This document shows positions 1 through 32,000 of a stretch of 32,000 nt of DNA, piece after piece. Positions within the stretch are counted from its first letter, which is position 1, and every line of letters begins with the position of its first letter. Both the position numbers and the translations under genes were made by a program. The stretch lies in NCBI RefSeq assembly GCF_008065095.1, contig NZ_CP042911.1, positions 2,880,001 to 2,912,000 on the forward strand, written 5' to 3'. Source of the stretch: Gemmata obscuriglobus (GTDB lineage Bacteria; Planctomycetota; Planctomycetia; Gemmatales; Gemmataceae). The notes under the pieces were generated by a model. That model worked only from the letters and a program-made list of their open reading frames with translations, did no database searches and was not told the origin of the DNA.

Positions 1-204
1 GTCGACGGCGACCTGCACCAGTCGCGGAACCGGCTTGGTGCCGAACTGCACGAGGAACTCCGCGGCGGCCTCGTTCAGGAGCGGGTCGCTCACCCGGAGG
101 GCGTGGAACAGGATCTTCAGCAGCAGTTGCGGAGGCGTGCTCGTCGCGGTGCCGGACTCGGCCGGCGCTCCGTCCGGCGGGGCGGCGGTGGGTTGCTCGG
201 TCAC
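1..204 (-). CDS. 5' end of a hypothetical protein gene that runs off the left edge (68 codons visible: VTEQPTAAPPDGAPAES...KILFHALRVSDPLLNEAAAEFLVQFGTKPVPRLVQVAVD)
   Basis: The reverse strand is open in frame from GTG (204-202) to position 1. AGGAG (complement of 211-215) lies 6 nt upstream of the GTG. Third codon positions are strongly G/C. It is absent from the ORF track because it is truncated by the window edge. Confidence 0.45.
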   Translation of the reverse strand, partial: MTEQPTAAPPDGAPAESGTATSTPPQLLLKILFHALRVSDPLLNEAAAEFLVQFGTKPVPRLVQVAVD

Positions 205-358
205 GTCGGACTCCTTTCCGTACGGGTGGTCACGTCCGCACCGTCACCAGACCGGCTGTGGCATCCGCAGCGAGGAACACCGACGCCGTACTGAAGAAGA
301 CGAAGCTGCCGCCGAACTCATCGGCTCTTTGCCCGACACAAGCCGTCGGAAGGAGTCG

Positions 359-835
359 GTGGCGAAGAAAGAGTACCTGAGCCTCCGGATGAAGGCCCGC
401 GAGTTGGGCCTCTGCACGGCCGGAGCAGCCGACGAACTCCGAGAACGACTCGCCGCGCACTACCGCGTTAGACTCATACTGCCGGACCTGCCGGATGAAC
501 CGCACTGCGAGCGCGGGGCCGAACACGAACCCCTCGTTGAGCAGGAGAGAGGGGCTCTACGTTCTTTCGAGGTTCCGGCACGAATCCACCAACGGCTCGC
601 ACCAACGCCACAACCAAAGAGTCTGGCACAACGCGACGCCGAGCGCTTCATCACCATCTGGTACGAGAGCAGCACCGCCGCGGAGGCCGCACGGAAGCTC
701 AACAACCGGTCGGTTCGGTCGATCGCCTCGTTCGCCGAGCACTTGCGGCAACTGGGCGTTCCACTAAAGAAGATGCCCGCGAGGCCAGGGCCACTTGTCC
801 GGGGCGCCCTCGCCCTCACCCCATCGGCGAACTGA
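359..835 (+). CDS. Hypothetical protein with a SAP-like helix pair (LSLRMKARELGLCTAGAADELRERLAAHY) and an HTH-like C-terminus (ESSTAAEAARKLNNRSVRSIASFAEHLRQLG)
   Basis: This is the 3' part of ORF 35..835. GTG at 359 is preceded by GGAAGGAG (349-356), and ATG 389 is an alternative start. The upstream part of the ORF overlaps the divergent gene and promoter region and looks non-coding. Confidence 0.45.
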   Translation: MAKKEYLSLRMKARELGLCTAGAADELRERLAAHYRVRLILPDLPDEPHCERGAEHEPLVEQERGALRSFEVPARIHQRLAPTPQPKSLAQRDAERFITIWYESSTAAEAARKLNNRSVRSIASFAEHLRQLGVPLKKMPARPGPLVRGALALTPSAN

Positions 836-1235
836 GGGTTGAGAATGACGCAGTGACGAACTCCAGTTGCATCTTCTCACGGTCGTACCGGAAGCCCAGG
901 TGCAACGTACCCGAGGCCGTCGATACACGGCCCAAATGAGTCACATTGCCGGACATAAGTTGGTAACCATCTGCGCCGTTTCGGACCGCCTTCACGCGGT
1001 AACCGGTGCCGAGCTCCGCGCTGTGCCGCAGGAGAAAGTCAGCGGCGGCGGCGTGGTTCGTAAGGAGGGGGTCAGATACCAGGGCCTCGCGGTCCTGCCG
1101 TGCTGAGGCCGCCGCAATACGCTCGGTGACCGCCTGCACCTCCTCGTAGCCGGCGGTCCGCCACCGGTAGTAAATGGCCGCAGTCACAACGCCCAGGCAG
1201 ATGAGCGCGAAGGCCCCGATGACGCGAACCCGCAT
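816..1235 (-). CDS. Small membrane-anchored hypothetical protein (N-terminal TM: MRVRVIGAFALICLGVVTAAIYY)
   Basis: Internal ATG (1235) of ORF 816..1325 begins with a basic-then-hydrophobic anchor. Codon third positions are G/C rich. Its 3' end overlaps the 3' end of 359..835 by 20 nt (convergent genes). Confidence 0.5.
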   Translation of the reverse strand: MRVRVIGAFALICLGVVTAAIYYRWRTAGYEEVQAVTERIAAASARQDREALVSDPLLTNHAAAADFLLRHSAELGTGYRVKAVRNGADGYQLMSGNVTHLGRVSTASGTLHLGFRYDREKMQLEFVTASFSTLSSPMG

Positions 1236-1500
1236 GGCACTCGTCCTCGTGACGTTTAGCGCGATTGGGATTGAGACGGAGGGCACCGGGTACACCTCGA
1301 CGATGCTCCCGTAATCACCAAGCACCTTCGACTTCGAGCCGGCTTAGTCCGGCTCATGTTCGTTTCGGACCTTCGCTGGCGCCGCTGGCGAGTCCGTGTA
1401 CGAGTTGCACCTGGAGGAGCGGCTAAGGCAGTAGCGGGAAGTTGATCTACCAGGGTCCTCGGGAACCTGTTACAAGGTATGCCTCGCAACGGAGGCGTCG

Positions 1501-2726
1501 ATGGCGGAACTCACGGACGACTTGCGCCGGACTATCCTGTTGGGCGCAACGCTCCTCACCGGTCATAAGCGGCGCCGGTTCCAAGCCGAGATGGCGAACA
1601 CGTACTGCGGCGGGTCCGCTCGTCGCGCCGAGACCACGTTCGGTTGGGGCCGGGAAGCGGTTCACACCGGGTTGAACGAACTCCGCTCGGGGATCCGGTG
1701 CCTGGAGGCGTTCGAGTCCCGCGGCCGCACGCCCACCGAGGATTTGTACCCCGCGGTGGAGGAGCACATCCGGCGGTTGGTCGATCCACACGCCCAGGCC
1801 GATCCCACGTTCCAGACCCCGTTCGCGTACACGCGGATCACCGCCAAGGCCGTCCGCGAGGCGCTGCTGGCCGTCCCCGAACTGGCCGGCCAGGTGCCGA
1901 CCCGCCAAACGGTCGGTGACATCCTCAACCGCCTCGGCTATAAGCTGCGCCGGGTGCTCAAGGCGCGGCCGCAAAAAAGGTCCCCCAGACCGACGCCATC
2001 TTCGCCCACGTCCAACACGCCCGCGCCGCGTCCGCAACCGCCCCGGACACGCGGAGGGTGTCCCTCGACACCAAGGCGAAGGTGGCGGTGGGCGCGTTCT
2101 CCCGCGGTGGTGCGGCCCGCGGGACGGAACCGGTGAAGGCCCTCGATCACGACATGGCCCCCGAGGCGGTGCTGGTCCCGTTCGGGGTGCTGGAATTGAA
2201 TCGCGGGGCCGAACCGATCCATCAGCCGTGGTTCCTGTTCGGGCACTCGCGGGAGACGAGCGACTTCTGGGCCGACGGGCTGGAACGGTGGTGGGCCGAG
2301 CGGAAGGTCGCGTACCCCGGCGTCACCCACCTGCACCTCGAGTTGGATAACGGCCCCGAAGTCAACAGCTCACGAACCCAATTCCTCAAGCGCCTGGTCG
2401 CGTTCGCGGACCGTCACCGGGTGACGGTGCAGTTGGTGTACCTACCCCCGTATCACAGCAAGTACAACCCGATCGAGCGCTGTTGGGGCATCTTGGAGCG
2501 GCACTGGAACGGGACCGTGTTCGCGTCCGTGGCGGATGTACTTCGGTGGGCCGCAACGATGACGTGGCGCGGGCTCCATCCGATCGTTCGGGAAACCACG
2601 ACGGCTTACGAGAAGGGCGTGCGGGTGGCTCGAGCCGCGTTCCGTACCGTCGCCGCACGGCTGATACGCTCAGCTACCCTGCCCAAGTGGAGCCTCACGA
2701 TCCAACCCCAAGAGCCGGGAGATTAA
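1501..2726 (+). CDS. ISAzo13-family DDE transposase (Rhodopirellula-type, PF07592-like). It is split into two frames and needs a -1 shift at 1973-1979 to give about 408 aa.
   Basis: ORFs 1501..2136 and 2058..2726. The second carries family hallmarks by eye: VSLDTKAKVAVGAF, LELDNGPEVNS, YLPPYHSKYNPIERCW and LPKWSLTIQP. Reading -1 at CAA AAA AGG gives PQKKVPQTDAIFAHV, the conserved linker of this family. Confidence 0.85.
1973..1979 (+). other. A6G tract at the exact junction of the two transposase frames. It is either a -1 recoding or transcriptional slippage site, or a 1-nt homopolymer loss.
   Basis: Zero frame is CAA AAA AGG. Lys-tRNA slipping from AAA(1975-1977) to AAA(1974-1976) puts AAG GTC CCC in frame. 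An A7 tract would give an uninterrupted gene. Confidence 0.4.
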
Positions 2727-3010
2727 ATTCCCGCCCTTGCCTAACTCCCCCAGGTGCTTGACCATCCCCTGATGAGCAGGAGAGAGTCATGGCCCATACT
2801 AACCCAGCTTTGGCCGGTGTCCATAGGCCAAGCGTGCCCACACGCAGGCCGGGTGGGCGTCACAGAAGTTGGTGGCATTTTTGTCGGTTTAATGGGATAA
2901 TGAGTGTGAGTCAGAAATCCCTGCCACCTCCGCGCCTTGTTCCGCAGTGAGAAAACCCAGTGGAACGACTACTGGGCCTCACTCGCTGCCTGATATCTAC
3001 CAACACTAAT

Positions 3011-3978
3011 AGACTCGTTGCGCAATAGGCGTGAGTTGAGGCGGCCCCCGTGCTCACCATTATGTGTGTGCATTAGCCGTACATGCGGTTGTGGAGCTCG
3101 GCCACATTCTTCATCATGACCGTGTGCCGGCGCGGCGGGTTGCGGTACCGGTCCGCCGCGATCCGCCAGATCTTCATCTTCCCGATCCCGTGCTCGGCCA
3201 CGATCCGCTCCCGTGCCAAGCGCCGATTGGATCGCTTCTCCTCGTCGCTCAGCGCACCGTTCCTCGGCTTCTTCCTGGGCACCCGCAGGTTGCTCCCCTG
3301 GTACCCGCTGTCACCCGACTTCGGTACTTCGGGGGCGATTCGCAGCCGCGACTGGTCGTACATCTTCTTGTCGTGAACGCGACCCTTGGCCGCCTTCGAC
3401 ACCGCCTTGATCCGCACCTTCTGCTTGTCCCCCGGCTCCTTTCGCTTGCGCGTCACCACCACCTGGTGCGTCACCGTGTGACGCTTCTTCTTCCCCGAGT
3501 AGCTGCGCCGCTGCCTCCGACTCGGGCGGTTGACCGGTTGCTCGGTCGCGTCCACGAACACCGCGACCAGATCGTCCGGATCGATCCGCACCTGGCGCTC
3601 GGGGATGCGGAACACCCCGGCCATGCACAGTCCCAGTTCCTGAACGCCACGAGAGACGGTTCCCTTATCGACCCCGAACAAGAACCCGACGAACTCCTGC
3701 GGGACGTACACCCGATAGTACAGCAACACCATCAGCAGCCGTTCGGTGAACAGCAGCTTCACCGGGCGCCCGGCCCCGGGCTTGCGTTGGCGCGGGCGGC
3801 CCGCGGCTCGTTCGGCCTTGCGGGCGAGCCACACGGGTTCGAGATCTGCCACCAACTGGTCGAACTCGGCGGCCGACAACCCCGTGAACATCCGGAACAA
3901 CAACGGCTTACGACACAACTTCTCGTAATTCGTCATGCCCTATGAATAGCCCACCGACCGCTATTGCGCAACGAGTCT
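3011..3978 (-). mobile_element. IS5/Harbinger-superfamily insertion sequence (968 bp)
   Basis: Perfect 18-bp terminal inverted repeats: AGACTCGTTGCGCAATAG at 3011-3028 and its reverse complement at 3961-3978. Flanking 3-bp direct repeat AAT (3008-3010 and 3979-3981). Single DDE transposase inside. Confidence 0.8.
3073..3936 (-). CDS. DDE transposase, HTH_Tnp_4 + DDE_Tnp_4 type (IS5/Harbinger-like), 287 aa
   Basis: ORF 3073..3936 (-). Candidate D-D-E residues in VFVDATEQP, SGDSGYQG and RIVAEHGIGKMK. N-terminal HTH (FTGLSAAEFDQLV...FGVDKGTVSR). It sits between the 18-bp IRs. Confidence 0.85.
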   Translation of the reverse strand: MTNYEKLCRKPLLFRMFTGLSAAEFDQLVADLEPVWLARKAERAAGRPRQRKPGAGRPVKLLFTERLLMVLLYYRVYVPQEFVGFLFGVDKGTVSRGVQELGLCMAGVFRIPERQVRIDPDDLVAVFVDATEQPVNRPSRRQRRSYSGKKKRHTVTHQVVVTRKRKEPGDKQKVRIKAVSKAAKGRVHDKKMYDQSRLRIAPEVPKSGDSGYQGSNLRVPRKKPRNGALSDEEKRSNRRLARERIVAEHGIGKMKIWRIAADRYRNPPRRHTVMMKNVAELHNRMYG

Positions 3979-5120
3979 AATGACGCTCACCCACGCAGGC
4001 CGCTTCGGTTTTTCGCGTCCGGGAACGCTAAACTGGCCCCGGGCATATGGACGTTCAGCCTTCCCGCGGGGCATAGTTGCCCCTTCGCTCGGCAATGCCA
4101 GAGCCGCGCCGACCGCCAGAGCGGGCGGATTAAGGACGGCCGGCACACTACCTTTCGCTGCTACGCCGCGATGGGCGAGGCCCGGCACTCTTCAGTGCGC
4201 CGGTCACGCTGGCACAACCTGGAGCAGCTGCGGGCGTGCCACTCCTCAGCCGAGATGACGCGGCTCATCCTCGACAGCTTGAGCGTATTCTGCACCGTGC
4301 TCCGCGTTCACGACTCCGGGGACTTCTTCTCGTTGGCCTACATGTCGGCGTGGGTCGCCGCCGCCCGCTCGCGGGCGAACACGACCTTCTACTTCTACAC
4401 GAAGTCGTTGCGTTACTGGCTCGCCCATCGCGATGACATCGGCGACGGGTACCCGAAGGTGTCGCTCCCGTTGACCTGCATCGCGGACCGCGAGTTCTTC
4501 TTCACGGTCTGCGCCCAAGGGCGGGTCCACACCAACCTCACGAACCTGAGTCGCGAGCTGCGGCCGTTCGTCCGGCACGCCGGCCGGCCGCTCTGGGCCG
4601 CGGACGTGGCAAACAGTCAGCCGTTGCTGATGGCACTGACCCTTCGGGCCGATGCAGCTATAGACCCTGGGCTAGCAGCCTACACCCAATGGCTAGCTGC
4701 CCCACACACACCACCACCAAACCCATCCCAAAGCCCTCTCCCTTATGTGGGAACCTATTCAGGTGGTAGTCAGAGTGACCTGGACCGGTTTCTGGAGGTG
4801 TGCGTCGAGGGTCAGCTGTACGAGCGGCTCATGGACCGGACCGGGTACGACCGGGCGACGGTCAAAGAGAAGTTCTTCGCGGTCGCGTACGGGAAGCCAG
4901 AGCAAGCGGCGACGACCCGGGTTGGTCAGGCGTTCGCGGCCGAGTTCCCGGCCGCTTGGGCGGCGGTCCGCGAGGTGAACGGGCGCGACAACGCAGCGGT
5001 CGCCCGCCGGATGCAGGCGGTGGAGAGCTACATCTGCGTGTTGCGGACGTGTGCGCGGCTGATGGCTGAGTTCCCGGACGCCCCAATGTACACGCTGCAC
5101 GACGGGTTGCCCTCGCAATG
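3979..5120 (+). pseudogene. IS-disrupted chimeric ORF: a Cys-rich Gp88-like (PF17338-like) N-module joined in frame to a family-A DNA polymerase palm/fingers remnant (motifs A, B, C)
   Basis: Part of ORF 3964..5421. Gp88-like signature: SGNAKLAPGIWTFSLPAGHSCPFARQC...FRCYAAMGE...VLRVHDSGDFFS...FYFYTKS. Pol A-like signatures: RVHTNL, AADVANSQPLLMAL (motif A, about 4600), RATVKEKFFAVAYG (motif B, 4852-4893) and MYTLHDGL (motif C, about 5098). Its 5' end is separated from upstream codons (GTG 2960) by the IS at 3011-3978. After about 5110 the composition changes and the similarity ends. Confidence 0.5.
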
Positions 5121-5216
5121 TTTGGGCTTCTTGTTTTCAGTAGTTGGTGGACCTTTGTCGGTCGAAGAGCACGTACTATCACAAAGAATTATACAGTTGA
5201 GCGATAGCGCGCGCAG

Positions 5217-5561
5217 ATGCGTGGGCAACAAACCAAGCTCGTCGAGGAACAGCGCGTTGAAGCCGAACGTCATCGCAAGGAGACGGAGCGGCAGCAAACC
5301 GAACTCGCACGATTGCGGGAGGAGCAGAACCGAACGGAAATCGCCGAGAATCGCAAGGCCGCGGTCCAGACCACTCATGCCGCCCTCGCCGCGATGTGCT
5401 CGAAACTCGCCGCAGCGGTAAAGTTTGATAAGGAACTGCGAACTGGCATTATTAAATACGACCAAGAGGTGATGATTGTATTCGCCGACAAAGACGTGAA
5501 TCCAGATGATGCGACCCAACCGGGTGTTAAGGAGTTCTACGAGAATCGTAAGCGATTACTG
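5217..5561 (+). pseudogene. Small coiled-coil protein gene interrupted by the IS66-family element
   Basis: ORF 5217..5579 (KLVEEQRVEAERHRKETERQQTELARLREEQNR...). The last 6 codons and the stop come from the IS end. After removing the IS and one TSD copy, the frame continues into 7146 onward (…ENRKRLL|DKASSQLGKMVDEQ…). Confidence 0.35.
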
Positions 5562-7137
5562 GTAAGCGTTCACGGGTGATGCGGCAGTGTATCAACAGTT
5601 GGCGAGTAGCGGATTCACAACGTTCTGTTGTTGAGCTTCAGCTGGAACGAGCGTCGGTGCCTTCGCGCCGGTCCGGTGTGCGGTGACGGCGTCGATGAGG
5701 AACGCCAAGACGTTGCGCTTCTGGCGGCGGCACGAGGCGATCACCGTGAGGATTCGTTCCACGAACCGGCTCCCGCGTTCGCTGTCGGTCCCGAAGCTGG
5801 TTTTGCGCCAGCACACGGCGTGACGCACCTCACGCTCGGCCGCGTTGTTGGTCGGTTCCACGCCGACGACACGCGCGAACGTCCACAACGACGCCTCGAC
5901 CGACAACAGTTCCGCGCAGGTCGTGGCGGTCTTGGCGCAGCCGCACGCCGCCCCGTTCCGCAGGTGCGTGCCGACCTGACGACGCAACGCGGGGATGTAG
6001 GTCGAGCGACATGTGGACCGCGCGAGGGTTCCGTCCCGGACCCGATACCAGTTCTCGAACAGGGCGTCCGAACACGCCAACAGAGCCGCGCCGATCGCCT
6101 GTCCGGAACCGCCCCGGTCGATCATCGCCTGGAAATCGCGTCGCAGGTGCGCCCAGCAGAGTTGACGCTTGTACTTGTCGAGGTGCGTGTACACCGGATA
6201 CCGGTCCGTCGTATGCACGGCCGTGGACCCGGCACGCAGGTCATCAAAGGCGGCCCGGCCCCGGGTCCGGCGGATCAGGAACGCCACCACGAACGTGGTC
6301 ACGGCGGCCCACAGCCAGGCCCGCTGACGCCCCTGCTTCCAACCGGTCTCGTCCACGTTGGCCGGGTGCCCGCGGGTGTACACCAGGGCCTGTTCGGCCA
6401 CCGGCTTCAGCGCCTCGGCGGTTCGGTGCTGGAGCTTGCACACCATAGCCGGGCTCAGGGGCAGGCCGAACAGATCGTCGAACAGTTGGCTCGTGCCCCG
6501 CTTGCCCAGACGGCACGAGCCGGTGAGAAGCGCGGCCACCGCCTGCGCCCGGGGGCCGTATCCGGTGCGCGCCTCCGACGGCACCGCGGGCACCGTGGTC
6601 GTGCCGCAGTGGGGGCACCGGAGCCGGTGGCACCGATACTCGGTCACGTGGGGTTTGATAACGGGCAACTCGTGGACCTGATGAATGGCCGGAGCCGGAT
6701 CGTCCCCGGCCAGCGACCGCGAGCAGTCCCGGCACACGGACGGCTTGAGGGTCCGGATCTCATCGGGTGGCAGGAGCGTGCGCTCGGCTTTGGGATGCCC
6801 CGGTTGCCCGCCCCGACGCTTCCCCGAAGGGGCCTTGGGCGGGGCCAGTTTCACCTGCGGAGGATCGGACGAGGGCGGCTTCGACGAGTTGGTGGAGCTC
6901 TGGTTGAGTCGGGCCTTGAGTTCGGCGACCTCGGCCACCAGAGCAGTGATCGTGGCCTCCAAGGCGCGAATATACGCCACCACCGCCGGTGGTAAGTTAT
7001 CGGGCAGTTCCGGCGGTTGAGGAACAGGCGTCATGACGTCTGCTCGATTACGGAACATGCCCGCTTGTGGCAACCGCGTATCCAAACGGGCTAAAATGAC
7101 GGGCAAAAGCGGGTGGCGCACCCCCATGAACGCTTAC
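5562..7137 (-). mobile_element. IS66-family insertion sequence, single-ORF type (1576 bp)
   Basis: The termini start with the IS66 hallmark GTAAGCG. GTAAGCGTTCA is identical at 5562-5572 and in the reverse complement of 7127-7137, and similarity continues for about 25 nt. The 8-bp flanks GATTACTG (5554-5561) and GATTACTT (7138-7145) match 7/8, consistent with the 8-bp TSD typical of IS66. Confidence 0.8.
5592..7034 (-). CDS. IS66-family transposase (TnpC-like), 480 aa
   Basis: ORF 5592..7127 (-). The likely start is the internal ATG at 7034 (MTPVPQPPELPDNLPP). N-terminal leucine-zipper-like helix, Cys cluster (CRDC...CPHCG), DDE core (NVDETGW...HTTDRYPVY...CWAHLRRDF). Confidence 0.9.
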   Translation of the reverse strand: MTPVPQPPELPDNLPPAVVAYIRALEATITALVAEVAELKARLNQSSTNSSKPPSSDPPQVKLAPPKAPSGKRRGGQPGHPKAERTLLPPDEIRTLKPSVCRDCSRSLAGDDPAPAIHQVHELPVIKPHVTEYRCHRLRCPHCGTTTVPAVPSEARTGYGPRAQAVAALLTGSCRLGKRGTSQLFDDLFGLPLSPAMVCKLQHRTAEALKPVAEQALVYTRGHPANVDETGWKQGRQRAWLWAAVTTFVVAFLIRRTRGRAAFDDLRAGSTAVHTTDRYPVYTHLDKYKRQLCWAHLRRDFQAMIDRGGSGQAIGAALLACSDALFENWYRVRDGTLARSTCRSTYIPALRRQVGTHLRNGAACGCAKTATTCAELLSVEASLWTFARVVGVEPTNNAAEREVRHAVCWRKTSFGTDSERGSRFVERILTVIASCRRQKRNVLAFLIDAVTAHRTGAKAPTLVPAEAQQQNVVNPLLANC

Positions 7138-7237
7138 GATTACTTGATAAGGCCAGCAGCCAGTTAGGAAAGATGGTCGATGAGCAAGGACCGGGCCGAC
7201 ATCCAGCGGCCGACCCGGACCCAGTTGAGGGACAAGG

Positions 7238-8361
7238 TCAACCGCCTGATGCCGGGGCTGAAGTGCTGATGCCCTCGCCGACCCGGCGTCCCGCATCGGC
7301 GACCGCCGCCAAGTTCGCGTGGATGTACTTGTCGGTGGTCTTGGTGTTGGTGTGCCCACCGAGCCGAGCGAGGTGGGGCGGCGAGATGGTCGGGTCGGCC
7401 CCGGCCGCGGTCATGAACGTGTGGCGGTTGGTATAGAGGACGAACTCCTCTCCCTGCTCATCCGCCTGAACCCCGGCGCGGACCCGGAGCCGCCGCATCC
7501 GCAGCCCGAGTGCGTTCTTCGTCCACGGCTGGCCGTCGGCGTTCAAGAAGACGTGCCCGGTCGTCCCGAACTGCTCCATCCGTCGCCGGAGCACGGTCTC
7601 GACCGCGGTCGGCATCCCGATGACCCGGGGCTCCGGTTTCTTGGCGGTCCGCCGGCCCTTGTGTTTGGTGAGCACCCACATCGGCTGCGCCCCCACACCA
7701 CCATCGCCCAGGTCAGGTTGTAGATGTCCTGGGGCCGCGCCGAGGTGTGCCGCATGGCGACCAGCACGTCCCGGAACGCGTCGTCCGTGCAGTGGTTCAG
7801 CAGGGCCTGGTACTCCTCATCCGTGGCCACCCGCTGCCGGCCCTCGCAGGGGAGCAGTTCAATGTTGGCGAACGGGTTCTTGCCGGCGGGCAGGCGGTCC
7901 GTGTCGATGGCCCAGTTGAAGGCCGCGCGGAGGGTGATGAGGGCGTGGTTAACGGTCTTCGGCTTGTACGGCTCGGGGGGCTTCTTGCCCCGGACGTAGG
8001 TCCTCTTCGTCATGGCCAGCTTGAAGTCGTTGGCGTCGGCTCGGGTCAGCGACCGGGCCGTCTTGCCGCCATACTCTTTGGCGAACTCGGTACACCACCG
8101 CTGGTAGTCGAGGAACGTGGCCTCGGTCTTCGTCGCCAGCACGTCCTCCAAGAACATCACGAACAACTCGGTGACCGTCATCTTGGTCGGGAGGCGTCCG
8201 CTCGACTGCTCGCGCTCGGTTTCCAGTCGTCCGAGTTCCAGCTTGAGCAGACGGCGGGCCTCGGTCATCCCGTCGGCGACCGGGCACAACTTCAGATACT
8301 GCCCGCCGGGCCGGCTGATGTACCAGCCCCGCTCCACGTACGGCTTCGGTTCGCGCGGCAT
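7238..8361 (-). pseudogene. Tyrosine recombinase (phage-type integrase) with one frameshift in a G5/C5 run
   Basis: The N-terminal part is in ORF 7543..8616 from ATG 8361 (MPREPKPYVERGWY...AMRHTSARPQDIYNLTWAMV). The C-terminal part is ORF 7238..7696 (MWVLTKHKGRRTAKKPEPRVI...LYTNRHTFMT...LGGHTNTKTTDKYIH, i.e. the R..H..R..Y boxes). The frames meet at the CCCCC run 7690-7694, and one extra base there restores a single ORF. Confidence 0.85.
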
Positions 8362-8516
8362 CTCGGTCCTCTCGTTTTGAAACCGGGGATAGTAACCCCG
8401 CGAGAGGTGGGTGCGGCAACCGGACGGGAAATTTTGTTTGGTCTGGTTCGGTTTATTGCGGTTCGGATTGCCCGCAGCGAAAGCCCGCAGGGGCAGATTC
8501 AAACCGAACCTGGAGT

Positions 8517-8554
8517 CAGAAAAGACTGCAACCCCTGGTGTTGCCAGGGGTTGC
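8517..8554 (-). terminator. Intrinsic-terminator-like hairpin just downstream of tRNA-Pro
   Basis: On the minus strand: an 11-bp perfect stem GCAACCCCTGG / CCAGGGGTTGC (8528-8554) with a 5-nt loop, followed by AGUCUUUUCUG. Confidence 0.55.
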
Positions 8555-8557
8555 GAG

Positions 8558-8632
8558 TCGGGCTGATAGGATTTGAACCTACGACCTCTTGGTCCCGAAC
8601 CAAGCGCTCTAGCCAAGCTGAGCTACAGCCCG
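8558..8632 (-). tRNA. tRNA-Pro (anticodon CGG), 75 nt, CCA not encoded
   Basis: Manual cloverleaf on the reverse strand: acceptor CGGGCTG/CAGCCCG, D stem GCTC/GAGC, anticodon stem CTTGG/CCAAG with loop TTCGGGA (CGG at 34-36), variable AGGTC, T arm GTAGG-TTCAAAT-CCTAT, discriminator A. Confidence 0.9.
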
Positions 8633-8814
8633 TTGCTTCCTTCGTGAGGTTATGTTATCGGCCGGTACCCCAGAGTCAATACCCGCTGCCGACCTCTTCT
8701 GTCCGTTGCCACCGGCTTCGTCCCACGTCATACTGAAGACACCAGCCGCTACCGCTGGTTCGCGCCGTTCCAGTCGCGCTTTCCGTTTCGCTCCGCAGCA
8801 AACCGGCGCACCGC

Positions 8815-11800
8815 ATGTACACACTGTTCGTTGCGCTCGTTCCCTGGGTCGCCGCTGGTATCGCGGCCGTCGCCGGCCCGCTCCTCATCCATCTCCTCTA
8901 CCGCAAACGCTATCAGGTCGTTCCCTGGGCTGCGATCAGGTTCCTCGTTGTCGCCGAGCGTCGCCACAAGCGCCGCATCGATCAGTGGCTCCTCCTCGTG
9001 CTCCGCGTCTTCGCGTTGCTCCTTGTTCTGTTCGCGATGCTGGCCACCAGCCGTAACGCCGAAGAGTTGTGGCAGCGCATCACGCCTGGTGCCACGGAAA
9101 CCGTTGCCAACGTGCCACGCACGCACCACGTGATCGTGCTCGACGCCTCACTCAGTATGACCGCGCGCACCGACAGTGACCAGACTCGGTTCCAGCGCGC
9201 CCTCACGCAAGCGGAGTCGCTCGTACACGCCGGTCGCGATGGCGACGGGTACACCGTCCTCGTTCTCGGCGCCGCGCAGCCTCTCGTTCCCGGGCCGGCC
9301 AACGACCGCGATAAGGTTATAGCCGAACTCAGAAAAGTGAAGCCCACACATGGGGCCGGAGACTACGCGGCTGTGCTCGCCAACCTTGCGGACATCTTGG
9401 CTCACTCTCCCCGCGCGTACCCTCGCCGTCAACTGACGGTGTTCACCGACCTCCAAAAGGCGTCCTGGGCTAACGCCGTCCCCCGTGCCGAGAACGGCAC
9501 CGCCGAAGCGTGGCAGCGCGTCGCCACTCGCGCCGATGTCGTCGTCGTGGACTGCGCGGGGCGTGACGCCGAGAATCTCGCGGTCGCCGAGGTCGCGCTC
9601 GGAGACCCCAGGCCGCTCGTCGACCAACCCGTTTCGGTCACCGTTAGCGTCGCGAACTTGGGGCGGACCGAGCGCAAGGGCGTTCGCGTCGAACTCCTCG
9701 TGGGGCGCCCGACCGGGGGCGAACCGGTCCCCGTTGCACAGAAGGAACTCGAACCCGTTACGCCGGGCGGGCGACAGAGCGTCCGATTCGATCTGGACGT
9801 GCCTCATCGGTTCCGCGAGCGCGGGGTGCATGTCCTGCTCGCACGCGTTGCCGGACGTGATGACCTCCCGGCAGATGACGCCCGCGCGATCGCGGTCGAG
9901 GTGCGTGACGGCATTCACGCGCTGCTCGTCGACGGCCGATCCGATCCGGACCCGAAGCGCCGGGCTGCCACGCTGCTCAATTTCGCGCTGCTCCCGCCCC
10001 AGGCCAAATACACAGACACTCCGAACCGCCCTAGGGTGGTCACGCCGGCCGAGTTCACCGATACCGCCGCCGGCGATCTGGACGGAGTGGACTGCGTGTT
10101 CTTCTGTGACGTACCGGGACCCACTCCTGACATGGCGGCGAAACTGGACGCGGTGCTCCGGCGGGGCGGAAGCGTCGTGTTCGGGTGCGGCCCCAACGTC
10201 GCACGCGATCGCGCCCAGTACAACGCCGTTTTTCACCGCGGTGGTGAGGGCGTGCTGCCCGGTGCGCTCGTTGAGACCGTAGCCGCGAGTGGCCCGGATG
10301 ACCCCGGGTTCCGGCTTGCCGCCGAGGACGAGGCCTACCGCCGGCCGCCCCTACTCATGTTCGGCGCCCCCGAACTGCGGACCGAGCTGATTAACGAGCC
10401 GTTCCGGTCCTATGTCCGGATCGAGGCGCCCGCCGAGGGCGACCCGAACCGTCTCCTCGCCTTCTCTCGTACCGGTTCCGCGCCTGTGGCGCCGGGCGCG
10501 TCCGCCGCGAAGCCGGACCCCGCGCTGGTCGAGTGGAAGAAGCACCGCGGTCGGGTGTACGCGTTCGCCAGCACGTTCAACCGCGACTGGACCGACTGGC
10601 CCGCCATGCAGACGTACCTCGTGTTCTGGCACGAGTTTCTGAAGTACTGCGTCGCGAACCCGGACCGCCACACGTTGCGCGTCGGGGACGGGATCGAGGA
10701 GTTCTTCCCGGCCAGCGCCGCCGGGCTCGCCACGAAGCTCACCGGCCCGGACGGGCTCGCCGCCAGCGTGCCCCTTGTCATGCAGGGCGAAGCCGGCGTG
10801 GCCCGGTTCGCTGGCACCACGGTGAGCGGGTTGTACCGGCTCGAACTGAGCGGGGCACCGGACCGCGTGTTCGCGGTCAACGTGCCCGAACTCGTGCCGG
10901 GCGTGCCCACTGAATCCGACCTCGCGCGCCTCGACCCGCGCGAGTTCCGTGCGCTCCCTGGGCTCCAGTTCGTGACCGACGCGGCTGACGTGAAGCCGAG
11001 CGAGGAGAGCGGGGCCACGATCACCACCGCGCCGAAGCCCCGTGGGCCGCAGGTGGCTCGCGCGGCCGTGCTGCTCGCGGTGCTCTTGATGGTGGCGGAA
11101 CTAGTCGCCGCTTGGCGGCTCGGGCCGTCGCGCGCGGGCGCGGCCGGGCCGCCGCCCGCGCGCGCAATTCCCGCAAAGGTGTTCGCCCTCGCTGGCGCGC
11201 TGCTTCCGCTCGGGGTTGGGGCGTTTTTGCTGTTCGCGGTGCTCCACGCCGATCGTACCGGGAGCCCGCTCGCATTCCTCCCGCACAACATCCGATCCGC
11301 CATTGAAGGCGCCGCAGGCGTGCCCGCGGCCGGCCCCGGCGAGGGGACGAAGTGGCGGTTCGAGGGCACCGCGGCCTTCTTCAAAAACCCCCTCGCCGAC
11401 CGCCGCGCGGTCGCGGGGCTCGCGGGACTGTGCCTCGCGCTCACCGGAGTGGTCTACTGGTGCGAGCGGCGGGCGGCGGGTGGGGGCGGTCGCGTGCTGG
11501 TCCTGGCGCTCCTTCGCGCGGTCACACTCGCGCTCGCGTTCTACGTCCTACTCGCCCAACTGACGCTCCGGTTCGACCGCGAGGGCTGGCCCGAGGTCGT
11601 GATCCTGCTCGACACGTCCGCGAGCATGGCGAAGGTGGACGAGTTGCGCGACCCCGCGGTGCGTGCAAAGGCCGAGGAGCTGGTCGAGGCCGCTAACCTG
11701 TCCGACGCGCACCGGCTGAAACTGGCCCAGATGCTACTCACCCGCAAGGACGCCGACTGGCTCGACCGGTTGCTCCGCGAGAAGCAGGTGCGCGTCCACG

Positions 11801-13794
11801 TTTTTGCCGTGGACACGCAGGTGCGGCAGATCGTTACGGCGGACGAGGAAGGGCGACTCGATGACGTGCGGGAGGCCCTCGTAGGACTGCCACCCGCCGG
11901 CGACGGGTCGAACCTCGGCGACGGGGTCGAAGACGTGCTCAAACGGTTCCGCGGCAGTGCCCTCGCGGCGGTCATCATGTTCACCGACGGGGTGACCACC
12001 GCCGGCAACGACTTGTCCAAGGCGGCTCGCACGGCGGCGGTCGAGGGGGTGCCGTTGTACCTCGTCGGTACCGGCGACCCGTGGCAGGCGCCGGACCTCG
12101 CGCTCACCGACCTCCAGGTGGAGGACGTGGTCGGGCGGGGCGACCAACTCGTTTTCAAAGCGCGGCTGACCGCACGGGGCGAGGTGCCGCCGAGCCCCGT
12201 TACCGTGGTGCTTTCCGAAAAGCTCCCGAACGGCAAAGCTGTGGAGCGCGGCCGCTCCACCGTCACACCCGATCTGAACGGTAACCCGGTGGACGTGACC
12301 CTCACGCACGTGCCCGAGGAGGTGGGCGAGAAGACGTTCATCCTCAGCGTGCCCGCGGTGCCGAGCGAGACCAACAGGCGCAACAACGAGGCCCAACGCA
12401 CGGTGCTCGTCACCGAGTCGCGGCGGGTCCGCGTGCTGTACGTCGAGGGGTACCCGCGGTACGACTTCCGGTTCGTAAAAGTGCTGCTCGAGCGCGAGTC
12501 GGACAGGTCGATCGGCGGGAAATCGATTGAGGCGCAGGTGGTACTGCTGGACGCCTCGAAGGGGTGGGCCGAGACCGACCGGTCGGCGTTCCGTGGCGAC
12601 TTCCCGACCCGCACCGAACTGTTTAACTTCGACGTGGTGATCCTCGGGGATGTGGACCCGAAGCAGGTGCCGCGGCCCGCGGTGGCGCTGCGCGACCTGG
12701 CCGATTTTGTGAAAGAGAAGGGCGGCGGGTTACTGTTCCTGTGCGGCGAGCACGGCACCCCCGCGGCCTTCGCCGACACCCCGCTGGCCGAGGTGCTCCC
12801 CGTCACCCCTGGCGACCCGCCCGCCGCGACCCGTCCCCCGGAGGAGCAACCACTGGTCGAGGGGTACCGGCCGAAGTGGACCCCGAGCGGCCGCCAGCAC
12901 CCGCTGTTCTTGCTCTCGCCCGACGAGGGCGCGTCGGCGCGGCAGTGGAGCCAGTTCCAGGAACTACTGTGGTACGCCAAGGGGTACCGCACAAAGCCCG
13001 CCGCCCGGGTGCTTGCGACCCACCCGACCCTGCGCGCCGAGGGCGGCCCGGCGGCCGAGAACCACCCGCTCGTCGTTCAACAGTTCGTGGGCAACGGCCC
13101 GGTACTGTTCTTCGGGTTCGATGACACCTGGCGGTGGCGGTTCCGCAACGACGAGGAGCACTTCGACCGGTTCTGGATGCAGGCGGTGCGGGTGCTGGCG
13201 CGGTCGCGGGTGCGGCGCCCCGAGGTGCGGGTGCAGCCGAAGTCCGAGTTCCGCCGCGACGAAAAGGTGACGGTGGAGGTGCGGTTTCCGGTCGAGGCGC
13301 CGGCACCGGTGGGCAACAACCCGGTGCGAATCCTCATGACCCGGGCGCCGCTGACCAACGAGGACGGCGCCCCGCGCCCGGGGCGAACCGAGACTGCCAC
13401 CCTAACCCTGACGCGGGCGCCGGGGCCGAACGTGGTGTTCGCGGCGACCCTGGCGCGGGCGCCGGAGGGCGAGTACCGGTTCGAACTGGTGGACCCGGAG
13501 GTGCCGGGCTCCCGCCCGTTCGCGCTCGCGCGGGTGCTGCCCCCGGTCGACGAGCGGGCGCGGACCGAACTGAACCGGGCCGACCTTCAGGCTGCGGCGA
13601 GCGTTTCCGGGGGCGGTTTCTACACGCTCGCGAACGCGACCGATGTCTTCAACGATATGAAGGCCGCGCAGCGGGTGACGCTGAACGAGCCGTGCCCTCC
13701 GGTGCCGCTGTGGAACCACCCGCTGCTGTACGCGCTGGTTCTGTCGCTGCTGCTGGCCGAGTGGCTTTTGCGGAAGCGCGAGCGGCTGTTATGA
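8815..13794 (+). CDS. Giant membrane protein, 1659 aa: BatA-type N-terminal double-TM domain, vWA domain 1, a central TM cluster, vWA domain 2, a GATase1-like (DUF4159/ThuA-like) module and a C-terminal TM
   Basis: The N-terminus MYTLFVALVPWVAAGIAAVAGPLLIHLLYRKRYQVVPW...LLLVLRVFALLLVLFAML matches the aerotolerance BatA_N pattern. MIDAS motifs are VIVLDASLSM and VVILLDTSASM. RVRVLYVEGYPRYDFRFVKVLL is typical of the GATase-like module. Uninterrupted 4.98-kb ORF with G/C-rich third positions. Confidence 0.9.
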   Translation: MYTLFVALVPWVAAGIAAVAGPLLIHLLYRKRYQVVPWAAIRFLVVAERRHKRRIDQWLLLVLRVFALLLVLFAMLATSRNAEELWQRITPGATETVANVPRTHHVIVLDASLSMTARTDSDQTRFQRALTQAESLVHAGRDGDGYTVLVLGAAQPLVPGPANDRDKVIAELRKVKPTHGAGDYAAVLANLADILAHSPRAYPRRQLTVFTDLQKASWANAVPRAENGTAEAWQRVATRADVVVVDCAGRDAENLAVAEVALGDPRPLVDQPVSVTVSVANLGRTERKGVRVELLVGRPTGGEPVPVAQKELEPVTPGGRQSVRFDLDVPHRFRERGVHVLLARVAGRDDLPADDARAIAVEVRDGIHALLVDGRSDPDPKRRAATLLNFALLPPQAKYTDTPNRPRVVTPAEFTDTAAGDLDGVDCVFFCDVPGPTPDMAAKLDAVLRRGGSVVFGCGPNVARDRAQYNAVFHRGGEGVLPGALVETVAASGPDDPGFRLAAEDEAYRRPPLLMFGAPELRTELINEPFRSYVRIEAPAEGDPNRLLAFSRTGSAPVAPGASAAKPDPALVEWKKHRGRVYAFASTFNRDWTDWPAMQTYLVFWHEFLKYCVANPDRHTLRVGDGIEEFFPASAAGLATKLTGPDGLAASVPLVMQGEAGVARFAGTTVSGLYRLELSGAPDRVFAVNVPELVPGVPTESDLARLDPREFRALPGLQFVTDAADVKPSEESGATITTAPKPRGPQVARAAVLLAVLLMVAELVAAWRLGPSRAGAAGPPPARAIPAKVFALAGALLPLGVGAFLLFAVLHADRTGSPLAFLPHNIRSAIEGAAGVPAAGPGEGTKWRFEGTAAFFKNPLADRRAVAGLAGLCLALTGVVYWCERRAAGGGGRVLVLALLRAVTLALAFYVLLAQLTLRFDREGWPEVVILLDTSASMAKVDELRDPAVRAKAEELVEAANLSDAHRLKLAQMLLTRKDADWLDRLLREKQVRVHVFAVDTQVRQIVTADEEGRLDDVREALVGLPPAGDGSNLGDGVEDVLKRFRGSALAAVIMFTDGVTTAGNDLSKAARTAAVEGVPLYLVGTGDPWQAPDLALTDLQVEDVVGRGDQLVFKARLTARGEVPPSPVTVVLSEKLPNGKAVERGRSTVTPDLNGNPVDVTLTHVPEEVGEKTFILSVPAVPSETNRRNNEAQRTVLVTESRRVRVLYVEGYPRYDFRFVKVLLERESDRSIGGKSIEAQVVLLDASKGWAETDRSAFRGDFPTRTELFNFDVVILGDVDPKQVPRPAVALRDLADFVKEKGGGLLFLCGEHGTPAAFADTPLAEVLPVTPGDPPAATRPPEEQPLVEGYRPKWTPSGRQHPLFLLSPDEGASARQWSQFQELLWYAKGYRTKPAARVLATHPTLRAEGGPAAENHPLVVQQFVGNGPVLFFGFDDTWRWRFRNDEEHFDRFWMQAVRVLARSRVRRPEVRVQPKSEFRRDEKVTVEVRFPVEAPAPVGNNPVRILMTRAPLTNEDGAPRPGRTETATLTLTRAPGPNVVFAATLARAPEGEYRFELVDPEVPGSRPFALARVLPPVDERARTELNRADLQAAASVSGGGFYTLANATDVFNDMKAAQRVTLNEPCPPVPLWNHPLLYALVLSLLLAEWLLRKRERLL

Positions 13795-13991
13795 TTGGGG
13801 GACGCGCCGCGGTGAAAACCGCCGTCGGGCGCTGCAGGTGGAGCGAGCGCGGCCGGTACGCACGTTTTGCTCTTCCGGCGGCTTCCTTTCAGAGAAGTTG
13901 AATCGGAATTGAGAACGTCGTTCGCGGATCGGGTTCATTGCAACACGGTCGCTTTCGTTACCGCGCCCCGCACCGTCAAGAAGAGGTCCGC

Positions 13992-16900
13992 ATGGCACTG
14001 CTGCTGCGCCCGCCGACGGATCGCGAATCGCTCACCGACCGGCTCGCCGAACTCGGCCGCACGCGGAAGCGGGTTGCGGTTGCGTCCGGGGGCTTCGCGC
14101 TCGCTGCGGTCGCCGTTGGCGGTGCCGCGAGTGCGGGGGCGCTCGACGCGACGGTTCAACTTTCTCCCCCGGCCCGGGCGTTCGCCCTGGTGGCGGTCCT
14201 TGTGGCGGTCGGGGTCGTGTGGCTCCGCGGGTTGGGGCGCGCCCGGCGACTCCGTACCGACGCGCTCGCCGTCTCACTCGAACTCGAAGACCGGTTCCCC
14301 GCGCTCAACGACTCGCTTGCGTCGGCGGTGTCGTTTCTCGGTAACGCCGACGAGGACGAGCGCCCGCCTGCGCGGCCCGGTGTGTCGAACCGGCTCACCT
14401 CGGTCGCGGTCCGGGCCGCCGAGCGGCGTGTGGGCCGGTTGCCGCTCGAGCACCTGGTGCCCTACGGGCCGTGCTGGCGGAACGGGTGGCTTTGTGCCGC
14501 CGCGCTGGCCGTGGCGCTGCCGTTGACGTTACTCAACCTCGACGCGGCCGGTGTTGCGGCCGCCCGGCTCGCGGACCCGTTCGGCGCGCACCCCTGGCCC
14601 ACCAAGACGCGGGTCGAGTTCCTTTCGCCCCGCGAGTTCCCCGCCCGGATCGCGAAGGGCGAGGCGTTCGAGCTCCGGTTCGCGGTGCGCGGGGCGCTCA
14701 ACGGACCCGCGACGGTGTGCGTGCGGGTCCGGGACGGTGGCGAGTTCGAGGAGCAGTTCCCGCTCACCATGAACAACGACACCCAGGTGCCCGGGGCCGC
14801 GGTCGTGACCGCCCGGTTCGATCCCGCCCGCGTGTCGAACACGTTCGAGCTGCGCGTGACCGCCAACGATGGTGCCACGGAGTGGCACACGGTGGACGTG
14901 GTCCCGCCGCCCCGGCTCGTCCCGCTGGACGGGCGGCCGTCGCCGCACCTCGTACTCACGCGACCGGCTTACACGGGGCTCGCCCCGCTCGACATTGACG
15001 GCGTCGAGCGGTTCGAAGTGCCCGTTGGCACGCTCGTCGGGTTTCGCGCGGCGACCGACGTGAGGCTTTCTGCCGCGACGCTCACCTTCGCCGGTGATCC
15101 CGGGGCCGTCGCACCGGCCGCGCCGTTCGCTCACCTGGGGCACTTCGATCCCCTGGCCGCGATTGCCGCACAGGCGCTGGCCGACGAGATGATCGCCGAC
15201 ATCCCGCTCGCGGTCTCCGGGGACGGTACCCACATCTCCGCGACCTTCATTCCCCGGTTGTCGGGCCTGTACGCGCTGCGGCTGGCCGACGACACCGGCT
15301 TGACCGGCACGCGAACCCTTAAAATCGACCTCACGCCCGATCCGGTGCCAAAGGTGACGCTGAGCCGGCCGGCAGCGGGGCGCGACCCCCAGTACTTGAC
15401 GCCGGCCGCGACCGTGCGCGTCGCTGCCGCCGCCGAAGACCCACTCTACGGGGCGCGCCGGCTGTTCCTGGAGTACCGAGTCGGCCGTGACGGTTCGGTA
15501 CGCACGATCCCGCTCGGGGGCGCGGGGCGCGTACCCGCCGCGGCGCTCGCGGGCGTCGCGGGCGGGCCTGCGGGCGCCGCCGTTCCGCCGGCCGGGGCGA
15601 TCGAAGCGACCACCCGCGTTCCGGTTTCGGCGTTCACGCGAGCCGACGGGGCGCCCGTGCGCGAAGGGGATTTGCTGGTGCTTCGCGCCGCGGCCGACGA
15701 TTTCGACGACGTGGCCCCGCTGAAGGGGCTCGGCCGCAGCGCCGCGGAAGTGGAGATCCGAATCGCCTCACCGGAGGCCGTCGACGCGTGGCTCCAGAAG
15801 GAGCTTGCCGCGTTTCGTCCGGACCTGGTCCGCATCCGTGAGCAGCAGCGCGACGCCCGGCAGAAGGTGGCCGAGGTGACGCCGCTCCCGGGCGGGGTGC
15901 TGTCGCCGCTTGACCGCGACCGGTTGGTCGGGGCCGACCAGGGCCAGCGCCAGATCGTCGGGCGCGTCACCGACCCAACCCAGGGACTGCGCGCGCGGGC
16001 GGACCTCTTACGCGAAACGGTGCGGGCGAACGAACTGCCCCGGTCGAACACCACCGATCGCGTGACGCTGGTCGCCGAAGAACTCGGTCGCACCGCCGAT
16101 CGAGACCTCGGCACGGTCCAGCAGAACCTGGCCGACGCGATCCGGCTGCTCGGGCAGCCGCCCGCGCCCGAACTGGACAAAGAACTGGCCGATTACCTGA
16201 AACGCGCCGGGCGGAGCCAGAGGAGCGTCGAGGACACCGTATCCGCGCTGCTCGACCTGCTCGCGATGTGGGGCGGGGCGGGCGAGATCCGCGGCGAGGC
16301 CCGCGTTCAAAAGGACAACATCCTGCGGCAACTGAACGCGCTGGAGCAGCTCAAGGGGCGGGTGCGAGAAGGGAAACTGAACCCGACCGACGACGAGCGG
16401 CGCGAACTGGACCGCGCCGGCGTGCGGGCGGAACAGGCGGCCGAGCAGGCCGGACAGCTCATCGCCCGGGCGGCCCGGCTTGCCGCCGAGAAGGACGGTC
16501 AGGCGGCCGGGCTCCGCACGCAGGCCGCGCTCAAGGACGAAGAGGCCGGGGCTCTGAAGCGGCAGGCCGGTGCCGTGAGCAACCCGGTCGAGAAGTCGGC
16601 TCTGAACGCGCAAGCGGATGCGGCGGCCGGGACCGCGGCCGACCTGCGCGCCGCGGCGGATAAGGCCGGGGCCGAGGCGCGCGCGCTCCGCGCGGGGCTC
16701 GACGCCGCGGGCGGACAGCAACTGCCCGACGACCTGCGCGGCGCGGCCGAGCGCCTCCGCCGGAACCGCCAGAACGACGGCGCGGACGCGCTTCGCGCGG
16801 CCGGCGAGGGCCTCGGCGCCCTTGCCGAGGCCCTCGCCGAGAAAGAGGGCGACGCCGCGCCCGAACTCGCCAAGCCGCAGGCGCAGAGGCGGGCCGCCGA

Positions 16901-18041
16901 CCAACTCGACGCCCTCGCCGGGGCGCAGGACAGCCTCCGCAAGCGGGTCGAGGCCGCCAATAACATTCAGGACCCGGTGCAGCGCGCCGAGACCCTCAAG
17001 GTGTTGGGGGCGGAACAGGACAAGCTCCTGGAGCGGGGCCGCGAACTGCTCCAGAAGCTGACGGCCGAGAAGGCCGACGCGGCGGCTCGTGAGACGCGCA
17101 ACGCGGTGGACAAAATGGAAGCGGCGCGCGACGACCTGGAGCGCGGGCAGCCGAACGCCCGCGACCAGCGGGCCGCGGTCGAGACGCTCGACGCCGTTCG
17201 GGACCGACTCGACCTCGCCGCCGCGCAAGGCGGCCAGCAGCTCTCGGACGAGAAGCGCCGCAAACTCGCCGACCAGGTGAGGTCGCTCGCCGAGCGACAG
17301 AAAGCCGCGGTCGCTGAAGCGCTTCGGGTTCATGGGGAGGTCGCCAAACAAAAGGGCTGGGACCGGCCCCTCCTCACCAGCTATTCCGACATCGAGACCG
17401 CACGCGAGGCGGAACTTGCCGCCGAGGCACGCAAACTCGGGGGCAACGAGTTCGCACCTCTGCCCGTGCTCGCCCGCCTGCTCACCGACGCCGCGGGGGC
17501 GATGGACCTGGCCCGCGAAAAGATCAAAGTCCGGTGCGACGACGCGGACCTCGCCGCCGCTTACGATGCGGAACTGGAGGCGCTCGGGGACCGTAACGTC
17601 ATGCGCCCGATGGAACTCGCGCTGCGTCGGTTGGAGCAACTCGCCGACGCGCTCAAGCCCGACGACAAGAAGGAACCGGCGAAGAAGGGCGGCGCTCCGC
17701 AACCGTCGCCCAAGGGGCCGCAGCCGCCGAACGCGTCGGGCGGCGGGGACCAAGAGGTGGTGCCGCCGCTCGCGCAGCTCAAGGTGCTGCGGGCGCTCCA
17801 GGCGGAACTGAACGAGCGCACCACCCGCTTCGCCACAGACCACCCGGACCCCGAGAAGCTCACGCCCGCCGAGCGCGATGAGCTGAAGGAACTCGAACAG
17901 GCGCAACGCGAGATCGCGGAACTGTTCGAGCAGGTCGCCAAAATGTTCGGCTCGAAAGAGGGGCCGAAAAGAGACCAAGACGCGCCCCAGGGGGGCGCGA
18001 AAGACGCGCCCGGAGACGTGCCGCCACAGGGGAAACCATGA
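13992..18041 (+). CDS. Large membrane-anchored protein, 1349 aa: N-terminal TM pair, a beta-rich middle part, and a roughly 700-residue Ala/Glu/Arg/Asp-rich coiled-coil C-terminal half (possibly DUF4175-like)
   Basis: ORF 13938..18041. The preferred start is ATG 13992, preceded by AAGAGG (13981-13986). TM segments: FALAAVAVGGAASAGAL and FALVAVLVAVGVVWL. There is a long heptad-like low-complexity region. The DUF4175 assignment is from memory only. Confidence 0.85.
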   Translation: MALLLRPPTDRESLTDRLAELGRTRKRVAVASGGFALAAVAVGGAASAGALDATVQLSPPARAFALVAVLVAVGVVWLRGLGRARRLRTDALAVSLELEDRFPALNDSLASAVSFLGNADEDERPPARPGVSNRLTSVAVRAAERRVGRLPLEHLVPYGPCWRNGWLCAAALAVALPLTLLNLDAAGVAAARLADPFGAHPWPTKTRVEFLSPREFPARIAKGEAFELRFAVRGALNGPATVCVRVRDGGEFEEQFPLTMNNDTQVPGAAVVTARFDPARVSNTFELRVTANDGATEWHTVDVVPPPRLVPLDGRPSPHLVLTRPAYTGLAPLDIDGVERFEVPVGTLVGFRAATDVRLSAATLTFAGDPGAVAPAAPFAHLGHFDPLAAIAAQALADEMIADIPLAVSGDGTHISATFIPRLSGLYALRLADDTGLTGTRTLKIDLTPDPVPKVTLSRPAAGRDPQYLTPAATVRVAAAAEDPLYGARRLFLEYRVGRDGSVRTIPLGGAGRVPAAALAGVAGGPAGAAVPPAGAIEATTRVPVSAFTRADGAPVREGDLLVLRAAADDFDDVAPLKGLGRSAAEVEIRIASPEAVDAWLQKELAAFRPDLVRIREQQRDARQKVAEVTPLPGGVLSPLDRDRLVGADQGQRQIVGRVTDPTQGLRARADLLRETVRANELPRSNTTDRVTLVAEELGRTADRDLGTVQQNLADAIRLLGQPPAPELDKELADYLKRAGRSQRSVEDTVSALLDLLAMWGGAGEIRGEARVQKDNILRQLNALEQLKGRVREGKLNPTDDERRELDRAGVRAEQAAEQAGQLIARAARLAAEKDGQAAGLRTQAALKDEEAGALKRQAGAVSNPVEKSALNAQADAAAGTAADLRAAADKAGAEARALRAGLDAAGGQQLPDDLRGAAERLRRNRQNDGADALRAAGEGLGALAEALAEKEGDAAPELAKPQAQRRAADQLDALAGAQDSLRKRVEAANNIQDPVQRAETLKVLGAEQDKLLERGRELLQKLTAEKADAAARETRNAVDKMEAARDDLERGQPNARDQRAAVETLDAVRDRLDLAAAQGGQQLSDEKRRKLADQVRSLAERQKAAVAEALRVHGEVAKQKGWDRPLLTSYSDIETAREAELAAEARKLGGNEFAPLPVLARLLTDAAGAMDLAREKIKVRCDDADLAAAYDAELEALGDRNVMRPMELALRRLEQLADALKPDDKKEPAKKGGAPQPSPKGPQPPNASGGGDQEVVPPLAQLKVLRALQAELNERTTRFATDHPDPEKLTPAERDELKELEQAQREIAELFEQVAKMFGSKEGPKRDQDAPQGGAKDAPGDVPPQGKP

Positions 18042-18958
18042 AGAACCGTTTCGCGTGCGTCGCGCTGTTCTTCTCGGCGGTTGGGTTGGCCCACACCCCG
18101 GCTCGCGCGGGACTGCCGGTCGCTCCGGCGCCGCGAGAGGTGCGCCCGGACGGTTCGCGGGACCCCGTCCCGCGGTCGGAACCGGTGAAAGCCGAGAACC
18201 CGGCCGTGACCGTTGAACGCATCATCACGAACTCAAAGAGTGTTGGCGACAAGTTGGAGAAGAAAGATACCGGAGCAGACACACGTAAGACGCAGACCAA
18301 GATCCTGTCCGACATCGACGCGCTCATTAACCAGCAAGAGAACCCACCCCCACCGAAACCGGACCAGGACAAGAGCGACAAGCCGCAGGACAAGAGCGAC
18401 AAACCGCAGGACAAGAAGGGAGGTCAAAAAGACAACACGGGCAGCCCCGAAAAAAAGAACGACATGGGCGGCATGTCGCCGAAGAGCGACGCTCCGATGC
18501 CCAAGGACGGCATGAACCAGCCGCCGATGCCCAAGGAAGGTGGCATGGGACCTGATCGGAGCGATTCGCAGCCGATGGGGACGGGCGAGCGCCGGCCGCG
18601 GATGGGGGACCCGATGAACGACCCCAAACAGGAACCGGGGGGGCAGCAGAACAAGCCTGGCAACGACACGAAGGAGGCGGGCAAGGAGCCGAAGGCGTCG
18701 AAAGACAGCAAACCTCAGGGCGATCCGGCAGTGAAGCTGCCCGACGGTCTGATGGGTAAAGCGAGCGGGAAGGGCGTGCTGCCGTTCGAGGAAGAGGACG
18801 CCTCGAAAAACGTGTGGGGACACCTCCCGGACAAACTCCGGCGCCAGATGTCTCAGTACTACAAAGAAGAGTTCACCCCGAAGTACGCGGAACTGCTGCG
18901 GCTGTATTACTCGTCGCTCGCGGACAAGAACGCGAAGCCCAACGAGCCGAAGAAGTAA
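18038..18958 (+). CDS. Secreted Pro/Lys/Asp/Gly-rich low-complexity protein with a conserved-looking C-terminal helix (WGHLPDKLRRQMSQYYKEEFTPKYAELLRLYYSSL), 306 aa
   Basis: Signal peptide MKNRFACVALFFSAVGLAHTPARA. The start ATG overlaps the upstream stop (ATGA at 18038-18041), suggesting translational coupling. Confidence 0.85.
   Translation: MKNRFACVALFFSAVGLAHTPARAGLPVAPAPREVRPDGSRDPVPRSEPVKAENPAVTVERIITNSKSVGDKLEKKDTGADTRKTQTKILSDIDALINQQENPPPPKPDQDKSDKPQDKSDKPQDKKGGQKDNTGSPEKKNDMGGMSPKSDAPMPKDGMNQPPMPKEGGMGPDRSDSQPMGTGERRPRMGDPMNDPKQEPGGQQNKPGNDTKEAGKEPKASKDSKPQGDPAVKLPDGLMGKASGKGVLPFEEEDASKNVWGHLPDKLRRQMSQYYKEEFTPKYAELLRLYYSSLADKNAKPNEPKK
18368..18417 (+). repeat. 21-bp in-frame tandem repeat (about 2.3 copies) encoding DKSDKPQ
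   Basis: GACAAGAGCGACAAGCCGCAG / GACAAGAGCGACAAACCGCAG / GACAAGAAG, read directly from the sequence. Confidence 0.8.
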
Positions 18959-19051
18959 GAGCACAGGGCTGCGAGGTGCCAGCAGCCGTATCCGTAGCTA
19001 ATTGATAACGCCGCTACCCACTGAAGGCCCGGATCAGACGAGCTTATCACC

Positions 19052-20182
19052 ATGTTTGACCCTCTGCGGTCGGTGTCGCGACGCACGTTCCTGCGGACCA
19101 CGGTGTCCGGCGGTGCGACCGCGGGGCTGCACCTCGTCGGGCTCGCGCAACCCGGGGGCGGGCCGCGGTCCGAGACCGGCGCGGAGTTCATCACTGCCGA
19201 AACGCAGGAGGCCATCGACCGCGGGCTCGCGCAGCTCGCGCACGGGCAGGCGTCGGACGGCTCGTTCGGCGGCGGGCTGTTGGCGGGCGGGGTCGCGGCC
19301 GGGATCACCGGTCTGTGCGGACTGGCCCTTTTAGGTGCGGGGCAACAACCTGGGCGAGGGAAGTACGCGAAACACATCAGCCGGGTCGTCGATTACGTGG
19401 TGGACCGGACGAAAGGAGCCAGCAGCGGGTTCCTGACCACCGACGATTTCCGGTTCGGGAGCCAGCCGAGCGCGATGTACAGCCACGGGTTCGCGAGCTT
19501 GTTCCTCGCGGAGGTGTGCGGGATGCTGCCGGAGGCCGTGCGCCAGAAGAAGGTGCGGGCGGTGCTCGAGCGCGCGACCGCGTTCGCGGTGGACGCCCAG
19601 AATAAGGAAGGCGGGTGGCGGTACGAGCCGAAGGCGCCGTTCGCGGACGTGTCCGTGACGGTCGCGTTCATGATGGCGCTGCGCGCCGCCCGGAACGCCG
19701 GGGTGTTCGTGCGCAAGAGCGTGATCCGGCAGGGCTCGGAGTACATTCGCCGGTGCCAACTCCCGGACGGCGGGTTCAGTTACTTCAAGGGGCAGGGGGG
19801 CAGCGCGTTCGCCCGCACAGCGGCCGCAGTTGTGGGCCTGTACAGCGCCAGCGTACCCGAGGACGAGGAAGTCAACAGCCGGGCCATCGAGCGCGGTTTG
19901 CGATACCTCCAGCAGTACATGCCGAACCGCATGTTCAACCAGCGCGAGTTGCCGGCGGCGCACTACTACTACGGCCAGTACTACGCGGCCCTCGCGATGT
20001 GGACCGCCGGCGGCGACTACTGGCGGACGTGGTTCCCGGCGATCCGCGACGAACTGCTCGGGCGGGTCCGCGCCAGCGGCGGCACTTGGGCGGACCACGT
20101 TCACGGGCCGGCGTACGCCACCGCCATGAGCCTGATCGTGCTCCAGTTGCCGAACAACTACCTGCCGATCCTGCAAAAGTAG
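19052..20182 (+). CDS. Tat-signal protein with prenyltransferase/squalene-oxidase (terpenoid cyclase alpha/alpha-toroid) repeats, 376 aa
   Basis: Twin-arginine motif SRRTFLRTTV. Repeats with GGWRYEP, DGGFSYF and SGGTWAD, plus MYSHGFASLFLAE, are typical of planctomycete prenyltransferase/squalene-oxidase-repeat proteins. Confidence 0.85.
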   Translation: MFDPLRSVSRRTFLRTTVSGGATAGLHLVGLAQPGGGPRSETGAEFITAETQEAIDRGLAQLAHGQASDGSFGGGLLAGGVAAGITGLCGLALLGAGQQPGRGKYAKHISRVVDYVVDRTKGASSGFLTTDDFRFGSQPSAMYSHGFASLFLAEVCGMLPEAVRQKKVRAVLERATAFAVDAQNKEGGWRYEPKAPFADVSVTVAFMMALRAARNAGVFVRKSVIRQGSEYIRRCQLPDGGFSYFKGQGGSAFARTAAAVVGLYSASVPEDEEVNSRAIERGLRYLQQYMPNRMFNQRELPAAHYYYGQYYAALAMWTAGGDYWRTWFPAIRDELLGRVRASGGTWADHVHGPAYATAMSLIVLQLPNNYLPILQK

Positions 20183-20278
20183 TCAAGCGTCGTGAGGCCG
20201 GAACCCGGAACGTCGGAGGCGCTTCAGAGCGCGGGCCGGCGGCTTTACGGGTTCCGGCCCTTCGGCGTTTGACTACTT
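20177..20278. terminator. Long hairpin filling the spacer between convergent genes (bidirectional terminator-like or REP-like)
   Basis: Outer 10-bp perfect stem AAGTAGTCAA (20177-20186) / TTGACTACTT (20269-20278) contains both stop codons (TAG 20180-20182, and the complement of 20273-20275). Inner 12-bp perfect stem GGCCGGAACCCG (20196-20207) / CGGGTTCCGGCC (20248-20259). No clear U-tract. Confidence 0.4.
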
Positions 20279-21385
20279 AACTGGCACGAACTTCACACAC
20301 ACGCACCGGCTCACCGGCACGGTGGTGCCGGTCTCTTTGGCCCCGCCGGTTTCGGCGTCACGCGCCCACACCCCGACCTTACCGCCGTCCTGGCTCGCGA
20401 TCAGCATCCACTTCCCCGAAGGGTCGATGTTGAAGTTGCGCGGGATCTTGATGTCGCCGGCAATGTGCCCGGCGGCTTCCAGCATGCGATCGTCCTTCAC
20501 CTTGAACGCCGCGACGGTGTTGTGACCGCGGTTCGACACGTACACGAATTTCCCGTCCGGGGAGACGATGCACTCGGCGGTCGAGTTGCCCGGGGTCGGC
20601 TTCGGTAAGGTCGAGAGCGACTGTACGACCTTCCCGCCCTTAATCACGTTGACCGTTGAGTCGAGTTCGCCGCACACGTAAATGCCCTTGCCGTCCGGGG
20701 CGAACGCGATGTGCCGCGGGCCGCTCCCCGGCGGGGTGGTGATGTCCTCTTCCGTATCCTCTTCGACACCTTTCTTCAGGCTAACGTGGAACACCTTGAT
20801 CTTGTCGATTCCGAGGTCCACGGTGTACAGGTGGTCGCCGGCCGCATTGAACGCGCAGCAGTGCGCGTGCGGCTCCTTCTGCCGGTTCGGGTTGGTGCTG
20901 CTGCCCGTGTGTTGAACGAACCCGAGGCGCTTGCCGAGTTTCCCGTCGGCTTCCACCGTGAACACGCAGGTGCTGCCCCCGCCGTAGTTCGCAACCGCCG
21001 CGAACTCGCCCTTCGGTGAGATCACGATGTAGCACGGCCCGGGGCCGCCGCTCTTGTCCTCGTTAAGCTTCTTCAGTTCACCGGTTTTCGCGTCGATCGC
21101 GAACGCGACGACCGGTCCGCCCTCTTTTCCGCCGCCTTCGCCCACCGCGTACAGGAACTGTTTGTTCGGGTGGACGGTTACGAACGACGGGCTGCCCATT
21201 TCGGCCGCCAGTTCCGGGGCGGTGAGTTTGCCGCTGGCGTCGTCGAACTTCGCCCGGTAGATGCCCTTGCTGTCCGTTTCGCCCTTCCCGGTGTATGTGC
21301 CGAAGTACACCCAGTGCTCGGCGGCGTTCGCGGCCGAACCGGTCGCGGTCAGTGCGGCTACCAGTGCGAGGCGAGAAATCAGCAT
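20273..21385 (-). CDS. Secreted lactonase-type 7-bladed beta-propeller (6-phosphogluconolactonase/PF10282-like), 370 aa
   Basis: Internal ATG 21385 of ORF 20273..21847, preceded by AAGGAG. Signal peptide MLISRLALVAALTATGSAANA. Family-like stretches: FVTVHPNKQFLYAV, CYIVISPKGEFAAVANYGGGS, PHAHCCAFNAAGDHLYTVDLGIDKI and GPRHIAFAPDGK. Confidence 0.85.
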   Translation of the reverse strand: MLISRLALVAALTATGSAANAAEHWVYFGTYTGKGETDSKGIYRAKFDDASGKLTAPELAAEMGSPSFVTVHPNKQFLYAVGEGGGKEGGPVVAFAIDAKTGELKKLNEDKSGGPGPCYIVISPKGEFAAVANYGGGSTCVFTVEADGKLGKRLGFVQHTGSSTNPNRQKEPHAHCCAFNAAGDHLYTVDLGIDKIKVFHVSLKKGVEEDTEEDITTPPGSGPRHIAFAPDGKGIYVCGELDSTVNVIKGGKVVQSLSTLPKPTPGNSTAECIVSPDGKFVYVSNRGHNTVAAFKVKDDRMLEAAGHIAGDIKIPRNFNIDPSGKWMLIASQDGGKVGVWARDAETGGAKETGTTVPVSRCVCVKFVPVK

Positions 21386-21493
21386 CGGAGAGTGCTCCTT
21401 TCGGAATTCGCGGTAGACCCGTGCGGGTCGCGGGTTGATGATAATGGCCGTGGTTACACACGGGTAACGAAAACTGCCATTCGGGATGCTGCC

Positions 21494-22243
21494 ATGCACA
21501 GGCTCGTCGCCCTTGTCGCTGCGGTGCTCGCAGGCGCGGTTGCGGGAGCGGACGAGCCGAAAAAGCTCGCCGCGAGCGCCGACGGGTGGATCGACCTGAT
21601 GAGCCCCGAGGTGTGGAAGAAGGTCGACGACCGGTGGATCTTCGCGAGCGAGGTGAAACTCGCTCCGGATTCGAAGGGCAAAGCCGACGTGCGCCTGAAG
21701 GCGGAAAAGAAGCCGGGCGGTGCGGTGTGGGTTAACGGTGAGACCGGGCGGCTCCCGAACCTCATCACGAAAGAGGAGTTCGGTGACTGCGAGATCCACG
21801 TCGAGTTTCTGATTGCGAAGGGCTCCAACGCCGGGGTCAAGTTTCACGAGGTGTACGAGATCCAGATCCAGGACGATTACGGCAAGAAGAACCTAGATGG
21901 TAGCCACATGGGCGGCATCTACCCGCGGGCGAACCTGGAGAGGGGCGGATACCTGGACAAGGGCGTGCCGCCGAAGGTGAACGCCGCGAAGCCGTTTGGC
22001 GAGTGGCAGACCCTTGAAGCGACATGGAAGTCACCGCGGTTCAACGAGAAGGGCGAGAAGAGCGCGAGCGCGTTGGTGGTGAAGGCGACGCTCAACGGGC
22101 AGGTGATTCACGAGAACGCCGAGGTCAAAACACCGACCGGTGGGAACTGGGGTAAGAAAGAGACTCCGACCGGGGCCTTCATGCTCCAGACGGACCACGG
22201 TCCGACGGCGTTCCGCAACGTCCGCATCCGCCCGCTCAAGTGA
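21494..22243 (+). CDS. DUF1080 (3-keto-disaccharide hydrolase-like, concanavalin-fold) secreted protein, 249 aa
   Basis: Internal ATG 21494 of ORF 21170..22243. Signal peptide MHRLVALVAAVLAGAVAGA. Hallmarks: FGDCEIHVEFLIAKGSNAGVKF, YEIQIQD, and C-terminal MLQTDHGPTAFRNVRIRPL. Confidence 0.85.
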   Translation: MHRLVALVAAVLAGAVAGADEPKKLAASADGWIDLMSPEVWKKVDDRWIFASEVKLAPDSKGKADVRLKAEKKPGGAVWVNGETGRLPNLITKEEFGDCEIHVEFLIAKGSNAGVKFHEVYEIQIQDDYGKKNLDGSHMGGIYPRANLERGGYLDKGVPPKVNAAKPFGEWQTLEATWKSPRFNEKGEKSASALVVKATLNGQVIHENAEVKTPTGGNWGKKETPTGAFMLQTDHGPTAFRNVRIRPLK

Positions 22244-22291
22244 GAACGACCGGCGCGAGACGAGTGGCTGTGGCGGTTCCGGGTGTGGTTT

Positions 22292-23053
22292 TCAGCGCGT
22301 GCGCTCGTGCGATTGCTCCCATTCTTCTTGCTCCTGTCGGAGGCGCTCGTCCAACTCGTCGAGTTCCGCGCTGCGGCGGTGGAGGGCCAACTCGATGCGG
22401 TCGAGCTCGGCTGCCCGTCGCTCGAGTGCGCTTCGCTCTTCGGCAACGGCGGCGCGACGCCCTTCGAGCTGGTCGAGGGTGACCCGGAGTTCGGCCGCCC
22501 GCCGGTCGAGGTCCGCGGCCCGCTGGTCTGAACGTGACACCTTCGTTTCGCGCGCCGCCAGTTCGGCCTCGCGCGCCTGGAGGGCGGCTTCACGCGCCTG
22601 GAGGTCGCTCTCGCGTTTCGCGACTTCGTCGGAAGTCGCGGCGAGCGCTCCCTGCTGGCGGTGCAACTCCTGCTTGCGCTGCATGGTGAGCGCTTCGAAC
22701 TTGCATTCGGCCTCGGCCAACTCGCGGCGCTTTTTGTGTAACTCGCCGAGCCGTGCCGCCACGTACTGCTCGAACCGGGCCGCCTCTTCCTTCATAAAGT
22801 CGCCGGCGTAAACGGGCTCCTCGGCCTTCGATGGGGCCGGCACCTGTGGCGCCTGGGCGAGCGCGGCGCTGGTGAACTCGCCGTCCACCCAGATCGGGAA
22901 CGAGTCGTCCGCGACCGGCGACGCGCGGTTCAGTAACTCGGCCACCGGCACCGCGGTGCGGCACTTCGGGCACACGATCGTTTTGAGCCCGAGCAAGTTG
23001 TCGGGCAGTCGGCCGCGGAGCCCGCAGCCGGGGCAGCTCACGATCAGGTTCAT
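22292..23053 (-). CDS. MJ0042-type zinc-ribbon protein with a long C-terminal coiled coil, 253 aa
   Basis: Internal ATG 23053 of ORF 22292..23644: MNLIVSCPGCGLRGRLPDNLLGLKTIVCPKCRT (CPxC...CPxC). This is followed by Arg/Glu/Ala heptad-like sequence (REAALQAREAELAARE...). Confidence 0.75.
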   Translation of the reverse strand: MNLIVSCPGCGLRGRLPDNLLGLKTIVCPKCRTAVPVAELLNRASPVADDSFPIWVDGEFTSAALAQAPQVPAPSKAEEPVYAGDFMKEEAARFEQYVAARLGELHKKRRELAEAECKFEALTMQRKQELHRQQGALAATSDEVAKRESDLQAREAALQAREAELAARETKVSRSDQRAADLDRRAAELRVTLDQLEGRRAAVAEERSALERRAAELDRIELALHRRSAELDELDERLRQEQEEWEQSHERTR

Positions 23054-23216
23054 GGTGCGGGCTGAGTTCTGGCGATGTTTTAAATTTGGCAGCCGCTCGA
23101 ACTGTAGCTCACACCGGGTGACGGTGCCAGGTTTCAGCGCGGGCAAGAATCGTGCGGTGCAAACCCGGTCGGGGCGTAAAATGGGCACCCACCGGAACCA
23201 GTTCGGAGAACAGACG

Positions 23217-24155
23217 ATGACGCGAATGCGTTCGGTCCTTGCGGCCGGGTTATTCGTATTGACGGCGACTCTTCCGGCCTTGCCGGCCCGCGGAGACGGG
23301 CCGGCGCCAGCCACCTCCGCCGGGGCCACCCCCCTTGCGGTGAAGACGGAAAAGGACGTGGTGTACGACACCATCGACAAACAGGAACTGAAGCTCGACA
23401 TCTGCGCCCCGAAGGAGAGCGGGTCGTACCCCTGTATCGTGCTGCTCCACGGCGGCGCCTGGGTCGGCGGGAGCCGCAAAGACCTGTCGGTCGGTCCGAA
23501 GGGCGGCGCGTCACTGATTGAAGAGGTCGCGGCGAAGGGGTACGTCGTGGCGTCGGTCGGATACCGGCTGGCGCCGAAGCACCGGTTCCCGGCCCAAATC
23601 CAGGACGTTCGGGCCGCGGTGCGGTTCTTGCGCGCGAACGCCAAGACCTACGGCATCGACCGCGACAAGTTCGCGGCGGCCGGGTTCTCGGCCGGCGGGC
23701 ACCTCGCGCTACTCTTGGGTCTGGCGGACAAGGTCGCGGGTTGGGATGCGGGCTCGAACCTCGACCAAAGCTCGAAGGTGCAGTGCGTGGTGGACTTCTT
23801 CGGACCCACCGATCTGAGCCTGTATAACACCGAGGCGATCCTGGACGCGTACCTGGTGCCGGTGTTCGGGAAGGACGCCAAGACCGACAAAGAGGTGTTC
23901 AAAAAGGCGTCGCCGGTGACGTACGTGTCAAAGACGGCCCCCCCGGTGCTGATCTTTCACGGCACGTTCGATGTGGTGGTGCCGGTGGTCCACTCCGAAT
24001 CGCTGCACAAGAAACTCACGGACTGCGGCGCGAACTGCCAGCTCGTCACCCTGTTCGGCGAGGGGCACGGGTGGACCGGGCGGACGTTTGCCAAGAGCTT
24101 GACTCAGGCCCTGACGTTCCTGGATACGCACCTGAAGGGGAAGGAGCAGAAGTGA
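23217..24155 (+). CDS. Secreted alpha/beta hydrolase (esterase/lipase, HGG + GxSxG type), 312 aa
   Basis: Internal ATG 23217 of ORF 22872..24155. Signal peptide MTRMRSVLAAGLFVLTATLPALPA. Oxyanion motif LLHGGAW, nucleophile elbow GFSAGGHLA, late His in GEGHGW. Confidence 0.85.
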   Translation: MTRMRSVLAAGLFVLTATLPALPARGDGPAPATSAGATPLAVKTEKDVVYDTIDKQELKLDICAPKESGSYPCIVLLHGGAWVGGSRKDLSVGPKGGASLIEEVAAKGYVVASVGYRLAPKHRFPAQIQDVRAAVRFLRANAKTYGIDRDKFAAAGFSAGGHLALLLGLADKVAGWDAGSNLDQSSKVQCVVDFFGPTDLSLYNTEAILDAYLVPVFGKDAKTDKEVFKKASPVTYVSKTAPPVLIFHGTFDVVVPVVHSESLHKKLTDCGANCQLVTLFGEGHGWTGRTFAKSLTQALTFLDTHLKGKEQK

Positions 24156-24393
24156 AAACCGCGTTACGAAGCCCTTTGAGTGGGTTTCAACGCCGGCGCA
24201 CACGTGGTGCCTGCCGGCAGCCCGCTCATTGTCGTCAGCGGTTACTCGTACTCGGGGGACTCGTGTCCCCCGCTCGCGTGGGGTTCCTCGTCTTTGTCAC
24301 GGTAGCCCTGCTGGCCCTGCCGATCTTTGCCCACGGGTGCCACGGCGACGACGTGGACCACGAACCGCTCTTCGTCCCGTTTCGGCTGAACGC

Positions 24394-24423
24394 GGACGAC
24401 CGCTGATCCGCCCGCGGTCGTCC
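24394..24423. terminator. 10-bp perfect-stem hairpin between convergent genes
   Basis: GGACGACCGC (24394-24403) / GCGGTCGTCC (24414-24423) with a 10-nt loop. It lies 8 nt before the stop of the minus-strand gene (24432-24434). No strong U-tract. Confidence 0.35.
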
Positions 24424-24431
24424 CCGGTGCC

Positions 24432-25754
24432 TTACTCTTTCGCCTTCGGGATCGGCATCGGCATGATGTTGTCGAACAGCGTCGGGGCGTTCGCGACCGG
24501 CCGCAGCCCGGTCTTGTCCTCGGTCACCCGCGTTTTCGATTGGAGCGCCGCCAGCAGCCGCTTGGTCGCGAGCAGCGACGGGTCGTCCGGCCCGTCGAAC
24601 TGGCCGACGGTGACGAGACTGGCGTTGCGGGTGTGCAGCACGAACGCTTCCAGGTTCAGCCCCTGGTCGTTCGGCCCCTTCATTTGGCGGAGCGCCTTGG
24701 CGAGCCCTTCGGCCTGTTCCGCGCCCGCCGCCAGTGCGTCCGCGCCCTTGCTGAACCCCATCTTTTGCATCACGCTCGGGGTCGATTCCTTGTTGGTGAT
24801 CTCGACCGGCGCGACGAACGACTTCACCGCCAGCGTCCAGGTCTTCTTCGCCTTCAGCAGGTTGTACGGCATGCCCTCGTTCAGCTTCACGATGAACGGG
24901 TCGAAGCCCTGCTGCGGCTGCGCGGACCGCGGCACGGTCGGGTTCGGTACGACGAACGCGCCGGCGTAAGGGTTGATCGCGGCCTTCACGATCTCGGACT
25001 TGCCGTTCGCCCCGGTCTGAACGATCGCGCTCTTGTCCACCAAGAGTTCGTTCTTCGGGGTGGGCCAGGTCTTCAGCTTGAGCAGCGCCCTCTTGGCGTC
25101 GTCCTCGTTCTGGAACCCGCCCACCAGCACGCCGATCTGGTCGCGGTGGTGGTGGGTCATCACGTGCATCTTGTTGTCCGGTTCCAGGAACTCCGTCCCC
25201 TGGAACTGGCTGCGCTGCCGGAGCTTGGCGATCTCGGCCGCGTAAGCCTGCGCCTTCTGCCGGGCCGCCGCGATCTGGCGCATTTCCGCCTTACGTTCCT
25301 CCGAGATGTACTCGAACAAGAACGCCTGGACCCGGTACGTGTCGCGGATCTCGTGGGCCAGCCCTTCGGCCAGTTCGCGGGCGGAGGCGCCGGGGTCCTC
25401 TTTCGCCGCCGGCGTGTCCTTCGCGGGGCGCACGTAGCTCTTCACCATGATGAAGAACGCCCCGTGCTCCGGTTTGAGCAGCCACGGGTGGTCGGCGCCC
25501 AGGGCGGTTTTGATCTCAATGTTCGTGGGCAGCGGCACCGGCGCGGACGTGACGCTCGCGGGCTGAATGCCGCTGGTCGGGGGGAGGTACGCCCCTCCGG
25601 CCGGCGCCACCGGGTTGGTCGGCTGTGCCGACCCGACGGGCGTAACGCCCGGCGGCAGAGCTGGTGCGAGCCGCGGCGCTCCCGGCTGCTGGCCCACGAC
25701 CACCCCGCCCGTCAGCAGCGCCAAACTGGCTCCCAACAGCGCCTTCTTGCGCAT
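24432..25754 (-). CDS. Secreted hypothetical protein, 440 aa, with a Pro-rich N-region and three possibly SPOR-like alpha/beta modules
   Basis: Internal ATG 25754 of ORF 24432..26324. Signal peptide MRKKALLGASLALLTGGVVVG. Repeated pattern of beta-strand plus amphipathic helix (FFIMVKSY...AEGLAHEIR; IGVLVGGFQNEDDAKRALLKLK; WTLAVKSF...GLAKALR...LVTVGQFDGPDD). The SPOR-like call is a weak by-eye inference. Confidence 0.75.
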   Translation of the reverse strand: MRKKALLGASLALLTGGVVVGQQPGAPRLAPALPPGVTPVGSAQPTNPVAPAGGAYLPPTSGIQPASVTSAPVPLPTNIEIKTALGADHPWLLKPEHGAFFIMVKSYVRPAKDTPAAKEDPGASARELAEGLAHEIRDTYRVQAFLFEYISEERKAEMRQIAAARQKAQAYAAEIAKLRQRSQFQGTEFLEPDNKMHVMTHHHRDQIGVLVGGFQNEDDAKRALLKLKTWPTPKNELLVDKSAIVQTGANGKSEIVKAAINPYAGAFVVPNPTVPRSAQPQQGFDPFIVKLNEGMPYNLLKAKKTWTLAVKSFVAPVEITNKESTPSVMQKMGFSKGADALAAGAEQAEGLAKALRQMKGPNDQGLNLEAFVLHTRNASLVTVGQFDGPDDPSLLATKRLLAALQSKTRVTEDKTGLRPVANAPTLFDNIMPMPIPKAKE

Positions 25755-25980
25755 GTCTTCCCCCGTTCGTGGGTGTGTGGCAAACACTGTAATCGGTGTT
25801 GCGGCCTGATAGCGTGGCGGCGAGCGGGACGCCAGAGGAAAACCGTGGAATCGCTCAAGTCCACTTCTGGAGTGCCGACCGTTTGCTCGGGGCGCAGGTG
25901 ATTCGGGCCTTCCCCCCTGTGCGCCGCGCGTGCCGGTGTAGAATTGGCTGTACTCTCCCCATTCGTCCGTGAGGTGAAGC

Positions 25981-26523
25981 ATGCGCCGCACTCTGTTCGC
26001 TTTGATCGTTCTGGGGTCTTTTGGCTCGGTTGTGCTGGCCCAGAAGACTGAGCCGGTTGCGCCGGGCGCGCAAAAGGACGCGCCCAAGCGCGAGAAGGCG
26101 CTGGAAAGCAAGGACGAGGCGAAGCGGTTCGGCGAGACCGCGTGGGCGCGACTCGCGCCCGCCGCGGAGCGGCTGTTCAAGGAGAAGGGCATCGACTTCG
26201 TGGTCGAAACGGCGCCGTCCCCGCCGAAAGGCGATCCCAATAAAATCGCCGCGATGAGGCCGGCGGAGCGCGAGAAGTTCTTCAAGGAGTTCACCGACGC
26301 ACGGGCCAAGGAGTTGAACCTCAAGGGGGTTCACGTGTTCGTGAGCATGAAGCCGGAGACGCTGTACGTTCACGTCTCCGAGGCCGCCGACCTGCCCAAG
26401 GGCTTCGGCCCGAAGCTCAAGGCCGCGCTGATCGCCAGCTTCCGCGAGAAGAAGTTCGACGAGGGGCTGAACAAGGCCATCGACATGACGCTCGACGCGA
26501 AAGGACTGGGGGAGAAGAAGTGA
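25981..26523 (+). CDS. Secreted TPM-domain-like protein, 180 aa
   Basis: Signal peptide MRRTLFALIVLGSFGSVVLAQ. The C-terminal half (GVHVFVSMKPETLYVHVSEAA...LIASFREKKFDEGLNKAIDMTL) resembles the TPM/TLP18.3 fold pattern. The assignment is tentative. Confidence 0.7.
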   Translation: MRRTLFALIVLGSFGSVVLAQKTEPVAPGAQKDAPKREKALESKDEAKRFGETAWARLAPAAERLFKEKGIDFVVETAPSPPKGDPNKIAAMRPAEREKFFKEFTDARAKELNLKGVHVFVSMKPETLYVHVSEAADLPKGFGPKLKAALIASFREKKFDEGLNKAIDMTLDAKGLGEKK

Positions 26524-26891
26524 GCGCGCCCGGACTGATGCTGTGCGACGACCTGATCTTCTTCAGCCGCGTGTCCGGAACCGCACGCGCGGCGGGGCTG
26601 GCCGTCCGCATGGTGCGCACCGCCGCCGATCTGCTCGCCGCGGCCCGGGCCACGACGCCCGGGGGCGTTATCCTCGACGTTCACAACCCGGGGCTGGACC
26701 TGCCCGCGCTCCTCGCCGACCTGAAAGCGGTCTGCGACCCCGCCCCGCGCGTGATCGCTTACGGGTCGCACGTCGAGCCCGACGTGCTGCGCGCGGCCCG
26801 GCAGGCGGGGTGCGACCGGGTGATGCCGCGGAGCCAGTTCGTAACGGAACTCGACGCGAAGATCGGGGAATGGCTCGGCGCAAATGCGTGA
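26520..26891 (+). CDS. Stand-alone receiver-like (CheY-fold) protein, probably atypical, 123 aa
   Basis: GTG 26520 overlaps the upstream stop (GTGA). REC landmarks present: LCDDL (acidic pair), VILDVHNPGLD (phospho-acceptor position) and AYGSH (Ser/Thr position). The conserved Lys-Pro position reads VMPRS, so the Lys is missing. Confidence 0.7.
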   Translation: MSAPGLMLCDDLIFFSRVSGTARAAGLAVRMVRTAADLLAAARATTPGGVILDVHNPGLDLPALLADLKAVCDPAPRVIAYGSHVEPDVLRAARQAGCDRVMPRSQFVTELDAKIGEWLGANA

Positions 26892-26984
26892 CGACATTGG
26901 CCCGCCGCTTGCACCTCGGAAGGCCCGCGCCGCGCTCGTGGAGCCCTCTAAACCGTCGCGCGTTCTGACCTGAGACCTCCCACC

Positions 26985-27812
26985 GTGAGCGACAAGACCG
27001 AAGACATCGAACTGCGGCTCTTGTTGGAAGCGATCCACAAGCGGTACCACTACGACTTCCGCGGGTACTCCGTGGCGTCGCTCAAGCGGCGCCTCACGCA
27101 GGCCCGCGAGCGGTTCGGCTGCGACACCTTCTCCCAACTCCAGGACCGCGTCCTCCACGACCCCGCCGTGCTGCCGGCCCTGCTCGCCTACCTGACCGTG
27201 CAGGTCAGCGAGCTGTTCCGCGACCCGGCGTACTTCCGCGCGATCCGCGAGCAGGTGGTGCCGCATCTGAAAACGTACCCGTCGCTGAAGGTGTGGGTCG
27301 CGGGGTGCAGCGCCGGCGAGGAGGTGTACTCGCTGGCGATCCTGTTCCGCGAGGAGGGGCTTGACGAGCGCACCATGTTCTACGGCACCGACATCAACCC
27401 CGAGGCGCTGAAGCGGGCGGAGGCCGGGGTGTACGACCTGGACCGGCTCCCGCTGTTCACCGAGAACCACCGCAAGGCGGGCGGCAAGTCGTCGCTGTCG
27501 GACTACTACACCGCGGCTTACGGCAGCGCCGTGTTCGACAAGTCGTTGCGCCGCCGGACCGTGTTCTCGGATCATAGCCTGGCCTCCGACGCGGTGTTCG
27601 CCGAGGTGCAACTGGTGTCGTGCCGCAACGTGCTGATCTACTTCGACCGCGACCTCCAGGACCGCGCCGTCGGGCTGTTCAAGGACTCGCTCGTGCGGAA
27701 AGGGTTCCTGGGGCTCGGGGCCAAGGAGAGCCTGCGGTTCTCCGCGCACGCGGACGCCTTCGCCCCGTTCGCCCCGGATGAGCGGGTCTACCAGAAACAG
27801 GGGGACCTGTGA
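26985..27812 (+). CDS. cheR: CheR-type protein-glutamate O-methyltransferase, 275 aa
   Basis: The N-terminal helical domain (LLLEAIHKRYHYDFRGYSVASLKRRL) and the TELFRD-like SELFRDPAYF match the CheR family. So do the SAM-binding VWVAGCSAGEEVYSLAI, GTDINPEAL and CRNVLIYFD. Confidence 0.9.
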   Translation: MSDKTEDIELRLLLEAIHKRYHYDFRGYSVASLKRRLTQARERFGCDTFSQLQDRVLHDPAVLPALLAYLTVQVSELFRDPAYFRAIREQVVPHLKTYPSLKVWVAGCSAGEEVYSLAILFREEGLDERTMFYGTDINPEALKRAEAGVYDLDRLPLFTENHRKAGGKSSLSDYYTAAYGSAVFDKSLRRRTVFSDHSLASDAVFAEVQLVSCRNVLIYFDRDLQDRAVGLFKDSLVRKGFLGLGAKESLRFSAHADAFAPFAPDERVYQKQGDL

Positions 27813-28384
27813 GCGCCGGGGCCGAGGCGGTGGTGATCGGCGCGTCCGCCGGCGCGGTGGACGCCCTCTCCGCGGTGCTGCCGGCGCTCCCGAAGGGGTA
27901 CCCGCTGCCGGTGATGGTGGTGGTTCACCTGCCGCCCGATAAAAAGAGCGTGATGGCGGAGCTGTTCCGCGGGAAGTGCGCGGTGGACGTGCGCGAGGCC
28001 GACGACAAGGAGCCGTTGACCGGCGGTACCGTGTATTTCGCGCCACCCGATTACCACCTGCTCGTGGAACCGGACCGCCGCCTCTCGCTCTCCAGCGAGG
28101 AGCAGGTCCATTTCTCGCGCCCGTCCGTGGACGTGCTGTTCGAGTCCGCCGCGGACGCGTTCGGCCCCGGGCTGGTCGGGGTCGTGCTCACGGGCGCGAA
28201 CGCGGACGGCGCCCGGGGGCTGCGGGCCGTGCTCGCGGCCGGCGGAACCGGGCTGGTCCAGACCCCGACAACCGCGGCGGCCGCGGCAATGCCCCTCGCC
28301 GCGCTGGCCGCCCACCCCGCCGCCCGCGCGCTCACGCTGGATCAAATCGCGGCTCACCTCCGCGAGCTCGGAGGTACGTCATGA
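27809..28384 (+). CDS. cheB: CheB-type methylesterase catalytic domain only (no receiver), 191 aa
   Basis: GTG 27809 overlaps the cheR stop (GTGA). Ser-His-Asp landmarks are VVIGASAGAVDAL, VVVHLPP and LTGANADGARGL. FSRPSVDVLFESAA is typical of CheB. Confidence 0.9.
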   Translation: MSAGAEAVVIGASAGAVDALSAVLPALPKGYPLPVMVVVHLPPDKKSVMAELFRGKCAVDVREADDKEPLTGGTVYFAPPDYHLLVEPDRRLSLSSEEQVHFSRPSVDVLFESAADAFGPGLVGVVLTGANADGARGLRAVLAAGGTGLVQTPTTAAAAAMPLAALAAHPAARALTLDQIAAHLRELGGTS

Positions 28385-29991
28385 GCACACCGACACCGGC
28401 ACCCGTTCACTTTCTGCTCGTGGACGACCTTGAGGAGAACCTGCTGGCGCTCGAGGGGCTGCTGCGCCGCGACGGGCTGACGCTCCTGAAGGCCCGGTCC
28501 GGCCCCGCGGCGCTGGAACTGCTCCTCGTCCACGAGGTGGCGCTCGCGTTCGTGGACGTGCGGATGCCCGTGATGGACGGGTTCGAGCTGGCCGAGTTGA
28601 TGCGCGGCACCGAGCGCACCCGGCGCGTGCCGATCATCTTCCTCACCGCCGGCACCCCGGACCAGCAGCGGCGGTTCCGCGGGTACGAGACCGGCGCGGT
28701 GGACTTCCTCACCAAGCCGCTCGAAGCGCACGTGGTGCGGAGCAAGGCCGACGTGTTCTTCGAGCTGTGGCGCGAGCGCCAGGAGGTGGCGCGGCAGCGG
28801 GACGAGCTGAAGCTCATCGCCGCCGAGAACGCCCGCCTCCTGGCCGAGACCCAGCGCACCGCCGAGGCGCTGCGCGAGGCCGACCGCCGCAAGGACGAGT
28901 TCCTGGCGACCCTGGCGCACGAGCTGCGCAACCCGCTGGCCCCCATGCGCAACGGGGTCCACCTGATGCGGGTGGGGCAGCCGGACGGGCCGGCGCGCGA
29001 GCGCACGCTCGCGATGATGGAGCGGCAGCTCGGGCAGATGGTCCACCTGGTGGACGACCTGCTGGACGTGGCCCGGTTCTCCAGCGGCAAGATCGTGCTC
29101 CGGAAGGAGCGGCTCGAACTGGCCCCGGTGCTCGGCACCGCGGTCGAAACGAGCCGCCCGCTGATCGAGGTCGGGCGCCACGAGCTGACTGTCGACGTGC
29201 CCGCCGAGCCGCTCCTGCTCGACGGCGACCGCACCCGGCTCACGCAGATCTTCGCGAACCTGCTGAACAACGCCGCGAAGTACACCCCCAAGGGCGGGCG
29301 GATCACCCTCTCGGCGGCCCGCGAGGGGGAGAAAGCGGTGGTGCGCGTGGGCGACAACGGGATCGGCATCTCGGCCGAGATGCTGCCCCAGGTGTTCGAC
29401 CTGTTCACCCAGGTCGGCAGCGCGGTGGACCGCGCCCAGGGCGGGCTGGGGATCGGGCTGACGCTGGTGAAGCGGCTGGTCGCGTTGCACGGCGGGGAGA
29501 TCGCCGCGCACAGCGCCGGGGAGGGGAAGGGGAGCGAGTTCGTCGTGCGCCTGCCGCTCGTGAACCGCCCCGCCGCGGCCGAACCGGCGGCTCCGGTTGC
29601 GGCGCCCCCCGAGCCGCGGCTGAAGCGCGGCGCGCCGGTGCTGATCGTGGACGACAACCTGGACGCGGCCGAGTCGCTGGCCGAGCTGCTCGAAATGAAG
29701 GGGCACACGGTGCGCACCGCCCGCGACGGGGCGGAGGCGATGCGGGTGCTGGGTACGTTCCGCCCGCGGCTGGTGCTGCTCGACCTGGGCCTGCCCGGCA
29801 TGAGCGGGTACGAACTGGCCGAACGGCTCCGGGACGATCCGGCCCTGAGCGGGATGGCTCTCGCCGCGCTCACCGGATGGGGCAAGGACGAGGACCGACG
29901 CCGCACGAAAGAGGCCGGGTTCGATTACCACTTCGTGAAGCCCGCCGACCTGAGCCAGGTCGATGCCGTACTCGCCGGGTTGGGGCAGTAG
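28381..29991 (+). CDS. Hybrid sensor histidine kinase: REC - coiled coil - HisKA - HATPase_c - REC, 536 aa, with no TM or recognisable sensor domain
   Basis: ATG 28381 overlaps the cheB stop (ATGA). REC1: LLVDDLEEN...FVDVRMPVMDG...FLTKP. H box ATLAHELRNPLAP, N box NLLNNAAKYTP, G boxes VGDNGIGI and GGLGIGL. REC2: LIVDDNLD...LLDLGLPGMSG...HFVKP. Confidence 0.92.
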   Translation: MSTPTPAPVHFLLVDDLEENLLALEGLLRRDGLTLLKARSGPAALELLLVHEVALAFVDVRMPVMDGFELAELMRGTERTRRVPIIFLTAGTPDQQRRFRGYETGAVDFLTKPLEAHVVRSKADVFFELWRERQEVARQRDELKLIAAENARLLAETQRTAEALREADRRKDEFLATLAHELRNPLAPMRNGVHLMRVGQPDGPARERTLAMMERQLGQMVHLVDDLLDVARFSSGKIVLRKERLELAPVLGTAVETSRPLIEVGRHELTVDVPAEPLLLDGDRTRLTQIFANLLNNAAKYTPKGGRITLSAAREGEKAVVRVGDNGIGISAEMLPQVFDLFTQVGSAVDRAQGGLGIGLTLVKRLVALHGGEIAAHSAGEGKGSEFVVRLPLVNRPAAAEPAAPVAAPPEPRLKRGAPVLIVDDNLDAAESLAELLEMKGHTVRTARDGAEAMRVLGTFRPRLVLLDLGLPGMSGYELAERLRDDPALSGMALAALTGWGKDEDRRRTKEAGFDYHFVKPADLSQVDAVLAGLGQ

Positions 29992-30356
29992 CGCCCGTGC
30001 GGGGACCGGCCCCTTCGTTTGTTGCGTTGCGATTGGCATCGGGTGCTTCCCTGGTGGTGCTTCCGGTCGTTCGTTTCGTCTCGTTTCGCTGCTTGCGGGC
30101 CGCGAAACTTCCACCGGCTTGTGCCCGAGCGGGTACCGCTCGGTTGGATCGTTTCGGCCGCAAGTGACTTCCTGAAAACCTGTTGCGACGCATCTCTTGG
30201 CCGCCGTGGGAACCATCCTACTCAACCTTTGACGGCTCGGAGCGCGGGTTTTAGGTGCGATTCGGTGGTAGCGACGCACCAGCGTACTGCCAGCTCATGA
30301 CCATTCGAACACCAGCGAACGTCCAGTCGGTGACCCATCGGCAGCGATCGCGTCGG

Positions 30357-30548
30357 CACTGTAACCCCCGAGTGGCGTCGCGACGCGAGTGTAACGGGGG
30401 TTACAGTGGTGTCGCGACGCGAGTGTAACGGGGGTTACAGTGGTGTCGCGTCGCGAGTGTAACGGAGGTTACAGTGGCGTCGCGACGCGAGTGTAACGGG
30501 GGGTACAGTGATGTCGCGAGTGTAACCCCCGTTACAGTGCCGAGTGAA
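30357..30548. repeat. Tandem array of a 34-bp unit (4 full copies plus 1 truncated/variant copy), each with two nested palindromes
   Basis: Units at 30375-30408, 30409-30442, 30443-30476 and 30477-30510, consensus GYGTCGCGACGCGAGTGTAACGGGGGTTACAGTG, with 1-2 substitutions between copies. A 29-nt variant lies at 30511-30539. Each unit contains TCGCG-A-CGCGA and TGTAAC-N4-GTTACA. An inverted half-unit CACTGTAACCCCC (30357-30369) caps the left side. Confidence 0.9.
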
Positions 30549-30974
30549 CTTGGGGACAGCCCCAGGGCCGGCGTCGGCAAAACGTGTGGGTGAAGTCACA
30601 ACCCCGTACCCGTGGTACGCTGCATAACCACACACAGCGCTGTTAGCAGCGGTCACGTTGTGGCTCCGTTCCGGTGCTTCGGACGGCTATTCCCGGTTGC
30701 GTGTCTGCGCAACGCCCCCCTCTACGGCAGATGGCACCGGCCTTCGGTCCGGTGGGTGCGTCTGCTTCTCATACATGAACACGCCTGCGGTGTCGCTTGT
30801 GTTGACGGGCCGCGACCGTAGAGGTCGCCAAGGCACGCGCCCGAACGGGAAATGACAGTGGGGGACACGGCTCGTTAAGAAATCAGACGTGTTTTCTGTG
30901 TATATGTTTTATAGTTTGCGCCGGTTGAGCTAGAAGGGTGCTTGGCCTGTGAAGGTGCCCCGGCCCCGAAGACG

Positions 30975-31426
30975 ACCTACCCCCGTCCCCATCCCTAAAG
31001 GTAGGGGGTGGCGCCGGGAGGGGTGGTCCCGATGCGAGCGGAAAGGCAACCTACCCCCCGGCCCCCTCCCTAAAGGGAGGGGGTGGCGCCGGGAGGGGTG
31101 GTCCCGGCGCGATATGCGCACGCGGGGCGAAGACCCACCCCCTGCCCCTCCCTGAAGGGAGGGGAGCAAGGCACGGGCGCATCGATTCCGCCTCGGGTGC
31201 GCGGTGGTTTTTGCTCCCCCTCCCTTCCCGACGGCCCACGGAAGCTCTGCTGACCGGGCCGGCGAGCACGGCGAGGGGGCGGGGGGTAGGTTGCCTTTGC
31301 TCTCCTCCCTTCAGGGAGGGGCCGGGGGTGGGTCTTCGCTCCGCGTGCGCATATCGCGCCGGGACCACCCCTCCCGGCGCCACCCCTTCCCTTCAGGGAG
31401 GGGGCAGGGGGGTAGGTTGCCTTTCG
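30975..31426. repeat. Composite G/C-rich foldback: inverted arms of about 135 bp (31038-31173 and 31281-31426) separated by about 107 bp, plus a tandem partial copy (30975-31040). It is built from CCCTCCC-loop-GGGAGGG hairpins.
   Basis: The reverse complement of 31281-31426 aligns with 31038-31173 with about 6 substitutions and 2 one-base indels, by eye. Six hairpins of type CCCCCTCCCT-AAA/GAA-GGGAGGGGG. The 15-mer GGCAACCTACCCCCC or its complement occurs at 31045-31059, 31283-31297 and 31407-31421. Confidence 0.85.
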
Positions 31427-31432
31427 CCCCCT

Positions 31433-31738
31433 GGTCACCCCCGGTCACCCTCTGGTCACCCCGGGTGACCGCCGTAACTCCTTGCGGCGCAAGGCTTGGT
31501 CACCCGTGGTCACCCCGGTCACCCCCTCTCTACCCCCCGTAACACTCCGCCGCCCCCCCCTGGCGCGTGTGTAACGAGCGCCGGACGACGTTACACCGGA
31601 GAACGTTACACCCGCGAGAAGATGTTCGACAAATAAAAAAGAAAAGGGGTGACCAGGGTGACCAGGGGTGACCGCGCCTTGTGCCGCAAGGACTTACGGC
31701 GGTCACCCCCCCGGCCCACCGGGTGACCGGGGGTGACC
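31433..31738. repeat. Iteron-like cluster: 13 copies of GGT(C/G)ACC in two 91-bp inverted arms (31433-31523 and 31648-31738) flanking a 124-bp core with an A-rich tract
   Basis: Motif starts: 31433, 31443, 31454, 31464, 31498, 31508, 31517, 31648, 31657, 31667, 31701, 31722 and 31732, with spacings of 9-11 bp within sub-clusters. The arms match 77/91 as reverse complements. The core carries AAATAAAAAAGAAAAG (31631-31646) and four GTGTAAC/GTTACAC heptamers. Confidence 0.9.
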
Positions 31739-31838
31739 ACCGGAGCGCGGGGCCGGGCGCGCTGCCCCGGTGCCACGTCTCCCGCTCCCGGGCAGACGCG
31801 GCTCGTCAAGACAGCGGCACCGCGGGTGGGTTCGTGTA

Positions 31839-32000
31839 TTACGGCGTCTTCAACCAGGCGGCCGTGAACGTGTCGGGCGGGAAGGTGGGGTTCAACTCGA
31901 TGTCGCGGAAGTAGTAGGTACCGATCGTCACTTTCGTGCCGCCCGGTGCGTCGCGGAGCGTCTCGGTCGCGACCTGGAGCCACCGCTCGCGGTCGATGAA
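31839..32000 (-). CDS. 3' end of a hypothetical protein gene entering from the right edge (...FIDRERWLQVATETLRDAPGGTKVTIGTYYFRDIELNPTFPPDTFTAAWLKTP*)
   Basis: The reverse strand is open in frame from 32000 down to stop TAA (complement of 31839-31841). Third positions are G/C rich. It is not in the ORF track because its start lies outside the window. Confidence 0.55.
   Translation of the reverse strand, partial: FIDRERWLQVATETLRDAPGGTKVTIGTYYFRDIELNPTFPPDTFTAAWLKTP

Follow-up and report, generated by a model that had tools for sequence, protein, structure and literature searches.

Satellite phage P4 encodes alpha, a multifunctional primase-helicase that binds octamer iterons (TGTTCACC) in ori and crr, and P4 requires two separated iteron regions, the layout of which is not a simple mirror pair. 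The origins of SaPIs consist of 6-12 iterons directly downstream of the rep open reading frame, with an AT-rich region near the centre and at least two iterons on each side of it, running in opposite directions; these iterons are recognized by the winged-helix C-terminal domain of Rep, and probably two Rep hexamers load, one per side (PMC9371898). The origin of Gram-negative PICIs has likewise been placed downstream of pri (PMC10111431). For the plasmids of Planctomycetes, RPA/RepA is the reported type: one survey reports RPA-type plasmid initiators only, along with two chromosomal RPA homologues in Gemmata obscuriglobus, and its supplements contain no iteron sequences (bioRxiv 10.1101/2024.01.22.576637). 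Here, we analysed a 32-kb stretch of the G. obscuriglobus chromosome (hereafter, the window), near the right end of which an earlier, sequence-only reading had noticed a cluster of GGT(C/G)ACC heptamers and had likened it to plasmid or phage origins, to the R1 parC centromere and to transposon ends.

Results

The array is 308 bp long (31432-31739; Table 1) and contains 13 exact GGTSACC sites, precisely the number that had been counted at 31433-31738, with the 9-11 bp spacing within sub-clusters that had been described. Seven further sites occur in the remaining 31.7 kb of the window; the chance expectation is 7.18 for the window as a whole, and a count of 20 was reached in none of 100 shuffles. 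A repeat finder delimits two inverted arms of 100 nt each, 84% complementary and 108 nt apart, which agrees with the 77 of 91 positions aligned earlier; their termini read TG...CA. The left arm carries six copies of GGTCACC and one of GGTGACC, the right arm five of GGTGACC and one of GGTCACC, so that the orientation string of the exact sites is +++-+++---+--. A degenerate fourteenth site, GGCCCACC, mirrors the one at 31454 and brings the right arm, like the left, to seven sites. Each arm is built in two tiers: from the outside inwards, three direct sites and one inverted site are followed by a 15-nt palindrome (CCTTGC-N3-GCAAGG), which had been reported for both arms and was located in both, and then by three more direct sites.

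The GC content of the core is 0.59, compared with 0.69 in the surrounding 600 bp. Four GTGTAAC/GTTACAC heptamers had been assigned to it; three are exact, and the fourth (GTAACAC, at about 31541) is a different word. The A-rich run AAATAAAAAAGAAAAG begins within the core and abuts the right inner iterons. It does reach the maximum A/T content of the window for 16-, 20- and 30-mers, as had been proposed, but shares this rank with the segment at 30890-30920. The reported lack of a DnaA-box consensus also holds, as TTATCCACA has no match with up to two mismatches in 31000-31840, and across the whole window its matches are at chance level. Neither a promoter-like nor a terminator-like site was found in the array, and an Rfam scan of the spacer that contains it returned only miRNA and sRNA matches at chance level.

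With the SaPI/PICI pri-rep-ori modules (SaPI1, SaPIbov1 and SaPI5 PriRep5), the array shares short iterons, opposed sets and an A/T-rich centre. PriRep-class origins have at least six short (5-9 bp) iterons, and the array has 13 exact ones plus one degenerate; they have opposed sets of at least two iterons per side, and the array has six of the C-type on the left and five of the G-type on the right; their centre is A/T-rich, as is that of the array, judged by its lowered GC content and its A-run. Because the planctomycete host has a GC content of 67%, this 'AT-rich' centre amounts, unlike that of SaPIs, to a 16-nt A-run in a 59% GC core. The array further differs from the SaPI/PICI modules in its two-tiered arms with an inner palindrome and in having no rep or pri in cis: whereas origins of this class lie directly 3′ of rep, its left neighbour is a gene-free repeat region.

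Table 1. Features of the spacer in the window, with their identity to G. obscuriglobus in two strains of G. algarum
Feature	Position	Strand	Content	JC717	JC673
Spacer	29992-31839		1.85 kb, no supported gene
Spacer left of repeats (A, B)				94%	92-93%
34-bp tandem array	30371-30540	+	five units; TGTAAC-GGGG-GTTACA palindrome in each
Large inverted repeat	30969-31425	none	129-nt arms, 95% complementary; 75-82-nt units with CCCTCCCTNNAGGGAGGG hairpins
Left arm	31432-31531	+	outer GGTCACC x3 (31433, 31443, 31454), inverted GGTGACC (31464), palindrome CCTTGCGGCGCAAGG (31480-31494), GGTCACC x3 (31498, 31508, 31517)	100% (100/100)	96% (96/100)
Core	31532-31639	none	124 bp if measured between the innermost iterons (31524-31647); GTGTAAC 31569 (+), GTTACAC 31590 (-) and 31605 (-)	91%	98%
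A-rich run	31631-31646		AAATAAAAAAGAAAAG
Right arm	31640-31739	-	core side: GGTGACC x3 (31648, 31657, 31667), palindrome CCTTGTGCCGCAAGG (31677-31691); outer part: inverted GGTCACC (31701), degenerate GGCCCACC (31713-31720), GGTGACC x2 (31722, 31732)	87% (87/100)	99% (99/100)
Array to DUF1571 stop			100 bp	85%	86%

The spacer lies between two convergent chromosomal genes, the end of a cheR-cheB-kinase operon on the left and the end of a DUF1571 gene on the right, and the array lies downstream of both. The kinase gene (28381-29991) encodes a hybrid histidine kinase identical to the G. obscuriglobus protein WP_010047540 / AWM39231 / QEG27716, and the neighbours altogether (hybrid histidine kinase, DUF1571, BBP7 and rpe) are ordinary chromosomal genes. 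None of the genes expected of an integrative element (HTH_17, pri-rep, small conserved gene, integrase) was found within 23 kb of the array. The only integrase gene in the window (7238-8616) is split, abuts a tRNA-Pro gene among IS elements and lies 23 kb from the array, with ordinary chromosomal genes in between.

The spacer contains two other repeat structures. The 34-bp tandem array, 1.1 kb from the iteron array, has five units in G. obscuriglobus and seven in G. algarum. The half-site of its palindrome is GTGTAAC, the heptamer also seen in the iteron-array core. Of the ten GTGTAAC sites of the window, the spacer contains eight, five of them in the tandem array and the other three in the core, while the chance expectation is 1.3 for the whole window. 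The tandem array is possibly associated with the iteron array and, since eight of the ten sites fall in these two features, the tandem array and the core probably share a binding protein. The large inverted repeat, adjacent to the iteron array, occupies the position where a rep gene would lie by analogy; in G. algarum, JC717 has an unrelated loop in this repeat, and JC673 has a deletion of its right arm. An A/T-rich segment of the spacer at about 30850-30950 is conserved. An 11-bp direct repeat, CGGAGCGCGGG (30238 and 31741), is no more than expected by chance (estimated E, about 0.4) and is not kept in JC717.

A pattern scan for three phased sites located a contig of a Fimbriiglobus metagenome-assembled genome (MAG) from the same family, Gemmataceae (L093). 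One of its open reading frames, 918 aa long, combines a DUF3854/Toprim with a DUF5906 (SF3-type helicase) domain, and the 3′ end of this frame consists of five GGTCACC(CC) repeats (GGTCACCCC); these are followed by a 116-bp core with the run GAAGAAGAGATAC and then by GGGTGACCAGGGGGACCGGGGTGACC in the opposite orientation. In the genome collection, the matches listed for the three-iteron pattern were dominated by period-9 coding repeats of the GDR or PVT type. Because L093 was first found by its iteron pattern, this match on its own is biased, and its closest relatives were retrieved via the protein, not the DNA pattern. Among them, another Fimbriiglobus MAG contig with an 88% identical Rep (L161) has GGTCACCCCGGTCACCC, a 116-bp core and then GGGTGACCAGGGTGACC. 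Two loci with 69-71% identity (L159 and L162) show the same layout with the iteron GGTCCCC/GGGGACC (GGTCCCCC/GGGGGACC), and one with 36% identity (L160), which has an integrase gene downstream, shows it with TGTTCCA/TGGAACA (TGTTCCAC/GTGGAACA). GGTCACC appears again at a protein-retrieved locus with a 39% identical Rep (L183), where the core is 143 bp long and contains a second repeat motif and an A-run; this second motif parallels the GTGTAAC repeats in the core of the window array. Since the iteron co-varies with the protein while the layout stays constant, these loci behave as would be expected of an initiator and its origin.

The window array, L093 and L161 have in common the heptamer GGTCACC, its CC extension, the right-hand 17-mer GGGTGACCAGGGTGACC, the polarity (C-type on the left, G-type on the right) and an A- or purine-rich run abutting the right-hand set; the core measures 124 bp in the first and 116 bp in the other two. 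The similarity of the window array to the Fimbriiglobus origins is confined to the iterons. The origins of these integrative primase-helicase elements of Gemmataceae (DUF3854-DUF5906; L093, L161 and L183) have 4-7 sites, compared with 13-14 in the window array, and cores of 116-143 bp, a range that includes the core of the window array. They are found at the 3′ end of rep, and their surroundings include an upstream HTH_17 gene and, downstream, a small gene that is conserved; the window array, in contrast, has long homologous arms and lacks the rep, HTH_17 and small genes of these elements. Scans of viral sequences for the 17-mer and for TGTAAC-N4-GTTACA pairs gave unrelated matches only.

The association between layout and gene extends to the wider protein family. 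From an alignment of ten family members, 80 metagenome loci were fetched and scored for a strict layout, which demands two or more forward copies of one 7-mer, spaced 8-12 bp, two or more reverse copies of it, and a distance of 40-300 bp between the forward and the reverse group. This layout was found in 25 of the 68 windows just 3′ of the helicase gene, as opposed to 2 of the 529 control windows from the same loci, and in the 32-kb window the array described here is the only stretch that scores. Family cores with a clean separation are 72-143 bp long. The family profile matches PDB 7OLA/7OM0 with E = 7.6e-25, 7OLA being PriRep5 of SaPI5, and near the C-terminus it matches an RFX-type winged helix (E = 5e-6). 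Like the SaPI origins, the relatives of the window array lie directly downstream of a primase-helicase gene of this PriRep5-matching family. The primase part of the related Gemmataceae proteins is, unlike that of the SaPI PriRep, of the DUF3854/Toprim type. By tblastn, the helicase part is related to plasmid and phage genes annotated 'phage/plasmid primase, P4 family'. In two actinobacterial viral contigs (L004 and L017), TTCGGTCACC clusters adjoin Prim-Pol/D5_N/DUF5906 genes, the products of which are homologous to the planctomycete proteins via the C-terminal region.

As judged from its sequence, the closest architectural twin of the window array is on a complete 16.3-kb plasmid of Streptomyces virginiae (NZ_CP108186.1), where a two-tier mirror array directly follows a P4-family primase gene. 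Its left arm comprises four TGTTCAGGG iterons, one inverted iteron and two more, followed by a 66-bp AT-rich core and a right arm that mirrors the left. The two arrays share an outer direct cluster ending in an inverted iteron, a spacer, an inner cluster and an AT-rich core; they differ in the iteron itself, in the length of the core and in the fact that the Streptomyces array belongs to an autonomous plasmid and adjoins Prim-Pol, primase-helicase and integrase genes, which the window array lacks.

Two strains of G. algarum, JC717 and JC673, have this spacer too, bordered by the same pair of genes. Identity between JC673 and G. obscuriglobus is 96-99% within the array and 86-93% in the flanking spacers; of the 13 GGTSACC sites of G. 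obscuriglobus, 10 are retained in JC717 and 11 in JC673, and the three exact core heptamers are kept in all three genomes. The left arm of JC673 has lost its first iteron alone, beside a 62-bp deletion, while in the right arm of JC717 three sites are mutated. Since JC717 and JC673 are one species and are 99% identical in spacer A, the right half of the JC717 array looks like a replacement tract and not like gradual decay. The array appears to be either partly constrained or recently homogenized, its conservation above the level of the flanks being compatible with selection and with gene conversion alike; the site losses in G. algarum mean that not every site is under selection. No empty site could be defined in the other Gemmata (L156, L157 and L158), where the gene order downstream of the kinase is not kept and, for this reason, no insertion boundary is definable.

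Discussion

Origins of the PriRep and P4 class are known from SaPIs, PICIs and phage P4, and here we describe an array of the same general design in a planctomycete chromosome. We consider it probable, at roughly 60%, that the 308-bp array is an origin-type iteron array of this class, and that its initiator in cis either was lost or never existed. Of the systems to which the earlier reading had likened it, a plasmid or phage origin is the favoured one, with the array matching PriRep-type origins in iteron and layout; the array differs from such origins in having no rep in cis and in its location in an ordinary chromosomal spacer. What the DNA itself displays is the layout of the array, the occurrence of the same iteron and layout beside PriRep genes, the homology of these genes to a characterized initiator and the uneven, in part strong, conservation of the array; binding by Rep, melting and present-day activity we infer.

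In the PriRep class, the winged-helix C-terminal domain of a hexameric Rep binds short iterons phased by about one helical turn. The iterons form two opposed sets around an A/T-rich centre, which is melted; hexamers probably load in a pair, one from either side. Applied to the window array, GGTCACC(CC) would be the iteron, and the 124-bp core with the A-rich run the putative melting region. For the array to fire, an integrative element or a satellite would have to provide a cognate Rep in trans; alternatively, it would be the surviving origin of an element whose genes are lost. Searches of the 32-kb window and of 21.6 kb of the orthologous G. algarum locus by tblastn and with the family HMM detected neither a primase-helicase gene nor a relic of one. 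The sequence-only reading had suggested looking to the right of the window for Rep, Par or transposase functions; no such gene lies beside the array, either in the window or rightward in G. algarum. Since neither the window nor the approximately 10 kb to the right of the array in G. algarum yielded a rep gene or a relic, the array is an orphan. In addition, tblastx of the spacer against PriRep loci gave compositional noise only, and the family search returned no match attributable to G. obscuriglobus, most of its matches being without names. The array may be a relic of an element that integrated before G. obscuriglobus and G. algarum split, or it may instead still respond to a Rep acting in trans.

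The P4 ori and crr are likened to the array by description and not by sequence. RPA/RepA-type oriV regions have direct tandem iterons of approximately 17-22 bp adjoining rep. They share with the array the presence of repeated initiator-binding sites near a region of lower GC content, whereas the array has 7-9-bp sites in inverted sets. No PLSDB plasmid and no GenBank phage was matched by 30200-32000 in blastn.

A variant of this explanation is that the array has been retained as a gene-less origin used in trans by the host or by a resident element. It could serve as a sink in the chromosome, where titration of the Rep of incoming satellites or plasmids of the PriRep type would provide iteron-based immunity, or as a helper-dependent origin that, upon induction of such an element, would amplify this part of the chromosome in situ. 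If the array were used in this manner, its conservation above the level of the flanks across two Gemmata species would reflect selection and not recent gene conversion. We regard such retained use as possible, albeit with a low probability.

Similarly doubtful is a MITE-like non-autonomous transposon, the arms of which would be terminal inverted repeats bearing transposase sites, as at the ends of Tn7 and Mu, and the internal genes of which would have been deleted. The 100-nt terminal inverted repeats that start with TG and end with CA are in line with such an element, and so is the abundance of IS elements in the window; moreover, the right half of the array in JC717 seems to have come from a diverged copy, in keeping with a multi-copy family. 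However, the array is not bordered by a target-site duplication, its flanks being CCCCC (...GCCCCC) and CCGGA (CCGGAG...), and its position is shared by two species. Searches for a second copy were negative in the remaining 31.7 kb of the window, in approximately 30 kb of G. algarum DNA beyond the orthologous locus and in 27 kb from two further Gemmata species, so that about 90 kb of Gemmata DNA, compared with a genome of 9 Mb, contains no copy besides the array. An arm-specific pattern (three sites and CCTTG) had no match in all IMG/VR viral and all JGI metagenome contigs. Winged-helix Rep iterons are typically sites of 7-9 bp with a phasing of 9-11 bp, while transposase end sites are about 20 bp long, and the sites of the array are of the shorter kind. 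The proposed likeness to transposon ends, therefore, finds no support in the flanks or in the searches for copies. A six-frame composite of the array retrieved nothing from 5.8 billion proteins, and one of its frames gave a single weak match among 1.84 billion representatives (P0179, E = 3.4e-07; low complexity, 12 short stretches), which is not a copy of the array; because the array holds no called genes, such protein searches say little.

An array for a DNA-binding protein other than an initiator, either as a plasmid-type centromere resembling parC or sopC or as a target of a host nucleoid or regulatory protein that recognizes GGTCACC, also appears improbable. Repeats phased on one face of the helix would suit any cooperative DNA binder, the palindromic 34-bp tandem array 1.1 kb away shares the half-site of the core and resembles centromere or operator arrays, and the conservation above flank level is compatible with such a role. 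On the other hand, there is no parM/parR, parA/parB or other partner gene nearby, and the suggested resemblance to R1 parC breaks down, because the parC repeats are direct, surround a promoter and are accompanied by parMR, whereas the sets in the window are inverted around an A-rich core and no par genes are present. Being downstream of both neighbouring genes, the array cannot be their operator, and the same iteron with the same layout was found solely beside primase-helicase genes.

The remaining two alternatives, a hairpin function and a chromosomal origin, are both unlikely. A structural hairpin, acting as a cruciform, a stem-loop RNA or a bidirectional terminator, might be expected from 100-nt arms that are 84% complementary and lie between convergent genes, 100 bp after the DUF1571 stop codon. 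We nonetheless deem it very improbable: the right arm of JC717 has 13 substitutions and the left arm none, reducing the arm pairing from 84 to 77 matches, and since these right-arm changes, including the three mutated sites, have no compensating counterpart on the left, the pairing is not maintained; furthermore, the array matches no Rfam family, contains no terminator-like site and has a heptamer periodicity that a hairpin would leave unexplained. The chromosomal oriC of Gemmata can be dismissed almost entirely, since, although the spacer is rich in repeats and includes two of the window's most A/T-rich runs, the array lacks DnaA boxes even when two mismatches are allowed, is flanked by convergent non-replication genes, shares its iteron with mobile-element origins and lies in a 32-kb composition profile without an informative switch, where the sequence-only reading had suggested looking for a GC-skew inflection.

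The replication modules of mobile elements in Planctomycetes have hardly been described so far. Beyond the RPA type, our comparison indicates that Gemmataceae also host SaPI/P4-like primase-helicase elements with origins at the 3′ end of rep and iterons that vary with the protein, and it shows that an array of the origin type, as recognized from its sequence, persists without an initiator in the G. obscuriglobus chromosome. It would represent a known class of origin in a phylum where this class has not yet been described. If the array is only a relic, it is the ordinary footprint of a lost element. If, instead, a Rep provided in trans makes it active, its 308 bp together with a Fimbriiglobus-type rep gene would be a candidate minimal replicon for Gemmata, for which we know of no replicating vectors so far.

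Repeats and A/T-rich DNA in the spacer

Besides the iteron array, the gene-free 1.85-kb spacer holds a tandem array, an A/T-rich segment and a large inverted repeat (table). Each 34-bp unit of the tandem array combines a TGTAAC-GGGG-GTTACA palindrome with a TCGCGA-rich segment. Three further copies of the half-site of this palindrome, GTGTAAC, lie 1.1 kb away, within the core of the iteron array. Copy number differs between species, with five units in the window versus seven in both G. algarum strains; overall, the arrangement resembles an operator array, or one of centromere type, that would serve a dimeric binder. The A/T-rich segment is 97–98% identical across three Gemmata genomes, among which no reading frame is conserved, and it has no match in Rfam; a promoter or a small RNA may lie here.

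The large inverted repeat, which lies beside the iteron array, is composed of 75–82-nt units bearing CCCTCCCTNNAGGGAGGG hairpins. In G. algarum JC717, unrelated sequence takes the place of its loop (31113–31353), and in JC673 its right arm is deleted. The end of a 2008 draft contig (ABGO01000261) also falls within this repeat.

Features of the window and of the retrieved loci
Feature	Location	Strand	Remark
ISAzo13-like transposase	window 1501–2726		island; split
IS5-like transposase	window 3073–3936		island
GP88/phrog_1392 protein	window 3964–5421		island
IS66 transposase	window 5592–7127		island
Tyrosine integrase	window 7238–7696 and 7543–8616		island; split into two reading frames
Decayed integrative island	window 1501–8632		adjoins tRNA-Pro
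tRNA-Pro	window 8557–8632	minus	
Tandem array	window 30371–30540		five 34-bp units
A/T-rich segment	window 30851–30950		ties for lowest GC in window
Large inverted repeat	window 30969–31425		129-nt arms, 95% complementary
Direct-only GGTGACC/GGTCACC array	L086 5031–5130		Longimicrobiales MAG
Direct-only GGTGACC/GGTCACC arrays	L062 1195–1237; L063 518–559		two Acidovorax genomes
Cas12b/C2c1-like gene	L160 2365–5766	minus	1133 aa
Two-tier mirror array of TGTTCAGGG iterons	L307 3757–4061		Streptomyces virginiae plasmid NZ_CP108186.1; unannotated

Loss of collinearity to the left

Left of ~25855 (window 1–25854), collinearity with G. algarum is absent in comparisons with L155 and L306, and G. algarum carries ispE and spoVG there; ~25855 is a rearrangement or island boundary.

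Arrays at other loci

GGTGACC/GGTCACC forms direct-only tandem arrays with an 11-bp period, in apparently non-coding DNA, at three loci (L086, L062 and L063). In the Streptomyces plasmid, the mirror array comes directly after a terminator hairpin and the P4-family primase gene; its TGTTCAGGG iterons flank a 66-bp AT-rich core, and it is probably the origin of this plasmid.

At L160, a PriRep primase-helicase gene is accompanied by inverted TGTTCCA/TGGAACA iterons of its own and by an integrase downstream, and the Cas12b/C2c1-like gene is located ~2 kb upstream of it. The element may be a mobile one that carries a type V effector.

Across the DUF3854-DUF5906 family (compared at L093, L161, L159, L162, L160, L170, L199, L204, L207, L233, L239 and other loci), the iteron word varies by clade (GGTCACC, GGGGACC, TGGAACA, TGATCCA, CGTGCCA, CGCGGTA, CACGCCA and more), although the position and mirror layout of the iterons remain unchanged. 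These loci are ready-made material for deciphering the winged-helix domain's recognition code.
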